Part shown: positions 1-64,000 of the stretch, piece by piece
Position numbering within the stretch: the stretch's first letter is position 1
Layout: the number at the start of each line of letters is the position of its first letter
Sequence record: NZ_CP064116.1
DNA: 64,000 nt
Origin: a plasmid
Direction: 5' to 3' (one strand)
Position numbers and translations under genes: made by a program
Notes under the pieces: generated by a model
Databases searched by the model: none
What the model was told of the DNA's origin: nothing
The model's input: only the letters and a program-made list of their open reading frames with translations

Positions 1-1812
1 AAGTGGGACCCGCACTGTTTATCAGCCTGCTGATCATCACCCTGTCCTTTATACCTATCTTTACCCTGGAAGGTCAGGAAGGACGTCTGTTTGGCCCGCT
101 GGCATTCACGAAACGTACTCCATGGCGGGCGCGGCCGCGCTGGCCATCATTGTCATTCCGATCCTGATGGGATTCTGGATCGGGGAAAAATTCCTGCCGA
201 GACCAGTAACCCCCTGAACCGGGTGCTGATCAAAGCGTATCATCCATTGCTGCTGCGGGTCCTCCACTGGCCAAAAACAACCCTGCTGGTTGCGGCCTTG
301 TCCATTTTCACCGTTGTATGGCCATTGAGTCAGGTGGGGGGGGGAGTTTCTGCCGAAGATCAATGAGGGCGACCTGCTGTATATGCCGTCAACATTGCCT
401 GGCGTCTCTCCGGCAGAAGCTGCAGCACTCCTGCAGACGACGGACAAGTTAATCAAAAGCGTTCCTGAAGTGGCCTCTGTATTTGGCAAGACCGGTAAAG
501 CAGAGACCGCAACGGATTCCGCACCGCTTGAAATGGTGGAAACCACGATCCAGCTCAAACCTGAGGATCAGTGGCGTCCGGGGTATGACGATTGACAAGA
601 TTATTGAAGAACTCGACAAGACCGTCCGTTTACCGGGTCTGGCAAACCTGTGGGTTCCGCCAATCCGTAACCGTATTGATATGCTCTCAACGGGATCAAA
701 AGCCCGATAGGTATCAAGGTCTCAGGGACTGTCCTGGCCGATATTGATGCGACTGCGCAGAGTATTGAGGCGGTAGCCAAAACCGTGCCGGGCGTGGTGT
801 CTGCCCTGGCTGAGCGACTTGAAGGCGGGCGTTACATCGATATCGATATCAACCGGGAAAAAGGGTCCCGTTACGGTATGACTGTCGGTGATGTACAGCT
901 GTTTGTCTCATCAGCCATCGGCGGCGCAACGGTAGGGGAAACGGTTGAAGGCGTGGCCCGCTACCCGATTAATATTCGCTATCCGCAGGATTACCGGAAC
1001 AGTCCAAATGCATGAAACAGATGCCGATCCTGACCCCGATGAAGCAGCAGATCACGCTGGGCGATGTCGCGGATATTAAGGTCGTTTCAGGGCCGACTAT
1101 GCTGAAAACGGAAAATGCCCGTCCAGCCAGCTGGATTTACATTGACGCGCGCGGCAGGGATATGGTGTCGGTGGTTAATGATATTAAAACGGCTATCAGT
1201 CAGAAAGTGAAACTGAGACCGGGTACCAGCGTGTCATTCTCCGGACAATTTGAACTGCTTGAGCACGCCAACAAGAAACTTAAACTGATGGTGCCGATGA
1301 CGGTGATGATCATTTTCATCCTGTTGTATCTGGCGTTCCGCCGGGTTGATGAAGCGTTGTTGATCCTGATGAGTCTGCCGTTCGCCCTGGTTGGCGGGAT
1401 ATGGTTCCTGTACTGGCAGGGCTTCCATATGTCAGTCGCAACCGGAACCGGGTTTATCGCCCTGGCCGGTGTGGCAGCAGAGTTTGGCGTGGTCATGCTG
1501 ATGTATCTGCGTCATGCCATTGAAGCGCATCCGGAACTGTCAAACAAGGAAACGTTCACACCGGAAGGTCTTGATGAAGCCCTTTATCATGGTGCCGTGC
1601 TGCGTGTCCGGCCGAAAGCCATGACCGTGGCGGTGATCATCGCGGGTCTGCTGCCGATACTCTGGGGAACCGGCGCAGGTTCAGAAGTCATGAGCCGTAT
1701 TGCGGCCCCCATGATTGGCGGGATGATCACAGCTCCGCTGCTGTCCCTGTTCATTATTCCTGCCGCCTATAAACTCATCTGGCTGCGCAGACATAAAAAG
1801 AGCGTGTCATAA
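1..1812 (+). pseudogene. silA: 3' portion of RND efflux pump gene silA (CusA family), broken into 5 frame-shifted pieces
   Basis: ORFs 91-366, 383-595, 483-710, 785-1015 and 1012-1812 in different + frames form one contiguous CusA/SilA-like sequence (…VWPLSQVGG / [14 protein letters not shown]… / …[19 protein letters not shown]…[16 protein letters not shown]). A G-run at ~339-349 sits at one frame switch. Confidence 0.85.
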
Positions 1813-1820
1813 CCCTGAAA

Positions 1821-1844
1821 GGACACCCCTGCGGGTGTCCTTTT
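1821..1844 (+). terminator. rho-independent terminator after silA
   Basis: Hairpin ggacaccc-ctgc-gggtgtcc followed by TTTT, immediately after the silA stop. Confidence 0.6.
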
Positions 1845-1897
1845 GCATAAATTCACCCTGACGTCAGGGTTTACATCGATAACATACAGAGGTGAGT

Positions 1898-2339
1898 ATG
1901 AAAAAAATAATTTTAATGGCCCTGGCTTTGGCCTTTCACTTCCGGCAATGGCAGGTGAAAAAGTAATAGACATGTACAAGTCTGAAAAACTGGTGGTTGC
2001 TGTTCCCTGTGGGGCAAGGCGATGGAAAAGGACGGGTTTGAGGTACGGACCCACGTCATGAATGATCAGGCTCTGTCAGCCCTGAAAGAAAAATATGCTG
2101 TTCCTGCTGAGCTGAGAAGCTGTCATACCGCAGTTACTGGTAATTTGATCATTGAAGGTCATGTGCCTGCCACAACGATACATAAGGCAATGCAGTCTGA
2201 TTCAGGGATTTATGGCCTTGCCACCCCCGGTATGCCTGCGGGAAGCCCGGGAATGGAGATGGGGGCCCGTAAAGAGGCTTACGATGTTATCGCATTCTCT
2301 CCGGAGGGCAGTAAAAAGATCTTCCAGCGAATCGAATAG
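1898..2339 (+). pseudogene. Periplasmic DUF411/CopG-like metal-binding protein (orf105-like gene between silA and silP), frameshifted near its start
   Basis: ATG at 1898 with a signal-peptide-like start (MKKIILMALALAF) stops after 22 codons. The frame shifts inside an A-run (1901-1910) and continues in ORFs 1843-2061 and 2022-2339 (…GLATPGMPAGSPGMEMG…). Position between silA and silP. Confidence 0.6.
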
Positions 2340-2543
2340 TCAGCGGAACGGCTGTTAACGGGACGCCGGTAGCAGGCACTCCTGTGCCGGCGACATTCGT
2401 GGTAATCGCATCCATGACATAACCTGAATACAGAAGACGCTTCAGGTTTGCATAAGGAGAGTTACTGTGAAAAATGACAATGCAGTGCAACACAACACCA
2501 GACTGCCTCTGAACAGACATTATCCCCGGACGAGAGTCACGTA

Positions 2544-4904
2544 TTGCATAAGGTGAGAGATCCCGTGTGCGGGATGACAATCATGCCCGATAAGGCGCAC
2601 AGCAGCATTCGATACCAGGAGCATCAGCTTTATTTCTGCTCCGCCAGCTGTGAGAGCAAATTTAAAGCTCATCCCGATCATTATCTTACAGAAGATGCCA
2701 GTGAACATTCCCATCACCACCATCACCACGAGGTCATCCCTGATCAGATAAAACAGCCTCACCACCAGGCGGAGAACGATATTTCTGAAGGTGTGTGGAC
2801 ATGCCCGATGCACCCGGAGATACGCCGTCGTGGTCCAGGAAGCTGTCCTGTCTGTGGAATGGCACTGGAACCACTCGTAGCCACGGCATCCACGGGGCCG
2901 AGTGATGAACTTCGCGACATGACAAGACGCTTCTGGCTGGGGTTGTTGCTGGCGTTTCCGGTTCTGATACTCGAAATGGATCTCATCTGTTTCCCGCCTT
3001 GAGAAATACAGTATCGCCACAGTACAACACATGGCTGCAGCTGCTTCTGGCCTCTCCTGTCGTGTTGTGGTGTGGCTGGCCATTTTTCGCCCGGGCCGGG
3101 ATGTCGTTACGTAACCGTTCCCTGAATATGTTTACCCTTGTTGCTATGGGGACCGGCGTAGCCTGGGTTTACAGCGTCATTGCAACTGTCTTCCCTCCTG
3201 GTTTCCTGCATCGTTCAGAAACATGGATGGCCTGGTGGCCGTTTATTTTGAAGCCGCGCAGTAATTACGGTGCTTGTACTGCTGGGACAGGTTCTTGAGC
3301 TGCGGGCACGGGAACAAACCTCAGGTGCCATTACTGCGCTTCTGAACCTTGCCCCCAAAACCGCCAGGCGGCTGGACCATGACGGTCATGAAACGGATAT
3401 TAATGCGGAAGATGTCCTGCCTGGCGATAAGCTCCGCATCAGACCTGGGGAGAGTATTCCGGTCGACGGTATCGTGGTCGAAGGCACAACAACCGTTGAT
3501 GAATCGATGGTGACCGGGGAGTCTATGCCGGTTACCAAAACGGAGGGTGCCCCTGTCATTGGGGGGACGATTAATCAGACAGGTAGTCTTATCATCCGTG
3601 CAGAGAAAGTCGGAGATGAAACGATGCTCTCACGAATTGTTCAGATGGTCGCTGATGCACAGCGTTCGCGAGCCCCCATCCAGAGAATGGCTGACAGCGT
3701 TTCAGGCTGGTTTGTTCCTCTGGTGATACTTATCGCGGTTGTTGCTTTCGTGATCTGGTCTGTCTGGGGGCCCGAGCCCAGGATGGCGCACGGTCTGATT
3801 GCGGCTGTGTCGGTCCTGATTATTGCCTGTCCCTGCGCGCTGGGGCTGGCCACGCCGATGTCGATAATGGTGGGGGTGGGCAAAGGAGCCCAGGCCGGGG
3901 TGTTAATCAAAAATGCCGAAGCCCTTGAGCGTCTTGAAAAAGTGGACACGCTGGTTGTCGACAAAACAGGCACGCTCACCGAAGGTTCGCCTACGGTGAC
4001 AGGAATTATCAGTCTCAGTCCGGGTGGGGAAGCCTCTCTTTTGCGTGTAACGGCCGCAGTGGAAAAAGGCTCGCAGCATCCGCTGGGTATGGCAGTCGTC
4101 AGAGCAGCACAGGAAAAGGGGATCGCAATACCCGCAGTCACTCATTTCGATGCGCCGTCGGGTAAAGGTGTCACAGGCGATGTCGAAGGTCAACGGATTG
4201 TTATTGGTAATGAACTGGTTATGCAGGAAAACAGTATCGTTATTGATAATCAAAAGGCCGTTGCGGATACGTTGCGGATGGAAGGCGCTACCGTTATCTA
4301 TGTGGCCACGGACGGGGACCTTGCAGGCCTGATAGCTATTTCGGATCCCGTGAAAGCAACCACGCCGGATGCACTTAAAGCGTTGCGTCAGGCGGGGATC
4401 CGCATTGTTATGCTCACCGGGGATAACCAGCTAACAGCTGAAGCCGTCGCACGAAAACTGGGAATAGAGGATGTTGAAGCCGGGATTCTGCCGGATGGCA
4501 AAAAAGCAGTGATAACCCGACTGAAAGCGTCTGGTCATGTGGTTGCGATGGCCGGAGACGGTGTGAATGATGCCCCGGCGCTGGCAGCGGCTGACGTGGG
4601 TATAGCCATGGGAACGGGTACAGATGTGGCAATTGAAAGTGCCGGAGTCACCCTTCTCAAAGGCGACCTGATGATACTGAACAGGGCCCGTCATCTGTCA
4701 GAGATCACCATGAAAAATATCCGACAGAATCTGTTTTTTGCATTTATCTACAACGCACTTGGTGTGCCGGTGGCTGCAGGCCTGCTTTATCCTGTGTATG
4801 GAATACTGCTGTCGCCAGTTATTGCGGCGGCGGCCATGGCTCTTTCTTCCGTCAGCGTCATTGTGAATGCGTTGCGTCTGAAAAGTGTCAGGCTCGGGAA
4901 ATAA
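2544..4904 (+). pseudogene. silP: P1B-type heavy-metal-translocating ATPase SilP with two frameshifts in the 5' third
   Basis: Three consecutive + ORFs (2544-3002, 2999-3298, 3270-4904). The N-terminus has a CxxC metal-binding motif and a His-rich stretch. The 544-aa C-terminal piece has CPC, DKTGTLT and GDGVNDAP motifs. Confidence 0.85.
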
Positions 4905-4944
4905 CACTGAGTGAAGGGTCTGTTATGAACAGAAGGAGTCCAGT

Positions 4945-5142
4945 ATGAAAAGTACCACCTATGCGCTTATTGCTGTCGCCGCGATCGCGGCATTTGCCCT
5001 CCTGCGAGAACACTGGTCACATGTGGCAGGTTACTGGCCATATCTGTTATTGCTGGTCTGCCCGCTAATGCATCTTTTCCACGGCCACGGAGGGCATGGG
5101 GATCACCAACATCACGGAAGTGAAAACGATAAAAAAAATTAA
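4945..5142 (+). CDS. Small His-rich membrane protein (DUF2933-like) downstream of silP
   Basis: 65-aa ORF with a hydrophobic N-terminal half and a HGHGGHGDHQHHG tail, 41 bp after the silP stop. Confidence 0.5.
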   Translation: MKSTTYALIAVAAIAAFALLREHWSHVAGYWPYLLLLVCPLMHLFHGHGGHGDHQHHGSENDKKN

Positions 5143-5175
5143 TCCGGCAAACGGGGCCGCGTCGCGGTCCCGTTA

Positions 5176-5913
5176 TCAGTCCAGGTATCGTTCGTAGTCT
5201 CTGGCATGCGCAAAGGCATGCTGTTCGAGTTTGTTATCAGCGGGTGCCGATGCCCGGAACGCCAGTGAATTAACAGGATTGTTATTGATGACCAGCTCGT
5301 AATGTAAATGAGGACCGGATGAACGTCCGCTGTTACCGGATAACGCAATAGCACCTCCCCGGGTAACTCTGGCCCCTTTAGTAACGAGTATTTTATTGAG
5401 GTGGAGATAGCGAGTTTTAACACCGGCTTTTCCCGTTACTTCAACAAAATATCCCATGGTACTGTTGTATTCGGCCCGGGTGATTTTTCCGTCGATGACG
5501 CTGACTATTTTCGTGTTCATGGGCATGGAATAATCAATGCCATTATGGGGACTCACTTTTCCCGATACCGGGTTAAGTCTTGCAGGATTGAAAGGTGAAC
5601 TGAGTCTTGCTGTGGCTGGTAACGGATAATCGAGACTGCCTTTCCCGGAAGTATCGGAAAGATTATAGAACTTTTTGTCTGATATACGATACGCCGTGTA
5701 ATTAAATGAGCCGGACGTAAATTTATAAGCCACTACACGTGATTTTCCCGCTTTCTTTTGCAGTACGAGTTTTAATGATTCATTTTTTTTCAAATGCCGA
5801 AGATTAAAGCGGGAAGGCAAAGAGCGCTGAAGGATAGCGATCTCGTTCGATTCCAGCCCCGAGCGGGTGGCTGAAAGGTAAGCATTTTCTTTTACGACAT
5901 CGGTAGAATACAT
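5176..5913 (-). CDS. M23 family metallopeptidase (LysM-less, YebA-like)
   Basis: 245-aa ORF with an HxxxD…GxSGxSxGPHLHYE-type M23 signature (NGIDYSMP…GNSGRSSGPHLHYEL). Confidence 0.75.
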   Translation of the reverse strand: MYSTDVVKENAYLSATRSGLESNEIAILQRSLPSRFNLRHLKKNESLKLVLQKKAGKSRVVAYKFTSGSFNYTAYRISDKKFYNLSDTSGKGSLDYPLPATARLSSPFNPARLNPVSGKVSPHNGIDYSMPMNTKIVSVIDGKITRAEYNSTMGYFVEVTGKAGVKTRYLHLNKILVTKGARVTRGGAIALSGNSGRSSGPHLHYELVINNNPVNSLAFRASAPADNKLEQHAFAHARDYERYLD

Positions 5914-6201
5914 TTACTGGAATTCGCCGTTAGCATGAACACTGCGGCGTATGCTAGGGGTTTTCAGGAGGAGTGTCATCTGCCAGTTAATCGGGAGCAC
6001 CGTTGATGGTCGTCATTTTTGTAACATATCTTGTTTCCCGTTTGCTCCTGAAGCTCTGGGAAGTGTATGACCAGCCCGGCGGTGATGATTAACGGGTCTG
6101 AAACAGGTTACGGCAGAGCAATATGAAGCTCATGTCCTGCGACGTAACCCGTCAGTGAAACCCTGCTGCGCACCTGACGCTAAGCACTAACCCACCTGCC
6201 T

Positions 6202-6651
6202 TTACCTGGACGAATCCAGCCCACGAAGCTTTCTTGCCTGCGTCTGATGAGCTTCCGCAGCGGCATTATTGACCTGCTCATGCACGAGGGCGGCTTTCTC
6301 TCCGGCATTCAGTTCGTTAAAAGAAGAAGATGATGTCTCTGAATTTGCGTCACTCCCGGACAGCATTTTTTTATGTTCCTCAATCATTTTTTGATGTGCA
6401 TAGGACGCGCTGTTGTTCATAAATGAATGCGCAACAATGGCCCTTTCATGTTCATTCATTTCAGAGAATGATGGCGTGCTCTTTTTATTAATCCTGCCCG
6501 GCAAGTTTTCATGCGTCGAGGAATTAACATGACTGACGGCTGAGGCATTGTTCACGAATCGATGTGCTTCATGGGCAATATCACTGGACTTGGCAAAAAC
6601 TGCCCCACAAAATAAAGCTGTAAACGCAGTGGTAGTGATTAATATATTCAT
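6202..6651 (-). CDS. PcoE/SilE-family periplasmic metal-binding protein (second, divergent copy)
   Basis: 149-aa ORF with a signal peptide and repeated HExx/Met-His-rich motifs. Divergently oriented upstream of pcoA. Confidence 0.7.
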   Translation of the reverse strand: MNILITTTAFTALFCGAVFAKSSDIAHEAHRFVNNASAVSHVNSSTHENLPGRINKKSTPSFSEMNEHERAIVAHSFMNNSASYAHQKMIEEHKKMLSGSDANSETSSSSFNELNAGEKAALVHEQVNNAAAEAHQTQARKLRGLDSSR

Positions 6652-6723
6652 GTGTGATTACCTTCTTAGGTACATAAAAGATGTCATCACGATCATATAT
6701 AAAAATAATCAATCTGTGGTGAA

Positions 6724-6758
6724 GATGACGTAAATGTAATACAGCTACGTACATTACA
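6724..6758. promoter_or_regulatory. TGTAAT/ATTACA palindromic repeats (copper-box-like operator) in the divergent intergenic region before pcoA
   Basis: Sequence tgtaatacagctacgtacattacacgattgtaat, 130-160 bp upstream of the pcoA start. Confidence 0.35.
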
Positions 6759-6885
6759 CGATTGTAATGAATTTGTTTCTTAAGGTGTGCTAGCTTCATT
6801 TCATTGTAAGAGGATGAACCAGAAATTTAATTTAAATCGGTTCTCGAACTTTGTCAGTAACCATACTTTAAATAAGGGAACGCGC

Positions 6886-8703
6886 ATGCTGTTGAAAACG
6901 TCTCGACGAACTTTCCTGAAGGGATTAACCCTCTCTGGCGTAGCCGGAAGTCTTGGCGTATGGAGTTTCAATGCGCGTTCCAGTCTGAGCCTGCCAGTTG
7001 CCGCATCCCTGCAGGGTACTCAGTTTGACCTGACCATTGGTGAAACGGCCGTCAATATCACTGGCAGTGAGCGTCAGGCCAAAACAATCAATGGAGGCCT
7101 GCCGGGGCCCGTTCTTCGCTGGAAAGAAGGTGACACCATTACCCTGAAGGTCAAGAACCGTCTTAATGAACAGACGTCCATTCACTGGCACGGCATTATT
7201 CTTCCAGCCAATATGGATGGTGTTCCGGGGCTGAGTTTTAGGGGCATAGAGCCTGATGATACCTACGTTTACACCTTTAAGGTTAAGCAGAACGGGACTT
7301 ACTGGTACCACAGCCATTCCGGTCTGCAGGAACAGGAGGGGGTATACGGTGCCATTATCATCGATGCCAGGGAGCCGGAACCGTTTGCTTACGATCGTGA
7401 GCACGTGGTCATGTTGTCTGACTGGACCGATGAAAATCCTCACAGTCTTCTGAAAAAATTAAAAAAACAGTCGGATTACTACAATTTCAATAAACCAACC
7501 ATTGGCTCTTTTTTCCGCGACGTGAATACCAGGGGGCTGTCAGCCACTATTGCCGATCGGAAAATGTGGGCTGAAATGAAAATGAATCCGACTGACCTCG
7601 CGGATGTCAGTGGCTACACCTACACCTATCTCATGAACGGTCAGGCCCCGCTGAAAAACTGGACCGGGCTGTTCCGTCCCGGTGAAAAGATACGCTTACG
7701 GTTTATCAACGGTTCGGCAATGACCTATTTCGATATCCGCATCCCCGGGCTGAAAATGACGGTCGTGGCTGCAGATGGCCAGTATGTAAACCCGGTTACC
7801 GTTGACGAATTCAGGATTGCCGTTGCCGAAACCTATGATGTCATTGTGGAGCCTCAGGGTGAGGCCTATACCATCTTCGCACAATCCATGGACAGGACCG
7901 GCTACGCTCGGGGGACACTGGCCACGAGAGAGGGGTTAAGTGCTGCCGTTCCCGCCCTGGATCCACGTCCTCTGTTGACCATGGAAGATATGGGTATGGG
8001 AGGAATGGGGCATGATATGGCAGGAATGGACCACAGCCAGATGGGGGGCATGAATAACAGCGGAGAGATGATGTCTATGGACGGTGCTGAGCTTGCGGAT
8101 AGCGGGACATCCTCCGCACCCATGGATCACAGCAGCATGACTGGTATGGATCATTCCCAGATGGCCGGAATGCCGGGTATGCAAAGTCATCCTGCGTCAG
8201 AAACGGGTAACCCACTGGTTGATATGCAGGCGATGAGCGTCTCTCCGAAATTAAACGATCCGGGTATCGGTCTTCGAAATAACGGAAGAAAGGTTCTCAC
8301 GTACGCGGATTTGAAAAGCCGCTTTGAGGATCCTGACGGACGTGAACCTGGCCGCACCATAGAACTGCATTTAACCGGTCACATGGAAAAGTTTGCCTGG
8401 TCATTTAACGGAATCAAGTTTTCAGATGCCGCACCGGTGCTGCTGAAATACGGTGAGCGACTCAGGATCACTCTGGTCAACGATACCATGATGACTCACC
8501 CCATTCACCTGCATGGTATGTGGAGCGATCTGGAAGATGAAAACGGTAATTTCATGGTTCGTAAACACACAATAGATATTCCCCCTGGTACAAAACGCAG
8601 TTACAGAGTGACAGCAGATGCGCTTGGCCGCTGGGCGTATCACTGCCATTTGCTCTATCACATGGAAATGGGAATGTTTCGTGAAGTCCGGGTGGAGGAA
8701 TGA
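6886..8703 (+). CDS. pcoA: Multicopper oxidase PcoA (Tat-secreted)
   Basis: Start [14 protein letters not shown] (twin-arginine motif) with an AAGGGAA RBS. Cupredoxin His motifs ([16 protein letters not shown]) and a Met-rich central region. Confidence 0.9.
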
Positions 8704-9599
8704 TGCGAATGAAGAGAAGTTTTAAGGCCATAACTGTTCTGGTCGCTGGTTTGTTTACCTCACCGTTTTCTATTGCGGCGGGCTCCGTCTCTGCAGATCC
8801 TCATGCCGGGCACGACATGTCTTCCATGCAGATGCCGGTAGATGAGAATTTCACTGAGATGACGTCAATGGAGCCCATTGTAACTGAGAGCAGAACGCCA
8901 ATTCCGCCTGTTACCGATGCCGACCGGAAGGCTGCATTCGGCAATTTACCGGGGCATGCGATTCACGACAGTGCGATTAATTATCTGGTCTTGCTGGATC
9001 AACTGGAATGGCAACGGTCGGATAACACCAATAATTTCAGCTGGAGTGTTAACAGCTGGATTGGAGGCGACACTGACCGGCTCTGGCTAAAGAGTGAAGG
9101 CGAACGAAGCGGGGGGAAAACGGAGACGGCAGAAGCCCAGCTACTCTGGGGGCATGCGGTTGGCCCCTGGTGGGATTTGGTTGCGGGTGTAAGACAGGAT
9201 TTCAGACCTGCTTCAGCCCAGACCTGGGCTGCTGTCGGTTTTCAGGGGCTCGCGCTCTATAATTTTGAGTCTGAAATTACGGCTTTTGTCAGTAATGACG
9301 GAAAAGCAGCCCTCCGTCTGGGGGGAGAATACGACGTTTTACTGACTAACCGGCTCATACTCCAGCCATCCTATGAGGTAAATCTCTACAGTCAGGATGA
9401 TGAATCGCGGGAGCGCGGCAGAGGATTAGCTGACACAGAGCTGGGCCTTCGGCTGCGCTACGAAATACGCCGTGAGTTTGCACCCTATATAGGCGTCTCC
9501 TGGAATCAGCTTTACGGGAAAACGTCCGATATGGCGAAAAGAGAGGGTGAGAAAGACCATCAGGTAGTATTCCTGGCGGGAGCCAGAATCTGGTTTTAA
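8700..9599 (+). CDS. pcoB: Outer-membrane copper resistance protein PcoB
   Basis: 299-aa ORF overlapping the pcoA stop, with a signal peptide and a C-terminal aromatic residue (…ARIWF). Operon position after pcoA. Confidence 0.85.
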
Positions 9600-9638
9600 T
9601 GCGTTGACTTAAAACACTAAACTAAACAGGTAAATAAT

Positions 9639-10019
9639 ATGTCGATTTTACATAAAGCCATTCTTACAGGTGGCCTGGTTATGGGCGTCGCTTTTTCTGC
9701 TATGGCCCATCCGGAATTAAAAAGCTCTGTGCCACAGGCTGATTCGGCCGTAGCGGCCCCGGATAAGATTCAGCTTAATTTCTCGGAAGATCTGACCGTG
9801 AAATTCTCAGGTGCAAAATTAACGATGACGGGTATGAAAGGTATGTCATCACATTCTCCGATGCCGGTCGCGGCAAAAGTGGCACCAGGCGCTGACCCTA
9901 AATCGATGGTCATTATTCCGCGAGAACCTTTACCCGCTGGCACTTATCGTGTTGACTGGCGCGCAGTTTCTTCAGATACGCACCCTATTACCGGTAATTA
10001 CACCTTTACAGTGAAGTAA
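9639..10019 (+). CDS. pcoC: Periplasmic copper-binding protein PcoC (CopC family)
   Basis: 126-aa ORF with a signal peptide, a Met-rich loop ([13 protein letters not shown]) and HP-class motifs. Gene order. Confidence 0.85.
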
Positions 10020-10023
10020 TATT

Positions 10024-10953
10024 ATGAACGACCTGATTATGATTGTTATTCGTTTTCTTCTTTATCTTGATTTGATGGTAATATTTGGATTGCCATTTTT
10101 TCAGATATATGGATTAAGTGGTGTCAGACATGAAACGTATAACCTGACTAATTTCAGGTCGTTTATAACCTTTGCTGTTGTTGCAGGCATCATTCTTACT
10201 GGCATTAATATGCTCCTGGTATCTAATGCCATGAGCGGAGTAACTGATCTCAGGGAATTATCCATCCATATTATCGAGATGGTTATAGAAGAAACTGATG
10301 TAGGTATTAGCTGGATTGTCAGACTTTGTGCACTGTTTATCACTCTCGGTGCTTTGTTCCTTTACACTAACAAGAGACTATTGTCCTGCCTGCTGATGAC
10401 GATGAGTGGGGGCGTGGCGCTGGCTACACTTGCCTGGGGAGGACACGCCGTCATGCATGACGGTCTGCATTACTATCTCCATTTACTGAGCGATCTGACT
10501 CATCTCGGCGCTGCAGGTGCCTGGACAGGTGCTCTGGTTGCATTTGCTATCCTGCTGATGCGCAGAAACGCGCACAATGCACAGAGCGTCATTGTGATAT
10601 CTGACTCCCTGGCAAAATTTGCCACGGCAGGTACGGTGATTGTTGTAGCCCTGATCCTGAGTGCGATGGTCAACTATCTGTATATTGCTGAAGGTAACTT
10701 AACCCCCTTATTCAACAGCTCCTGGGGGGGAATATTGCTTGCTAAGACGGCTCTGTTTGTTCTGATGCTTCTTCTGGCTGCAGCAAACCGGTTTCACCTG
10801 GGTCCCCGGCTTGAAGTTATGGTCAGGGAAGGGAATTATGATCGCAGCGTTGCCCTGATGCGAAACAGCATCCTGACAGAATTCGTTGTTGCGATTATCA
10901 TTCTGGGTGCCGTAGCGTGGCTCGGAATGCTTGCTCCGTCTCAGGTCAGCTAA
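10024..10953 (+). CDS. pcoD: Inner-membrane copper resistance protein PcoD (CopD family)
   Basis: 309-aa polytopic membrane ORF immediately after pcoC. Confidence 0.85.
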
Positions 10954-11001
10954 GGGACAACCAACGCTCACGCGTGAGATTTTTACTTTCATATCAGCGA
11001 G

Positions 11002-11688
11002 TTGACCATGCAGCGTATTTTAATCGTTGAAGACGAACAAAAAACAGGTCGTTACCTGCAGCAGGGACTGGTTGAGGAAGGCTATCAGGCCGATCTCTTT
11101 AATAATGGCCGCGATGGTCTTGGGGCCGCGTCGAAGGGACAGTATGATTTGATAATACTGGACGTGATGCTGCCTTTCCTCGACGGGTGGCAAATCATCA
11201 GCGCACTGAGGAAGTCCGGGCACGAAGAACCGGTCCTGTTTTTAACCGCAAAAGACAACGTGCGGGACAAAGTGAAAGGACTGGAGCTTGGTGCAGATGA
11301 CTACCTGATTAAGCCCTTCGATTTTACGGAGCTGGTTGCACGTGTAAGAACCTTACTGCGGCGGGCACGCTCGCAGTCCGCAACGGTTTGCACCATCGCC
11401 GATATGACCGTTGATATGGTGCGCCGAACCGTGATCCGTTCGGGGAAGAAGATCCATCTCACCGGTAAAGAATACGTTCTGCTTGAGTTGCTGTTGCAAC
11501 GCACCGGAGAAGTGTTACCCAGGAGTCTTATCTCGTCCTTGGTCTGGAATATGAACTTTGACAGTGATACGAATGTGATTGATGTCGCCGTGAGACGTCT
11601 GAGAAGTAAAATTGATGATGACTTTGAACCAAAACTGATCCATACCGTTCGCGGTGCCGGATATGTCCTGGAGATCAGAGAAGAGTGA
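11002..11688 (+). CDS. pcoR: OmpR-family response regulator PcoR
   Basis: Receiver domain (ILIVEDE…LDVMLP) plus a winged-helix C-terminus. Overlaps the pcoS start. Confidence 0.85.
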
Positions 11689-13085
11689 GGTTCAAAATTT
11701 CCCTGACCACACGCCTGAGCCTGATTTTTTCTGCAGTGATGCTTACGGTATGGTGGTTATCAAGTTTTATCCTGATTAGCACCCTTAATGGCTATTTCGA
11801 TAATCAGGATCGCGATTTTCTGACTGGTAAACTTCAGCTCACCGAAGAGTTTCTTAAAACAGAGACGTTCAGGAACAAAACGGATATTAAGTCATTATCA
11901 GAAAAAATAAACGATGCGATGGTGGGGCACAATGGCTTATTCATTTCTATAAAAAATATGGAAAATGAAAAACTGGTGGAACTGTATGCCAAAAATTCTG
12001 TTGTTCCAGCGGTCCTGCTAAATAAGTCGGGGGATATTCTCGACTATATGATCCAGACGGAAGAAAATAACACCGTATACCGCAGTATCTCGCGGCGGGT
12101 TGCCGTGACGCCGGAACAGGGTAAAAGCAAACATTTCATCGTTACGGTTGCCACGGATACCGGGTATCACACCCTGTTTATGGATAAGCTCAGTACCTGG
12201 CTGTTCTGGTTCAATATCGGTCTGGTTTTTATTTCTGTTTTTCTGGGCTGGCTGACCACACGCATTGGTCTGAAACCGTTACGGGAAATGACCAGTCTGG
12301 CTTCCTCCATGACCGTGCACAGCCTGGATCAGCGTCTTAATCCCGATCTGGCTCCGCCGGAAATCTCAGAGACCATGCAGGAATTCAATAACATGTTCGA
12401 TCGCCTGGAGGGTTCATTCCGGAAACTGTCAGATTTCTCGTCTGACATCGCGCATGAGCTGCGCACACCGGTCAGTAATCTGATGATGCAGACGCAGTTT
12501 GCACTGGCTAAGGAAAGGGATGTTTCGCATTACCGCGAAATTTTATTCGCTAACCTGGAAGAACTGAAAAGGTTGTCACGAATGACCAGTGACATGCTTT
12601 TTCTGGCACGTTCAGAGCATGGTCTGCTGCAGCTGGATAAACATGATGTGGATCTGGCCGCCGAACTGAATGAATTACGTGAGTTATTCGAGCCCCTTGC
12701 AGACGAGACAGGAAAGACAATCACGGTTGAAGGTGAAGGGGTTATTGCCGGAGACAGCGACATGCTGCGGCGTGCTTTCAGTAACCTGCTTTCGAATGCA
12801 ATCAAGTATTCTCCCGATAACACCTGTACAGCGATACGCCTTGAGCATGACAGTGACTGTGTGAACGTGATGATTACGAATACGATGTCTGGCCCGGTTC
12901 CCGCTAATCTTGAACGTTTGTTTGACCGGTTCTATCGCGCAGACTCATCACGGGTCCACAACACGGAAGGCGCGGGGCTGGGGTTATCAATAACGAGGTC
13001 AATCATTCATGCTCACGGCGGCGAGCTGTCAGCAGAACAGCAGGGGCGGGAAATTGTGTTCAAAGTGCGCCTGTTAATGGATTAA
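11685..13085 (+). CDS. pcoS: Sensor histidine kinase PcoS
   Basis: Two TM segments, HAMP, an H-box ([11 protein letters not shown]) and an ATPase G-box (GAGLGLS). Confidence 0.85.
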
Positions 13086-13302
13086 CCCCGTTATTCAGGA
13101 GAAACCTGGAAGGTGACAAAATTGTCATCATCCAGTCACGCGATAAACAGATGCGGTTTTTTATAATCATTCATAAATCAGGAGCAGGGTGATAACGCAA
13201 TCACCTGGTTCCTGGAGTGATGAATAACCCGCCCTGAGATCAAATGCTTTCTCTGTCATAAGCCGTTGATTGTTTGGGGATGTAAACACCGGAGACCCAA
13301 CC

Positions 13303-13737
13303 ATGAAAAAGATCCTTGTATCATTTGTTGCCATTATGGCTGCCGCTTCATCTGCCATGGCTGCAGAGACAATGAACATGCATGACCAGGTAAATAATGC
13401 ACAGGCACCTGCCCACCAGATGCAGTCATCTGCTGAAAAAAGTGCAATTCAGGGAGACAGCATGACAATGATGGATATGAGCAGTCACGATCAGGCCGCA
13501 ATGTCCCATGACATGATGCAAAACAGCAATTCTGCTGCCCACCAGGACATGGCTGAAATGCATAAAAAAATGATGAAAGCTAAACCAGGAGCTACCAACG
13601 AAACAGCAAAGTCATTTTCTGAAATGAGCGAGCATGAGAAGGCCGCAGCTGTGCATGAGAAGGCGAATAATGGTCAGTCTTCCGTTGTTCACCAGCAGCA
13701 GGCTGATAAGCATCGTAGTCAGATCACCCAGAATTAA
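13303..13737 (+). CDS. pcoE: Periplasmic metal-binding protein PcoE
   Basis: Signal peptide MKKILVSFVAIMAAASSAMA followed by repeated M/H-rich motifs. Located after pcoS. Confidence 0.8.
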   Translation: MKKILVSFVAIMAAASSAMAAETMNMHDQVNNAQAPAHQMQSSAEKSAIQGDSMTMMDMSSHDQAAMSHDMMQNSNSAAHQDMAEMHKKMMKAKPGATNETAKSFSEMSEHEKAAAVHEKANNGQSSVVHQQQADKHRSQITQN

Positions 13738-13788
13738 CCCGCAGCTCCACTTGTTAGACCCTCATTTGACGCCGAAGTCACTGGCTTA

Positions 13789-13814
13789 CGCTCCTGATAG
13801 GGAGCGTTTTTTTT
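13789..13814 (+). terminator. rho-independent terminator after pcoE
   Basis: Hairpin cgctcc-tgata-ggagcg followed by T8. Confidence 0.6.
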
Positions 13815-13956
13815 AAACTAAATGAAAGAGTATATCTGTGTATGACTAATCGTAGTCTGCGGTCGGGTATAAAATAAATGAACGACGGACTAAATTTAAC
13901 ATAAGATAGATTGCGCGAACTAAGTATTTAATTTGATTGTTATTTTACACATTCAG

Positions 13957-14253
13957 TTATATCCATGGTTCATGCCGCGCCGTATCCTGAGACTGACTGA
14001 GAATACGTATGATCGTAACCACCGAATGTGATGACACAAAATAGATCATGTGCTGTTCCACCGGCAGCGAGCAGATATCTTCTCCCAGCTCTGCGCGATG
14101 CGTGCCGATGTCATGCATGGCCAGCACATCAAACACTGCGGCTATACGCCCGATATACGCATCCGCCTGAACAACCCCGAACTGTCTGAAGCTGTAGTCC
14201 CAGATAGCCTCCAGATCTTCTTCTGCTTTTGGTGTCAGCTCAATCTCTTTCAT
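13957..14253 (-). CDS. parE: ParE/RelE-family type II toxin
   Basis: ~98-aa ORF overlapping the upstream antitoxin gene by 14 bp. ParE-like length and sequence character. Confidence 0.7.
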   Translation of the reverse strand: MKEIELTPKAEEDLEAIWDYSFRQFGVVQADAYIGRIAAVFDVLAMHDIGTHRAELGEDICSLPVEQHMIYFVSSHSVVTIIRILSQSQDTARHEPWI

Positions 14254-14500
14254 TTGCCATCCTGGCCCTGACATTATTCAGGAATGCATCCTTGTTCCAT
14301 GGTTTCGCCTCGCCGCTGCTGATGCCTTCGGCCAGCAGATCACGCAGTTCCTGAAGGCGTGATTCAGCTTGCTTCTCGCGCAGCAGCCGCAGCGCGTCAC
14401 GCATGACTTCGCTCTGGGTTCGGTAATCACCGGCCTTAACCAGGGAATCGATAAATTCACGCAGCTCATCACCCACGTCCACCGTCATTGTACGGGCCAT
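14240..14500 (-). CDS. parD: ParD-family antitoxin (ribbon-helix-helix)
   Basis: 86-aa ORF (MARTMTVDVGDELREFIDSLVKAGDYRTQSEVMRDALRLLRE…) typical of ParD/CC2985-type antitoxins. First gene of the pair. Confidence 0.7.
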   Translation of the reverse strand: MARTMTVDVGDELREFIDSLVKAGDYRTQSEVMRDALRLLREKQAESRLQELRDLLAEGISSGEAKPWNKDAFLNNVRARMANERD

Positions 14501-14671
14501 AACCCCTCCGTTTCATTATGTAAGATTTGTTCTTACATAAGTATATCATTTTAGCATCAGGCTTCCATGGTCAGTGATCGAGACTATGGGCTGCATTTAT
14601 GAGATCAACAGGGATGCGAAATCAGATAGATATCTAATAGAATGCTGAGTTGTAGCCTTAAGCGAGAACTG

Positions 14672-15166
14672 GAAATGAAATTAACAGAAAATCGGGTGGA
14701 TACACTCATCGATACCCTGAACGACCTGATCTGTGATGAGCAAAGTATTACTCGCGAACAGCGAGAAAATTTAATTAAAACGGTTGCCACATTGGGTGGG
14801 CTTAAGGAGCGACTACGACTCATTTCTGCGGAGAAAGAAGCCAGACAGATCGCCAAAAACGAGAAGGTAAAGAAACCGCGCGAACCGGACCTGGTGTTTC
14901 CCCGTACTGGAAAGCCGTGGCTATCAGAGGACCTCGATGTTATCCATTCCATTATCGACGATATACCTGATGACAGAATTGATGATCACATCCTGTGGCT
15001 TTCAAAACAGCAAGGGCGCACTCCCTATGCTGTCGCACTGAAGATTGTTGGTGTAGGTAGAATGGATGATGAGTGGGCGAAAGCCTGGAAACCCGCGGCA
15101 AAATCGCTTCGAGAAGATTATGCAAAGCTTCATCCTGCTCCCTCTTCGGATATCAGCCAGGAATAA
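14672..15166 (+). CDS. Hypothetical protein (acidic, no recognised domain)
   Basis: ORF 14642-15166. The likely start is MKLTENRV at 14672. Confidence 0.4.
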   Translation, partial: EMKLTENRVDTLIDTLNDLICDEQSITREQRENLIKTVATLGGLKERLRLISAEKEARQIAKNEKVKKPREPDLVFPRTGKPWLSEDLDVIHSIIDDIPDDRIDDHILWLSKQQGRTPYAVALKIVGVGRMDDEWAKAWKPAAKSLREDYAKLHPAPSSDISQE

Positions 15167-15532
15167 TAGGTTTAGGTTGAGATGTATATGAAGTTATTTT
15201 GCAGCAGCATGTTTTATAATTATAAAAAACTGCTCCTGCAAACTATGGTAAAATAATAAACAATTACACTCCTTAATCTAAATATATCAATATTTTTGCC
15301 GATATATATAGTAAGTAAGGGAGTGTCATGAACGATTTTCATATTTTAAGTATCTGTATTCAGAATAAGGATGTGGCAGGCGCAATGCGCGTGCTGCGTG
15401 ATAAATCAGAATTTGCGGTGCGCAAGATTCTGGAGAAACTCAGAGTCAGGATCACAACGCAAACCGGCAGGGCATTCTGGCATTATGTTCAGGGCTGGCT
15501 GTTAACCGCGTGTCGCCAGGGGAATATACAGC

Positions 15533-16303
15533 ATGAATCATTCATTACCCGACGTTCTTCCCACTATCCGGAACGCCAGCCAGCTCAGTCCCGCTGCACT
15601 CGATATGGTCAAACTTCTCGCACTTCTGGCCATGATTATCGACCACACCAATACGGTGTTTCTGTCGTCAGCCTTGCCGGTGATGTATGCGCTTGGCCGG
15701 ATGGCCTTCCCCCTGTTCACGCTTATATGGGCGATGAACGTACAGCGCACCCCGGAGCGACTGCAGAAGAGAGCCAATCGTCTGTGGATCTGGGCAGTCA
15801 TAACGCAGCCGGTGTTCAGCCTGGCCTTCCAGAATCAACAGCCCTGGTGGGCCCTGAACATTCTGTTCGTGTTTGCAGGCGTCACGCAGCTGCTTGCCCT
15901 GCAGTACCGGCACGGCCGGAAAGGAATGCTTGCCGGGTATCTGCTCCTGGCCCTTATGATTTGGCCCCTGCAGCCGGCAAGTTACGGACTGGCAGGAATA
16001 ACGCTGGCCATCAGTATGGCAACGGTTTCTGGCAGCGATACACCCGGAGTGCAGCGGCTGGCAGCCATCACTGCCGTGCTGTCACTGATTTGTTTAAACG
16101 GGTTATCGCATCTCCTGGATATGCCCGCAGAAACATTATTACTGGCCACGCTGCCTACTCTGGCATTCCCCCTGGCAGTGGTTTCATTCTGCAGGCAAAT
16201 ATGTCCGGAGGGCCGTAGGCGTTTCATGCCGCGTAATTTCTTTTATTATGCTTACGCCGGCCACCTGGGGATCATTGGTCTGGTACAGACTACTTTTGGC
16301 TGA
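15533..16303 (+). CDS. traX: TraX-family protein (F-pilin acetylase-like membrane protein)
   Basis: 256-aa polytopic ORF whose N-terminus (…LDMVKLLALLAMIIDHTN…) matches the TraX family pattern. Confidence 0.75.
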   Translation: MNHSLPDVLPTIRNASQLSPAALDMVKLLALLAMIIDHTNTVFLSSALPVMYALGRMAFPLFTLIWAMNVQRTPERLQKRANRLWIWAVITQPVFSLAFQNQQPWWALNILFVFAGVTQLLALQYRHGRKGMLAGYLLLALMIWPLQPASYGLAGITLAISMATVSGSDTPGVQRLAAITAVLSLICLNGLSHLLDMPAETLLLATLPTLAFPLAVVSFCRQICPEGRRRFMPRNFFYYAYAGHLGIIGLVQTTFG

Positions 16304-16314
16304 CTTAGGATGAC

Positions 16315-16656
16315 GTGATGGCTATCAGTGAGAAAGAGCTTCTTGAGGCAGGTTTCAGTAACCGTGATGTGGATACTTTACTGGAGCGGCTTTCAGCAAC
16401 CGGTGGCACTATGCAGGGCTTCATTGCAGCACTTTCACGACGCTTCCGGGTATCGGTATGGATCACGGTCGCGCTCGCTCTGATTATGCTGGTCATTCTC
16501 ATCGCCGGCAGCCGGACACATATCCTGTCTGGCGGCATGAGTTCCCTCGTTGTCCTGACCATTGCCTGGTTGACCTTTCCACCGGCTCTTGGCTGGAAAG
16601 CATTCCGCCTGCAGAAGAATGCCCGGGGCAGGTTTCAGCAAAGTGATAGCCCGTAA
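16315..16656 (+). CDS. Small 2-TM membrane protein, paralog A
   Basis: 113-aa ORF with a soluble N-terminal helix (GFSNRDVDTLLERLSA) and two TM helices. Clearly paralogous to ORF 16739-17068. Confidence 0.5.
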   Translation: MMAISEKELLEAGFSNRDVDTLLERLSATGGTMQGFIAALSRRFRVSVWITVALALIMLVILIAGSRTHILSGGMSSLVVLTIAWLTFPPALGWKAFRLQKNARGRFQQSDSP

Positions 16657-16738
16657 CCACCTGACAGATTATCGGTCGGGCTTAACTGGTTATTGGCGCA
16701 GGGCATGTTAAACTTCCCGCAGGGAAAAGGAGAGAAGC

Positions 16739-17068
16739 ATGAACCATGAAAGTGATCTGATGAACCACGGCTTCAGTGAAGAGGACATTGTCCGGCTGCG
16801 GGCCAGTTCAGCTAAGACGGGTACGGAGATGGATACCCTGCTGAACGATCTGGCAAACCGTTTTAAGGCCCTGATATGGGTGTTGTCAGTCATGTTACTG
16901 ATTTTTGTGGCCACACTTTTGGCTGGCTCGAGGATGCATACCATTTCCTTCGGCGTGGCTATTCTTGTTCTTGGCACTCTGTTTACGATTACCATGCCTT
17001 TGAAGCTGGCCTATAAATCATGGCATTACCGCCGGAAAAATCTCATTTCCCGGAGTCATCAGAAGTGA
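16739..17068 (+). CDS. Small 2-TM membrane protein, paralog B
   Basis: 109-aa ORF with the same architecture as paralog A (GFSEEDIVRLRAS…, LLAGSRMHTISFG vs LIAGSRTHILSGG). Confidence 0.5.
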   Translation: MNHESDLMNHGFSEEDIVRLRASSAKTGTEMDTLLNDLANRFKALIWVLSVMLLIFVATLLAGSRMHTISFGVAILVLGTLFTITMPLKLAYKSWHYRRKNLISRSHQK

Positions 17069-17858
17069 TCAGATCGAAAACAACCTTAGCCTTTACCCCC
17101 CATCCCACAATTTTCATTGTCAGTTTACCCCGGGACATGGTGTCGATTTTCCGGTAAAAATCGGTGCTGATATAGTTAAACAGACGCCATGTCCCAGGTC
17201 TGGCCATTAATCCATAGACACTGTAGATATTGCCTGCAAGCGCGATCCCGTTGTATATCCCTAACCCTGTTGATCGTTCAAATCCCATGAATTTAGCGAT
17301 GTTCATGGCACCATCACCAAACATACCCTGCGTGTCAGGTTCATTCAGGAACTGACGACCAACTTCACGGGTTATCGTGTTGGCCGAGTCGACAATCAGA
17401 ATAGCCCCGGCAAGAACGCCTACGGGGGTCATTGAGGAAGTCAGCACGAAGCCAAATACGCCCTGCATACCTGCCAGCACCACTTTAATTCCTGAGATGA
17501 CATAACCGACCATCCGGTCTTCATCCCTGACGTATTTGATCTGGGCATATAGTTTCGCATAACCGGTCTGGAGCTGCCGGCTCTGCTCAAGCAGACTGCT
17601 GTTTTCTGCCTGCAGGTTACGCAGGCAGGTCATGCACTCTTCGTCAGACTTTGCCCGCCGGGCACGCTCAAATTCGCCATTAATGACAGATTTAATTTCA
17701 TCGATGAATTTGAGACGCGTCAATCCATCCCCCAGATGTCGGGCGCCAACAATATTAGCGGTATTGACGAGTTTGCGGGCCTCCAGATTAATCATGGTTT
17801 CTGCCCAGAGTCGTGCCTGGCTTTTGTTTCCCGGAAGAATTATATCCATTTTACTCAT
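17043..17858 (-). CDS. DUF4225-like membrane-associated protein of unknown function
   Basis: 271-aa ORF convergent with the paralog pair, overlapping it by 26 bp at the 3' end. N-terminal coiled coil plus a Gly-rich hydrophobic segment. Confidence 0.5.
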   Translation of the reverse strand: MSKMDIILPGNKSQARLWAETMINLEARKLVNTANIVGARHLGDGLTRLKFIDEIKSVINGEFERARRAKSDEECMTCLRNLQAENSSLLEQSRQLQTGYAKLYAQIKYVRDEDRMVGYVISGIKVVLAGMQGVFGFVLTSSMTPVGVLAGAILIVDSANTITREVGRQFLNEPDTQGMFGDGAMNIAKFMGFERSTGLGIYNGIALAGNIYSVYGLMARPGTWRLFNYISTDFYRKIDTMSRGKLTMKIVGWGVKAKVVFDLITSDDSGK

Positions 17859-18269
17859 CCTGATTGAAAATCACCCGTTAAAGCTTATCGCGCTCCCGGA
17901 TTTAGGCAACCCTGCTTTAAAGGGTAAAATAATAGTCTGATGCTGTCAGTAAACCTTCGCCCATGATGGCCAGCCTGTGTAGTCCAGGGTTCATGGAACA
18001 TGTATGCCGCGAAGCGGCATGGAGACGCCAGCCGGAGCTGAACCGGGTGATTCTGGTGAGGGGCGTCGTAACCGGCATCAGCCGTTACGGATTGATAGGT
18101 TCTGCCAATCCCATCCCTTTCCCTGCAAAGCTATACCCGCTTAAAGCTTTCCGATTGCTAATGTGCGCGGTCGGAGTGAGTCCGTCAAGGCCGATGGCCG
18201 CTGACGGGCTGTATCTCCGCGTTAGCGCCGTCAGGCGCTTACGAGCGTGTATGAAGTGATTACCGCGAC

Positions 18270-18500
18270 TTAACTACAGCTACTCTTGATACTAGTTACA
18301 ACATCCCTCTTAAAGCGAGGGTGTTCCGGCCCTTTGGGCCGGGGCGGCGTCGGTTTAGCAGGGGTTAGGTATGTATGCGGTGCCGGGTTCTGGCCAGAAA
18401 GGGGCCCGGCGCTTGCGACGGGAGGTACTTTTGATTTTGTTCTGAGCGCGAGGCCGTGAGGCCGCTGCATGCGAAGGCATTTTTCGTTATCCACAGAGTG
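18270..18500. other. GC-rich hairpin cluster downstream of the IncFII-type repA (candidate oriR region)
   Basis: Nested inverted repeats (ccggccctttgggccgg, gccgctgacgg…ccgtcaggcgc) in otherwise non-coding DNA just beyond the repA stop. Confidence 0.3.
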
Positions 18501-18799
18501 ACTGCAGACAAAGATCTACTCTGGAATGAAATGAACAGAGAGATAAAAACGGTGAAGTAAGACTGTTTTGCGGAATGTCTTTTATTCGTTTCCGGGTTAC
18601 TTCACTTATTCGTTTGCGGATTTCTGTGTAAAAAAAAGAGACAGTGGCCACTGGGGGCCATAACGACAAGCAGAACGTCATGGTGACCGGAAGGAGAACG
18701 GAGTGAAGGTTGAAAAATGAGCAGAGTGGCCGAAAAAAACCAGCACGAAAAGCCCCGGTGAGGGGCCCGTAAACAAGAAGACTGTTGTGTCGTCTGTGA

Positions 18800-19813
18800 C
18801 TAGTCCGGGGGAGAAAGCGCCAGATCCAGCTGGTAAAGATGCTGGATGGCCAGAGCCTTCAGGCGCTCAGATGTGCACCAGTACGCTTCGTCAGGCGGGA
18901 GGGTGCGGTAAATCCATTCAGACATTGCATGGAGTCGTTCATCTGCCGGCAGCTTAATCAGATTGTTGGCACGTTTACGCTCCGCGCCTTTATTGCGGCG
19001 GTAAACGAGTGCCTCCCGACGCTTACGGCCAGACCAGCATTTCCGCGCAGAGTGGGCCTGAACATCATCATGTTCGCTCATCACTCCTTCCCGGATCAGC
19101 TGCTCACGCTCGGCGCTCTGACGGAGCTTCTTCTCCTGCTCTTTAAACAGCTTGTCCATATCGACGCCCAGCATCTGGAATCCCACGGGGGTTATATAGA
19201 CATACGTTGGCAACCAGGTGCGGGATTCACGATCCCAGGCGCGTTCTTCTGCGAGGCCCAGAACGCCAAACCGTACCTGTTCCTCAATAAGCCGTGAAAG
19301 GCGTGACACCGTCACCTCCGTTTCAGGAATGACATTGCCTTTTGCGTCCTTTGCACTGAGTTCTTTTGCAAGACGGGAGATACACATGCCGACGGTATGC
19401 TTGCCGGCATCACAGAAGCTGATGAGCACTGGCCAGAGCGCATCGAGCAGGCGCTGACGTTCCGGACGGAAGCCATATTTACGTCCCGCCTTACGGCGGC
19501 CGGCGACATAGAGAGGGTGACGAGAAACATGCATGCGCAGGCTGACCTGCCCGGTTTCTTTGTCTTTTTTCACCAGGCGATTGTAGGCATGACCGAGCTG
19601 TCCGGAGAGCTTTTTATAATGCTCCGGGCGATACCAGGCCGGGTTCTCACATTTGGCTTTTGTGGAATGCTCACCGCGTTTGCGGCGGGTCAGTTTTTTG
19701 ACCGGTGCAATGAGGAAATTACCCTGAGTGCCGGCATCGACATCCTGGCAGAAACGGGTTAGCTCATCTTTCGGTAGATCTGACCAGTGAACAGAAATCT
19801 GATTGTCATTCAC
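18800..19813 (-). CDS. repA: IncFII-family replication initiator RepA (RepA1-like)
   Basis: 337-aa ORF whose central and C-terminal parts align with IncFII RepA1 (…RPERQRLLDALWPVLISFCDAG…TPVGFQMLGVDMDKL…). Confidence 0.8.
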   Translation of the reverse strand: MNDNQISVHWSDLPKDELTRFCQDVDAGTQGNFLIAPVKKLTRRKRGEHSTKAKCENPAWYRPEHYKKLSGQLGHAYNRLVKKDKETGQVSLRMHVSRHPLYVAGRRKAGRKYGFRPERQRLLDALWPVLISFCDAGKHTVGMCISRLAKELSAKDAKGNVIPETEVTVSRLSRLIEEQVRFGVLGLAEERAWDRESRTWLPTYVYITPVGFQMLGVDMDKLFKEQEKKLRQSAEREQLIREGVMSEHDDVQAHSARKCWSGRKRREALVYRRNKGAERKRANNLIKLPADERLHAMSEWIYRTLPPDEAYWCTSERLKALAIQHLYQLDLALSPPD

Positions 19814-20394
19814 GGCGGCCTGTTCTTATGGCGGCCGGGTGTTGTGTTATGTGGTGCATGCGTTATAATCCTTCACAGGCCACGCGCCTGCTTTTGGACC
19901 CCCTGATATCTGTGTCTTCCGCCAAGATGATGACAGATGTCGGGGGGGTTGTGCATTCAGGCTCCGGGAAATCCCGTTACCTGCTCCTGAACGTTTTACT
20001 GGACACGTCCTGTCCCTGTCTGTTTCCGGAAGTCCGCATTTCTTCCGTAAAACCATCTTTTGCCACCCGCCTGCCTCACCACAAAGCAGTCAAACCGTCA
20101 GTTTGAGTTAGGACACAAAAGTAATCTGAATCAACAATCTGTCCCACCACAAGACGATCGCTGACGATCCGAATACTACCTTCTCATCAGTAACTTTTCC
20201 AGATGTTAGACCAGATAACAATCCATAGTTTTCATGCTAATTGTCCGGATGAGACTGCTAGCAAGCATCGCACGCAGTAAATTCAGGGCGTTGGGTTTGA
20301 TTTGGTAGGCCAGAGCAAGGAAAATAATTTAGAGGAAGAGCTTTACCTAATAGTTGCAAGTTGACTCTTTCGTATGTTCACTGCACTTAAAAAA

Positions 20395-20465
20395 CCGTAT
20401 AGCTTTTGCTATACAGAATCCATATGGTATGCTTGTAAAGCAATCGCTATACAAGGAGCGCACTC
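20395..20465 (+). promoter_or_regulatory. Palindromic operator/promoter region of the tacAT-like operon
   Basis: Repeated tatagc/gctata half-sites (accgtatagcttttgctatacag, caatcgctataca) immediately upstream of the antitoxin start. Confidence 0.35.
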
Positions 20466-21205
<740 letters not shown>

Positions 21206-21571
21206 GGTTTGAGGAAGAAAGGGGCTTGTTCGATATTTAAGATATTGATTTATAATGACTTTACCATTGAATTTAACATAATCTTTGTTATGCGAAGTTA
21301 TTGATTTATAAGGGTAAGTTGCTCATTTTTACATGAAATACGCACTAATGAATGCGTTTTGAGTGATTGCAGGAAGGCACCTAAAACCTAATAAAATAGC
21401 CCAGCCATAAGGCTCAGGCACACGTCCAGAACATAAATCCCGGTCGCAGACCCTGGTTTGTTTGAGGCAAGTTCAAAGCGGTAGAATCGACCATCAGTGC
21501 TACAAAGAACTGGGTACACTAAAATTTAAGAGCAATGAATCCGGCCATTGTTAATCTAAGTGCCAGTATGA

Positions 21572-22390
21572 TTAAAATTTACTCGCATGGATAACATCCA
21601 TTATAAATACAACTAAAGTATGAGATGCATTAACTGCGAGTCTAGCTTCGGCAACTACTATCTGCGGAGGGTTTTGACCACGCCCATGAGCACTCCCTAT
21701 ATGTGACCGGAATGCGCCAATACCGTCGATTAGTGATGAAATTCCTTTTAAAATTTTGTGCTGGTCACCCGCTAAAGTGGGATCGGAATTAAGGTCCAAG
21801 TCTGGCTGTACGACAGCCCAAAGTGGTGCTACATTCAATTTTTGTGGCATAGGTAAATTGAATTTTTCTATGTAGCATTTTAATGCAGATTCAATTATAG
21901 CGCATGCGGCAGTGACTGATGCATGTGGATCGGTTTGAATATTCTCCACTGCACGAAGAAACTCATTTTCAATGGATGAATAGTCACCAGACTTTAGATA
22001 ATCCTCTAACGTCTTAGAAATCGGAGTAGACCCAGACTTAGTTATAAATCCATTGAGTCTGTAGACTAATTGGTTCTTGGATAAAGCATCAATTATTCTT
22101 TTTTGTCCACTTTCGACTGTAGACCCAGCTCCTGCCCTAGAGAATGAATTTGGAGGTAAATCCATATATTTTTGGATAATTATCCCCAGTACTGAAATTG
22201 CATCTACTGAGTCATCTTCATTGCAAGCTTTAAGCCAATTGCTGCATTTTGTTTCACAGTTTCCTGGAGGCACCTCACCAGGTGCGCCCGATTCCATAAA
22301 CAGTGAATTTAAAGTTGAATGGCTAAAATAATGCTCACCCAGTACTGAAGACACCGCGCCAATTACATTGTTAGGTATTTTATTATTCAT
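21572..22390 (-). CDS. Abortive-infection-like protein (Abi_C-type C-terminal domain)
   Basis: 272-aa ORF in an AT-rich islet. The C-terminal motif AFRSHIGSAHGRG resembles the conserved R-x-x-x-G-x-AHG motif of the Abi_C family. Confidence 0.5.
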   Translation of the reverse strand: MNNKIPNNVIGAVSSVLGEHYFSHSTLNSLFMESGAPGEVPPGNCETKCSNWLKACNEDDSVDAISVLGIIIQKYMDLPPNSFSRAGAGSTVESGQKRIIDALSKNQLVYRLNGFITKSGSTPISKTLEDYLKSGDYSSIENEFLRAVENIQTDPHASVTAACAIIESALKCYIEKFNLPMPQKLNVAPLWAVVQPDLDLNSDPTLAGDQHKILKGISSLIDGIGAFRSHIGSAHGRGQNPPQIVVAEARLAVNASHTLVVFIMDVIHASKF

Positions 22391-23026
22391 TCTTTCCTAC
22401 GGGATTATTCTATTGTTAATTTCAATTAATTATTATAACCGAAAAATGAGGTACGATAAATACCTGGTTTTTACATAACCAACATTGGCAAGCTGTTCCT
22501 GATAATTAACGCTCTGGACAAGTCCGATTGTCAGGTGGGGTTTGAGTGCCTGGGCAGTCATATGACCGCCCAGGATTTGTTTAGAGATAGCCGAGGTACT
22601 TCGTAACAAGAGTCAAAAGACCAGTAATGGACACAATGACCGCCGCTACATCCACTTTTATCTCAATTTTCAGATCGATATTCATCGCTTATGCTCTGAT
22701 ATGATCTGGGGCCCCAGACACGTAATATCTGGCGTATTTATACTGCCGCAGCCTTGGACAGTTCGTGGTTTACATAACCGGTATTGTTCCCACGTTCCGA
22801 GTTTCCTGAAACGCTCTTTAACCCTCACCATCAGCCCTGCCAATGATAAGTTTGCCCACAGGGCAGTCTCCGAACGTCTTTTCGACCCATCAGCAACTTA
22901 TGCCTAAGTCACCGGAGGCGTGCGAGCCACACATTGAACATTACAGATCTATTAGCAGCTTGTCACCGGGTGAAGATGTAAAGGTTTTGTATTAATTCGA
23001 AGAAGAGGTTTTGATCATGAAAAGAT

Positions 23027-23153
23027 TGGTGGCTGGCGAGGACTCGAACCTCACATCCCCTTCCAATAGATTCAGTACCTAAACCTATTGGAAGGCCCTT
23101 CAAAATTGCTTATGAAGGGACCCAGGGAGCTCTACCAACTAAGCTAACCAGCC
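23027..23153 (-). ncRNA. tRNA-like element with an expanded internal region
   Basis: Read on the minus strand: acceptor 5' GGCTGGT, D-arm GCTT-AGTTGGTA-GAGC, then two hairpins (~75 nt) in place of an anticodon arm, T-arm GAGG-TTCGAGT-CCTC, acceptor 3' GCCAGCC, discriminator A, CCA. Total ~127 nt. Confidence 0.4.
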
Positions 23154-23969
23154 ATTAAATGCATTCCGGAGTCTATCAACCTCATCTTTATCTTGCAAGT
23201 AATTGTTGATTAATGTCTTTGTGATTGCATTGTCTTTACGAGGACCAGTAAGGTGTTTATATTTTATGCAAAGTGATTTTGCGATTTTTTCAATGTCTAA
23301 CATTTTTTGGCAGATATGGTGGGCGACCTGTTGGCATACCTGAGAATACAGAATTACATCACGTATTGTTAATTCAGCTTCTTTATTAACTTCATGCTTG
23401 TATTTTTTACTCATTTTAATTAAGTCAGATTCTGAAAACATTTCTTCCCAAAGATTAGTGTTTTCTCGGCTATGTGCGTTAATATTACGAACAAGTCTAA
23501 AGTAATCCAATAATTTTAAATCAAGTTCATCAATGTAAATTGACAACTCATTATGGTTTAATTTAGGATGCGTAATCTTACCATTTATTTTGTTCACATG
23601 AGCATGGTGAATTGCTCTACGTAGTATGTCTACATTATCAATATTGAATGACCGTTCATCACTATATATTTTTTTTGACAAGGAAATGTAGTCTTTCAAA
23701 AATGATTCTAGGCAGCTATATATAAATGCAATATGACTTTGTGTTACGTAGAGAGATGTTTTGTAAATCTCTAAATGTGCAACTTTTAGTTTTGCATTTT
23801 TATGCTTTTTAGTTACGTCTTCAATTCGATTAATGTTAATGCGGCCAGATTCATCTTTGCAAAGGAGTTCCTTTACTGCTACATCAATCAGAATTAAATG
23901 TGGGTTTACTGTCCCTAAAAGTTTTCTGAATTTTGTCTCAATAGATCGTGGCTGCATATCTTCTGTCAT
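23139..23969 (-). CDS. HEPN-like protein (AbiD/AbiF Abi_2-type R-x4-H motif)
   Basis: 276 aa from an ATG with AGGAGG 10 bp upstream. ~30% GC. Motif YFRLVRNINAHSRE (R-x4-H). Its 3' end overlaps the tRNA-like element. Confidence 0.45.
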   Translation of the reverse strand: MTEDMQPRSIETKFRKLLGTVNPHLILIDVAVKELLCKDESGRININRIEDVTKKHKNAKLKVAHLEIYKTSLYVTQSHIAFIYSCLESFLKDYISLSKKIYSDERSFNIDNVDILRRAIHHAHVNKINGKITHPKLNHNELSIYIDELDLKLLDYFRLVRNINAHSRENTNLWEEMFSESDLIKMSKKYKHEVNKEAELTIRDVILYSQVCQQVAHHICQKMLDIEKIAKSLCIKYKHLTGPRKDNAITKTLINNYLQDKDEVDRLRNAFNGWLA

Positions 23970-24102
23970 AGGTAACGCCTCCTGTGTTGAGATTGATTTT
24001 ATAAAATACACGGCAAAGATTAACTTCACTTTGATAGTCAGAGACCGTTTAAGCGAGTTGTGGGCTAAAGATAAATTATTATTGGTCTGAATCCTCAGGC
24101 CA

Positions 24103-24753
24103 TTAATATTCAACGATATCTTGCTTCACGGAACTTAAATCAATCTCTGGCTGTAAAATCAGGACAGTATAACCCATACTCACAGGCAATTTCTCAGTTT
24201 TGAGCCCGCACTGCTCCAATAATGGAAATATCCCGTCTGGAACGCCAGTTACACGCACCTCAAGTGGCAATATAAGATTTCCTGATTCTGTAAATGAGCT
24301 ATGGAGTTGAGATTTCTGTGTATACACAGCCGATACATCTGTACCGCATTTCCAACCATCCTGCCACTCGGTATCGGATAATAGGTGATCCTGCCAGCCC
24401 ATTGAACGTAGCGTGTCAATCATGCAGGTGAATCTAAACAGCGTGCTCTGATTGGCTAACTCACCAGAGCTTGCCAGCCAGATATACTCCACCTTGCTGT
24501 AAAGCCGTGCTGATGGCCCTTTCAGTTTCCCTTGTTCCTGTAACCAGATTATGTCAGGCGCCAGAGATTTAGGAAAAACCTTGCGTTTCTGAGCGGTTGA
24601 AAGCCACTGCATTATGAACATGTGTGTTTGAAGAGACGTGAGAGATCTTCCCTCTTTCCGTGCAAGCTTTACCGCTACGATGATGCACCAGGCGAGATGA
24701 GCTAGTTCAGTATCAGGGCGCTTAGTAGTTAGCTCAGTCAATACTTTCTCCAC
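24103..24753 (-). CDS. Hypothetical protein between the VasL-like gene and the HEPN gene
   Basis: 216-aa ORF with no recognised motifs. Same strand as its neighbours. Confidence 0.4.
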   Translation of the reverse strand: MEKVLTELTTKRPDTELAHLAWCIIVAVKLARKEGRSLTSLQTHMFIMQWLSTAQKRKVFPKSLAPDIIWLQEQGKLKGPSARLYSKVEYIWLASSGELANQSTLFRFTCMIDTLRSMGWQDHLLSDTEWQDGWKCGTDVSAVYTQKSQLHSSFTESGNLILPLEVRVTGVPDGIFPLLEQCGLKTEKLPVSMGYTVLILQPEIDLSSVKQDIVEY

Positions 24754-24914
24754 GACTGTTAAGGAAAATTTTAAGGCCGGAGATTATCATGAAATTGGTT
24801 GTTGGCGAACCGGCGAAATGAGGTCAAGTTTCGAGTTTCGAAGTAGGTAGGGATGAGGTGTATGAAGCCAAACCGGCGCGTCTTCATCATTACCTGGTAT
24901 GTCTAACCCAAAAT

Positions 24915-26261
24915 CTATTTTTGGTTGTTTGACGTGGCCATGATGTAGGAGTTATTCAGTTGCCTGAGCTGTAGATCTGCCCGGTTGAGCAGGTCTCGGG
25001 ACAGCGGTTGATCCTGCGGGGAATTTTGCAGTTGCCGGATTAATTCTTCAACTGGCACGCTTTCGTTTAAGGACTTTGATATAGAGAACACAGCAGTTTT
25101 AAGCTCACTAACGGTCAGGTATTTGCCCTTCTTCTCGTCGAGTTGATTAAGTCTGTCCTGAAGCGTCTGAAGCTCAGATACTCCCCTATACCAACCTGAA
25201 ATGGTGGCATTGGGCAAACTATTGGCTTGCAGCTTTGACCGCCAGTCAGCCGACACCTCCTCTGCAAATTTGGTGTTAGGGTAAAGATGGCGCGTTTGTT
25301 CTACCAACTGATTACCGTATTGCAATGGCCAATACGGTGGAAGAATGCTCAGTTCGTTCAGACGGGAAGTTAATTTTTTTGCATAGGTATCACTGGATTC
25401 AAGCCACGTCGGGGCGTCCTGGCGTAGCTTATCTACAGCCGGAAGAGGCATGCTGGACGGTAAAGCTGCGAGAGAGTTGTTCAACGCATCTTCTCCGGGG
25501 TGGCTGAATACTATTGGAGTAAAAATAAAGGCGAGTATGCCCAGTACGGCAGCTGTTAAAATACCGCCGAAGTAAGCCACTAATGGAGTGATCCTGGTGG
25601 ATGATTTTCTGATTACTTCAACTTCAACTGCTGGTTCAGAATTCACCACATATACCCAGCGCTGCCTATTCTGCCTTTCAGCCCTAACAGGTAGTGCTAC
25701 ATCTGTTAGATTGCTCTCTGTCTGGCTTGAGGGGACATCGCTATTCTCCAGCCTGATAGTTGTGTTTTGCAGCATCTGACGAAGCGGCTCAAATCCGCTT
25801 GCATTGTGGAGTTCGAGCCGTTGCAAGGCTTCACCTGTTGAGCTCAAAAGCCTTATGCCCTGGTTCAGGCCTGGTAAATCCTCCTTCTGAAGGGAAAAAG
25901 TCCGGTACAGCTGCTGAAGACGTTTACTCAGGCTGCTAAGTATTTCTATTCTGGCATGTGCAGAAGCGGGCCACATTGCTGACCATTGGTAGCGTATCAG
26001 GGCATCCAGAATCGCCATACCTTCATTGAAACCCTGTATACCCGCCTGTTGTGCCCTTGCCAGGGTATACCACGCAGCTGTCTGAAGCTCGACACCATTG
26101 GTATCGAAAAGGTTTAATGCCAGTTTTTCAACATTCCCCCAATTCACATCCGGACGGGCAGGATGGGAGAGTTTGGCAAGCTCATCACGTAGCGCTGAAT
26201 AATCAGGCATTGTGCGAGGATCGTTTCCGGTCTTGAGGTGGCGTTCGGTAGTGTTGGACAT
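24915..26261 (-). CDS. VasL/ImpA_N-family (type VI secretion-associated) protein with one TM segment
   Basis: 448-aa ORF. The N-terminus (…RPDVNWGNVEKLALNLFDTNGVELQTAAWYTLARAQQAG…) fits the ImpA N-terminal domain pattern. Central TM helix (LVAYFGGILTAAVLGILAFIF). Confidence 0.6.
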   Translation of the reverse strand: MSNTTERHLKTGNDPRTMPDYSALRDELAKLSHPARPDVNWGNVEKLALNLFDTNGVELQTAAWYTLARAQQAGIQGFNEGMAILDALIRYQWSAMWPASAHARIEILSSLSKRLQQLYRTFSLQKEDLPGLNQGIRLLSSTGEALQRLELHNASGFEPLRQMLQNTTIRLENSDVPSSQTESNLTDVALPVRAERQNRQRWVYVVNSEPAVEVEVIRKSSTRITPLVAYFGGILTAAVLGILAFIFTPIVFSHPGEDALNNSLAALPSSMPLPAVDKLRQDAPTWLESSDTYAKKLTSRLNELSILPPYWPLQYGNQLVEQTRHLYPNTKFAEEVSADWRSKLQANSLPNATISGWYRGVSELQTLQDRLNQLDEKKGKYLTVSELKTAVFSISKSLNESVPVEELIRQLQNSPQDQPLSRDLLNRADLQLRQLNNSYIMATSNNQK

Positions 26262-26391
26262 TGTGAAATCCGTATCGAATGAGGGTATGAGTTGATTAGA
26301 TAAACTGATGATTTTCCAGATGCTGCTGTTGTTTCAAGTGCCTGATCATCACTTTACCCTCTGGCATAAACTCGGTCCCATACCGTACAAG

Positions 26392-27211
26392 GGCACTGTT
26401 GCAAATAGTCGGTGGTGATAAACTTATCATCCCCTTTTGCTGATGGAGCTGCACATGAACCCATTCAAAGGCCGGCATTTTCAGCGTGACATCATTCTGT
26501 GGGCCGTACGCTGGTACTGCAAATACGGCATCAGTTACCGTGAGCTGCAGGAGATGCTGGCTGAACGCGGAGTGAATGTCGATCACTCCACGATTTACCG
26601 CTGGGTTCAGCGTTATGCGCCTGAAATGGAAAAACGGCTGCGCTGGTACTGGCGTAACCCTTCCGATCTTTGCCCGTGGCACATGGATGAAACCTACGTG
26701 AAGGTCAATGGCCGCTGGGCGTATCTGTACCGGGCCGTCGACAGCCGGGGCCGCACTGTCGATTTTTATCTCTCCTCCCGTCGTAACAGCAAAGCTGCAT
26801 ACCGGTTTCTGGGTAAAATCCTCAACAACGTGAAGAAGTGGCAGATCCCGCGATTCATCAACACGGATAAAGCGCCCGCCTATGGTCGCGCGCTTGCTCT
26901 GCTCAAACGCGAAGGCCGGTGCCCGTCTGACGTTGAACACCGACAGATTAAGTACCGGAACAACGTGATTGAATGCGATCATGGCAAACTGAAACGGATA
27001 ATCGGCGCCACGCTGGGATTTAAATCCATGAAGACGGCTTACGCCACCATCAAAGGTATTGAGGTGATGCGTGCACTACGCAAAGGCCAGGCCTCAGCAT
27101 TTTATTATGGTGATCCCCTGGGCGAAATGCGCCTGGTAAGCAGAGTTTTTGAAATGTAAGGCCTTTGAATAAGACAAAAGGCTGCCTCATCGCTAACTTT
27201 GCAACAGTGCC
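26392..27211 (+). mobile_element. tnp26: IS26 (820 bp) copy 1
   Basis: 14-bp terminal IRs ggcactgttgcaaa/tttgcaacagtgcc. Transposase ORF 26455-27159 (MNPFKGRHFQRDIILWAVRWY…, 234 aa). Flanking 8-mers differ (cgtacaag vs cgctggac). Confidence 0.95.
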
Positions 27212-27367
27212 CGCTGGACTCATAAGCCAGGAACGGCAGAGTCGTACCCTGTTCTGCAGGCCCTGCTATGCGCAGCTTGAGCAATTGATGGCCTTTCTGA
27301 CAGAAGAATGCTGCGCAGGCGGCAGCTGCAGTCTGTCACCCGCAAAGACTCCCGAAGAGACCCCATT

Positions 27368-28090
27368 GTGAACAACCTGACTGATGCCCTGAAAAATATC
27401 GATCCGGCCCTCCTGGACGCGCCGCTGACGGAAGATAAGCTGAAGGCCAGAGAGATAACGCATCCGCCCCGCATCCTGATGCTCTACGGCTCGCTGCGGG
27501 CGCGCTCTTACAGCCGGCTGACAACGGAAGAAGGTGCCCGGCTGCTGACGGCCATGGGCGCGGAGGTGAAAATTTTCAACCCGTCCGGCCTGCCACTGCC
27601 CGATGATGCGCCGGAGACGCACCCGAAAGTGGCTGAGCTGCGGGAGCTGGTTCTCTGGTCGGAAGGCATGGTCTGGTGCTCTCCGGAGCGTCACGGGGCC
27701 ATGACCGGCATCATGAAGGCCCAGATTGACTGGATACCGCTGACGTCAGGCGCGGTCCGCCCGTCACAGGGAAAAACCCTGGCCGTCATGCAGGTCAGCG
27801 GCGGCTCACAGTCGTTCAACGCTGTAAATCAGATGCGTATTCTTGGACGCTGGATGCGGATGATCACCATCCCGAATCAGTCATCCGTGGCAAAAGCCTG
27901 GGCCGAGTTTGATGAGGATGGCCGCATGAAGCCTTCTTCGTATTATGACCGCATAGTGGACGTCATGGAGGAACTGATGAAGTTCACCCTGCTGACGCGC
28001 GGTCGCAGTGATTATCTCACCGACCGCTACAGCGAAAGGAAAGAGAGTGCCGCGCAGCTTTCTGAGCGGGTCAACCAGCGCAGCATATAA
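27368..28090 (+). CDS. arsH: ArsH NADPH-dependent FMN reductase
   Basis: ORF 27308-28090. The conserved ArsH core ([15 protein letters not shown]…[13 protein letters not shown]) likely begins at GTG 27368. Confidence 0.8.
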
Positions 28091-28147
28091 AAAAGCCGGC
28101 AGATGCCGGCTTTTTCCACACTGTTATGCCCGCAGCCTGGTAAAAAA

Positions 28148-28576
28148 TCAGTGGCTGACGCGGTTCCCGTGCTCATCAATGACGGCTTCGCCGTCCTCTT
28201 TGGTAAACGCGCCCTGCTGCGGGTCCGGCAGTATGTCCAGAACCACTTCGGAGGGACGGCACAGCTTCGTGCCGAGCGGTGTCACTACCACCGGGCGATT
28301 AATGAGGATCGGATGAGCCAGCATGGCATCGAGCAGTTCGTCATTGCTGAAGCGGTCTTCTGCCAGGCCGAGCTGTTCGTACGGTTCGGTATTTTTGCGC
28401 AGCAGGTCGCGCACGCCGATGCCCATATCCGCAATCAGCTTCTTCAGCTCATCGCGTGACGGCGGCGTTTCCAGATACAGAATAACCGTGGGTTCGGCGC
28501 CGCTGTTACGGATAAGCGCCAGGGTATTGCGGGATGTCCCGCAGGCCGGGTTGTGGTAAATGGTAATGTCAGTCAT
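28148..28576 (-). CDS. arsC: Arsenate reductase ArsC (glutaredoxin-coupled)
   Basis: 141 aa, MTDITIYHNPACGTSRNTL… (catalytic Cys12). Confidence 0.85.
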   Translation of the reverse strand: MTDITIYHNPACGTSRNTLALIRNSGAEPTVILYLETPPSRDELKKLIADMGIGVRDLLRKNTEPYEQLGLAEDRFSNDELLDAMLAHPILINRPVVVTPLGTKLCRPSEVVLDILPDPQQGAFTKEDGEAVIDEHGNRVSH

Positions 28577-28625
28577 AAGCGGTACTCCGTAAAGGGGCTG
28601 CACGGGCGCAGCCCCGGGGTTAAAG

Positions 28626-29909
28626 TTAAACAGACAGGCGCAGGGCCAGCGCGGCCAGCGTGACAAAAAGCACCGGCAGGGTCATCACGATGCCCACGCG
28701 GAAGTAATAGCCCCAGCTGATGGTGATGTTTTTCTGTGCCAGCACGTGCAGCCACAGCAGGGTTGCGAGGCTGCCGATAGGGGTTATTTTCGGGCCGAGG
28801 TCACAGCCGATGACGTTGGCGTAAATCATCGCCTGCTTCACCACGCCCTGTGCGCTACTACCGTCAATCGACAACGCGCCAACCAGCACGGTGGGCATGT
28901 TGTTCATGACGGACGAGAGTGCCGCCGTCAGGAAGCCGGTGCCGAGCGTTGCGCCCCATACGCCGTGCTCTGCAAACCGGTTCAGGGCGGCGGAAAGGTA
29001 ATCAGTCAGTCCGGCGTTACGCAGTCCGTATACCACCAGATACATGCCCAGCGAAAAGATAACGATCTGCCAGGGCGCGCCTTTCAGCACCCTGCCGGCG
29101 TCAATCACGTGTCCTTTGCGGGCAACCAGCCAGAGAATAAACGCCGCCACCGCCGCCACCAGGCTGACCGGCACGCCGAGCGGCTCCAGAGCAAAAAAGC
29201 CAACCAGCAGAAGAACCAAAACCACCCAGCCAGCCTTAAAGGTTCGTGCATCCCGGATGGCTTCCCGCGGTGCCTTCAGCTTCGCCAGGTCATAGGTGAC
29301 CGGGATGTCCCTGCGGAAAAAGAGATGAAGCATCACCAGCGTGGCCGCAATGGAGGCAATGTTCACCGGCACCATGACGGATGCGTACTCGCTGAAGCCC
29401 AGCGTAAAGAAGTCAGCCGTTACGATGTTCACCAGGTTCGATACGATGAGCGGCAGGCTGGAGGTGTCAGCGATAAAGCCCGCTGCCATCACAAACGCCA
29501 GCGTGGAGCCGGGAGTGAATCCCAGCGCCAGCAGCATGGCAATAACGATCGGCGTCAGAATTAGCGCGGCTCCGTCATTGGCAAACAGCGCCGCCACTGC
29601 GGCACCCAGCAGAACGATATACGTGAACAGCAGCCGGCCCCTGCCGCCTCCCCAGCGGGAAACGTGCAGCGCGGCCCACTCAAAAAAGCCGGACTCATCG
29701 AGCAGCAGGCTGATAATGATGACCGCAATGAACGTGCCCGTGGCGTTCCAGACAATCTGCCAGACCACCGGAATATCACCGATGTGCACCACGCCGGTCA
29801 GCAGCGCCAGCGCCGCACCGATGACGGCACTCCAGCCAATGCTCAGCCCCTTCGGCTGCCAGATGACCAGTACCAGCGTCAGGATGAAAATCGCACCTGC
29901 CAGAAACAT
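28626..29909 (-). CDS. arsB: Arsenite efflux permease ArsB
   Basis: ~427-aa polytopic membrane ORF, N-terminus [22 protein letters not shown]. Confidence 0.85.
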
Positions 29910-30004
29910 ACCCGCTCCTATTGAATACAAATGCCTGTTAAACCGGACTGATAAATTTTCGATGCGTAATATATTCGATAATCCAGATATATACCGGTAA
30001 ATTT

Positions 30005-30358
30005 TTAAATGCAGACAGGCTTGCCGTTGGTGGTGGCGTTATCGCGTTCAGCCTGCCGGCTGAGCTGGCGGATATCATCCCGCTGGCAGAGATAAGCCTG
30101 TTCGATAACCGCCGCTGCCCACGCCGGCATATGAGGCGACAGACGATAGTGGATCCATTTTCCGTCCCGCCGGTCGGTAAGCAGCCCGTTTTCTCTCAGC
30201 AGAGCCAGATGCCGTGAGATTTTGGGCTGAGTTTCTTTCAGCACGGACGTAAGTTCACAGACGCAGAGCTCCCCTTTTTCGCGTAGCAGCAGCACGAGGC
30301 TGAGTCGGGTTTCGTCGGAAAGGCTTTTAAAAAGCTGCAGGGGGGACACGGGTGGCAT
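30005..30358 (-). CDS. arsR: ArsR/SmtB-family metalloregulator
   Basis: 117 aa with an ELCVCEL metal-binding motif and HTH. Confidence 0.8.
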
Positions 30359-30834
30359 GGTGACTCCTTATTGTGACTGACCTGAGTGTACCTGTGAAAC
30401 TTTCTCCGTCAAATTTATATTCACTTAATCATATGTATGTGCGAACGCCGGACGAGCCTGAGCATGCAGAAGGACTTTCCGTCCGGATGCGCCTGACCGG
30501 CATTCCATGAACAGCGTTTTTGCCCTGCGCGTTGACCCCGTTAACAATTCGTGTAGAGTAAAAAGCGCTTTTTGCCGTGGTTCATCTGCCCGGCGGGCAT
30601 TTGTGGCCGGTACTGAACGTCTCTCATCCGGTCTTTCTGATTACCCGCGCTGCTCTGTCAGCCGTGAAGGAGTGATAAACACCACCATGCGTCTTACGCC
30701 ACCCTGAGTCGTACCCCTCCTCTGTCGCACTGAATAAACTTCGGCGCGCACTCAAAAACATCCCGTCTGCGGATGTGCTTTTTCGTACGTAAAATTTTTG
30801 CCCTCACGGGCTGACCGTAATCAAAAACTGAGAA

Positions 30835-32319
30835 ATGACTATGCTGCTGTCCTCGACGCGTAAGGACTGGCTGGGTAACGTCCGTGGTGACGTCCTTGCC
30901 GGTATTGTGGTCGCGCTCGCGCTTATTCCCGAAGCGATCGCCTTTTCCATCATCGCCGGAGTCGACCCGCAGGTCGGGCTCTACTCTGCGTTCTGTATTC
31001 CCCTGGTTATGGCCTTCCTCGGCGGCCGTCCGGCAATGATATCGTCCGCCACCGGTGCGATGGCGCTGCTGCTGATCACGCTTGTAAAAGACCACGGCCT
31101 GCAGTATCTGCTGGCGGCCTCGGCGCTGACCGGCGTACTGCAGCTGGCGGCCGGCTACCTGAAGCTGGGCAGCCTGATGCGCTACGTCTCCCGCTCGGTG
31201 GTCACCGGTTTCGTGAACGCGCTGGCCATCCTGATATTTATGGCGCAGCTGCCGGAGCTGACCAACGTCACCTGGCACGTTTATGCCCTGACCGCTGCGG
31301 GCCTGGGCATCATTTATCTCTTCCCGTATCTGAACAAAACCATTCCCTCGCCGCTGGTCTGCATCATCGTGCTGACCGCCATTTCCATGTGGCTGCACCT
31401 GGACGTGCGCACCGTGGGTGACATGGGCAAACTGCCGGACAGCCTGCCGGTGTTTCTGATCCCGGATATCCCGCTTAACCTCGACACGCTGATGATTATT
31501 CTGCCGTACTCGGCAGGACTTGCCGTGGTGGGGCTGCTGGAGTCGATGATGACCGCCACCATCGTGGACGACATGACCGACACGCCGAGCGATAAAAACC
31601 GCGAGTGCAAGGCGCAGGGCGTGGCCAACATCTGCACCTCCTTTATCGGCGGCATGGCGGGCTGCGCGATGATTGGCCAGTCGGTGATCAACGTCAAATC
31701 GGGCGGGCGCGGGCGGCTTTCCACGCTCACCGCCGGCGTGGTGCTGCTGCTGATGGTGGTGTTCCTGCGCGACTGGGTGTCCCGGATACCCATGGCGGCT
31801 CTGGTGGCGGTGATGATCATGGTCTCCATCGGCACCTTCTCCTGGCGCTCCATCAGCAACCTGCGCAGCCATCCGCTGTCAACCAGCGTGGTGATGCTGG
31901 CCACCGTGGTGGTGGTGGTGGCGACCGATAACCTGGCGTTTGGCGTGCTCACCGGCGTGCTGATTGCCTCGCTGAACTTCGCCACCAAGGTCGCCCGCTT
32001 TATGGCGGTCTCCTCTGAGCTGAAGGACGACACCCGCACCTATACCGTAGCCGGCCAGGTATTCTTTGCCTCATCCGATCGCTTTATGAGCCACTTCGAC
32101 TTCCGTGAAGCGGTGGAGCGCGTGGTGATTGACGTAACGCACGCCCACTTCTGGGATATCACCTCCGTGAGCGCGCTGGACCGGGTGGTTATCAAGTTCC
32201 GTCGCGAAGGCACGGAAGTGGAGATCAAGGGTATGAATGACGCGACCCGCACCCTCGTTGACCGCTTCGGAGTGCATGACAAGCCTGAAGAAGTGGAAAA
32301 GCTGATGGGTGGCCATTAA
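30835..32319 (+). CDS. SulP-family anion transporter with a C-terminal STAS domain
   Basis: 494-aa ORF with many TM helices plus a soluble C-terminal domain. Confidence 0.75.
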
Positions 32320-32337
32320 TTTACTGGAGAAAGCATC

Positions 32338-33165
32338 ATGAATAACACCGTTATTGCCTGCGTTGACGGCTCGCCGTCAACCCGGCCGGTCTGTGAGTAT
32401 GCTGCCTGGGCAGCCGGTAAACTTGGCGCGCCGCTGGCGCTGCTGCACGTGCTCGAAAAGAGTGAGACTCCCGCCGTGTCTGACCTGACCGGGAGCATTG
32501 GTATTGACAGCCGGGAGCAGCTGACCGAAGCGCTGGTCCGCGTCGAGGGTGAGCGCAGCCGGCTGCTGATGGCGCAGGGTAAGGCCGTGCTGGCCGGCTG
32601 TGCGGAGCTCCTGAAGCAGACCGGACAGCCGGACGCACAGCTGCTGCAAAAGCACGGCGCACTGGACGAAATCCTGGCGGAGCTGGGCGAAGTCCGGCTG
32701 ATGGTGCTGGGGCGCCGCGGGACGCAGAATCAGGTAGGCAGCCATCTGGAAAGCGTCATTCGCCTGCAGAAAAACCCGGTGCTGATTGTGCCGGAGACGT
32801 TTACGCCGCCGGCGCGGGTGATGTTTGCGTACGACGGCAGCAGTGAGAGCCGTAAAAACCTGACGCGCCTGACGGTCAGCCCGCTGCTGCACGGCCTGAG
32901 CTGTCATATCGTGATGGTCAACGGTGACATGTCAGCCCTGCAGGATGCGCAGGCTGTTCTTCAGGAAGCCGGTATCACGACCGAGACACGCCTGCTGGAA
33001 GACGAGTCCGTAACCGGGGCGCTGTGCCGCTACGCGGACGCCCATGATATCGACCTCACGGTAATGGGGGCCTGCGGGCACTCCCGGTTACGGCGATTCT
33101 TTATTGGCAGCCACACCACGGAAATGCTGTCTGAAAGCCGTCAGCCCCTGCTGATGCTGCGATGA
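32338..33165 (+). CDS. Tandem-domain universal stress protein (UspA family)
   Basis: 275 aa with two Usp-like halves (…LLHVLE… / …VMGACGHSRLRRFFIGSHT). Confidence 0.7.
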   Translation: MNNTVIACVDGSPSTRPVCEYAAWAAGKLGAPLALLHVLEKSETPAVSDLTGSIGIDSREQLTEALVRVEGERSRLLMAQGKAVLAGCAELLKQTGQPDAQLLQKHGALDEILAELGEVRLMVLGRRGTQNQVGSHLESVIRLQKNPVLIVPETFTPPARVMFAYDGSSESRKNLTRLTVSPLLHGLSCHIVMVNGDMSALQDAQAVLQEAGITTETRLLEDESVTGALCRYADAHDIDLTVMGACGHSRLRRFFIGSHTTEMLSESRQPLLMLR

Positions 33166-33329
33166 AACAGGCGGGCCTGATATCAGGCCCGCCTTCACAG
33201 GGGAAAGAGGATGACGGGTATGAAGGTAAAGGCGCGTTATTGCGGCGCATCCGTCCTGATACCGGTGGCCAGCAGGCTGGCGCCAAGAATGTAGACGGGG
33301 TCTGACGCTCAGTGGAACGAAAACTCACG

Positions 33330-36300
33330 TTAAGCAACGTTTTCTGCCTCTGACGCCTCTTTTAATGGTCTCAGATGTCCTTTGGTCACCAGTTCTGCCA
33401 GCGTGAAGGAATAATGGCCGAGCATATTGATATGTCCGTGGCAAAGCGGGGAGAGGCGTGCGATATCTTCATCATTCAGTGTTTCACCCTGCGCCCGGAG
33501 ATGATCCAGGGCTGCCTGCATATAAATAGTGTTCCATAACACGACGGCGTTAGTGACCAGCCCCAGTGTGCCCAGTTGATCTTCCTGACCGTCGGTATAT
33601 CGTTTTCTTATCTCACCTTTTTGACCGTGACAGATGGCTCTGGCAACGGCATGGCGACTTTCTCCCCGATTAAGCTGGGTCAGAATGCGCCGGCGGTAAT
33701 CTTCATCATCAATATAATTAAGCAGATACAGCGTTTTGTTGATGCGCCCCACTTCAATGATTGCCTGAGTCAGTCCGGAAGGACGTTCACTTTTCAGCAA
33801 TGAACGGACCAGCACTGAAACCTGTACTTTGCCCAGCTTCAGGGAGCCAGCGGTCCGGATCATTTCGTCCCACTGAAGGACTATTTTTCGGGGATCTGAT
33901 TGCCCTCTGGCAATATCATTCAGCACGCCATAGTCGGCATCATGGTCCATTCGCCAGAAAACCGAAGCACCGGCATCAGCCAGGCGTGGAGAAAACTGGT
34001 ATCCCAGCAGCCAGAAAAGGCCAAAGACAAGTTCGCTGGCACCTGCTGTATCGGTCATAATTTCGGTTGGATTCAGCCCGGTCTCCTGTTCCAGAAGACC
34101 TTCCAGCACAAAGATAGAGTCCCTCAGCGTCCCCGGTATAACGATGCCATGAAAGCCGGAATACTGATCGGACACAAAGTTGTACCAGGTGATCCCTCTG
34201 TTATTACCAAAGTATTTGCGGTTCGGTCCGGCATTGATTGTTCTGACTGGCGTAACAAAGCGCATTCCATCTGCAGATGCCACTTCTCCTCCACCCCATA
34301 TCTGTGCCAGTGGCAGCGTTGCCTGAAAATCAACCAGTCTGGCATTAGCGCTGGTGATAGTTTCAGCCCGCAGATAGTTCGCTTTTGTCCAGTTCAGCCG
34401 GTGTCGGGTCAGTGCAGGAACATTTGATCTGATCAGTGGTTCCAGACCGATATTGCAGGCTTCAGCCATCAGCACGGCGCTGATGCTGACGGGCAGATCA
34501 TCAACTCTGGCACTGGCTTCACTAGCATGGAAAAACTCATCAGCAAATCCGGTATGGGCGTTAATTTCGAGCAGCAACTCCGTTAAATCCACCGGAGGGA
34601 GTAGATCACTGATCATTTTGCTCAGTCGTTTCAGACTGTCCGGCTCATCAAGACTGGCGAGGGGAGAAATTGTCAACCGGGGCTTCGGGCCAGAAACATC
34701 GAGTTCGACAGCCTCATTTTCGCAAAGACGTGCAGCAACCTGTCTGTAACGACTATCAAGCTGATGACCCAGAGATTTTATTGCTTCCTGCGGGTCTGTC
34801 GGGTGCCCCAAAGAACGATAAACCTTAATCCGGTTTGCCTGCCAGTCAGCACCCTGTAGTAATCTTGCACGAGGATCTCCCCACCGGTTACTGCCGGTAA
34901 CGTAGACATCCCTCCGCCTCAGACTATCCTGCAGTTTACTGAGAAAGCAGAGCGTGTATCCCCTGCGGGTGATATGTTTTTCCTTGTTAATCACCAGCCG
35001 TTTCCATGACCGACTGATAATTTCCGTTGGTGCGTCGTCAAAAAACTGCCGCCGTGAGCTGAACTCCCGGCTGAGGTAGTCACAGGCATTCAGAGTGGTA
35101 ACCCCGGCAGGTGCGGATGAAAATTTAACGGTATTCAGCAGATGGGGCAGGAAACGACGAACGCGCCCGTACTGCTCCACCATTTCTTCATGAAAATTAT
35201 CGTCTGAGGGCCGGGCAATTTCACGGACAAGCGTGATGATTTCAGCCAGCTTTTGCCTTGGGATGTAGCTGAACACCTCAGCACGAATCGATTCGTCCGG
35301 TGTTTCTTCTTTCAGCAGGTACGAACATGCGCTGGCGAGCGCCAATGCAGATTTATCCAGATCCTTCAGCGAGCGGAGCCGTTTTTTCTGCCCAATCTTT
35401 CTGGCGTCACGGATGATAACGGCCAGCATGGCGTCCAGAACGTCCAATGCATCATCCAGCGCCAGCGTTTCCCATGCAAGGACAAAGGCAACCAGAACCG
35501 CCATCCTTTTCTGCGGTGACATCCTGGCAATATTGAACACCGAAGTCATACCAGCATAACGTGCGAGATTTTTCAGGCGCACAGCCGGGAGTGTACTCAG
35601 GTTTTCAGCATGCAGGCCAAAATCGTTCAGAGTTTTCCAGCGTTCAATTGCTTCATTAAACGCCGGACCACTGATGGTCACAGGGCCCTTTTTCAGTGAT
35701 TCCAGTAAAGACAGGCGGCTGCAATCAGTTGGCCCCAGCAGCATCTCCAGCTGTGAACGCTGTTCGGCTGACGGTATCAGTGCCAGTTTGTTCCACAGGC
35801 GCAACGTCGCCTTTTCCCTTACCTCTGAAATCAACCGGGTCAGCGTAGTGGCTCCGGGGAGAATAATACGATGTTGCATAAGCCACCCTGTCGCCAGATC
35901 GAAAAGCAGGCCAGGACGTTCGTTGCTTATCCAGCTCCGGGTATATAAAAGACGGGTAAGGCGAAATGTCCAGGGCCAGGCAAATTCACGATACTGATAG
36001 TGCTGACGTATCAGCGCTGCATGCTCACGGCGGGTATTTTCCCTCTGACCGTATTCTGCAAGAACGGTGATATCACGAATCCCGAGCTGTCTGGCGGTAA
36101 AATGCCGGACGCCGGAAGGAATATGATTCATATCGGTGAGGAAGGTGCCCAGAAAACGGACACATCCAATTTGCAGGGCAATGCCCAGACGGTTGTGATC
36201 ACCTCTGCTTTTTCCGATAAATTCCTTGTCTGCTTCATCAAGGTGAAAATATCGTGCCAGCTGAAGCTCATCCGGTTCACCGGTGAATCTGCCATAGCTT

Positions 36301-36335
36301 TCAGTCTGCTCAGTGGTCAGAAAGTCAACGGGCAT
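33330..36335 (-). CDS. tnpA: Tn3 transposase TnpA
   Basis: 1001 aa from MPVDFLTTEQ…. Confidence 0.9.
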   Translation of the reverse strand: MPVDFLTTEQTESYGRFTGEPDELQLARYFHLDEADKEFIGKSRGDHNRLGIALQIGCVRFLGTFLTDMNHIPSGVRHFTARQLGIRDITVLAEYGQRENTRREHAALIRQHYQYREFAWPWTFRLTRLLYTRSWISNERPGLLFDLATGWLMQHRIILPGATTLTRLISEVREKATLRLWNKLALIPSAEQRSQLEMLLGPTDCSRLSLLESLKKGPVTISGPAFNEAIERWKTLNDFGLHAENLSTLPAVRLKNLARYAGMTSVFNIARMSPQKRMAVLVAFVLAWETLALDDALDVLDAMLAVIIRDARKIGQKKRLRSLKDLDKSALALASACSYLLKEETPDESIRAEVFSYIPRQKLAEIITLVREIARPSDDNFHEEMVEQYGRVRRFLPHLLNTVKFSSAPAGVTTLNACDYLSREFSSRRQFFDDAPTEIISRSWKRLVINKEKHITRRGYTLCFLSKLQDSLRRRDVYVTGSNRWGDPRARLLQGADWQANRIKVYRSLGHPTDPQEAIKSLGHQLDSRYRQVAARLCENEAVELDVSGPKPRLTISPLASLDEPDSLKRLSKMISDLLPPVDLTELLLEINAHTGFADEFFHASEASARVDDLPVSISAVLMAEACNIGLEPLIRSNVPALTRHRLNWTKANYLRAETITSANARLVDFQATLPLAQIWGGGEVASADGMRFVTPVRTINAGPNRKYFGNNRGITWYNFVSDQYSGFHGIVIPGTLRDSIFVLEGLLEQETGLNPTEIMTDTAGASELVFGLFWLLGYQFSPRLADAGASVFWRMDHDADYGVLNDIARGQSDPRKIVLQWDEMIRTAGSLKLGKVQVSVLVRSLLKSERPSGLTQAIIEVGRINKTLYLLNYIDDEDYRRRILTQLNRGESRHAVARAICHGQKGEIRKRYTDGQEDQLGTLGLVTNAVVLWNTIYMQAALDHLRAQGETLNDEDIARLSPLCHGHINMLGHYSFTLAELVTKGHLRPLKEASEAENVA

Positions 36336-36396
36336 ATCGGCCTCCCTGCCTGACGGGCATTTAGTAACATTTTTCCAACCGTACGAAATGTTATAA

Positions 36397-37056
<660 letters not shown>

Positions 37057-37226
37057 TACGCCTATTTTTATAGGTTAATGTCATGATAATAATGGTTTCT
37101 TAGACGTCAGGTGGCACTTTTCGGGGAAATGTGCGCGGAACCCCTATTTGTTTATTTTTCTAAATACATTCAAATATGTATCCGCTCATGAGACAATAAC
37201 CCTGGTAAATGCTTCAATAATATTGA

Positions 37227-38099
<873 letters not shown>

Positions 38100-38308
38100 C
38101 TGTCAGACCAAGTTTACTCATATATACTTTAGATTGATTTAAAACTTCATTTTTAATTTAAAAGGATCTAGGTGAAGATCCTTTTTGATAATCTCATGAC
38201 CAAAATCCCTTAACGTGAGTTTTCGTTCCACTGAGCGTCAGACCCCTAAAAGAACTTTCCGCTAAGCGATAGACTGTATGTAAACACAGTATTGCAAGGA
38301 CGCGGAAC

Positions 38309-38848
38309 ATGCCTCATGTGGCGGCCAGGACGGCCAGCCGGGATCGGGATACTGGTCGTTACCAGAGCCACCGACCCGAGCAAACCCTTCTCTATCAGAT
38401 CGTTGACGAGTATTACCCGGCATTCGCTGCGCTTATGGCAGAGCAGGGAAAGGAATTGCCGGGCTATGTGCAACGGGAATTTGAAGAATTTCTCCAATGC
38501 GGGCGGCTGGAGCATGGCTTTCTACGGGTTCGCTGCGAGTCTTGCCACGCCGAGCACCTGGTCGCTTTCAGCTGTAAGCGTCGCGGTTTCTGCCCGAGCT
38601 GTGGGGCGCGGCGGATGGCCGAAAGTGCCGCCTTGCTGGTTGATGAAGTACTGCCTGAACAACCCATGCGTCAGTGGGTGTTGAGCTTCCCGTTTCAGCT
38701 GCGTTTCCTGTTTGGGGTCGTTTGCGGGAAGGGGCGGAATCCTACGCTAAGGCTTTGGCCAGCGATATTCTCCGGTGAGATTGATGTGTTCCCAGGGGAT
38801 AGGAGAAGTCGCTTGATATCTAGTATGACGTCTGTCGCACCTGCTTGA
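38309..38848 (+). pseudogene. N-terminal fragment of an IS91-family (ISCR2-like) transposase
   Basis: Has the N-terminal zinc-binding pattern (CESCHAEH…CKRRGFCPSCGARRM) typical of IS91/ISCR transposases. The similarity stops after ~130 aa, and the fragment abuts the Tn2 right IR. Confidence 0.45.
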
Positions 38849-39656
38849 TCGCGGCCGCGATAGCTAGATCGCGTTGCTCCTCTTCTCCATCCGCGTTCCA
38901 AGCTGCGGAAAGGCACCCATAAGCGTACGCCTGGTCGAGCAGGCGACGCGGATCGACGTCCAGCGCACGAGAGAATGCGTCCGCCATCTGTGCAATGCGT
39001 CTAGGATCGAGACAAAGGTCGTCTCTGTCAGCCGGATCGTAGAACATATTGGCGGCGCCAAAGCCCACTTCACCGACCAGACCGACGGGATCTATCACCA
39101 GCCAGCCGCGACTGGAGAACATGATGTTTTCATGATGCAGATCGCCATGTAGCCCACGCAGTTCCGAGGCATTGCTCATCATTTGATCGGCTATAATCGC
39201 CGCGTGGACGTAGTCAGTTTGACAACCTGCGTTTTGATCATCGCGCGCCCGCTGAAACAAAGCTGCAAAGCGATCCCGGATCGGGAGAAGGGCAGAAGGC
39301 AGGGGTTCCTCAGATGCGGCATACAGCTTCGCCATTAGTTCCGCTGCAATTTCGGTCGCCTGGTAGTCGCCGTGCTCGGCAACGATGTGAGAGAGCATTC
39401 GCTCCCCGGCATATTCGAGCAACATCAGATTGTTCTCACGACCGAGCAACCGGACTGCTCCCCTCCCATTGCGCCATACCAGATAGTCGGCCCCGCGCAG
39501 TTCATCAGCAATGTCTTCTATAGGTTTCAATCCCTTGACGATTGCAGGAGTCCCGTCTGGCAATGAAACTTTCCAAACGAGGCTGGAAAAGGTGTCCGCA
39601 ATGAGAACAGGTTGCGAAACGTGCCAATGAGCAGGAAAAACAGGCGGCATGAACAT
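38820..39656 (-). CDS. aph(6)-Id: Aminoglycoside 6-phosphotransferase APH(6)-Id (StrB)
   Basis: 278 aa from MFMPPVFPAHWHVSQPVL…. Confidence 0.9.
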   Translation of the reverse strand: MFMPPVFPAHWHVSQPVLIADTFSSLVWKVSLPDGTPAIVKGLKPIEDIADELRGADYLVWRNGRGAVRLLGRENNLMLLEYAGERMLSHIVAEHGDYQATEIAAELMAKLYAASEEPLPSALLPIRDRFAALFQRARDDQNAGCQTDYVHAAIIADQMMSNASELRGLHGDLHHENIMFSSRGWLVIDPVGLVGEVGFGAANMFYDPADRDDLCLDPRRIAQMADAFSRALDVDPRRLLDQAYAYGCLSAAWNADGEEEQRDLAIAAAIKQVRQTSY

Positions 39657-40459
39657 CAACCCCAAGTCAGAGGGTCCAATCGCAGATAGAAGGCAAGGCG
39701 TTCGCGGTCGGGGGCTTCGATCCCCAATACATTGAATAGGACAGCGAAGGCGCGCTCTGCTTCATCTGGCGCTGCCCAGTTCTCTTCGGCGTTAGCAATC
39801 ATGAGTGCCAAATCGGCATAGCGATCTGCTGTTCCGAGCCGCCCAAGGTCGATCAGACCCGTGCATTGAAGAGTTTTAGGGTCCACCATGAAGTTCGGCA
39901 TGCAGGGATCACCATGGCAAACAACCATATCGGTGCGCTCTTGGTCGAGCCGCACCGGTAGCTCTCGTTCGACACGAGCCAAAAGATCGAGCTGCGGCGT
40001 ACTCTTGTCCTCGTCCGGTAAGAAGTCGGGATTGACGGCATTGCGGGACACCACATCAACGGCGCGTCCGAACATTCGCGACAGCCTGCGCTCAAACGGA
40101 CATTGATCAACCGATAGGCTGTGAACAGCGCCAAGTTGCTGCCCCATTGACGGCCACGCTTTGAGCAAATCCGCTCCAGACAGATCAGCCGCCGGTACTC
40201 CCGGAATTGCCGTTATCACCAAGCATGCACCCTCCTGTTCCTCCTGCCAGTTGATGACCTCGGGGCAAGCCACACCTCGACCTTTGAGCCAAATGAGGCG
40301 GTCACGCTCTCCAGCGAGCTCACCGCGGCGGGAAGCAGGTGCGATTTTCGCGAAGGCATGCCCGTCACCACGTCGAAAAACAAAATCACCAGATTCTCCG
40401 CCTCTGACAGGCAACCAGTCAGAATGCGATTCACCAAAAAAAATATTAGTTCGATTCAA
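39656..40459 (-). CDS. aph(3'')-Ib: Aminoglycoside 3''-phosphotransferase APH(3'')-Ib (StrA)
   Basis: 267 aa, MNRTNIFFGESHSDWLPVRGGESGDFVFRRGDGHAFAKIA…. Confidence 0.9.
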   Translation of the reverse strand: MNRTNIFFGESHSDWLPVRGGESGDFVFRRGDGHAFAKIAPASRRGELAGERDRLIWLKGRGVACPEVINWQEEQEGACLVITAIPGVPAADLSGADLLKAWPSMGQQLGAVHSLSVDQCPFERRLSRMFGRAVDVVSRNAVNPDFLPDEDKSTPQLDLLARVERELPVRLDQERTDMVVCHGDPCMPNFMVDPKTLQCTGLIDLGRLGTADRYADLALMIANAEENWAAPDEAERAFAVLFNVLGIEAPDRERLAFYLRLDPLTWG

Positions 40460-40519
40460 TGGAGGTTCCTTCAGTTTTCTGATGAAGCGCGAATATAGAG
40501 AAATATCCCGAATGTGCAG

Positions 40520-41335
40520 TTAACGAATTCTTGCGGTTTCTTTCAGCGCCGCCAATACCGCCAGCCCGTCGCGCAAGGGGCGCGGCTCGTGTGTGCGGAT
40601 GAAGTCAGCTCCACCTGCGGCGGCGGCAAGCTCTGCAGCGAGTGTCGCGGCCCCGACATCCCCCGGACCACGGCCTGTGAGCGCGCGCAGAAAGGATTTG
40701 CGCGAAACAGACAGAAGCACCGGCAAATCGAAGCGCAGCCGCAATTCATCGAACCGCGCCAGCACCGAGAGCGAGGTTTCGGGAGCAGCCCCCAGAAAAA
40801 ACCCCATGCCGGGATCAAGGACAAGGCGGTTGCGTTTGATACCGGCACCCGTCAGCGCCGCGATGCGCGCGTCAAAGAACGCCGCAATGTGATCCATGAT
40901 GTCGCCAGCGGGTGCCTCGCGCCGATCTGCCTGCCCGTCTTGCACCGAATGCATAACGACGAGTTTGGCAGATGATTTCGCCAATTGCGGATAGAACGCA
41001 GCGTCTGGAAAACCGCGAATATCATTGAGATAGGCCACACCACGCGACAAGGCATAGGCTTGCGTCGCGGGTTGATAACTGTCGAGCGAGACGGGAATGC
41101 CATCTGCCTTGAGCGCGTCCAGCACCGGCGCGATACGCGCGATTTCTGTGTCGGACGAAACAGGCGCGGCGTCGGGATTGCTGGATGCCGGACCGAGGTC
41201 GATCACATCTGCCCCCTCGGCCATCAGCTTACGCGCCTGCGCAATGGCTGCGTCTGGCGCCAGATACCGGCCTCCATCGGAGAAACTGTCCGAGGTTATG
41301 TTGACGATGCCGAAAATGATGAGCGATTTATTCAT
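40520..41335 (-). CDS. sul2: Sulfonamide-resistant dihydropteroate synthase Sul2
   Basis: 271 aa, MNKSLIIFGIVNITSDSFSDGGRYLAPDAAIAQARKLMAEGADVIDLG…. Confidence 0.9.
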   Translation of the reverse strand: MNKSLIIFGIVNITSDSFSDGGRYLAPDAAIAQARKLMAEGADVIDLGPASSNPDAAPVSSDTEIARIAPVLDALKADGIPVSLDSYQPATQAYALSRGVAYLNDIRGFPDAAFYPQLAKSSAKLVVMHSVQDGQADRREAPAGDIMDHIAAFFDARIAALTGAGIKRNRLVLDPGMGFFLGAAPETSLSVLARFDELRLRFDLPVLLSVSRKSFLRALTGRGPGDVGAATLAAELAAAAGGADFIRTHEPRPLRDGLAVLAALKETARIR

Positions 41336-41662
41336 GGGGGCTTCTATAATAATAATAATCGAGCATGAGTCTCATACGGATGCTCGGGTCGAAAGGGAAT
41401 CCCCAGGCGAGTAACCTGTTTGCGGTGCTCCATTAGCTGCAGGAGCAGAATAGCATACATCTGGAAGCAAAGCCAGGAAAGCGGCCTATGGAGCTGTGCG
41501 GCAGCGCTCAGTAGGCAATTTTTCAAAATATTGTTAAGCCTTTTCTGAGCATGGTATTTTTCATGGTATTACCAATTAGCAGGAAAATAAGCCATTGAAT
41601 ATAAAAGATAAAAATGTCTTGTTTACAATAGAGTGGGATCGGAGACGAAGAAGGACAAGGTA

Positions 41663-41780
41663 CATGCTGACCGATACCAAGCTGCGCAATCTCAAGCCCA
41701 GGGACAAACTCTACAAAGTGAATGACCGGGAAGGTCTCTATGTGGGGGTCGCCTCAGAAAACGGAATCTATGGTCACTCC
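41663..41780 (+). pseudogene. N-terminal Arm-binding (DUF4102-like) fragment of a P4-type tyrosine integrase
   Basis: MLTDTKLRNLKPRDKLYKVNDREGLYVGV resembles the N-terminus of P4/CP4-57-type integrases. Only ~35 aa are conserved before the similarity is lost. Confidence 0.35.
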
Positions 41781-43100
41781 CGTTTTTGCAACACCGATTT
41801 TGACGACAAGTTGGCTTGCTTGAATCTATCCGGCGTCTGAATGGGATTTTATTCCCGCGCCTCGATGAGTTCCGCGCCTGATGAACCTCCAGAAAATATA
41901 CGGCTTCAATGAGCCTTTCCGTTTTACAGGTTCCTCAACAGGCCGGTGGGCCGTTAGTATCATCAATATCAGTATTCGCAAAACCAGATGAATGATTGTT
42001 TAAACTGGTGTATTTCTGCCTTTATGCTTCGTAAGTTTGCTGTCGCGCCGTCAGTGCCCAGGCTATTCTGGCCAGCTTGTTTGCCAGAGCACAGGTGACG
42101 ACAAAGTTGCTTTTCCGACACAACAACTCCCTGACCCAGTCGGCCAACTTGCCAGACTGGTGTTCCAGTTTTTGTATGAATACCCTGGCACACTGAACCA
42201 ACAAAGTTCGGATCTTTTTGTTGCCCCGCTTGCTAATCCCTAACAATGTCGTCCGACCTCCCGTGCTGTACTGTCGGGGTACCAGCCCTGTTGCCGCCGC
42301 AAAGTCACGGCTGCTGGCGTACTGCTTCCCGTCGCCAATCTCAGTTGAAATAGTACTGGCAGTCAGCGTTCCAACGCAGGGAATACTCAGCAAGCGCTGT
42401 CCAACCTCATCTTCGTCCAACTTTCGTTTCAACTGAGATTCCAGATCTTTAATCTGCTCAACAAGATAGTGATAATGCTGTTGTAATTTCAGCAGTAACT
42501 GGCTGAGATAAAGAGGCAAACTACTGTCCTCAAGAAGGGTACTCAGTCGACTAATAACGGCAGCACCTCGCGGAACGCTGATACCAAATTCCAGCAGAAA
42601 AGCATGCATCTGATTAGTTGTTTTCACCTTATCCTGAACCAGGGATTCACGGACACGATGCAGAGCTCGCATTGCCTGCTGAGATTCGGTTCTGGGCTGC
42701 ACGAAACGCATAGATGGACGTGATGCTGCTTCACAGATAGCTTCAGCATCAACGAAGTCATTTTTGTTGCTTTTAACGAATGGGCGGACAAATTGCGGTG
42801 ATATCAGCTTTGGAAAATGCCCTAACTCTTCCAGCTTGCGTGCCATAAAGTGAGAACCGCCACAGGCTTCCATCGCGATGGTTGTTGCCGGGCATGTCGC
42901 CAGAAATTCGATTAGCTTTGGTCGGGTGAATTTTTTACGGTAAACGGCCTTCCCACGATGATCCTGACAATGAATATGGAAAGAGTTCTTACCCAGATCG
43001 ATACCAATAAGCGCAATGTTTTCCATGATGGTTCTCCGAATGAAAGCCTGTCCTCAGCATAGTACTGGGAAGGAGGGAGTGACCATCTCATTAAATAAAG
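41780..43100 (-). mobile_element. IS110-family element (IS5075/IS4321-like); boundaries approximate
   Basis: Transposase ORF 42022-43026 (334 aa, MENIALIGIDLGKNSFHIHCQD…, DEDD-type). It sits immediately beyond the 3' end of a Tn21-family tnpA, where this IS group is known to target terminal IRs. Confidence 0.7.
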
Positions 43101-43104
43101 CACG

Positions 43105-44870
43105 CTAAGCCGGTTGCAGCGGTCGTAGCGGCCTGAACTTGCCCGCGCCGATCTTGGCGCTGCTGCGCCAGAGGTAATCGCCGGTGAGGTTGATGTGCTC
43201 CCAACCGAGCGGCGACAGGTACTGCAACAGCGCGTCATCAACGGCATGGCCGTTGCCACGCAGCGCGTGCGCAGCCCGTTCCAGATAGACCGTGTTCCAC
43301 AACACGACGGCAGCCGTTACCAGATTGAGGCCGCTAGCCCGGTAGCGCTGCTGCTCGAAACTGCGGTCGCGGATTTCACCCAGGCGGTTGAAAAACACTG
43401 CCCTGGCCAGCGCATTGCGCGCCTCGCCCTTGTTCAGGCCGGCATGCACGCGGCGGCGCAGTTCCACGCTTTGCAGCCAGTCCAGGATGAACAGCGTGCG
43501 CTCGATGCGGCCCAGCTCGCGGAGCGCCACGGCCAGGCCGTTCTGGCGTGGGTAGCTGCCGAGCTTTCGGAGCATCAGGGAGGCCGTCACCGTGCCCTGC
43601 TTGATCGAGGTGGCCAGCCGCAGGATTTCGTCCCAATGGGCGCGGACGTGCTTGATGTTGAGCGTGCCGCCGATCATGGGTTTCAGCGCGTCATAGGCGG
43701 CGTCGCCCTTCGGGATGTAGAGCTTGGTGTCGCCCAGGTCGCGGATGCGCGGCGCGAAGCGGAAGCCCAGGAGGTGCATCAGGGCGAAGACGTGATCGGT
43801 GAAGCCCGCCGTGTCGGTGTAATGCTCCTCGATCCGCAAGTCGGACTCGTGGTACAGCAGGCCGTCGAGCACGTAGGTCGAATCGCGCACGCCGACGTTC
43901 ACGACCTTGGTGTGAAATGGCGCGTACTGGTCAGAAATGTGGGTGTAGAACGTCCGCCCTGGGCTGCTCCCGTATTTCGGGTTGATGTGGCCGGTGCTCT
44001 CGGCCTTGCTGCCGGTGCGGAAGTTCTGGCCGTCCGACGATGAGGTGGTGCCGTCGCCCCAGTGCTCGGCGAAGGGATGGCGGAACTGTGCGTTGACCAG
44101 ATCGGCCAGCGCCGCCCCGTAGGTTTCGTCGCGGATGTGCCAGGCTTGCAGCCAAGCCAGCTTGGCGTAGGTCGTGCCGGGGCAAGACTCCGCCATCTTG
44201 GTCAGGCCCAGGTTGATCGCGTCGGCGAGGATCGTGGTCAGCAACAGGTTCTTGTCTTTGGCCGGGTCGCCCGATTTCAGATGCGCGAAATGCCGAGTGA
44301 AGCCCGTCCATTCGTCCACCTCCAGCAGCAGTTCGGTGATCTTGACGTGCGGCAGGATCATTGCCGTCTGGTCGATCAGCGCTTGGGCGGTGTCGGGTAC
44401 CGCCGCGTCGAGCGGCGTGATCTTCAAGCCTGACTCGGTGATGATGGCGTCCGGCAGCTCGTTGGCCGTCGCCATACGGTTGACGGTGGCAAGCTGTGTT
44501 TCCAGCAGCGTCAGCCGGTCGTTCAGGTACCGGTTGCAGTCGGTGGCCACGGCCAGCGGCAATTCGCTGGCCTGCTTGAGGCTGGCGAATTTCGCGGGCG
44601 GCACCAGGTAGTCCTCGAAGTCCTTGAACTGGCGCGACCCCTGCACCCAGATGTCGCCGGAACGCAACGCGTTCTTCATCTCCGACAGCGCGCACAGTTC
44701 GTAGTAGCGCCGGTCGATGCCGGTGTCGGTCATGACCAGCTTCTGCCAGCGCGGCTTGATGAACTCGGTCGGCGCGTCGGCGGGCACCTTGCGGGCGTTG
44801 TCGCTGTTCATGCCGCGCAGCACCTCGATGGCGTCGAGCACGTCCTTCGCGGCGGGAGCGGCCCGCAGCT
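43105..44870 (-). pseudogene. tnpA: Tn21/Tn1721-subfamily Tn3-family transposase, C-terminal 592 aa, 5' end truncated by IS26
   Basis: Minus-strand ORF 43105-44883 with Tn3-family DDE-region motifs. The reading frame runs straight into the IS26 IR at 44871. Confidence 0.8.
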
Positions 44871-45690
44871 GGCACTGTTGCAAAGTTAGCGATGAGGCAG
44901 CCTTTTGTCTTATTCAAAGGCCTTACATTTCAAAAACTCTGCTTACCAGGCGCATTTCGCCCAGGGGATCACCATAATAAAATGCTGAGGCCTGGCCTTT
45001 GCGTAGTGCACGCATCACCTCAATACCTTTGATGGTGGCGTAAGCCGTCTTCATGGATTTAAATCCCAGCGTGGCGCCGATTATCCGTTTCAGTTTGCCA
45101 TGATCGCATTCAATCACGTTGTTCCGGTACTTAATCTGTCGGTGTTCAACGTCAGACGGGCACCGGCCTTCGCGTTTGAGCAGAGCAAGCGCGCGACCAT
45201 AGGCGGGCGCTTTATCCGTGTTGATGAATCGCGGGATCTGCCACTTCTTCACGTTGTTGAGGATTTTACCCAGAAACCGGTATGCAGCTTTGCTGTTACG
45301 ACGGGAGGAGAGATAAAAATCGACAGTGCGGCCCCGGCTGTCGACGGCCCGGTACAGATACGCCCAGCGGCCATTGACCTTCACGTAGGTTTCATCCATG
45401 TGCCACGGGCAAAGATCGGAAGGGTTACGCCAGTACCAGCGCAGCCGTTTTTCCATTTCAGGCGCATAACGCTGAACCCAGCGGTAAATCGTGGAGTGAT
45501 CGACATTCACTCCGCGTTCAGCCAGCATCTCCTGCAGCTCACGGTAACTGATGCCGTATTTGCAGTACCAGCGTACGGCCCACAGAATGATGTCACGCTG
45601 AAAATGCCGGCCTTTGAATGGGTTCATGTGCAGCTCCATCAGCAAAAGGGGATGATAAGTTTATCACCACCGACTATTTGCAACAGTGCC
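44871..45690 (-). mobile_element. tnp26: IS26 copy 2 (inverted relative to copies 1, 3 and 4)
   Basis: 14-bp IRs at both ends. tnp ORF 44923-45627 on the minus strand, identical in protein sequence to the other copies. Flanking 8-mers differ. Confidence 0.95.
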
Positions 45691-46316
45691 CTACAGAAAA
45701 CCTTATTCTATGGGCTTGCAGCGCCATCGCACTGCTTGCCGTTGTATTCTTCCGGCGTTCAGTACGGCACAGGCGACACAAAAGGAAGCAGCAAAGTGCG
45801 CGGCGGGTGCTGGAGCGCATAAAGACGTTGCCGGGCTTCCCACAAAAAATTAACTACCTGAGGAAAATTGATCCTTTTGTGTTTGAAGAACTGTTGCTGG
45901 AAGGATTTGAAGCGCATGGCTTCAGAACCATCAGAAACAAACGCTATACCGGCGATGGAGGCATTGACGGCCAGGTAATAATAGGAAAATATCGCTATCT
46001 TATTCAGGCTAAACGCTATCGCGGCCATATTGCTTTACAGCACGTACAGGAGTTCGAGAAGTTGCTTAAACGTCATAACTGTCGCGGTCTGTTTTGCCAT
46101 ACCGGGAAAACCGGCGCAGGTTCAAAATCTGTCAGTATTGCCAGTGAACGGATGGAGATTATCAGCGGCCAGCGCCTGATAGATTTGCTCACGCCCGGCA
46201 GCTCCTTCACTATCGCAACCGCCCCGCAGACGATGATGAAGCGTACCGCAGCAACACTAGAAACGAGCACCATTGTTAAAGATGCCGGTAAAGAAAATCG
46301 ATACCATGAGAGTTAA
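45691..46316 (+). pseudogene. Mrr_cat-type restriction endonuclease-domain protein, N-terminally truncated by IS26
   Basis: The frame is open from the IS26 boundary. TM segment, then a GDGGIDG…QAKRY motif typical of the Mrr catalytic domain. Confidence 0.5.
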
Positions 46317-46320
46317 TTAA

Positions 46321-46527
46321 ATGAAGTCAGTAACTATAGAAGCAAAAACATTTGCTGAAATGTTAGGAATAACAGAAGGTGAGTTAATCTTTGCCATTAA
46401 GAAAACTGGCACATTCAAAAACAAGACCATCCCACAACCTCATGAGCCACATAAATCAAATAATAGATTTTTATATTCAGACGTAATGAGGTTTATAGAA
46501 TCACTAAAAGACAAAGAGAACCGGTAA
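46321..46527 (+). CDS. Small AlpA/excisionase-like HTH protein (tentative)
   Basis: 68-aa AT-rich ORF with FAEMLGITEGEL (HTH-like) and RFLYSDVMRFIESL. It ends at the IS1 remnant. Confidence 0.3.
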   Translation: MKSVTIEAKTFAEMLGITEGELIFAIKKTGTFKNKTIPQPHEPHKSNNRFLYSDVMRFIESLKDKENR

Positions 46528-46805
46528 TGACTCCAACTTACTGATAGTGTTTTATGTTCAGATAATGCCCGATGACCTTGTCATGCAGCTCCACCGATTT
46601 TGAGAACGACAGTGACTTCCGTCCCAGCCTTGCCAGATGTTGTCTCAGATTCAGGTTATGTCGCTCAATGCGCTGAGTGTAACGCTTGCTGATAACGTGC
46701 AGCTTTCCCTTCAGGCGGGGTTCATACAGCGGCCAGCCATCCGTCATCCATACCACGACCTCAAAGGCCGACAGCAGGCCCAGAAGACGCTCCAGCGTGG
46801 CCAAC
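46527..46805 (-). mobile_element. insB: IS1 right-end remnant (IR plus the 3' end of insB)
   Basis: IS1-like terminal sequence ggtaatgactccaacttactgat…, and ORF 46538-46804 encoding the InsB C-terminus (…[54 protein letters not shown]). Confidence 0.75.
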
Positions 46806-46908
46806 GTGCGTTACCTAACAATAAACCTGTTTAAATATCCAGATAAAAACATTCAATCTGGGTCAAATGAGTGATACAGTTTCACCCATAAGACCCAATG
46901 GAGGCAAT

Positions 46909-48342
46909 ATGTCTGAATTTGAATTACTGGCGCAGGATCTGCTTGAGAAAGCAGAAGCGGAAGAACAACTGCGACAGGAAAATGATAAAAAGCTGCTCGG
47001 GCAGGTGCTGGAAATCTATGACCAGAAGTACGTGGCTGAACTGCTTAGAAAAGTTGGTAAAAATGAGTGGAGTCGCGAGACTCTTAATCGCTGGATTAAT
47101 GGTAAGTGCTCACCTAAGACGCTGACGTTAGCCGAAGAGGAACTTCTACGAAAAATGCTTCCGGAAGCGCCTGCACATCACCCTGACTATGCCTTCCGGT
47201 TTATTGACCTGTTTGCTGGGATTGGAGGTATACGGAAGGGCTTCGAAACCATCGGTGGCCAGTGCGTTTTTACCAGTGAATGGAATAAAGAGGCTGTGCG
47301 CACATATAAAGCTAACTGGTTTAACGATGCTCAGGAACACACTTTCAATCTCGATATTCGTGAAGTCACGCTCAGTGATAAACCTGAAGTACCTGAAAAC
47401 GATGCCTATGCTTACATTAATGAGCATGTGCCGGATCATGATGTACTTCTAGCAGGTTTCCCCTGTCAACCGTTTAGCCTTGCGGGCGTAAGCAAGAAAA
47501 ACTCGCTCGGGCGCGCGCATGGTTTCGAATGTGAGGCTCAGGGAACGCTTTTCTTCGATGTGGCGCGTATTATCCGCGCAAAAAAACCTGCCATCTTTGT
47601 TCTTGAAAACGTTAAAAACCTGAAGAGCCATGACAAGGGTAAAACCTTTAAAGTCATCATGGATACCCTCGACGAACTGGGCTATGAAGTTGCGGATGCA
47701 GCTGAGATGGGCAAAAACGATCCTAAAGTTATCGACGGAAAGCACTTTTTACCTCAGCACCGAGAACGTATCGTTTTGGTCGGTTTCCGCCGTGATCTGA
47801 ACATTCACCAGGGCTTTACCCTGCGCGATATTAGTCGTTTTTATCCGGAACAGCGTCCGTCATTTGGCGAACTGCTGGAACCCGTGGTTGACAGCAAATA
47901 TATACTGACGCCGAAACTCTGGGAGTATCTCTATAACTACGCCAAAAAGCACGCAGCTAAGGGTAACGGATTCGGTTTTGGCCTCGTTAATCCTGAAAAT
48001 AAAGAAAGCATTGCCCGTACGCTTTCTGCTCGCTATCACAAAGACGGGTCTGAAATTCTGATAGACCGTGGCTGGGATATGGCCACAGGTGAAACAGACT
48101 TCGCGAACGAAGAAAATCAGGCGCATCGGCCCCGCAGGCTGACTCCGCGAGAGTGCGCGCGCCTTATGGGTTTTGAAAAAGTAGATGGCAGGCCTTTTCG
48201 CATTCCTGTGTCAGACACTCAGTCGTACAGGCAGTTCGGTAACTCCGTAGTGGTGCCCGTGTTTGAAGCCGTAGCCAAACTGCTTGAACCTTATATCCTG
48301 AAAGCGGTTAATGCCGATTCGTGCAAGGTTGAACGAATCTGA
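46909..48342 (+). CDS. ecoRIIM: DNA cytosine-5 methyltransferase M.EcoRII (CCWGG)
   Basis: 477 aa from [19 protein letters not shown]…. Motifs FAGIGG (I), PCQPFS (IV) and ENV (VI). Confidence 0.9.
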
Positions 48343-48375
48343 TCGCTCCTCCCGGTATTTATGCCGGGAGATAAT

Positions 48376-49590
48376 CTATGGAATATCTGCGTAAAGCCCT
48401 GTCAGCTCAGCAATAAACGCACCTAGCGTCATTAGCTCAGCTCTCACCGCCTCCGGGTATTTTTTGTGCAGAGATGATGGCACGACCAATCTGACACCCG
48501 ACTCCCGCATCTCCCGATATTGAGCCAGAGAAACTCCCTCCTGGAGTGTAAACAGATGCACCTGATGAATTTTATCGGCCTCATTCAGTATCTGACGCCA
48601 GCGATCCTTACAGGTAGTCTTGACTGCCAGCATGCGCAGATTTTCTACGGGAAACTCAGTATCGTGGTAAGCCCCTGCGGAAGGGAAAAGGAAATCGGGT
48701 TTTTTATTACCTTCTGTGATGGCCTGCGTCGCAAAGTGTCGCAGGCCGTGCTCAATGAATAGATGCTCCAGGTGCAGTTCCAGCGACTTCCCGGCTCTGG
48801 ATTTACGGCGATTGCTGACAGAATTGGCCAGCGCAATAAATTCATCCACAGAGCCAAATCCTTTCCGGATGATATCCAGAACATGCAGTTCCTCAACCAA
48901 TAGAAATATGTCGTACTCCACGCGCCGGCGGTCAAGAAGTTGCTCATCCGGATCAAGGGAATTTTTCACATAATGGCTGGCTGCATACTGAATAATTTCA
49001 CTTCCCGACGGAAAGCGCAGGTGCCAGTCTTCAGGTAGAATATATTTATGATTTACTGGCGCTTGCTGTAGAGATAGTCCGCCTAGAATCTGTCCTGCGG
49101 GGCCGGATATAAGCGCTCCGGGTATAACTTCACCAATAGCGGTCTCAATGACGTCCTCTTCATCAGTGCTGGCGCATACCCAAATATTTACTTCCTTACA
49201 GTCCCCCCCTTGCTCATCAAGCTTGAAAGCCAGGAGCGTCAGAGCCCCTGTATTTTCAGGATCCTGAAGTGGGCTGCCTCTACCCCAGCGGGTAATCCTT
49301 TTTTCATTCCGGGTTTTACCAAAATGACGGCTGTTATAATAAATTGCCCTGGCTTCGCTGTCAGGGCAATCATGCGATGACACATGTGCGGTGAGAAAAA
49401 CCGAAGGGTTCAGTTCACGGGTATGGTTGATAGACGGAAAGAGTTTTTCAACGATACCTGAAGGGATATAAAGCCCTACCTGGTGACCACCTGTTGCGCC
49501 GGTATCGTTGGCGGAAAGGCGTTTGATGTAGACGAAGTAATTCTCACATGCGATCTCAAGTAGCCAGTTGTGGAAAACCGACATAAGCAT
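48376..49590 (-). CDS. ecoRIIR: Type IIE restriction endonuclease EcoRII
   Basis: 404 aa, MSVFHNWLLEIACENYFVYIKRLSANDTGATGGHQVGLYIP…. Convergent with the methylase. Confidence 0.85.
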   Translation of the reverse strand: MLMSVFHNWLLEIACENYFVYIKRLSANDTGATGGHQVGLYIPSGIVEKLFPSINHTRELNPSVFLTAHVSSHDCPDSEARAIYYNSRHFGKTRNEKRITRWGRGSPLQDPENTGALTLLAFKLDEQGGDCKEVNIWVCASTDEEDVIETAIGEVIPGALISGPAGQILGGLSLQQAPVNHKYILPEDWHLRFPSGSEIIQYAASHYVKNSLDPDEQLLDRRRVEYDIFLLVEELHVLDIIRKGFGSVDEFIALANSVSNRRKSRAGKSLELHLEHLFIEHGLRHFATQAITEGNKKPDFLFPSAGAYHDTEFPVENLRMLAVKTTCKDRWRQILNEADKIHQVHLFTLQEGVSLAQYREMRESGVRLVVPSSLHKKYPEAVRAELMTLGAFIAELTGLYADIP

Positions 49591-49644
49591 CCCCTGTTAC
49601 CCTGAAACTCTACTCACCATTTTTTCATGATTATATACAAACAG

Positions 49645-49767
49645 TGTCATTTTCAGAAGACGACTGCACCAGTTGATTGGGCGTAATGGCTGTTGTGCAG
49701 CCAGCTCCTGACAGTTCAATATCAGAAGTGATCTGCACCAATCTCGACTATGCTCAATACTCGTGTG
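49645..49767. repeat. 123-bp partial copy of the class 1 integron/Tn402 IRt end (left of IS6100)
   Basis: Begins tgtcattttcagaagacgactgcaccagttgattgggcgtaatggctgttgtgcagcc…. Exact reverse complement of 50677-50799. Confidence 0.8.
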
Positions 49768-49796
49768 CACCAAAGCGAGGTGAGCATGGCGACGGA

Positions 49797-50676
49797 GGCT
49801 CTGTTGCAAAGATTGGCGGCAGTCAGAGGTAGGCTGTCGCTCTGCGCCGATCAGGCGGCTGCTGCGAAATGGTGGTTGAGCATGCCCATGGCCTCCGTCA
49901 GCGCCGAGGGCCCAATGCCAAAAGCTCTCTCCACAAGGCGCACCTCGCCCCTGATGCCGGGCTGCAGGCACCAGGGGCGAGCCTGTCCTTTGCGCAGGGC
50001 TCGCATGACTTCGAATCCCTTGATCGTGGCATAGGCCGTGGGGATCGATTTGAAACCGCGCACCGGCTTGATCAGTATCTTGAGCTTTCCGTGATCGGCC
50101 TCGATCACGTTATTGAGATACTTCACCTGCCGGTGGGCCGTCTCCCGGTCCAGCTTTCCTTCGCGCTTCAATTCGGTGATCGCTGCACCATAGCTCGGCG
50201 CTTTGTCGGTATTGAGCGTGGCAGGCTTTTCCCAGTGCTTCAGGCCTCGCAGGGCCTTGCCCAGGAACCGCTTCGCTGCCTTGGCGCTGCGGGTCGGCGA
50301 CAGGTAGAAATCGATCGTGTCGCCCCGCTTGTCGACTGCCCGGTACAGGTAGGTCCACTTGCCCCGCACCTTGACGTAGGTTTCATCCAGGCGCCAGCTC
50401 GGATCAAAGCCACGCCGCCAGAACCAGCGCAGCCGCTTCTCCATCTCCGGGGCGTAGCACTGGACCCAGCGATAGATCGTCGTATGGTCGACCGAAATGC
50501 CGCGTTCCGCCAGCATTTCCTCAAGGTCGCGATAGCTGATCGGATAGCGACAATACCAGCGCACCGCCCACAGGATCACATCACCCTGGAAATGGCGCCA
50601 CTTGAAATCCGTCATCGTTCCGTCCGTCCAATCTCCGCCAAGCATGCTCAAGCTTCACGATTTTTGCAACAGAGCC
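49797..50676 (-). mobile_element. IS6100 (IS6 family, 880 bp)
   Basis: Terminal IRs ggctctgttgcaaa / tttgcaacagagcc. Transposase ORF (minus strand, MTDFKWRHFQGDVILWAVRWYCRYPISYRD…). Confidence 0.9.
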
Positions 50677-50799
50677 CACACGAGTATTGAGCATAGTCGA
50701 GATTGGTGCAGATCACTTCTGATATTGAACTGTCAGGAGCTGGCTGCACAACAGCCATTACGCCCAATCAACTGGTGCAGTCGTCTTCTGAAAATGACA
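50677..50799. repeat. Second, inverted 123-bp IRt-end copy (right of IS6100)
   Basis: Reverse complement of 49645-49767. It overlaps the 3' end of the mobC reading frame. Confidence 0.8.
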
Positions 50800-51033
50800 A
50801 TCGTGCCACCGGCTCCAGGTCTTATCGAACAGCTCAGACACATGGTCCAAATGCTGGTCGATCCGTTCGGCCAGTTTTTCGATGGCCTCTTGCTTGAGCT
50901 TGTCACTTTCCCTGAACTCGATGTTCAAGGCCCTGGCCACCTGGTTGAGGTTCCGGCCGATAGCTCCAAGCTGCCGGCACGATTCCCGTACGGTGTTCAC
51001 TTCTTCATCAGTGAGGACCGGCATCCGGTTCAA
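50758..51033 (-). CDS. mobC: MobC-family mobilisation protein (small, probably C-terminally altered)
   Basis: 91 aa with GAIGRNLNQVARALN (MobC signature). The last ~14 codons are read from the IRt copy. Confidence 0.6.
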   Translation of the reverse strand: MNRMPVLTDEEVNTVRESCRQLGAIGRNLNQVARALNIEFRESDKLKQEAIEKLAERIDQHLDHVSELFDKTWSRWHDCHFQKTTAPVDWA

Positions 51034-51244
51034 CGACCGCAGTCATTTCTGTACCTAAACAGTCCTGCGAATATGTGAGTTTTGACCTAATGAGCCACAA
51101 AAACTCATTTTCGCCCACGATAATTTTTCTACTTCCTTTCTTTGGAATGCTCATTTCAATATTCACATAACGTCGCTATCAATCGCGGAAAAGGCGTAGT
51201 GCGCGAAGCGAACGAAGCTTTTTGCCGTCGATTGCATAGCTTTG

Positions 51245-51727
51245 TTAACCCTTTTTCCAAATTTGATAGCAATAGTTAATGTTTGAAGTAAAGTGTTGCT
51301 CAAAAACAACTTCGAAGGTATTTGGAATACTCGGGAAGAAAACATCCCCCTCTGGCTCGATGTCGATCGTCGATAAGTGGAGCGTAGAGGCCATGGGTAA
51401 TGTTTCTCGGTAAATTTCTCCGCCACCAGACACTATAACGTGACCGGTGAATTCAGCTAGCCTGTCCATGGCCTCTTCGATTGACTGAAATACAACTACA
51501 TTGTCATCATTTGATGTCCAACCTGAGCGGGTAACGACCGCGTATTTCCTATTGGGGAGTGCGCCCATAGATTCAAACGTCTTGCGACCCACCAGAAGCC
51601 ACTGATTGTAGGTCAATGCTTTAAAAAGTAGCTGCTCCCCTTTCGCGGACCAGGGTATGTCTGGACCGCAACCAATCACGCCGTTTTTCGCTTTCGCAGC
51701 CATCAATGATACTTTCAAGGTTCTCAT
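51245..51727 (-). CDS. dfrA14: Trimethoprim-resistant dihydrofolate reductase cassette, dfrA14/dfrA5-type
   Basis: DHFR family A sequence (…[64 protein letters not shown]…). A single cassette adjacent to attI1, followed by mobC-IS6100 instead of a 3'-CS. Confidence 0.75.
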
Positions 51728-51873
51728 CCTGGGTTAACTTTGTTTTAGGGCGACTGCCCTGCTGCGTAACATCGTTGCTGCTCCATAACATCAAACATCG
51801 ACCCACGGCGTAACGCGCTTGCTGCTTGGATGCCCGAGGCATAGACTGTACAAAAAAACAGTCATAACAAGCC
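51728..51873 (-). promoter_or_regulatory. attI1 recombination site and cassette promoter region of the class 1 integron
   Basis: Lies between the cassette and the divergent intI1. Contains …gttaactttgttttagggcgactgccctgctgcgtaacatcgttgctgctccataacatcaaacatcgacccacggcgtaacgcgcttgctgcttggatgcc (reverse complement of the canonical 5'-CS attI1 segment). Confidence 0.6.
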
Positions 51874-52887
51874 ATGAAAACCGCCACTGCGCCGTTACCA
51901 CCGCTGCGTTCGGTCAAGGTTCTGGACCAGTTGCGTGAGCGCATACGCTACTTGCATTACAGTTTACGAACCGAACAGGCTTATGTCCACTGGGTTCGTG
52001 CCTTCATCCGTTTCCACGGTGTGCGTCACCCGGCAACCTTGGGCAGCAGCGAAGTCGAGGCATTTCTGTCCTGGCTGGCGAACGAGCGCAAGGTTTCGGT
52101 CTCCACGCATCGTCAGGCATTGGCGGCCTTGCTGTTCTTCTACGGCAAGGTGCTGTGCACGGATCTGCCCTGGCTTCAGGAGATCGGAAGACCTCGGCCG
52201 TCGCGGCGCTTGCCGGTGGTGCTGACCCCGGATGAAGTGGTTCGCATCCTCGGTTTTCTGGAAGGCGAGCATCGTTTGTTCGCCCAGCTTCTGTATGGAA
52301 CGGGCATGCGGATCAGTGAGGGTTTGCAACTGCGGGTCAAGGATCTGGATTTCGATCACGGCACGATCATCGTGCGGGAGGGCAAGGGCTCCAAGGATCG
52401 GGCCTTGATGTTACCCGAGAGCTTGGCACCCAGCCTGCGCGAGCAGCTGTCGCGTGCACGGGCATGGTGGCTGAAGGACCAGGCCGAGGGCCGCAGCGGC
52501 GTTGCGCTTCCCGACGCCCTTGAGCGGAAGTATCCGCGCGCCGGGCATTCCTGGCCGTGGTTCTGGGTTTTTGCGCAGCACACGCATTCGACCGATCCAC
52601 GGAGCGGTGTCGTGCGTCGCCATCACATGTATGACCAGACCTTTCAGCGCGCCTTCAAACGTGCCGTAGAACAAGCAGGCATCACGAAGCCCGCCACACC
52701 GCACACCCTCCGCCACTCGTTCGCGACGGCCTTGCTCCGCAGCGGTTACGACATTCGAACCGTGCAGGATCTGCTCGGCCATTCCGACGTCTCTACGACG
52801 ATGATTTACACGCATGTGCTGAAAGTTGGCGGTGCCGGAGTGCGCTCACCGCTTGATGCGCTGCCGCCCCTCACTAGTGAGAGGTAG
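51874..52887 (+). CDS. intI1: Class 1 integron integrase IntI1 (full length)
   Basis: 337 aa, [49 protein letters not shown]…ALPPLTSER. Confidence 0.9.
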
Positions 52888-52894
52888 GGCAGCG

Positions 52895-53714
52895 GGCACT
52901 GTTGCAAATAGTCGGTGGTGATAAACTTATCATCCCCTTTTGCTGATGGAGCTGCACATGAACCCATTCAAAGGCCGGCATTTTCAGCGTGACATCATTC
53001 TGTGGGCCGTACGCTGGTACTGCAAATACGGCATCAGTTACCGTGAGCTGCAGGAGATGCTGGCTGAACGCGGAGTGAATGTCGATCACTCCACGATTTA
53101 CCGCTGGGTTCAGCGTTATGCGCCTGAAATGGAAAAACGGCTGCGCTGGTACTGGCGTAACCCTTCCGATCTTTGCCCGTGGCACATGGATGAAACCTAC
53201 GTGAAGGTCAATGGCCGCTGGGCGTATCTGTACCGGGCCGTCGACAGCCGGGGCCGCACTGTCGATTTTTATCTCTCCTCCCGTCGTAACAGCAAAGCTG
53301 CATACCGGTTTCTGGGTAAAATCCTCAACAACGTGAAGAAGTGGCAGATCCCGCGATTCATCAACACGGATAAAGCGCCCGCCTATGGTCGCGCGCTTGC
53401 TCTGCTCAAACGCGAAGGCCGGTGCCCGTCTGACGTTGAACACCGACAGATTAAGTACCGGAACAACGTGATTGAATGCGATCATGGCAAACTGAAACGG
53501 ATAATCGGCGCCACGCTGGGATTTAAATCCATGAAGACGGCTTACGCCACCATCAAAGGTATTGAGGTGATGCGTGCACTACGCAAAGGCCAGGCCTCAG
53601 CATTTTATTATGGTGATCCCCTGGGCGAAATGCGCCTGGTAAGCAGAGTTTTTGAAATGTAAGGCCTTTGAATAAGACAAAAGGCTGCCTCATCGCTAAC
53701 TTTGCAACAGTGCC
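52895..53714 (+). mobile_element. tnp26: IS26 copy 3
   Basis: 14-bp IRs. tnp ORF 52958-53662. Inserted 8 bp after the intI1 stop, removing the outer 5'-CS/IRi. Flanking 8-mers differ. Confidence 0.95.
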
Positions 53715-54130
53715 CGTTTTTCCGATGTGCCGAAATGCCCGCTTACCAGGGTGTGCAGCTCATTCAGAATATAATCATACATCTGATAATGCGCTTTCCA
53801 CGGCTCCTGTGTGGCATTGACATAAAACCCGGCACCCTGGCCGAGATCGTACTCTTTATCATCCGCCACCTGACTGCCGCGCGGACTGGTATCCGGCGCG
53901 ACAATCACCAGGCCGTGTTCCGCTGCGTAACGCTGTGCCCCGGCTTTGGTGATAAAATTCTGCTCGTTGCAGGTCAGCCCGGAAAGCCAGTACAGCACAG
54001 GACATTTCTCTGTTTTTGCCTGCGGCGGCAGAAACACGGAAAAAGTCATCGGCGTGCCGGTCACCGCAGAGTGGTGACGCCAGACTTCCTGGCTGCCGCC
54101 GAAACAGACGTGATGTTCAATCCGTTCCAT
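53715..54130 (-). pseudogene. frmB: S-formylglutathione hydrolase (FrmB/esterase D), 3'-truncated by IS26
   Basis: ORF 53696-54130 ([21 protein letters not shown]…[13 protein letters not shown]…). Only ~140 N-terminal residues precede the IS26 boundary. Confidence 0.75.
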
Positions 54131-54151
54131 AGTATCTCCCTGAATACGTTA

Positions 54152-56540
<2,389 letters not shown>

Positions 56541-56617
56541 TTTTCAGATCCTGTGTTAATTCCCTATCATTGATAGAGTTGGAATATATCCCTATCAATG
56601 ATAGAGTGTCAATCTGA

Positions 56618-58047
<1,430 letters not shown>

Positions 58048-58743
58048 CGCAAACTTAATGTACTGGGTATCAGGACCGCGCTCGATCTGGCCCTGACGAA
58101 CCCGGCCTTTATACGCAAAAATTTCTCCGTCGTTCTCGAGCGAACAGTACGCGAACTGAACGGGGAAAGCTGCATGTCGCTTGAGGAAGCACCACCGACG
58201 AAACAGCAGATCGTCTGCAGCCGCAGCTTTGGAGAGAAAATCACGGAGTACGATTCGCTCCGCCAGGCTGTCTGTCAGTACGCAGAGCGGGCCTCTGAAA
58301 AGCTGCGGAAAGAGCGCCAGTACTGCCGGCATATTTCCGTTTTCATCAAAACGTCTCCGTTCGCCGTTAAAGAGCCTTACTACGGCAACGTGGCCACGGA
58401 GAAACTGCTTACACCCACTCAGGACACCCGGGACATTATTGCGGCCGCCACAACGGCTCTGGAGCGTATCTGGAAGGATGGGCACCTGTATGCCAAAGCC
58501 GGTGTGATGCTGAATGACTTCACCGGCTCCGGCGTTTCGCAGCTGCAGCTGTTCGACGAACGTCCGCCACGTCCTCACAGCTCTGAGCTGATGAAGGTTC
58601 TCGATGGCATTAATCATTCCGGTCTGGGACAGATCTGGTTTGCCGGGCGAGGGATAGCGCCATCATGGCAAATGAAACGCGATATGCTCTCCCCTGCGTA
58701 CACCACCCGCTGGAAAGATATTCCCGTTGCGAGGATCAGATAA
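58048..58743 (+). pseudogene. umuC: C-terminal ~230 aa of an error-prone polymerase subunit UmuC/MucB/ImpB family gene, 5'-truncated by IS26
   Basis: The reading frame is open from the IS26 boundary (…RTVRELNGESCMSLEEAPPTKQQIVCSRSFGEKITEYDSLRQAVCQYAERASEKLRKERQYCRHISVFIKTSPF…). Confidence 0.7.
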
Positions 58744-58920
58744 ATTCTGCTTTTCTGAGAGAGCCAGTAGTGCTCGCCGCAGCCGAACGACAGGGCGAAG
58801 CCCGCGAGTGAGCGAGGAAGCACCAGGGAACAAAACGAACATAATCTTCTTACGCACCTAATACAGGAATCACAGTAACAATCTCAAAATCTGTATTGTG
58901 ATAGAAACAGCTGAATAGAG

Positions 58921-59190
58921 TGGGACCATGGTCCCAGTTAAATCCGGCGTGTGGAATCGATATTCCAGACGGGGTTGAAGGATGAGTTCTGACACGCAAG
59001 TAGGAGGTGGGACCGTGGTCCCAGTTAAATCCGGCGTGTGGAATCGATATTCCAAGCGGGCTTGACGGGTGAGTTCTGACACGCAAGTAGGAAGTGGGAC
59101 CGTGGTCCCAGTTAATCTGGTGTATGAAATCAGTATTCCGGGATGGGTTACCGTCTGAGTTCTGATATGCAGGTTGAGGGGTGAACTGCG
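58921..59190. repeat. Three tandem ~88-bp repeats, each starting with the palindrome tgggacc(a/g)tggtccca (partition centromere, parS/sopC-like)
   Basis: Units begin at ~58921, ~59008 and ~59097. They lie immediately downstream of parB. Confidence 0.6.
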
Positions 59191-59392
59191 GAACTAGTTA
59201 AGGAAAACTAGAAAAAACTGGATCTTTAGATTGTGGTAACAATCAGGTTGGGAGAAGTAAACAGATCTTTTTAACAACACTGGGCTATAGTGCAGAAAAT
59301 AACTGCTTCGGATGTATATATTCCGAAGCAGCATGTAACGCATTAAGGATATTGGAAATTAATGAAGACTCTCGCGTGTATCATTAAACAGG

Positions 59393-60358
59393 CTAAACTT
59401 TTTGTAAGTCGCGCAGTATGCTTTCTATCTTCTCGATACACTCGGCAGGCAAACGAGATTTATCGAGATTAAAAATCACCTTATCGCCTTTGTATAGGGC
59501 TGTCGCACCAGGTACAAATTGATGACGGGTATTAAGGTTTACTTTTTTACCTGATGGCTCTTTCAGAACATCCGTCAGTAAACCAATAACTTCCTCGGAT
59601 TCAAAGATAACTCCCGCTTTCTTTTGCTCATGAAGCTGTTGTGTCCGTTGCAACAATAAAGCTTCTTTTCCCGAAAATGCTTTGTACAGCGTCTCCCCAG
59701 AGCGGGCGGAAAGTTCACCAGGATGAGTAAACAGGGCAACCACTGATTTTGGCAAATGGGCCGTGTTGATGCAACGCGTGATGATTTTACGGGAAATATT
59801 CTCAGCTTCAGCCAGAGCAGAGATATTGCCGTTAAAATCATTTTCCAACCGCTGTGCATAACGGTTGCCCCGTTCATAAGCGCTGACAGGACGATAATCA
59901 TTACCCAGCCGTGATAAAGCCATCATCTGTTCGTCATCGAGATCCCCGACGAGAACACGATAATCTGATGATGTCAGTATGGCGGCTTTACGACGGCGAC
60001 TACCATCAGCAATTTCAATGACACCTTCTACCCTTCGTCCGAACGCAGGCGTCTGTTGACCACTCAGCATAAAAGAGGGAATCAGATCATCAAGCGCGTC
60101 TTCGGTCAGTAGTTCCTGGTCACGTTCATTACCTGACCAGACTCTTGATGCCGTCTCAACACTCTCGCCCGGGATCGCTTCCAGAATAAATTTCACTTCC
60201 CGGCCACAAACCGGAAGCAGAATGGTATTCCCGCGGGCCATGGCTCCAACCCGTGCAATTAATGAATCAACCATCGGTGCAGCGGGTGCCGCTGAAGGTT
60301 CAGTTTCGGGGCGGATATCTTTTACGGTATGTTTTGGAATGACTGGTGCACGTTTCAT
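59393..60358 (-). CDS. parB: ParB/SopB-family partition protein
   Basis: 321-aa ORF whose start overlaps the parA stop. ParB-type HTH region. Confidence 0.8.
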
Positions 60359-61524
60359 TATCTGATCTCCCAGCGAGGTTTAATCAGGCGATCAAAAATT
60401 TCATTACAGACAGGCTCCCAGATAGACAGCGCATTTCGCCAGGCTCCTGTAGATGAGCGCTGATCGATAGCCTGCTCAAACACCGTTCTCATACGGATCT
60501 GACCTTTACCGACTTCGTCGGTCTCGCGAACAACGTTTTTCAGTACCATGCTTCCCCAGGCATCGCGGATCTGTTCTTCCATCCAGGGTGACTGTGAGCC
60601 ATTGTTATTGCTGTACTTGGTCAGAAGAATTCTAACGTCAGGTTCAAAACCCTGCAGGTCCACGTTTTTTAACAGGTCGCGCAGCATGTCAAAAAACTGA
60701 AGGGCAGAGGTGTAATCAAATAACTCTGCTGGCGTTGGCACGATGAGTACATCTGCAGCACAGACGACATTGATGGTACCAATACCGAGGTTCGGTGCAC
60801 TGTCGATAACAATGACATCATAATCATGGGCCACTGTTTCGATGGCCAGGCGAAGCATCATATGAGGTTCTGTCGGCAGTTTCCCGTTGTCAAACCTTCC
60901 CATTAGTTCTGTCTCAATGCGGTGCAGAGCCAGGCATGAAGGTATGATGTCGAGACCCGGCCAGCAGGTGGCTTTGACGGCATAGGCTGCATCATCGCGC
61001 TCACCAAGATAAAAAGGCAGCAGTGTGTCTTCGGCATGGATATGCAAATCAGGGACCCAGCCGTGGTACATGGAGGCTGTGCCTTGAGGATCGTTCCCTT
61101 CGACAAGCAGTACTCGCAGCCCTTTCAGCGCCAGGTCCTGTGCCAAATGTACAGATACAGATGTCTTATAGACACCCCCTTTATGTGCTGCCACCGCGAT
61201 GACGGGCGGAACGCTGTCATCAGGACGGCGCAGACGGGTGCCAAATACATCCCGCATATGGTTGATTTGTTCAATGGTGTAGCCCACCCGCTGCTCTACA
61301 CGTCCACGCATTTCCATATCAGGATGGGGAAGGCGTCCTGCTTTTTCTGCATCACGGATTGCCTGAGAAGAAACGCCAATCAGATCGGCGGCCTCACCCA
61401 CACGCCAGCGACGGGTAATTTTCCTGGCTTCCGGGCTATCATCGTTAAACTGTGCAATCGCGATAGCTTTCGTCATTTCATGACCGGCCGTAATGCACTG
61501 GTCAAGCGTTTCCATCAGTCCCAT
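60358..61524 (-). CDS. parA: Type Ia ParA/SopA partition ATPase
   Basis: 388 aa with an N-terminal HTH extension and a deviant Walker A (KGGVYKTS). Confidence 0.85.
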
Positions 61525-61819
61525 TCTTTGTTCCTTATTATTATCTTTGCATTAATCTATTAAATCTTGGTAAAAGGCGCAAAGCAACATTAAAGTTGCA
61601 AACCGTCTTAAATATTGCAAAGCCGATCAAAATATAGTCTTGTTCAGTTCAGCATCCGCCTGAAAGGCTGCCGCATGCTTCAGTCAATATCATCCGCTCG
61701 CCGCAGAAAGTATGCGCGCGTAGGCGCATGCGTCGAGGAAGCGGAATTACTCCGTACTAACAAGGTGTGGCTGACGCTCTGAAGCTAACGAAGCTCCACT
61801 GGAAGGAACTGAATGGTAA

Positions 61820-62250
61820 GGAATTGACTATAGTATGCAGATTATTGACTGCGGTATGAAGCTGAATAGGAATAGGGAAGAGTAATGACATGCATTTTTC
61901 TGCATATCACAGTCAAGACTATTGCCTTTCCTGGTGTTGTATTACTGGGTTGTTGTACCAAGATTCACATTGTGTCATGTCAGTGGTCCATATGTATTGG
62001 ATGCTGGCTGTTATTCCATATTTCGATCCAGTAATTGATCCTTAAGGAGATCATGTTGAGATCAAAAAGAGATCCCCGGATCGTTTAGCGCCCCGCTACG
62101 CCTGAGCCTGGAGACTATCTTCATTAACTGTGGTGTGTGGTATGTTGACTGTTGTGTGCGAGATCAACTATTGCGGTATGCAATTGTATTAACTGGGGTA
62201 TGTATTTCCGTTGACTGTGATATGCGTATATACTTTCGTTTGTGGATAAC
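61820..62250. repeat. Iteron array upstream of RepFIB repA
   Basis: Repeated ~19-21-bp motifs (a)ttgactg(c/t)(g/t)gt(a/g)tg…, e.g. attgactgcggtatgaagctg, ttgactgttgtgtgcg, ttgactgtgatatgcgta. Confidence 0.6.
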
Positions 62251-62264
62251 CGCGGGTTAATAAA

Positions 62265-63275
62265 ATGGCTATGGAAAATAATGAGTTACCCCTGAATCTT
62301 CAGGAGGTCAATAAGACAACGGGTGAAGTTGTTAAGCTGGATGTCAACAGCGCCAGTACTGTTCAGCCTGTTGCGCTCATGAGGCTTGGTCTGTTCGTTC
62401 CTACCCTCAAATCGACCTCTAGGAGTAAGACGAACCGCAAAAACGTCACGGATGCGACTGAGGAGCTCGTACAGCTGTCCATTGCCCGGAGTGAAGGGTA
62501 TACCGATGTCAGGATCACCGGATCGCGCCTCGATATGGATACGGACTTCAAAGTCTGGCTTGGAATCATCCGTTCAATGTATGATTTTGGCGTTAAGGAT
62601 GACACGCTCAAGCTGTCTTTTGTTGAGTTTGTTAAAATGTGTGGCTTTGACTCCCGGCGCTCTAACAAGAAAATGCGTGACAGGATAAGCAACTCCCTGT
62701 TCAAGCTGGCATCCGTAACCCTCAAGTTTCAGAGTGAAACGAAAGGGTGGACTACGCACCTGGTTCAGTCTGCCTATTACGACATCACTGCCGATGTCGT
62801 GGAGATCAGGGCAGAGCCCAAGCTCTTTGAGCTTTATCAGATGGACAGGCGGGTCCTGTTGCGTCTGAAAGCCATTGATGCCCTGCAGCGCAAGGAGTCC
62901 GCACAGGCACTCTATACCTACATTGAAAGTCTGCCACAGAATCCGGCCCCCATCTCCATGAAGCGTATGCGAGACAGACTCAACCTGACGTCTAACCTCT
63001 ACACGCAGAACCACACGGTGCGCAAAGCCATGGCGCAGCTGAAGGATATCGGCTATCTGGATTACACCGAATTCAAACGCGGCCGGGCCACCTACTTCAG
63101 CGTGCATTACCGTAATCCGAAACTCATCAGTAGCAAGGTCGTTGTTCCCCGTGAGCCGGAAGAGGAAGTACCTGAGCAGAACTATGACGAAGTTATTAAA
63201 GCCCTGAAGGCTGCAGGTATTGATCCTCAGAAACTAGCAAAAGCGCTCGCCAGCGTGAAACCGGGAAATGACTGA
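62265..63275 (+). CDS. repA: RepFIB-type replication initiator RepA
   Basis: 336 aa (…VQPVALMRLGLFVPTLKS…THLVQSAYYD…LFELYQMDRRVLLRLKAIDALQRKESAQALYTYIESLPQNPAPIS…IGYLDYTE…), flanked by iterons. Confidence 0.85.
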   Translation: MAMENNELPLNLQEVNKTTGEVVKLDVNSASTVQPVALMRLGLFVPTLKSTSRSKTNRKNVTDATEELVQLSIARSEGYTDVRITGSRLDMDTDFKVWLGIIRSMYDFGVKDDTLKLSFVEFVKMCGFDSRRSNKKMRDRISNSLFKLASVTLKFQSETKGWTTHLVQSAYYDITADVVEIRAEPKLFELYQMDRRVLLRLKAIDALQRKESAQALYTYIESLPQNPAPISMKRMRDRLNLTSNLYTQNHTVRKAMAQLKDIGYLDYTEFKRGRATYFSVHYRNPKLISSKVVVPREPEEEVPEQNYDEVIKALKAAGIDPQKLAKALASVKPGND

Positions 63276-63289
63276 GGAATGCCGTTTTA

Positions 63290-63480
63290 GAGTTTGTTGA
63301 CTGTGGTATGCAGAGCGCATACCACAGTCAATTTATACTGATTCATCATTCCGTTTAGGTTTTGCTTGCCTTGACTGCGATATGCGGATAGGCCTACCGG
63401 AGTATTGATATTGACTGCGGTGTGTGGAAGAGCGGGCAGTCTGCTCAACATCTTCACTGCGATATGTTTACTTTCATCAC
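63290..63480. repeat. Downstream iteron array of the RepFIB replicon
   Basis: ttgactgtggtatgcag, ttgactgcgatatgcgga, ttgactgcggtgtgtgg and cactgcgatatgtt, with the same core as the upstream array. Confidence 0.55.
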
Positions 63481-64000
63481 TTAGTCAATATTGTTCGTCA
63501 GGGCGGATGCCCTTAGCCCAGTACTTTCACAAAGGGTCTTAACCCACCGAGATCAAAGGATTCCGGGGGCAGCGTCCGGGATTCACTGATCCGCACTCCC
63601 GTGTTCCAGAAAGTAGAGAACAGCATTTAATGGTGAAGATCCGGCATATAGAAGAGTAGGGCTCTCACTTCGGGGACGAGTAGGTACGCCAGGGTGGCGC
63701 CGGTTAAAGTGGCCATCCTTCTGAGTGCGGCCGCGGTCGCAAAGTCGACCCCATGGGCTTTCGGCAACAGTGAAATGCGTTATGAAGAAAAGGGGGCAAT
63801 GCAGGGATGAACAGGATCGGAACGAAAAGGTAAGTAATGAAGAAGACGTAAAGTGCGTTACGTGAATTCCGGCCTGGTACAGCCTGGACCCCTGTCAGTT
63901 TTCACGTAACGCAAGATTAATTTATTATCGAATAAGTGGATGTCATTACAACTGTCTGTAAATTTTGACAAATTTAGTTATCTTTTTTTCAGCATGGCAA

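Follow-up and report, generated by a model that had tools for sequence, protein, structure and literature searches.

What is encoded by three neighbouring genes in the interval between traX and the IncFII repA of an Enterobacter plasmid, and how did two of them come to resemble each other? The genes, here called S1, S2 and D, lie in a window of 64,000 nucleotides taken from the plasmid record NZ_CP064116.1, which is the whole stretch of DNA that was analysed. In an earlier reading made from the letters of the DNA only, the trio was placed between traX and repA and proposed to be a toxin/immunity-like module. All three open reading frames were recovered in an ORF check of the window, and their placement was borne out by the TraX-family gene found upstream and by RepA, with its PK-repBA leader, beyond D; this leader by repA was the sole match of an Rfam scan near the locus. 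The features of the interval are the following.

15533-16303, plus strand: TraX-family gene (Pfam TraX, E=1.7e-36), left border of the cassette slot
16315-16656, plus strand: S1, as longest ORF 113 aa with a GTG start; the RefSeq ATG start at 16318 gives 112 aa
16739-17068, plus strand: S2, 109 aa, with an AGGAG ribosome-binding site 8 nt upstream
17043-17068, no single strand: convergent overlap of the coding 3' ends of S2 and D, 26 nt, from the ORF coordinates
17043-17858, minus strand: D as longest ORF, 271 aa; 17043-17849 in RefSeq, 268 aa (WP_013087100.1)
17850-18003, minus strand: upstream region of D, which travels with the cassette and presumably carries the promoter
18800-19813, minus strand: IncFII-type repA (RefSeq annotation, MOB-suite typing), right border of the slot
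19827-19950: PK-repBA leader (Rfam, 84.6 bits)

S1 starts 14 nt past the traX stop codon. The start of D at M4 (268 aa) is backed by RefSeq and by the family alignment, where 35 homologs all share M4 and D5 at the N-terminus. Both small genes had been thought to overlap D with their 3' ends; this is true of S2, whereas S1 stops 386 nt short of the end of D. There is no intergenic room for a terminator between S2 and D, the only ORF downstream of D on its own strand (16708-16995) is antisense to S2, and promoter and terminator scans of the locus gave nothing above chance. ParDE and a GNAT/DUF1778 TA pair lie close to the cassette, and the plasmid is large and low-copy. An ImpA_N+VasL T6SS accessory protein is encoded ~7 kb from the cassette, within the window. 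The locus is identical on pECL_A of E. cloacae ATCC 13047, a strain reported to possess two functional T6SSs (PMC7541819).

The protein D belongs to the DUF4225 family (Pfam PF13988), with E=2.9e-31 and 108.6 bits against a cut-off of 25.9, and the match covers profile positions 2-165 of 165. Three parts of the gene can be distinguished.

17133-17618, minus strand: DUF4225 toxin domain of D (Pfam match, residues 81-242 of the 271-aa ORF)
17391-17501, minus strand: glycine-rich hydrophobic helical hairpin, D residues 120-156, within the DUF4225 domain
17565-17831, minus strand: N-terminal domain of D (residues ~7-95 of the 268-aa form), a conserved three-helix bundle of the ~270-aa type-A subfamily

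The hairpin glycines are invariant in alignments down to 19% identity. Two AlphaFold2 runs, on 35 and on 63 sequences, gave a confident model for the N-terminal three-helix bundle alone (pLDDT ~80-88 for residues 10-90), while the toxin domain reached 30-40. The N-terminal domain is conserved at 0.67-0.82 per 20-residue block, and this region of ~95 residues is specific to the Enterobacterales ~270-aa subtype; it aligns with a Xenorhabdus homolog linked to hcp and not with the type-B protein of Serratia that is described below. It is presumably the part of D that serves loading or delivery. D has no signal peptide. A relative of known mechanism was found neither by sequence nor by structure: when the sequence of D was searched against the PDB, the matches were de novo helical designs alone (E~0.02), and a Foldseek search of the low-confidence model against the PDB gave generic helical bundles only, with no match at E<=0.001.

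The view that DUF4225 lacks an assigned function, expressed in the sequence-only reading, is outdated. Work published in 2022 showed DUF4225 to be an effector domain of the T6SS, antibacterial and lytic, with its site of action in the periplasm and a small membrane protein as immunity partner (PMC9765294). In V. parahaemolyticus 18764, the DUF4225 protein is a lytic effector of T6SS1; it has to reach the periplasm to be toxic, the cytoplasmic form of this Vibrio homolog being harmless, and a small TM protein neutralises it (PMC9765294). N-termini of the PAAR, VgrG, Hcp, Rhs and CdiA types have also been found joined to the domain (PMC9765294); when the toxin domain was used in a full-library phmmer search, the 108 representatives retrieved were all of <=315 aa, and the fusions with PAAR, Rhs or CdiA were not reproduced among them. 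Data set S4 of the same work contains 268-269-aa homologs from E. cloacae with a 104-aa 2-TM neighbour at a distance of -4, as well as a homolog from Erwinia mallotivora with hcp 17 nt upstream (PMC9765294). In Pantoea agglomerans pv. betae, secretion of two DUF4225 effectors, Pse9a and Pse9b, depends on T6SS1 according to secretome data, and small Psi9 immunity genes were predicted beside Pse9, together with orphan Psi9 copies, in variable hotspots that include plasmids (10.64898/2026.08.01.741415).

S1 and S2 are indeed paralogs (BLASTP, 33% identity over 105 residues, E=1e-18). The motifs first pointed out in them, GFS(N/E)(R/E)D(V/I) and L(I/L)AGSR(T/M)H, are present in both proteins; AGSRxH is not kept across the family, the invariant residues of which are LL..GF, RF and P...K.W. 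Two hydrophobic helices, predicted to span the membrane in agreement with the earlier description, were located at residues 45-63 and 69-87 of S1 and at 44-62 and 68-86 of S2. S1 is predicted to have its N-terminus inside and a 5-residue periplasmic loop, GSRTH, between the helices, while the predicted layout of S2 comprises a 43-aa cytoplasmic N-terminal segment with L..GFS, the two TM helices with the loop GSRMH, and a basic C-terminal tail. Neither could be assigned to a family in Pfam, NCBIfam or PADLOC, where sub-threshold noise alone was returned (ParG, MARVEL, '2TM effector' at E=0.04). S2 shows every feature of the S family, namely the LL..GF/RF motif, the 2-TM hairpin, the basic tail and a gene that is convergent with, and abuts, a DUF4225 gene of ~270 aa; S1 has the sequence features of the family and has lost its D partner.

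It had been suggested that the co-occurrence of DUF4225 genes with the small paralogs be examined by gene-neighbourhood analysis. On comparing 80 Enterobacterales loci with D homologs (42-77% identity), an opposite-strand S-family 2-TM gene abutting the 3' end of D was found in 79, the sole exception being a contig that ends too early. A convergent S-family partner is also present at 25-32% D identity, in Yersinia, Erwinia MYb416 and Xenorhabdus. The overlap classes in 67 intact D-S pairs elsewhere include 4 nt (27 pairs), 23 nt (21) and 26 nt (4). The divergence of D is correlated with that of S (Mantel r=0.85; reached in 0/2000 permutations), and S diverges faster, with a mean identity of 39% as against 62% for D, as expected for immunity proteins. 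No recurrent gene family, and in particular no hcp, was detected upstream of D when the 80 loci were clustered, the commonest family being common to <=5 of them; this non-conserved context indicates that D and S form a self-contained unit. Most cassettes are chromosomal and occur in varied contexts, single chromosomal cassettes among them, and S copies without a D gene, or beside a decayed one, exist as orphans and arrays. The proposal of a toxin/immunity-like module is strongly supported by this tail-to-tail synteny, by the co-divergence of D with S and by the published toxicity and immunity partner of DUF4225 (PMC9765294).

The locus is therefore probably best described as an orphan antibacterial DUF4225 effector-immunity cassette on an Enterobacter IncFIB/IncFII plasmid, in which D is a T6SS-delivered toxin, S2 its cognate immunity protein and S1 an orphan. 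D carries the PF13988 domain of the DUF4225 T6SS effectors, and S2, with 2 TM helices and a gene overlapping the 3' end of D, corresponds to their small membrane partner. With the DUF4225/Imm4225 pair of Vibrio CFSAN018764 (PMC9765294) the cassette shares this domain in a stand-alone cargo of ~250-270 aa without a signal peptide, a small membrane protein adjoining it, and the nature of an orphan or auxiliary module on mobile DNA. The bicistronic arrangement, with a same-strand immunity gene directly downstream of the effector gene, is not seen, as S2 is on the opposite strand. Imm4225 of Vibrio is an 89-aa, 3-TM protein encoded on the same strand directly downstream (PMC9765294), whereas S2 is a convergently encoded 2-TM protein of 109 aa with the 43-aa cytoplasmic N-terminal segment. 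Linkage to hcp, vgrG, PAAR or a T6SS cluster is found in type-A relatives, namely in Xenorhabdus (locus L103) and in E. mallotivora (an Hcp fragment in locus L060), and not in the window copy. As no hcp, vgrG or PAAR gene adjoins the cassette in the window, nor most of the 80 loci, the T6SS dependence of the window copy rests on its homologs. One of these is the copy on pPAB02 of the Pantoea strain used in the secretome work, a type-A protein with 52% identity to D over 95% of the length, which has an S-family gene convergent with it (HMM E=5e-53); the S family takes in the predicted Psi9 of Pantoea. The Pse9 copies of Pantoea are located on the chromosome, a megaplasmid and one smaller plasmid, whereas the window copy occupies a replicon-adjacent slot of a conjugative IncF plasmid.

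A second architecture is represented by the type-B modules, in the main T6SS cluster of Serratia marcescens, in the hcp-DUF4225 of Pseudomonas lundensis and in Photorhabdus, which have the same toxin domain and are all T6SS-linked. D and the Serratia type-B protein are 26% identical over residues 75-261 (E=9e-15). The type-B effectors are shorter (240-256 aa) and have another N-terminal region than D, and their immunity genes are co-directional and belong to a separate family with TM helices from the N-terminus on, in contrast to the convergent S2. Partners of this co-directional kind are confined to type-B relatives and show mutual similarity (E from 5e-15 to 1e-3). With the S HMM, those of Serratia, Pseudomonas and Photorhabdus scored 7.1 to -2.6 bits, as compared with 32-168 bits for convergent partners, and pairwise BLASTP of S1 and S2 against them gave E>=0.8; by these measures, the S family appears to be unrelated to them in sequence. 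The convergent arrangement is specific to the type-A subtype of DUF4225 modules, because the shorter, distant DUF4225 effectors use an unrelated co-directional immunity family.

A mechanism can be proposed for the cassette. D would be made in the cytoplasm and be harmless there; a chromosomal T6SS of the host would load it, probably through Hcp, and inject it into the periplasm of a neighbour, where its glycine-rich hydrophobic hairpin may attack the inner membrane or the envelope and cause lysis of the target. S2 would act as a 2-TM inner-membrane hairpin conferring cognate immunity to D, and since it is predicted to expose only ~5 residues to the periplasm, it would have to neutralise the toxin inside the membrane. 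Its tail-to-tail position suggests that S2 is transcribed independently of the toxin, like the immunity genes of pore-forming colicins. Within this picture, we infer that the plasmid copy is delivered by T6SS, that the S family confers immunity, that the toxin acts on the inner membrane and that S1 cross-protects. The lysis phenotype of the Vibrio effector was likened to that of the amidase Tse1 and not to that of the membrane disruptor Tme1 (Jana et al., PMC9765294), which weakens the reading of D as a pore-former.

The presence of two S genes in tandem had been attributed to a recent duplication. This is rejected by their 33% identity, by the relationships of the D and S alleles and by mosaic breakpoints. 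The D nearest to that of the window (75%, locus L007) has as its partner the S nearest to S2 (50%). S1 is only 27% identical to that partner and about 74-79% identical to the S partners of another allele, D1 (loci L064, L066, L002, L089, L104 and L106), which is itself only 53-56% identical to the window D. S2 can be taken as the cognate partner of D on sequence grounds, because it co-occurs with the window D allele and because the nearest D relative carries the nearest S2 relative. The exchanged segment was delimited as follows.

~16617-18003, no strand: replaced segment of ~1.4 kb, comprising the exchanged S2-D cassette and its own flanks (blastn mosaic, junction sequences)

Homology to D1-type plasmids ends at 16616, and the last ~13 codons of S1, after this point, are new sequence produced by the cassette replacement; the right recombination border is at about 17928-18003. 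For the core of the cassette (16644-17928), identity to an E. coli IncC plasmid amounts to 97.7%, as against only 83.5% for the traX flank of that plasmid. The order traX-S-D-repA recurs in further Enterobacter IncFII plasmids, and RepA is 97-99% identical among plasmids with different D alleles. The mosaic breakpoints show that S1, a putative orphan immunity gene, is what remained after the S2-D cassette replaced an earlier D allele at the fixed traX-repA slot of Enterobacter IncFII plasmids. The slot would have held an older S1-D1 cassette, of which the D1 toxin gene was replaced by the incoming S2-D and S1 was kept. No D remnant was found between S1 and S2 by tblastn, which suggests that the old D gene was wholly removed, and a search for flanking repeats at the cassette borders gave short chance-level matches only. 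An independent ancestral arrangement traX-S2-D in E. coli p13ZX36-200 was also considered; it was ruled out, as an internally deleted S1 is present there. S1 may still protect against D1-armed relatives, its cross-protection being uncertain given about 77-79% identity to extant D1 partners. At a minimum of 90% identity, S2 is found in 116 plasmids and D in 120, S1 in only 42; in E. coli the cassette is rare (6/5426 complete genomes) and plasmid-borne every time.

S1 resembles the orphan immunity genes and arrays of T6SS, CDI and Rhs systems as an immunity paralog kept without its toxin beside a newer effector-immunity pair. Such a displacement pattern is known from the orphan modules of Rhs/CDI systems and from orphan immunity genes of the T6SS (for instance PMC10539506, PMC10763514). 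The present case differs from these in that it is the toxin gene that was displaced, in the position of the kept immunity gene upstream of the new pair and in the fixed slot of the plasmid backbone.

Other readings of the locus were weighed against that of a T6SS effector-immunity cassette. It is quite unlikely that the S proteins are accessory factors of D, such as a membrane chaperone, an export adaptor or a regulator, with immunity residing elsewhere or being needless. S diverges far faster than D and yet co-varies with it, the TM helices vary between alleles, which fits allele-specific recognition, and the orphan or arrayed S copies without D or beside a decayed D form a pattern that immunity genes, unlike secretion adaptors, typically show. 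The best-conserved part of S is nevertheless the cytoplasmic N-terminal segment (LL..GF, RF) and not the membrane or periplasmic part, and as the N-terminal domain of D is also conserved, a cytoplasmic contact between S and D would fit.

It is very unlikely that D and S2 act within one cell as a plasmid-addiction pair similar to a TA system, in which S2, a labile antitoxin in the membrane, would restrain D, a membrane toxin made in the cytoplasm, and cells losing the plasmid would be killed without any secretion. It counts against this that type II TA operons are not usually built from convergent genes with separate transcription. The locus departs from type II systems in its convergent genes and in S2 as a predicted integral membrane protein, and no TA-family match was obtained for S1, S2 or D in Pfam, NCBIfam and PADLOC. 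The setting of the cassette would suit addiction, as it lies beside repA and near the two TA pairs on a large low-copy plasmid, with no T6SS structural gene adjoining; so would a toxin with a hydrophobic hairpin and without a signal peptide, and a predicted membrane protein as its partner. On the other hand, the validated homolog is harmless in the cytoplasm and becomes toxic only once sent to the periplasm (PMC9765294), cassettes are mostly chromosomal and in varied contexts, relatives lie directly downstream of hcp, and the Pantoea homologs are T6SS-secreted (10.64898/2026.08.01.741415).

Ionophoric colicin operons have their immunity gene on the opposite strand, driven by a separate promoter, and its product is a small integral protein of the inner membrane (PMC9517006); the opposite-strand position and the small inner-membrane product, predicted in the case of S2, are exactly matched here. 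Pore-forming colicins share with D and S2 this opposite-strand membrane immunity, a helical toxin with a hydrophobic hairpin, the plasmid-borne state and polymorphic alleles. D could accordingly be imagined as a released colicin-like bacteriocin, all-helical with a central hydrophobic hairpin, which leaves the cell by lysis or in vesicles and enters through a receptor, with S2 as a colicin-type immunity protein; we find this hardly plausible. Pore-forming colicins possess receptor and translocation domains, a lysis gene and an SOS box, whereas the D cassette is without these and its delivery is presumably by T6SS. No colicin Pfam family (pore, receptor-binding, translocation) was detected in D at E<=0.1 and no fold match by Foldseek with the low-confidence model; there was no lysis-gene ORF near D among the window ORFs and no LexA box within 250 nt upstream of D. 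With 268 aa, D is too small for colicin-like import domains, and its relatives are hcp-linked and T6SS-secreted. The likeness to colicins is one of layout, and perhaps of mechanism, and not of family membership.

That the module on the window plasmid is inert hitch-hiking cargo of a recombination-prone region, unexpressed or undeliverable and without present function, is scarcely credible: the decay in relatives (a frameshifted D1 in pJBIWA008_1, the deleted S1 of p13ZX36-200, truncated D copies in several plasmids) and a promoter signal not above chance would agree with it, but D and S2 are intact and at least 95% conserved in >100 plasmids across several genera, and the spread to another plasmid at 97.7%, as against 83.5% for the traX flank, suggests selection on the unit.

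Under the preferred reading of an effector-immunity cassette, three 'hypothetical' genes become a testable interbacterial-weapon module carried by >100 clinical resistance plasmids of Enterobacter, Klebsiella and E. coli. The toxicity of DUF4225, the small membrane immunity protein and the T6SS1-dependent secretion were already known for homologs; what is reported here is the domain identity of D, the convergent synteny, the co-divergence, the cassette replacement and the existence of two module architectures. A bolder interpretation, which is tentative and rather improbable, is that the type-A tail-to-tail layout is a functional hallmark: D would form pores in the inner membrane as colicins do, the 2-TM immunity protein would have to be expressed independently of it, possibly with antisense coupling, and the cassette would be a T6SS-delivered device for population-level addiction or plasmid competition. 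If this were true, plasmid-free segregants and cells with an incompatible sister plasmid of the older S1-D1 type would be killed by plasmid-bearing neighbours, and the plasmid with S1 and S2 would itself be immune to both toxin alleles. Surveys of the T6SS arsenal of Enterobacter left plasmids out (PMC10763514), and the cassette indicates that T6SS effector-immunity pairs can travel on conjugative plasmids, directly beside the replicon. The swap of alleles with retention of the older immunity gene illustrates, cleanly and on a small scale, an arms race at one fixed site of a plasmid, and the contrast between convergent 2-TM and co-directional 3-TM immunity families provides a starting point for asking how recognition of DUF4225 toxins in the membrane comes about.

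Between traX and repA of this Enterobacter IncFII plasmid, the sequence-only reading had recognised two tandem small genes on the plus strand (S1 and S2) and, on the opposite strand, a gene for a DUF4225 protein (PF13988), here called D. All three ORFs were found as described, flanked by a TraX-family gene and an IncFII-type repA with a PK-repBA leader. The features in and around this traX-repA slot are as follows:

14240-14500, minus strand: ParD antitoxin, with ParE upstream according to the RefSeq annotation
14642-15166, plus strand: conserved hypothetical protein of 174 aa
16315-16656, plus strand: S1 ORF; 112 aa from the RefSeq start, an ATG at 16318
16739-17068, plus strand: S2 ORF, 109 aa
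17043-17858, minus strand: D ORF; start at 17849 by RefSeq and homolog alignment, giving 268 aa
19827-19950, minus strand: PK-repBA (Rfam; repBA leader pseudoknot), 84.6 bits, upstream of repA
20466-21205, plus strand: DUF1778/GNAT toxin-antitoxin pair
21572-22390, minus strand: Abi_C abortive-infection protein

The start of D was placed at 17849 because RefSeq uses it and because M4 and D5 are invariant in an alignment of 35 homologs; the protein matched Pfam DUF4225 with E=2.9e-31. S1 and S2 are indeed paralogs (33% identity across 105 residues, E=1e-18), both carry the GFS(N/E)(R/E)D(V/I) and LxAGSR(T/M)H motifs from which this had been proposed, and each has two hydrophobic helices with a 5-residue loop between them. 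The 3' overlap with D, claimed for both, holds for S2 (26 nt) and not for S1, whose end is 386 nt short of that of D. As the coding 3' ends overlap, the S2 and D transcripts must each extend antisense into the other gene; promoter and terminator scans stayed at chance level. The PK-repBA match fits an IncFII-type replicon under antisense-RNA control. Conflict or maintenance genes (ParD/ParE, the DUF1778/GNAT pair, Abi_C) lie on either side of the slot, and the 174-aa protein accompanies traX in several plasmids.

The view that all three genes lack an assigned function was outdated, as a function of DUF4225 was published in 2022. A Vibrio parahaemolyticus DUF4225 protein, encoded downstream of hcp, was found to be a lytic T6SS1 antibacterial effector, toxic only if directed to the periplasm; a 3-TM protein of 89 aa, the product of the next gene downstream, neutralises it (Jana et al. 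2022, PMC9765294). In the same work, DUF4225 was described as the toxin domain at the C-terminus of polymorphic toxins of PAAR, VgrG, Hcp, Rhs and CdiA type, and Data set S4 includes E. cloacae homologs of 268-269 aa with a 104-aa 2-TM neighbour (distance -4) and more 2-TM genes downstream, as well as one in Erwinia mallotivora whose gene is preceded, at 17 nt, by hcp. In Pantoea agglomerans pv. betae, the DUF4225 proteins Pse9a and Pse9b were reported in the T6SS1-dependent secretome, and the Pse9 genes have small predicted immunity neighbours (Psi9), with orphan Psi9 also present (2026 preprint, 10.64898/2026.08.01.741415).

Homologs of D were collected from one genome per species, which gave 80 loci with 42-77% D identity from Enterobacter, Erwinia, Pantoea, Mixta, Tatumella, Kosakonia, Yersinia, Morganella and others, and every ORF of these loci was searched with S1 and S2. 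An opposite-strand ORF of the S family (homologs of S1 and S2) lies directly at the 3' end of D, with or without overlap, in 79 of them, a co-occurrence that the sequence-only reading had proposed as its own check; at the remaining locus the contig stops 106 nt past D. Of the 67 pairs that are intact, 27 overlap by 4 nt, 21 by 23 nt and 4 by 26 nt. No recurrent gene family was found upstream of D (the commonest occurs in at most 5 of the 80 loci) and lone pairs also occur in unrelated chromosomal settings; hence D and S form a self-contained two-gene cassette. Pairwise D and S identities correlate between loci (Mantel r=0.85, reached by 0 of 2000 permutations), in part due to common ancestry of the cassette, and the mean identity is 39% for S against 62% for D. 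This shows joint inheritance with faster evolution of S, the usual signature of an immunity partner.

It had been suggested that S1 and S2 arose by recent duplication. The relationships between alleles and the mosaic breakpoints rule this out. The nearest relative of D (L007, 75%) carries the nearest relative of S2 (50%), and that S protein shares only 27% with S1. For S1 itself, identity reaches 74-78% with the S partners at L064, L066 and L002, whose D proteins share only 53-55% with D of the window. At 90% identity or more, D was found in 120 plasmid records, S2 in 116 and S1 in only 42. Several Enterobacter IncFII plasmids have the order ParDE, hypothetical gene, traX, S, D1, repA; they have just one S gene and another D allele (D1). 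Their RepA (97-99%) and TraX (86-98%) are close to those of the window and their S shares 77-79% with S1, whereas D1 shares only 50-56% with D. DNA homology with these plasmids runs at 88-93% until 16616, 40 nt short of the S1 stop, and returns at ~18003 at 92-96%; between the breakpoints the D gene alone aligns, at 65-67%. E. coli plasmid p13ZX36-200 (IncC) matches the core (16644-17928) at 97.7% identity and the traX flank at only 83.5%. A ~1.4-kb S2-D cassette thus took the place of D1 and of the final ~13 S1 codons, and tblastn found no D1 remnant between S1 and S2. S2 is the cognate partner and putative immunity gene of D, and S1 is a putative immunity gene retained as an orphan.

In p13ZX36-200 (L092 3880-3920), S2-D is intact and S1 has an internal deletion of ~304 nt (MAISEKEL is joined to IAR and a stop), so that this plasmid derives from the S1-S2-D arrangement. 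In pJBIWA008_1 of Enterobacter sp. JBIWA008 (L105 1896-2701), D1 is frameshifted and the S gene intact; the same slot therefore decays both ways, by loss of D1 or of S1. A 15-nt direct repeat (16347-16361 and 16627-16641, GGCAGGTTTCAG(T/C)AA, 93% identity) was also observed. Its first copy encodes the conserved EAGFS motif of S1 and its second lies in the new S1 C-terminal tail, just beyond the breakpoint of recombination; the repeat could be coincidental or a vestige of another S 5' end.

Divergent homologs from a full-library search, examined in genomic context, fell into two architectures. Type A proteins (~265-272 aa) have the N-terminal domain of D and retain a convergent S-family partner even down to 25-32% identity; they occur in a Yersinia plasmid, in Pantoea pPAB02, in Erwinia sp. 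MYb416 (L101 994-3725, two cassettes in tandem) and in Xenorhabdus, where hcp abuts upstream and the alignment to D covers residues 25-268. An S-family HMM matched the partners in all four (E 5e-53 to 4e-11). Type B proteins (240-256 aa) have co-directional, multi-TM partners and were found in Serratia marcescens (part of the main T6SS cluster, following genes for Tae4, Tai4 and Hcp), Pseudomonas lundensis (hcp-D-imm) and Photorhabdus. These partners are interrelated (E 5e-15 to 1e-3), and neither the S HMM (7 to -3 bits) nor pairwise comparisons matched them to S. Given this split, the convergent layout and the S family mark a specific subtype; hcp adjacency occurs in both types.

ORFs of ~111 aa encoding multi-TM proteins, absent from the called-gene tables, lie directly downstream of the type B genes on the S. 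marcescens chromosome (L095 4759-5097, plus strand) and in P. lundensis (L098 4701-5036, plus strand); they probably encode immunity proteins of a family separate from S. L101, L034 (4914-9111, Yersinia thracica), L058, L065 and L071 contain two complete cassettes, in tandem or near one another, or a cassette accompanied by an additional S gene or a piece of D; they look like local arrays of the convergent unit. Enterobacterales-type pairs (52-58% D identity) in assemblies labelled as Firmicutes (Vagococcus sp. WN89Y, L011; a Bacillota MAG, L074) or Geobacteraceae (a MAG, L064, which also aligns at 82% with the window's traX-S1 region) are most likely contaminating or mis-binned contigs.

S2 begins with 43 N-terminal residues that end in RF(K/R), followed by TM1 (44-62), the loop GSRMH (5 residues), TM2 (68-86) and a basic C-terminal tail. 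Phobius gave i43-64o70-93i for close relatives, a predicted topology with both termini inside and nearly nothing exposed to the periplasm. With so little exposed, neutralisation of an incoming toxin would have to occur in the inner membrane, and D would thus insert there. D is all-helical, with a glycine-rich hydrophobic hairpin at residues 120-156 whose glycines are invariant in alignments down to 19% identity. The AGSRxH motif, taken earlier as a shared feature, is not kept family-wide; the invariants are LL..GF and RF in the cytoplasmic N-terminal segment and P...K.W after TM2. The loop and TM helices vary among S alleles, a pattern that fits allele-specific recognition in the membrane. Ionophoric colicin operons are similar in having an opposite-strand immunity gene for a small inner-membrane protein (PMC9517006), but colicin domains, an SOS box and a lysis gene were looked for at the D locus and none was found. 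In our best reading, D would be an Hcp-loaded cargo toxin damaging the inner membrane from the periplasmic side, with S2 giving immunity inside the membrane. Jana et al. described a lysis phenotype nearer to that of an amidase than of a known membrane disruptor (PMC9765294). The predicted structure of the D toxin domain is of low confidence and the mechanism is not readable from it.

In the window, the cassette has no hcp, vgrG or PAAR gene next to it. The T6SS link of this copy is indirect, resting on the two functional T6SSs of E. cloacae ATCC 13047 (PMC7541819), on type A relatives that are hcp-linked or T6SS-secreted, and on the first of the following genes, ~7 kb from D:

24915-26261, minus strand: full-length ImpA_N+VasL/EvfB T6SS accessory protein, 448 aa (ImpA_N E=9.7e-20, VasL/EvfB E=1.6e-33)
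24103-24753, minus strand: DUF2913 protein, following it
23139-24113, minus strand: 324-aa protein without a Pfam match, next in order

The accessory gene adjoins an IS26-like ORF; plasmid pECL_A of ATCC 13047 holds just a 243-aa VasL fragment amid IS3 copies. A survey of the T6SS arsenal of E. cloacae and E. bugandensis left out plasmids (PMC10763514), so the D locus would have gone unseen.

The stretch with S1, S2 and D is 100% identical in pECL_A and in ~40 other Enterobacter and Klebsiella plasmids. As pECL_A differs from the window outside this stretch, the window stems from a close relative of pECL_A. Homologs of D were found in 371 of 72,556 plasmids, mostly from Enterobacter (210) and Pantoea (68), the other hosts being Klebsiella, Escherichia, Cronobacter, Citrobacter, Erwinia, Yersinia, Salmonella and Kosakonia. 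The cassette is present in 6 of 5,426 complete E. coli genomes, plasmid-borne each time. The proposal of a toxin/immunity module is strongly supported; the kind has been known since 2022, and Enterobacter and Pantoea relatives had been catalogued before. What is added here is the strict convergent S-D architecture, separate from the co-directional type, the recognition that S2 is the cognate, putative immunity partner and S1 the orphan, and the cassette swap at the fixed slot between traX and repA in IncFII plasmids.

Follow-up and report, generated by a model that had tools for sequence, protein, structure and literature searches.

What does a tRNA-like RNA do at the very end of a gene for a HEPN-type protein, and do the genes around it belong to the same system? 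Both questions are raised by positions 21206-24914 of a 64,000-nucleotide stretch of plasmid DNA (the window), which the preliminary description took for a compact anti-phage locus. The outline of that description was accurate: the region is AT-rich (GC 0.40 versus 0.515 for the window), its three minus-strand open reading frames lie exactly where they had been placed, and both motif strings quoted for them, FRSHIGSAHGRG for the 272-aa protein and RLVRNINAHS for the 276-aa protein, are present. The VasL/ImpA_N gene abuts the region as described, but IS26, which had been given as the immediate neighbour, borders the VasL gene instead. The features discussed below are as follows.

21572-22390, minus strand: gene for a 272-aa Abi_C / AbiJ-like HEPN protein, outside the module (Pfam, PADLOC)
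22391-23026, no strand: spacer between the tRNA-like RNA and the Abi_C gene, non-coding mosaic DNA unrelated to the module
23027-23153, minus strand: tRNA-like RNA, 127 nt (read from the sequence, folded, covariance model)
23139-23969, minus strand: gene for a 276-aa HEPN-like protein of an unnamed family
23472-23489, minus strand: RNxxxH (HEPN Rx4H) motif R161-N162-I-N-A-H166, predicted catalytic site (alignment)
23970-24035, minus strand: 5' leader of the module, with an AGGAGG ribosome-binding site at 23978-23983 and an upstream stretch common to relatives
About 24035 to 23027, minus strand: two-part module of HEPN-like gene and 3' tRNA-like RNA
24103-24753, minus strand: gene for a 216-aa DUF2913 protein, outside the module (Pfam, PHROGs)
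24915-26261: VasL/ImpA_N gene
26392-27211: IS26, 1.5 kb from position 24914

A HEPN-like protein and the tRNA-like RNA at the end of its gene

The R-x4-H motif noted earlier in the 276-aa protein was upheld by comparison with 52 divergent relatives. In the 52-sequence alignment, with a mean identity of 27%, only R161, N162, and H166, apart from M1, do not vary, and they are likewise invariant in an 11-sequence set spanning all clades. The AF2 model of the protein (pLDDT 92) is an all-alpha HEPN helical bundle whose fold resembles HEPN toxins, and we assign the protein to the HEPN superfamily and predict it to be a metal-independent RNase. Its further placement as of the AbiD/AbiF kind was not borne out: the protein matched neither Pfam Abi_2 (PF07751) nor PADLOC AbiD/AbiF at E<=0.1, and none of the 52 family members matched Abi_2 in Pfam (E<=0.05) or PADLOC (E<=0.01). 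PADLOC-DB v2.0.0 gave no meaningful matches for the 52 members. Upstream of the gene, alignment with four relatives revealed that about 70 nt before the ATG are conserved and nothing further upstream; the upstream part of this leader is probably the promoter region, judging from its conservation, although a consensus scan did not score it.

The element at 23027-23153 overlaps the TAG stop codon of this gene (23139-23141), as previously noted, such that its acceptor stem and D arm encode the last five codons (GWLA*). The RNA folds into an acceptor stem of 7 bp (GGCUGGU/GCCAGCC), a D arm with GG in its loop, a hairpin of ~10 bp with a GCAA tetraloop (H1), a second hairpin of ~17 bp (H2), and a T arm (GGUUCGAGUCC), and it ends in an encoded ACCA. 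It has no anticodon loop, its minimum free energy is -57.1 kcal/mol (z=-4.67), and its GC content is 0.50 versus 0.32 for the 276-aa open reading frame. In the window RNA and the family alignment alike, the top half of a tRNA is kept, comprising the 7-bp acceptor stem, U8, the GG of the D loop, a UUCRANY T loop with G53-C61, and the discriminator plus CCA. The acceptor stem, D arm, and T arm are retained across the family, often with an encoded CCA, and one or two long hairpins with loops of 3-10 nt stand in place of the anticodon arm. The loops of H1 belong to generic, stable tetraloop types (GNRA, UUCG, or CUUG), and those of H2 are variable.

Each family RNA, folded singly, gives the same five-helix shape, and covariation within the alignment indicates that this shape has been maintained. 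Across the alignment 95.8% of cells were paired compared to 80.3% in shuffled alignments, and both sides had changed in a compensatory manner in 26 of the 35 pairs; no shuffle out of 500 did as well, and slid controls gave 37-56%. Pairing was complete (100%) in the acceptor and T helices, where 9 of the 11 pairs had compensatory changes. Among relatives the RNA is more conserved than the open reading frame it adjoins (identity 0.91-0.95 versus 0.78-0.87), and similarity ends at the RNA 3' end. A covariance model (R1) scored the window RNA at 124 bits as its sole match in the window, and it recovered loci outside its model-building set: L025 (51 bits), L029 (65.5), L031 (52.8), L032 (45.5), L033 (75.5), and L036 (97.9).

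Standard searches for tRNAs do not recognise these RNAs as decoding tRNAs. ARAGORN detected no tRNA genes in the window and, in those related loci that were scanned, did not call any family RNA, the Rfam tRNA model did not match the window element and gave 33.7 bits on one relative (L004) only, and none of the members has a 7-nt anticodon loop. RefSeq labels the exact equivalent of 23027-23153 as 'tRNA-OTHER' in an identical E. coli plasmid. At the gathering threshold, only PK-repBA and AAC_AAD_leader matched the whole window in Rfam, and an Rfam 15 scan of 20000-27000 at E<=1 yielded no match, the abiF motif included. The element is thus tRNA-like and is not a decoding tRNA.

Wherever the DNA of a relative could be read, down to ~20% protein identity, the RNA lies immediately 3' of the gene, always on the same strand and at the extreme 3' end of the open reading frame. 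These relatives are L003-L013, L014 (Thiolinea), L015 (Planktothrix), L016-L025, L029-L034, and the prophage contigs L036, L037, and L041, and they extend from enterobacteria to cyanobacteria and occur in prophages, in integrative elements, and in defence islands. The position and frame of the stop codon differ (+13..15, +8..10, +7..9, -2..+1, -10..-8, and -19..-17 relative to the RNA): in most lineages it is within the RNA, and in L015 and L033 it precedes the RNA by 8-17 nt. Moreover, the architecture of the RNA tracks the protein clade, and the two most divergent proteins, at 28% mutual identity, both have a single-hairpin RNA. Protein and RNA are strictly linked across phyla.

The module is rare, being present in 39 of 72,556 plasmids and 1 of 5,426 E. 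coli genomes, and it is carried by multidrug-resistance plasmids of the Enterobacter cloacae complex (IncFIB/FII and IncHI2). Neighbours of its relatives include Gabija-type GajA/GajB, RES, HipA, an Mrr-like nuclease, integrases, TraG, and prophage accessory genes, and in L011 a tRNA-Leu lies beside an integrase. No second conserved protein partner was found in the neighbourhoods of the relatives, and no phage was seen to carry the RNA by itself as an antitoxin mimic. No match to the unit of gene and RNA was obtained from Pfam, NCBIfam, PADLOC, PHROGs, or Rfam, and the literature searched yielded no description of such a module, in agreement with the earlier remark that this is not a named system.

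How the RNA may act on the protein

With AbiF or type III toxin-antitoxin systems as analogues, we tentatively read the module as a HEPN toxin with a tRNA-mimic RNA antitoxin that together form an abortive-infection system, which is quite possible. Under this hypothesis, the RNA and the HEPN gene would be made on the same transcript, and the RNA, which mimics the upper part of a tRNA (acceptor stem, D/T elbow, and CCA end) and has one or two long, rigid hairpins where the anticodon arm would be, would be freed from the 3' end of the mRNA by host tRNA-maturation enzymes through RNase P cleavage at G23153 followed by 3' trimming and CCA addition. The freed RNA would bind the HEPN protein as a non-cleavable tRNA mimic and hold it inactive; when a phage shuts down transcription in the host or perturbs the RNA, the nuclease would become free to cut cellular RNA, plausibly tRNAs, and the infection would be aborted. 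Toxicity, RNA-protein binding, RNase P processing, and anti-phage function are all steps that we infer for the module, and direct neutralisation of the protein by the RNA is suggested by two features of the sequences: RNA and protein gene strictly occur together, and the architecture of the RNA changes with the clade of the protein. There is precedent in AbiF, also a HEPN protein, which a cis-encoded non-coding RNA neutralises much as type III antitoxins do (PMC12373285). The neighbourhoods of the relatives, with their defence and mobile-element genes and no second conserved protein, also favour this reading, whereas the rarity of the module and the failure to find a phage with the RNA alone count against it.

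Cleavage by RNase P would, in the majority of family members, also take away the stop codon, and we propose that each antitoxin RNA made would then destroy one toxin mRNA, thereby setting the toxin-to-antitoxin ratio. Loss of the stop codon cannot be universal, as the stop precedes the RNA in L015 and L033, and the overlap could be neutral compaction, since U8-A9-G10 and UAG or UAA in the D stem are ready-made stops in any tRNA-like sequence. The most elaborate version, which we regard as distinctly unlikely, is a new class of RNA-protein device for immunity or addiction: RNase P, 3' trimming, and CCA addition would mature a tRNA mimic from the toxin mRNA, 5' cleavage would leave a non-stop message so that each antitoxin cancels one toxin message, and the HEPN nuclease would guard tRNA maturation and transcription, to be unleashed by phages that shut off host RNA synthesis or hijack or block tRNA processing.

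An unlikely but serious alternative is that the tRNA-like structure works in cis only, as a device at the 3' end of the mRNA that controls expression. RNase P, RNase Z, the CCA-adding enzyme, or tmRNA would handle it as a signal for processing, stabilisation, or termination, and it would set the amount of HEPN protein without binding or inhibiting that protein. Parallels are MALAT1/mascRNA and the tRNA-like structures at the 3' ends of plant viral RNAs. Such a device would account for the fixed strand and position of the RNA at the end of the open reading frame, for the stop codon inside it in most lineages, and for conservation of only the tRNA top half, the part recognised by RNase P and the CCA-adding enzyme. 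It is likewise consistent with the T-rich tracts that follow the acceptor stem in several loci and with the distribution of the encoded CCA, which is present where host tRNA genes encode CCA and absent in cyanobacterial members. However, a plain stabiliser or terminator needs neither two long hairpins maintained by many compensatory changes nor an architecture that changes along with the protein clade, and an unregulated HEPN nuclease would still need an inhibitor, for which there is no conserved protein candidate.

Rather improbable is a role of the RNA as a positive cofactor or sensor instead of an inhibitor, either as a tRNA-shaped bait that a phage factor (for example a tRNA-modifying, tRNA-repair, or anti-defence protein) modifies, cleaves, or binds so that the HEPN nuclease is switched on, or as a scaffold by which the nuclease is directed to the translation machinery. 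The faithful retention of the elbow, acceptor stem, and CCA suggests recognition by tRNA-reading proteins, and tRNAs are the targets of several defence nucleases (HepS, PrrC, and retron type IX), yet this proposal does not explain how the nuclease stays harmless before infection, and the generic H1 tetraloops and variable H2 loops offer no conserved loop sequence usable as a specific bait.

Composition of the AT-rich stretch

The genes flanking the module have domains of their own. The 272-aa protein matched Pfam Abi_C (E=1.1e-14, 54.7 bits against a cutoff of 24), in line with its earlier assignment, and PADLOC AbiJ (7.6e-11) over its C-terminal 135 residues (133-267); its N-terminal half matched no AbiJ N-terminal domain family. 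At 87% identity, this gene occurs alone beside a recombinase in Klebsiella and E. coli plasmids, and it is by this comparison an independent single-gene module and not a partner of the tRNA-like RNA. The 216-aa protein, described earlier as having no recognisable domain, in fact matched Pfam DUF2913 (2.3e-12) and phrog_15786 (3.7e-44), and is a common plasmid and phage gene of unknown function with homologues in 3165 plasmids. Within the spacer, similarity to module relatives falls to ~0.54 (random level) directly 3' of the RNA, and a segment of it (22542-22996) independently matches unannotated DNA in other E. coli plasmids.

That the Abi_C, HEPN, and DUF2913 genes and the tRNA-like element form one multi-gene anti-phage locus, as originally proposed, is very improbable. 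All lie on the same strand within 3.7 kb, and they occur together at at least 99% identity in 38 plasmids, but this co-occurrence is limited to one recent plasmid lineage, outside which neither neighbour adjoins any relative of the HEPN gene; the Abi_C gene stands alone elsewhere, DUF2913 occurs in its 3165 plasmids without the others, and insertions of IS elements between the genes have left the others in place. Neighbourhood comparison thus indicates that independent accessory genes make up the 3.7-kb stretch, which is a mosaic and not one system, and that the conserved unit is only the ~1-kb pair of 276-aa gene and tRNA-like RNA. There is next to no chance that the element is a functionless relic, either a decaying or interrupted tRNA gene or the scar of an island integrated in one, as the tRNA-OTHER label (from PGAP), the Rfam tRNA score on one relative, and the habit of islands to integrate beside tRNA genes, as at the L011 tRNA-Leu, are outweighed by the evidence of covariation and linkage: a relic would not preserve five helices by compensatory changes in proteobacteria and cyanobacteria, stay attached to one protein family at about 20-100% identity, or exceed the adjacent open reading frame in conservation, and ARAGORN rejects every member, none having the anticodon loop of a tRNA.

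Relation to known systems

Likeness to AbiJ is confined to the 272-aa neighbour, in which the C-terminal Abi_C HEPN domain is present. HEPN-MNT type VII toxins are ~130-140 aa and are AMPylated and neutralised by a nucleotidyltransferase protein. The 276-aa protein is twice as long as those toxins (Shewanella SO_3166/SO_3165, PDB 5yep; 7ae2; 8xdj) and ~10% identical to them, and its sole conserved partner is the RNA, with no MNT gene.

Type III toxin-antitoxin systems (ToxIN, CptIN, TenpIN, AvcID), which have a role in abortive infection, are likewise compact two-part modules of plasmids and prophages in which a protein toxin is paired with a co-transcribed RNA, and the module described here may work in the same way. 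ToxI-type antitoxins are tandem repeats upstream of the toxin that the toxin, whose fold is not HEPN, cuts into units. Here the RNA is single and downstream, with processing predicted to be carried out by host tRNA enzymes; Tandem Repeats Finder found only two trivial arrays (scores <=31), and this lack of repeats to be cut by the toxin counts against the toxin-antitoxin reading.

Non-decoding tRNA-like RNAs include the tRNA-like domain of tmRNA, Y-RNA-like YrlA, plant-virus 3' structures, and MALAT1 mascRNA, and the module RNA resembles these in employing a tRNA elbow and acceptor module for something other than translation; where such structures lie at a 3' end, RNase P and the CCA-adding enzyme release or recognise them. 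ARAGORN made no tmRNA call, and there was no tag open reading frame. No Rfam tmRNA or Y-RNA family matched, save for a 13.8-bit fragment in L025 that is due to chance, and no Ro/Rsr gene was found in any neighbourhood. The ends of YrlA form a Ro-binding stem and it sits beside rsr, whereas the ends of the module RNA form an acceptor stem and its partner is a HEPN protein.

If the toxin and RNA-antitoxin reading is correct, the module would represent a new RNA class in bacterial immunity, contained in a 1-kb cassette that is easily cloned and tested, and tRNA mimicry and tRNA-processing enzymes would become control points of abortive infection. On resistance plasmids, it could aid plasmid maintenance or phage resistance. 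More generally, 'tRNA-OTHER' annotations beside hypothetical genes may conceal functional non-coding RNAs.

A further comparison is with AbiF. Its non-coding RNA is known as the abiF motif, or RCd22 in C. difficile, and as AbiF with this RNA has been proposed as an ancestor of Cas13, pairs of HEPN nuclease and structured RNA are of current interest, to which the module adds a second, unrelated HEPN family with an RNA as its obligate partner. Both AbiF/Abi_2 (AbiD/F) systems and the module consist of a single HEPN-type protein with one conserved structured non-coding RNA on the same strand, both are carried by mobile elements, and AbiF is linked to abortive infection, a link that we infer here. 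The AbiF RNA neutralises its toxin through direct binding (PMC12373285). While the AbiF RNA lies upstream of its gene and is not tRNA-like, that of the module is found 3' of its gene, runs across the stop codon, and has the form of a tRNA top half together with its CCA end, and this fusion of a tRNA mimic with an encoded CCA to the end of a coding sequence is an arrangement that we have not found described.

Gene content and mosaic structure of the islet

The AT-rich islet at 21206-24914 has a GC content of 0.40 versus 0.515 for the whole window, with a value of 0.32 in its middle, 276-aa gene, and the three minus-strand open reading frames that the preliminary description had read from the sequence were recovered to the nucleotide.

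Features of the islet and its surroundings (window coordinates, strand, identity)
18800-19950, minus: RepA replication initiator with PK-repBA pseudoknot (Rfam RF01089, 84.6 bits at 19827-19950)
20466-21205, plus: type II toxin-antitoxin pair TacA/GNAT, directly flanking the islet
21572-22390, minus: 272-aa gene; Pfam Abi_C (E 1.1e-14, 54.7 bits, cutoff 24), PADLOC AbiJ (7.6e-11, C-terminal half)
23027-23153, minus: tRNA-like RNA of 127 nt, read from 23153 to 23027
23139-23969, minus: 276-aa gene; no match in Pfam, PADLOC, NCBIfam or PHROGs
24103-24753, minus: 216-aa gene; DUF2913 (2.3e-12), phrog_15786 (3.7e-44)
24915-26261, minus: VasL/ImpA_N (TssA-like) type VI secretion gene, upstream of the islet in the minus-strand sense
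26392-27211: IS26, 130 bp upstream of the VasL/ImpA_N gene

HMM searches upheld the Abi_C assignment proposed for the 272-aa protein, whose N-terminal 130 residues matched no known domain in Pfam, and identified DUF2913 in the 216-aa protein, which had been taken to lack a recognizable domain. The VasL/ImpA_N gene adjoins the islet as proposed, but IS26, which had been placed directly against the islet, lies beyond that gene. The VasL/ImpA_N gene is an orphan, other T6SS genes being absent nearby on the plasmid, and in sister plasmids it is truncated or parted from the DUF2913 gene by IS3 or IS630 elements. On the other side of the islet, the TacA-like DUF1778 antitoxin (Pfam TacA1, 9e-25) has a start/stop overlap with the GNAT acetyltransferase toxin, and this pair is followed by RepA, which together with PK-repBA marks an IncFII-type replicon. 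Elsewhere in the window, four IS26 copies (26392-27211, 44871-45690, 52895-53714 and 57228-58047, with eight perfect 14-bp terminal repeats) point to a resistance region bounded by IS26, and a match to the Rfam AAC_AAD_leader / attI site at 51712-51784 on the minus strand (64.2 bits) indicates a class 1 integron cassette array.

The full 3.7 kb is present at at least 99% identity in 38 plasmids of IncFIB/FII pECL_A-like and IncHI2 types from Enterobacter, Klebsiella, Raoultella, Leclercia, Citrobacter and E. coli, which represent one recent lineage. Outside this lineage the genes part company. The Abi_C gene occurs on its own at 87% identity in numerous plasmids of Klebsiella and E. coli, where it lies beside a recombinase gene, and the segment 21571-22543, comprising this Abi_C/AbiJ-like gene and ~150 bp of upstream DNA, is a separate mobile unit. 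DUF2913 homologues are found in 3165 plasmids, and neither an Abi_C nor a DUF2913 neighbour was found beside relatives of the 276-aa gene in the other organisms examined. On these grounds we reject a single three-gene system, and with it the proposal that the genes and the RNA form one compact anti-phage locus. IS elements have inserted between the islet genes in sister plasmids, in every case outside the 276-aa gene and RNA save in the Enterobacter plasmid pM1 (NZ_CP090910.1, L042 3001-3277), where ISSen4 truncates the HEPN-like reading frame and leaves the RNA intact; there the last 135 nt of the frame and the RNA persist beside the Abi_C gene. The 455-bp non-coding segment at 22542-22996, in the spacer from the Abi_C gene to the RNA, by itself matches unannotated DNA in other plasmids of E. 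coli at 87-90%. The islet is thus a mosaic, and only the 276-aa gene and the RNA form a conserved unit in it.

A tRNA-like RNA at the end of the 276-aa gene

The tRNA-like element that had been noticed over the stop codon of the 276-aa gene is real. Its 5' part comprises the acceptor strand GGCUGGU, UA, a D arm GCUU-AGUUGGUA-GAGC and a short linker; its middle, a hairpin of ~10 bp with a GCAA cap (H1), a second hairpin of ~17 bp (H2) and a linker; and its 3' part, a T arm with GGUUCGAGUCC, the acceptor 3' strand and ACCA. As the TAG stop of the reading frame (23141-23139) lies within the D stem, the last residues of the protein, GWLA, are encoded by the acceptor and D arm of the RNA. The predicted fold has a free energy of -57.1 kcal/mol (z = -4.67 against dinucleotide shuffles). 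Neither ARAGORN nor Rfam called the element as a tRNA, a tmRNA or another known family, and the RefSeq pipeline annotates the same 127 nt as 'tRNA-OTHER' in an identical E. coli plasmid.

Comparison with the RNAs of relatives, each of which folds singly into a common five-helix architecture, revealed that the top half of a tRNA is kept, including the acceptor stem, U8, the D-loop GG, the T-loop UUCRA and the discriminator with CCA, and that the anticodon arm is replaced by H1, capped by a generic stable tetraloop (GNRA, UUCG or CUUG), and H2, a rod of 15-25 bp. When 15 distinct sequences were aligned under the guidance of the model, standard pairs made up 95.8% of cells versus 80.3% for shuffled sequences and 37-56% for slid registers, two-sided changes were seen in 26 of 35 pairs, and none of 500 shuffles reached any of the five measures. 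An independent MAFFT alignment analysed with RNAalifold returned the same helices, with 22 of 35 pairs compensated. Among close relatives, identity was 0.91-0.95 in the RNA and 0.78-0.87 in the reading frame. Similarity falls to background immediately past the CCA, and ~70 nt upstream of the reading frame are conserved, including an AGGAGG ribosome-binding site; together these place the module at ~24035-23027. A scan for consensus promoters and terminators gave chance-level matches only.

The CCA is encoded in proteobacterial members and not in cyanobacterial members, the same split that holds for real tRNA genes in these hosts, which suggests normal tRNA-type 3' maturation. As identities for the RNA, a real or intron-containing tRNA, a tmRNA and a Y-RNA were each rejected, as was an integration scar.

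The HEPN-like protein and the distribution of the module

In an alignment of 52 sequences, only M1, R161, N162 and H166 of the 276-aa protein are invariant, the last three constituting the RNxxxH form of the HEPN Rx4-6H motif. AlphaFold2 with this alignment gave an all-helical model (pLDDT 92.0, pTM 0.89); with a 10-sequence alignment the pLDDT was 53.6. No Pfam or PADLOC family matched any of the 52 relatives, a profile search of PDB sequences with the family found no match, and Foldseek against the PDB and BFVD returned nothing significant. From the motif and the model, we consider it likely that the protein belongs to the HEPN superfamily, outside every described family. The HEPN-type motif reported earlier therefore stands, but membership of the AbiD/F (Abi_2) kind is rejected, as neither a Pfam nor a PADLOC match was obtained in the 52 members and no abiF RNA motif was detected.

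The family is small, with 10 clusters in a collection of 5.8 billion proteins and 129 representatives at E<=1e-3 among 1.84 billion, and a second large search with the family profile returned only the name 'hypothetical protein'. Every relative with readable DNA carries the same kind of RNA at the gene end.

Relatives of the 276-aa gene that carry the RNA (source, loci compared)
Providencia rettgeri chromosome: L008/L009
Enterobacterial contigs: L010-L013, L016-L019
Relatives at ~40% protein identity: L003-L007, L020
Thiolinea MAG: L014
Deep-sea metagenomes: L021/L022
Soil metagenomes: L023/L024
Planktothrix: L015
Two further complete genomes: L029/L030
Relatives at ~20% protein identity: L025, L031, L032, L033/L034
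Prophage-like viral contigs: L036/L037/L041

A covariance model of the RNA (R1), trained on 12 sequences, had a single match in the window and recovered sequences outside its training set at 45-98 bits. In a pattern scan of viral contigs, the RNA turned up only in prophage-like contigs that also encode the protein; one ordinary tRNA-Ile was a false lead. A tblastn search of 50,697 phage genomes gave no match. By blastn, the RNA had one plasmid copy in 5,426 E. coli genomes and no informative likeness to a real tRNA.

In the two most divergent protein lineages the RNA has a single long hairpin: at L025 1201-1305 and L032 1289-1390, both on the plus strand, it spans 102-105 nt and one hairpin of 17-20 bp replaces H1 and H2. 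As the proteins of these two loci form a subclade of their own, RNA architecture follows protein clade. Both proteins are without the segment matching residues ~128-145 of the 276-aa protein, a hint that the loop there may contact H1. In two contigs from marine metagenomes (L021 5817-5916, L022 5816-5915, plus strand), a second partial tRNA-like piece that scores 19-20 bits with R1 lies ~1 kb downstream of the module. It consists of a T arm, the 3' strand of an acceptor and ACCA, and could be either a second element or what is left of an attachment site. In the Thiolinea MAG (L014 4755-6000), a family gene without its 5' end stands beside an IS4/IS5-like transposase with its RNA intact, and a group II intron-type reverse transcriptase frame lies just downstream on the opposite strand.

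The neighbours of the relatives are typical of defence islands and mobile-element cargo. They include Gabija-type GajA/GajB genes, a RES protein and HipA in P. rettgeri (L008/L009); a Gabija-like pair and a SUKH protein (L013); a RES protein, ArdC, TraI and an integrase beside tRNA-Leu (L011); an Mrr-like nuclease (L003); an integrase and TraG (L007); and, in a prophage, a DNA methylase and a lambda-type phosphatase (L036). In P. rettgeri (L008/L009 4019-7842) the module directly follows the Gabija-like pair (OLD/TOPRIM ATPase and UvrD helicase) and precedes the RES-domain gene, and one of the two contexts includes an inovirus-like prophage. No second conserved protein was found beside the 276-aa gene in the neighbourhoods examined.

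Possible function and relation to known systems

Taken together, one HEPN-type protein and one tRNA-shaped RNA constitute a self-contained module on one transcript, strictly linked across phyla and situated among defence genes. A toxin/RNA-antitoxin abortive-infection system is our tentative reading of its function. The HEPN protein would be an RNase, harmful if unrestrained, and the RNA, as the sole conserved candidate, would be its restrainer, for which there is precedent in type III toxin-antitoxin systems and in AbiF, which is bound and neutralised by a cis-encoded ncRNA (PMC12373285). As the RNA keeps the tRNA parts recognised by RNase P and the CCA-adding enzyme, it is probably cut out of the mRNA by host tRNA-maturation enzymes. 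A tRNA body bearing a non-cleavable 'anticodon' rod is how a pseudo-substrate inhibitor of a tRNA-directed nuclease might be expected to look.

The stop codon falls inside the RNA or at its first nucleotide in five arrangements (+13..15, as TAG or TAA, +8..10, +7..9 and -2..+1) and 8-17 nt upstream of it in two others. RNase P cleavage would strip the stop codon in most members, leaving a non-stop message, and antitoxin production might, more speculatively, thereby be tied to destruction of the toxin mRNA. The overlap could be neutral compaction, since tRNA positions 8-10 and the D stem supply stop codons naturally. It is unlikely that the RNA is purely a cis-acting expression element, and less likely still that it is an activating cofactor or sensor; the remaining readings of the module are minor.

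In observation the preliminary description was essentially right, apart from two small slips over the DUF2913 domain and where IS26 lies; in interpretation it was partly right. It had recognised no named system, and indeed the module has no matching model in PADLOC, Pfam, NCBIfam, PHROGs or Rfam. Full-text searches of part of the literature turned up no account of a HEPN protein paired with a tRNA-like RNA and no mention of the family's protein accessions. The value of the locus is narrower and stronger than first proposed, as a conserved HEPN/tRNA-like RNA module with covariation across phyla.

Tests of membership in Abi_2/AbiF, ToxIN-like repeats, tRNA, tmRNA and Y-RNA all gave negative results. 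As a functional analogue, AbiF and its ncRNA come nearest, or, taken broadly, the type III toxin-antitoxin systems. In structure, the protein is most closely related to the toxins of HEPN-MNT systems, which are also HEPN proteins. For the RNA, the best parallels are tRNA mimics that do not decode: the tRNA-like domain of tmRNA, YrlA, the tRNA-like structures of viruses, and mascRNA. The pairing of a HEPN toxin with an RNA is a known kind of system; what is new here is that the partner mimics a tRNA and is fused to the end of the reading frame.

What the first reader, a model, noticed from the sequence alone, without database searches (positions are those of the whole stretch)
23027..23153. tRNA-like element with the anticodon arm replaced by two long hairpins
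On the minus strand there is a canonical acceptor stem (GGCTGGT / GCCAGCC, then A and CCA) and a D-arm (GCTT-AGTTGGTA-GAGC). The T-arm (GAGG-TTCGAGT-CCTC) is also canonical. The outer parts resemble tRNA-Lys/Asn-type sequences. Between the D- and T-arms, however, lie ~75 nt forming two hairpins (GTCCCTTCA…TGAAGGGCC and CCTTCCAATAG…CTATTGGAAGG) instead of a 17-nt anticodon arm. Its 5' end overlaps the last codons of the HEPN-like gene. It could be a structured tRNA-like ncRNA partnered with the HEPN protein, a decoy or substrate mimic, or a disrupted tRNA or att-site relic of an integrated element.
Basis: seen in the sequence. Interest (0 to 1): 0.7.

Follow-up and report, generated by a model that had tools for sequence, protein, structure and literature searches.

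The report
tRNA-shaped RNA partnered with HEPN toxin
A 127-base tRNA-derived RNA with two long hairpins in place of the anticodon arm sits at the end of an uncharacterised HEPN ribonuclease gene, contains that gene's stop codon, and recurs across distant bacteria as a probable toxin/RNA-partner module on plasmids and defence islands.

Summary
Window 23027-23153 (minus strand) folds into an acceptor stem, D-arm, T-arm and ACCA end, with two long hairpins where the anticodon arm should be. RefSeq already labels this stretch "tRNA-OTHER". It is not a relic. The same element follows every full-length homologue of the upstream 276-aa gene for which I had readable DNA (19 distinct versions, protein identity down to about 20%). 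Two partial plasmid homologues lack it. Compensatory changes support all five helices (98.6% paired, 29 of 41 pairs changed on both sides). Within close relatives the element is more conserved than the coding sequence. The protein belongs to no Pfam, NCBIfam or PADLOC family. It has an invariant RNxxxH motif, and its confident AlphaFold model is closest to HepT-type HEPN toxins. The stop codon always lies inside the 5' part of the RNA, usually at nucleotides 13-15. About two thirds of family proteins end in peptides that spell the tRNA 5' strand. Contexts are defence islands, an integrative element and a type I restriction operon, never phages. Best reading: a two-part HEPN toxin/tRNA-like RNA module resembling AbiF-AbiFr. 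The RNA's role is inferred, not shown. I found no publication describing it.

The parts
23139..23969 (-). HEPN-family gene, 276 aa (WP_100135202.1, annotated 'hypothetical protein'). ATG at 23969; AGGAGG Shine-Dalgarno at 23983-23978; catalytic-type motif R161-N-I-N-A-H166 (codons at about 23489-23472); stop TAG at 23141-23139.
23027..23153 (-). tRNA-derived structured RNA, 127 nt: the whole element from G1 to the encoded 3' CCA.
   Evidence: Covariance model hit at 128.6 bits on exactly these coordinates. PGAP labels it 'tRNA-OTHER'. Covariation support.
23147..23153 (-). Acceptor stem, 5' strand (GGCUGGU). It doubles as codons Gly-Trp-(Leu) of the HEPN protein.
   Evidence: It pairs with 23031-23037. 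Pairs 2-71 and 3-70 covary: GC:12 CG:2 AU:1 GU:1, and CG:15 UA:1. In L005 the change G2>A (Gly>Asp in the protein) is compensated by C71>U.
23129..23144 (-). D-arm GCUU-AGUUGGUA-GAGC. It carries A14 and G18G19 and contains the ORF stop codon at RNA positions 13-15 (U13 A14 G15).
   Evidence: Helix is 98.4% paired across 16 sequences. The stop falls at nt 13-15 in the window group, L007, L010, L019, L020, L027, L029 and L030.
23094..23122 (-). Hairpin 1: core 10 bp CCCUUCAUAA/UUUUGAAGGG with a GCAA loop, and a possible 2-bp GG/CC extension at its base. It is probably the homologue of the anticodon arm.
   Evidence: 8 of 9 (five-helix model) or 9 of 10 (P3 model) pairs change on both sides while staying paired; 97-98% of cells paired. 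A pyrimidine-rich 5' strand and GAAGG-like 3' strand are shared with the single long arm of the sister clade.
23059..23095 (-). Hairpin 2: 15 bp UUCCAAUAGGUUUAG/CUGAAUCUAUUGGAA with a GUA loop, extendable to 17 bp by CC/GG. It sits where a long variable arm would be.
   Evidence: 14 of 17 pairs change on both sides; 98.2% paired. RNAalifold predicts it on its own.
23038..23052 (-). T-arm GAGG-UUCGAGU-CCUC with a canonical T-loop (UUCRANY). A fifth pair, U101-G117, is possible.
   Evidence: 4 of 5 pairs covary; 98.8% paired.
23027..23037 (-). Acceptor 3' strand GCCAGCC, discriminator A, and genome-encoded CCA.
   Evidence: An NCCA-type 3' end is present in most lineages, with exceptions ACCG in L023, AUCC in L029 and ACUA in L030. 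Sequence similarity between relatives collapses immediately 3' of it, to 60% against 92.5% inside the element.

Best explanation
This is a two-part genetic module: a HEPN-fold ribonuclease (the toxin or effector) and a tRNA-derived non-coding RNA made from the 3' end of the same transcript.

Shown here: the RNA and the protein are an old, co-inherited pair. The RNA keeps the tRNA 'top half' (acceptor stem, D/T elbow, NCCA end) but has no anticodon loop. The ORF always terminates inside the RNA's 5' portion.

Inferred: because it looks like a pre-tRNA, the host tRNA-maturation machinery excises and stabilises the RNA, with RNase P cutting at G1 and 3' trimming or CCA repair at the other end. 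The mature RNA binds the HEPN dimer through its clade-specific lower hairpins and holds it inactive, as AbiFr does for AbiF and ToxI for ToxN. It possibly acts as an uncleavable mimic of a tRNA substrate. An RNase P cut at G1 would also remove the last five codons and the stop codon from the toxin mRNA. Processed transcripts would then yield RNA partner but only non-stop (tmRNA-tagged) protein, keeping RNA in excess over toxin. Phage infection or loss of the element would upset this balance and release the RNase, giving abortive infection or addiction.
For: Partnership:
- The element directly follows the gene in all 19 distinct versions of the locus with a full-length homologue, from Enterobacter plasmids to Thioploca, Acaryochloris and Bernardetia, at 100% down to about 20% protein identity. 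Neighbouring genes differ in every lineage.
- Model R1 scores 84-136 bits in the main clade and 28-56 bits in the sister clade.

Structure:
- 98.6% of cells are paired, and 29 of 41 pairs change on both sides. 0 of 500 shuffles reach the observed values, and slid controls give 34-57% pairing.
- RNAalifold independently recovers the same five helices.

Constraint:
- Within the close group, the element is 92.5% identical, against 83.4% for the last 300 nt of the CDS and 60.4% for the 120 nt downstream.
- A Gly>Asp change in the protein is tolerated where it is compensated in the acceptor stem.
- In L014 the reading frame across the element differs, yet the RNA is kept.

tRNA ancestry:
- Rfam tRNA RF00005 scores above its gathering threshold on L029 (46.9 bits), L007 (33.7) and L030 (33.2). 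PGAP calls the window copy tRNA-OTHER.

Overlap is family-wide:
- 145 of 221 full-length family proteins end in peptides that spell the tRNA 5' strand; 94 end in ...LA, others in ...GW...AW or ...LAQR.
- The stop codon lies inside the element in every locus read.

Protein is HEPN:

Defence or addiction context:
- Gabija-like OLD+UvrD and RES genes; Mrr; a position between hsdS and hsdR of a type I R-M operon, which, from my own knowledge, is the position prrC occupies in the EcoprrI locus; and first cargo next to the integrase of a tRNA-Leu island.
- It was absent from 50,697 phage records and IMG/VR contigs as far as searched.

Precedent:
- AbiF is a HEPN toxin neutralised by a cis-encoded ncRNA in an RNP (PMC12737573). 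A stand-alone HEPN defence protein, HepS, is an anticodon nuclease (PMC13043305).

Lower body:
- It differs between protein clades, with two hairpins in one and one long arm in the other, while the tRNA top half stays the same. This is the pattern expected if the lower body is the protein-specific part.
Against: - No transcript, processing, binding or toxicity data exist. Every functional step (RNase P cleavage, RNP formation, neutralisation, trigger) is inferred.
- In known type III systems the RNA lies upstream of the toxin or is a tandem array. Here it is single-copy and downstream.
- tRNA-like RNAs are usually long-lived, whereas classical antitoxins are labile, so a simple decay-after-shutoff trigger is not obviously applicable.
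- Two partial, distant plasmid homologues (Methylobacterium, Rhizobium) keep RNxxxH but lack the RNA, so the protein can exist without it.
- The protein is not a sequence member of the AbiF/Abi_2 family.
- The covariation alignment was fitted to a model, which inflates pairing percentages.
- The short helix that would enclose both hairpins (P3) is only 88.6% paired, and RNAalifold does not predict it.
Confidence: 0.5

Rival explanations
1. The element acts purely in cis. Its job is to end, process or stabilise the HEPN mRNA: an RNase P or 3'-exonuclease barrier, a translation/folding toggle, and removal of the stop codon so that most protein is tmRNA-tagged. In this reading the excised RNA has no function of its own and does not bind the protein.
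For: The stop codon lies inside the element in every locus, usually at nt 13-15. The element keeps the features RNase P is known to recognise, namely a 7-bp acceptor, a T/D elbow and NCCA; U is at position -1 in most main-clade lineages. No separate promoter or terminator was detected.
Against: A minimal tRNA or acceptor/T minihelix would be enough for processing. Yet 60-75 nt of extra hairpins are kept, with 22 covarying pairs and partly conserved sequence (UCCAAU/AUUGGA), and they are remodelled in step with protein clades. The element is more conserved than the coding sequence.
Confidence: 0.2
2. The RNA is a sensor, bait or co-factor rather than an inhibitor. The HEPN-RNA particle would monitor something that acts on tRNAs during infection, such as phage tRNA-repair or modification enzymes, phage nucleases, or CCA or aminoacylation status. 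Alternatively the RNA is required to activate or target the nuclease, in the way a crRNA serves Cas13.
For: The tRNA elbow, acceptor stem and NCCA end are retained across phyla even though decoding is impossible. HEPN-RNA particles evolved into guide-dependent Cas13 (PMC12737573). Defence HEPN proteins can be activated by direct sensing of phage products (PMC13043305).
Against: The discriminator base and acceptor pairs 1-3 vary between lineages (A, U or G at position 73), which argues against one conserved aminoacyl-tRNA synthetase or enzyme partner. G3:U70 is absent. No associated sensor gene is conserved nearby. No loop sequence is conserved that could act as a guide.
Confidence: 0.15
3. It is a working tRNA gene interrupted by an intron or a very long insertion, and it decodes after splicing.
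For: PGAP labels it tRNA-OTHER. The Rfam tRNA model matches three relatives end to end, with a large insertion.
Against: There is no 5-bp stem with a 7-nt anticodon loop in any lineage. Hairpin loops are 3-7 nt, variable, and sometimes GNRA tetraloops. The insert is 60-75 nt, which from general knowledge is far too small for a bacterial group I intron. ARAGORN finds nothing in the window or in 14 loci. The discriminator is not conserved.
Confidence: 0.02
4. It is a decayed or disrupted tRNA, or the att-site remnant of an integrated element, and lies next to the HEPN gene by accident.
For: Integrases occur near several copies, and islands commonly insert into tRNA genes.
Against: The element is conserved with compensatory changes across phyla and in unrelated neighbourhoods. 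It is more conserved than the CDS. Its outer halves match no chromosomal tRNA in 5,426 E. coli genomes. In L005 the island's attachment tRNA is a separate intact tRNA-Leu(CAA) beside the integrase. From general knowledge, att remnants duplicate tRNA 3' ends, whereas here a complete 5'-to-3' cloverleaf overlaps the ORF.
Confidence: 0.02

Closest known systems
AbiF-AbiFr (type III toxin-antitoxin; the HEPN toxin with a cis-encoded ncRNA that is regarded as the Cas13 ancestor)
   Same: A HEPN-fold RNase encoded next to a conserved structured ncRNA on mobile elements and defence loci. In AbiF the RNA forms an RNP with a HEPN dimer and blocks its non-specific RNase activity (PMC12737573).
   Different: The protein is not a sequence member of Abi_2/AbiF. 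Here the RNA is tRNA-derived, single-copy, lies downstream and overlaps the ORF's last codons and stop codon. Binding and neutralisation are untested.
ToxIN / CptIN / TenpIN type III toxin-antitoxin systems
   Same: A protein RNase toxin plus an RNA partner from the same locus, with abortive-infection and plasmid-addiction roles (from general knowledge).
   Different: From general knowledge, those toxins are not HEPN proteins. Their RNA is a tandem array of short repeats upstream of the toxin, separated by a terminator and processed by the toxin itself. No tandem repeats are present here.
PrrC / RloC anticodon nucleases and HepS
   Different: There is no ABC-ATPase N-domain (no Pfam hits). PrrC is restrained by a protein (EcoprrI) and HepS by its own tetramer, not by an RNA. 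tRNA cleavage by this family is unproven.
tRNA-like domains of other non-coding RNAs (tmRNA, bacterial Y-RNA-like YrlA, mascRNA)
   Same: An acceptor/T-arm/D-loop 'top half' without a decoding anticodon loop. From general knowledge, tRNA-processing enzymes mature these RNAs.
   Different: ARAGORN and Rfam find no tmRNA match. There is no G3:U70 alanine identity pair, no tag ORF, and no rsr/Ro gene nearby. The partner here is a HEPN protein and the RNA overlaps its coding sequence.
Irregular 'allo-tRNA-like' genes near toxin-antitoxin loci (Mukai et al. 2017, PMC5389517)
   Same: Non-canonical tRNA-shaped genes, some with predicted five-stem junctions, found next to TA systems and apparently not used in translation.
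   Different: Those RNAs have anticodon loops and 8/4 or 9/3 acceptor/T geometry. They come from Acidobacteria-type metagenomes and are not described as overlapping a HEPN ORF. No homology was tested here.

Membership tests
Canonical tRNA (Rfam RF00005) | 7-bp acceptor stem, D-arm, and T-arm with a TPsiC-type loop, with an NCCA end | tested here: met
   Sequence and fold. These helices are conserved with covariation. In the window lineage the acceptor and T stems total 11 bp instead of 12.
Canonical tRNA (Rfam RF00005) | Anticodon arm: 5-bp stem with a 7-nt loop carrying an anticodon | tested here: not met
   It is replaced by two hairpins (10-12 bp and 15-17 bp), or by one long arm in the sister clade. 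Loops are 3-7 nt and variable.
Canonical tRNA (Rfam RF00005) | Detected by tRNA finders or the Rfam tRNA model at its gathering score | tested here: inconclusive
   Window copy: ARAGORN finds none and Rfam finds none, even at E<=10. However, PGAP labels it tRNA-OTHER, and relatives L029, L007 and L030 score 46.9, 33.7 and 33.2 bits against a gathering score of 29.
HEPN superfamily | Rx4-6H catalytic motif | tested here: met
   R161-N-I-N-A-H166. R and H are invariant and N nearly invariant in 51 diverse family members.
HEPN superfamily | All-alpha HEPN fold | tested here: met
HEPN superfamily | Metal-independent RNase activity | not testable with these tools
   Needs biochemistry.
Type III toxin-antitoxin (AbiF-AbiFr type) | RNase toxin gene with a conserved cis-encoded structured ncRNA | tested here: met
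   19 of 19 distinct versions of the locus with a full-length homologue carry the RNA. Covariation.
Type III toxin-antitoxin (AbiF-AbiFr type) | Toxin belongs to Abi_2/AbiF (or ToxN/CptN/TenpN) by sequence | tested here: not met
   No Pfam hit for the window protein or for any of 51 members at E<=1. No PADLOC or NCBIfam hit.
Type III toxin-antitoxin (ToxIN type) | RNA is a tandem repeat array upstream of the toxin | tested here: not met
   There is one copy per locus, downstream and overlapping the gene. No tandem repeats.
Type III toxin-antitoxin (any) | RNA binds and neutralises the toxin | not testable with these tools
   Requires co-expression, toxicity and pull-down experiments.
tmRNA | tRNA-like domain with G3:U70, a tag reading frame and pseudoknots; detected by ARAGORN or Rfam | tested here: not met
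   ARAGORN finds no tmRNA and Rfam gives no hit. Pair 3-70 is C-G.
PrrC/RloC anticodon nucleases | N-terminal ABC-type ATPase domain fused to the nuclease domain | tested here: not met
   No ATPase or any other Pfam domain in the 276-aa protein or its relatives.
tRNA-gene att-site remnant | Partial tRNA 3' copy at an island border, matching a host tRNA gene | tested here: not met
   It is a full cloverleaf. No chromosomal match in E. coli. A separate true tRNA-Leu is the island border in L005.

The most novel reading that the evidence does not exclude
The RNA is a tRNA-mimic antitoxin for a previously unrecognised family of HEPN tRNA nucleases, and the gene/RNA overlap is a built-in dosage device. 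RNase P cleavage at G1 liberates the RNA and at the same time strips the stop codon from the toxin mRNA. Each processed transcript then yields one inhibitor and only tmRNA-tagged toxin. The module would couple toxin release to the state of the host's tRNA-processing and ribosome-rescue machinery during infection. That would be a new class of RNA antitoxin (host-processed and substrate-shaped) and a new way of setting a toxin:antitoxin ratio.
Probability: 0.25. Interest if true: 0.9.

Novelty: new variant of a known kind. Interest (0 to 1): 0.78.

Why it matters
HEPN ribonucleases are among the commonest effectors of bacterial immunity, yet how most of them are kept silent is unknown. This finding points to an unannotated HEPN family, with about 125 clusters at 50% identity plus a sister clade of more than 150 clusters at 90% identity, and no Pfam, PADLOC or NCBIfam model. 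Its conserved partner is a tRNA-derived RNA that annotation pipelines miss or label 'tRNA-OTHER'.

If the RNA restrains the nuclease, it extends the AbiF/Cas13-type protein-RNA logic to a second, independent HEPN lineage. It would also show that a tRNA scaffold can be recruited as an antitoxin or sensor.

The universal placement of the stop codon inside the tRNA D-arm gives a directly testable link between tRNA processing, non-stop mRNA rescue and toxin control.

On the practical side, the module sits on multidrug-resistance plasmids of the Enterobacter, Klebsiella and Escherichia group (39 records), next to replication and addiction genes, so it may contribute to plasmid persistence or phage resistance in clinical strains.

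Tried and rejected
Searches that found nothing:
- ARAGORN on the window and on 14 related loci found nothing at the element.
- Rfam gave no hit on the window copy, either at gathering scores or at E<=10, and none in six further loci.
- Pfam, PADLOC and NCBIfam scans of the protein, Pfam scans of 51 family members, and a PDB sequence profile search found no family.
- Foldseek against the PDB found nothing significant. The afdb50 library was unavailable.
- The first AlphaFold run, with 10 sequences, was poor (pLDDT 58.7). It was replaced by a 51-sequence run.
- tblastn of family members found only the one allele in plasmids, plus four distant hits, and nothing in phages.
- Protein-pattern scans of IMG/VR found no relatives.
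- A DNA-pattern scan of IMG/VR hit only two unrelated phage tRNA genes with inserts.
- Nine literature searches found no description of a HEPN/tRNA-like module.

Ideas considered and dropped:
- Interrupted chromosomal tRNA or att relic.
- Intron-containing functional tRNA: there is no anticodon loop.
- tmRNA or YrlA-type RNA: no G3:U70, no tag ORF, no Ro gene.
- ToxI-like repeat array.
- The neighbouring AbiJ-like, DUF2913 and VasL genes as parts of the module: none is conserved next to it elsewhere.
- A conserved aminoacylation identity: the discriminator base varies.
- A helix enclosing both hairpins (P3): left open. It is 88.6% paired with three covarying pairs in a model-fitted alignment, but RNAalifold does not predict it and it competes with a better-supported 2-bp extension of hairpin 2.
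- Promoter and terminator scans were uninformative.
Full report
**1. The observation**

On the minus strand of window 23027-23153 the sequence reads GGCUGGU-UA-GCUU-AGUUGGUA-GAGC ... GAGG-UUCGAGU-CCUC-GCCAGCC-A-CCA. This is a 7-bp acceptor stem, a D-arm with A14 and G18G19, a T-arm with a canonical UUCRANY loop, a discriminator A and an encoded CCA.

Between the D- and T-arms lie two hairpins. Hairpin 1 is CCCUUCAUAA-GCAA-UUUUGAAGGG. Hairpin 2 is UUCCAAUAGGUUUAG-GUA-CUGAAUCUAUUGGAA. ViennaRNA folds the 130 nt into exactly this shape at -57.1 kcal/mol, against -38.8 +/- 3.8 for 200 dinucleotide shuffles (z = -4.86).

The upstream ORF ends ...AAU GGC UGG UUA GCU UAG. Its last four codons and its stop codon are therefore the acceptor 5' strand, U8-A9 and the D-stem/loop, with the stop at RNA positions 13-15 (window 23141-23139).

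Results from standard detectors:
- ARAGORN reports no tRNA or tmRNA anywhere in the window.
- Rfam reports nothing here, at gathering scores or at E<=10.
- NCBI's PGAP annotates the identical 127 nt as 'tRNA-OTHER', overlapping CDS WP_100135202.1, in E. coli plasmid NZ_CP129241.1.

**2. Where the window comes from**

The region is 100% identical to IncFII/IncFIB-type plasmids of Enterobacter hormaechei and E. cloacae, and to plasmids of Klebsiella, Leclercia, Raoultella, Citrobacter and one E. coli. Exactly 39 PLSDB plasmids carry the element, all at >=99% identity. Only 1 of 5,426 complete E. coli genomes has it, on a plasmid.

**3. The gene**

The real start is the ATG at 23969, with an AGGAGG Shine-Dalgarno site 8 nt upstream. 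This gives 276 aa, as annotated and as in all homologues.

The protein has no Pfam, PADLOC or NCBIfam match. None of 51 diverse relatives has a consistent Pfam match at E<=1. A profile search finds no PDB relative.

An exhaustive profile search of 1.84 billion representative proteins finds only 125 relatives (59 at E<=1e-10). A further search seeded with the distant members recovers a sister clade of 156 clusters, all 'hypothetical' with no Pfam domain.

Across a 51-sequence alignment with 27% mean column identity, the only invariant residues besides Met1 are R161 and H166 of an R-N-x-x-x-H motif, which is the HEPN Rx4-6H signature.

I conclude that the protein is a new, unannotated family of the HEPN superfamily. 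RNase activity is inferred.

**4. The RNA is a conserved partner**

I retrieved DNA for every homologue I could. These were exact-protein look-ups; pattern scans of GTDB genomes and JGI metagenomes; plasmid tblastn.

In all 19 distinct versions of the locus with a full-length homologue, the gene runs into a tRNA-shaped element:
- the close group at 75-100% protein identity (window, L002, L003, L005, L011, L013, L016, L017, L018);
- L007, L010, L019, L020 and L014 (Thioploca MAG) at 31-41% identity;
- L021 and L023 at about 20-22% identity;
- L027 (a MAG), L029 (Acaryochloris marina pREB4) and L030 (Bernardetia plasmid) from the sister clade.

Flanking genes differ from lineage to lineage, so the conserved unit is the gene plus the RNA only.

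Two partial, distant plasmid homologues (Methylobacterium pMRAD03 and a Rhizobium plasmid; 26-32% identity over 67-74% of the query) keep RNxxxH. They have longer C-termini and no such RNA.

**5. Structure support**

A covariance model built on 14 sequences (R1) scores the 16 main-clade copies at 84-136 bits. It scores the three sister-clade copies at 28-56 bits.

On the model-derived alignment, the five-helix structure that RNAalifold predicts on its own (acceptor, D, hairpin 1, hairpin 2 of 17 bp, T) gives the following:
- 98.6% of cells are paired.
- 29 of 41 pairs have changes on both sides, covering 82 cells.
- The covariation score is 0.502, against 0.200 +/- 0.015 for shuffles (0 of 500 reach the observed value).
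- Sliding the 3' partners by one to three columns drops pairing to 34-57%.

Covarying pairs per helix are: acceptor 2, D 1, hairpin 1 8 of 9, hairpin 2 14 of 17, and T 4 of 5.

An alternative structure has a 5-bp helix (P3) closing a three-way junction around both hairpins. It is 88.6% paired with three covarying pairs. RNAalifold does not recover it, and it competes with the better-supported CC/GG extension of hairpin 2. I leave it open.

Caveat: the alignment was fitted to a model, which favours pairing. The direct side-by-side sequences show the same compensations. Examples are GGCUGGU/GCCAGCC against GACUGGU/GCCAGUC, GGCUGGA/UCCAGUC, GCCUGGU/ACCAGGC and GACUCAC/GUGAGUC, and GAGG/CCUC against AUGGG/CCCAU, GGAG/CUCC and GAAGG/CCUUU.

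**6. The RNA, not the peptide, carries the constraint**

- Within the close group, mean pairwise identity is 92.5% for the element, 83.4% for the last 300 nt of the CDS and 60.4% for the next 120 nt. Similarity ends at the CCA.
- In L005 the acceptor change G2>A turns Gly into Asp in the protein and is compensated by C71>U.
- In L014 the ORF reads through the element in a different frame (...QWLGSL*), yet the cloverleaf is intact.
- The last residues are unstructured in the model.

**7. tRNA ancestry and what varies**

The Rfam tRNA model matches three relatives end to end above its gathering score: L029 at 46.9 bits, L007 at 33.7 and L030 at 33.2, against a threshold of 29. The element is therefore tRNA-derived.

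The top half (acceptor, D/T elbow, NCCA-type end) is common to all copies. In L014, loss of the D-loop GG coincides with loss of the T-loop C56.

The lower body is clade-specific. The window clade has two hairpins. The sister clade has one long irregular arm with a CCUCC-rich 5' strand and a GAAGG-rich 3' strand, like hairpin 1. Hairpin 1 is thus probably the anticodon-arm homologue, and hairpin 2 occupies the variable-arm position.

No lineage has a 7-nt anticodon loop. Loops are 3-7 nt and include GNRA tetraloops (GCAA, GCGA, GAAA).

The discriminator base varies (A, U or G) and pair 3-70 is C-G. A conserved aminoacylation identity is therefore unlikely, and alanine identity of the tmRNA kind is excluded.

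**8. The overlap is a family-wide rule**

In every locus read, the stop codon lies within the first 17 nt of the element:
- at nt 13-15 (U13-A14-R15, i.e. a U followed by the near-universal A14 and R15 of tRNA D-loops) in most lineages;
- at nt 7-9 in L021 and L023;
- at nt 15-17 in L014.

The protein sequences show the same pattern without any DNA. Of 221 full-length family proteins, 145 end in peptides that spell a tRNA 5' strand in this frame. 94 end in ...LA (xUA GCU stop). Others end in ...GW or ...AW (stop at nt 7-9) or in ...LAQR (GCU CAG CGG UAG, a canonical D-arm).

**9. Genomic context**

- L003/L004 (Providencia): directly downstream of a Gabija-like OLD-family ATPase plus UvrD helicase pair, and next to a RES-domain gene.
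- L007-L009 and L021/L022: Mrr-type restriction genes.
- L002 and L005: an MTES_1575-type gene. L005 also carries TraI_2 and a P4-type integrase.
- L027: the gene lies between hsdS and hsdR of a type I R-M operon, the slot that prrC occupies in the EcoprrI locus (my knowledge of the literature).
- Window: it lies between a DUF1778/GNAT toxin-antitoxin pair plus an AbiJ-like (Abi_C) gene on one side, and DUF2913/VasL genes on the other, near repA.

None was found in 50,697 phage genomes or in IMG/VR contigs.

In L005 a genuine tRNA-Leu(CAA) sits next to the integrase. It marks the island border, so the tRNA-like element is cargo and not the att site.

A chimeric query made from the two outer halves matches only the plasmid itself in 5,426 E. 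coli genomes, apart from a non-significant 20-nt D-arm match to one tRNA-Lys gene.

**10. How it most likely works**

*Shown:* a HEPN-fold protein and a tRNA-derived structured RNA are co-inherited as a compact unit on mobile elements and defence DNA. The RNA is under stronger constraint than the ORF, and the ORF always terminates inside it.

*Inferred, by analogy:* AbiF is a HEPN toxin neutralised by its cis-encoded ncRNA AbiFr in an RNP (PMC12737573). Defence HEPN proteins such as HepS are anticodon nucleases (PMC13043305). On that basis I consider the most likely mechanism to be a type III-like toxin/RNA pair, in which the RNA binds and restrains the nuclease through its clade-specific lower body.

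The tRNA top half has two plausible uses:
- It recruits host tRNA-maturation enzymes to excise and stabilise the RNA from the mRNA 3' end. All RNase P recognition features are present, and U is at position -1 in most main-clade lineages.
- It mimics the nuclease's tRNA substrate while lacking a cleavable anticodon loop.

Cleavage at G1 would delete the last codons and the stop codon from the mRNA. This predicts non-stop translation and tmRNA tagging of the toxin made from processed transcripts. That would be a way to keep RNA in excess even though it is encoded downstream of the toxin.

None of these steps is demonstrated. I put 0.5 on the toxin/RNA-partner model, 0.2 on a purely cis-acting processing element, 0.15 on a sensor or co-factor role, and about 0.02 each on a functional tRNA and on a relic.

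**11. Comparison with known systems, and novelty**

In function the module most resembles AbiF-AbiFr, but it fails membership: no Abi_2 similarity, and a different RNA, position and topology. It is not ToxIN-like, because there is no repeat array. It is not tmRNA or YrlA. It is not a PrrC/RloC member, because it has no ATPase domain.

Irregular tRNA-like genes near TA loci, some with five-stem junctions, were noted by Mukai et al. (PMC5389517). They were not linked to HEPN genes or to an ORF overlap.

Nine full-text searches of about 8 million papers and preprints found no description of this module. An unindexed paper cannot be excluded.

I classify it as a new variant of a known kind (a HEPN toxin with an RNA partner), carried by a previously unannotated protein family and by an RNA absent from Rfam 15 (no dedicated family; the window copy matched nothing).

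**12. Verdict**

Function remains inferred. Interest is 0.78.

Noticed in passing
window 21572-22390 (-): A 272-aa protein with an Abi_C domain (E 1.1e-14) and a PADLOC AbiJ match lies 636 nt downstream of the tRNA-like element. It is a second HEPN-type abortive-infection candidate on the same strand, but it is not found next to the module in any other locus.
   Followed up: partly
window 20466-21205 (+): An overlapping DUF1778 (88 aa) and GNAT acetyltransferase (161 aa) gene pair, i.e. a TacAT-like toxin-antitoxin module, lies next to the replication region.
   Followed up: no
window 19827-19950 (-): Rfam PK-repBA pseudoknot (84.6 bits) lies upstream of repA. This is the IncFII-type replication control region and identifies the window as plasmid DNA.
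   Followed up: no
window 51712-51784 (-): Rfam AAC_AAD_leader/attI match (64.2 bits) indicates a class 1 integron cassette region elsewhere in the window.
   Followed up: no
window 22391-23026: About 636 nt with no convincing ORF lie between the element's CCA end and the AbiJ-like gene. This stretch is not conserved among relatives (60% identity, close to the level of unrelated sequence).
   Followed up: partly
L027 1945-3996 (+): An unknown 683-aa ORF with no Pfam hit sits between hsdS and the HEPN gene inside a type I restriction-modification operon. It is a possible additional restriction-linked defence gene.
   Followed up: no
L005 5149-7123: A genuine tRNA-Leu(CAA) (7039-7123, -) lies immediately beside a P4-type integrase (5149-6816, -). 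The HEPN/tRNA-like module is the first cargo gene of this integrative element, which also carries TraI_2.
   Followed up: yes
L024 6353-6560 and L025 3750-3960 (IMG/VR contigs): Phage tRNA genes whose 5' halves match GGCTGGNTAGCTTA...GGTARAG continue into long inserts, possibly introns. L025 lies within a tRNA cluster. They are unrelated to the HEPN module.
   Followed up: partly
L031 2959-3906 and L032 2881-3867: Distant homologues on Methylobacterium radiotolerans pMRAD03 and a Rhizobium leguminosarum plasmid keep the RNxxxH motif. They have extended C-termini and no tRNA-like element, so this branch may be controlled in a different way.
   Followed up: partly
L018 3817-3942 (VOFL01000102.1): A copy with a 100% identical protein has a 1-nt deletion (CCC to CC) in the linker just after the D-arm. 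This is natural variation in the region of the uncertain P3 helix.
   Followed up: no
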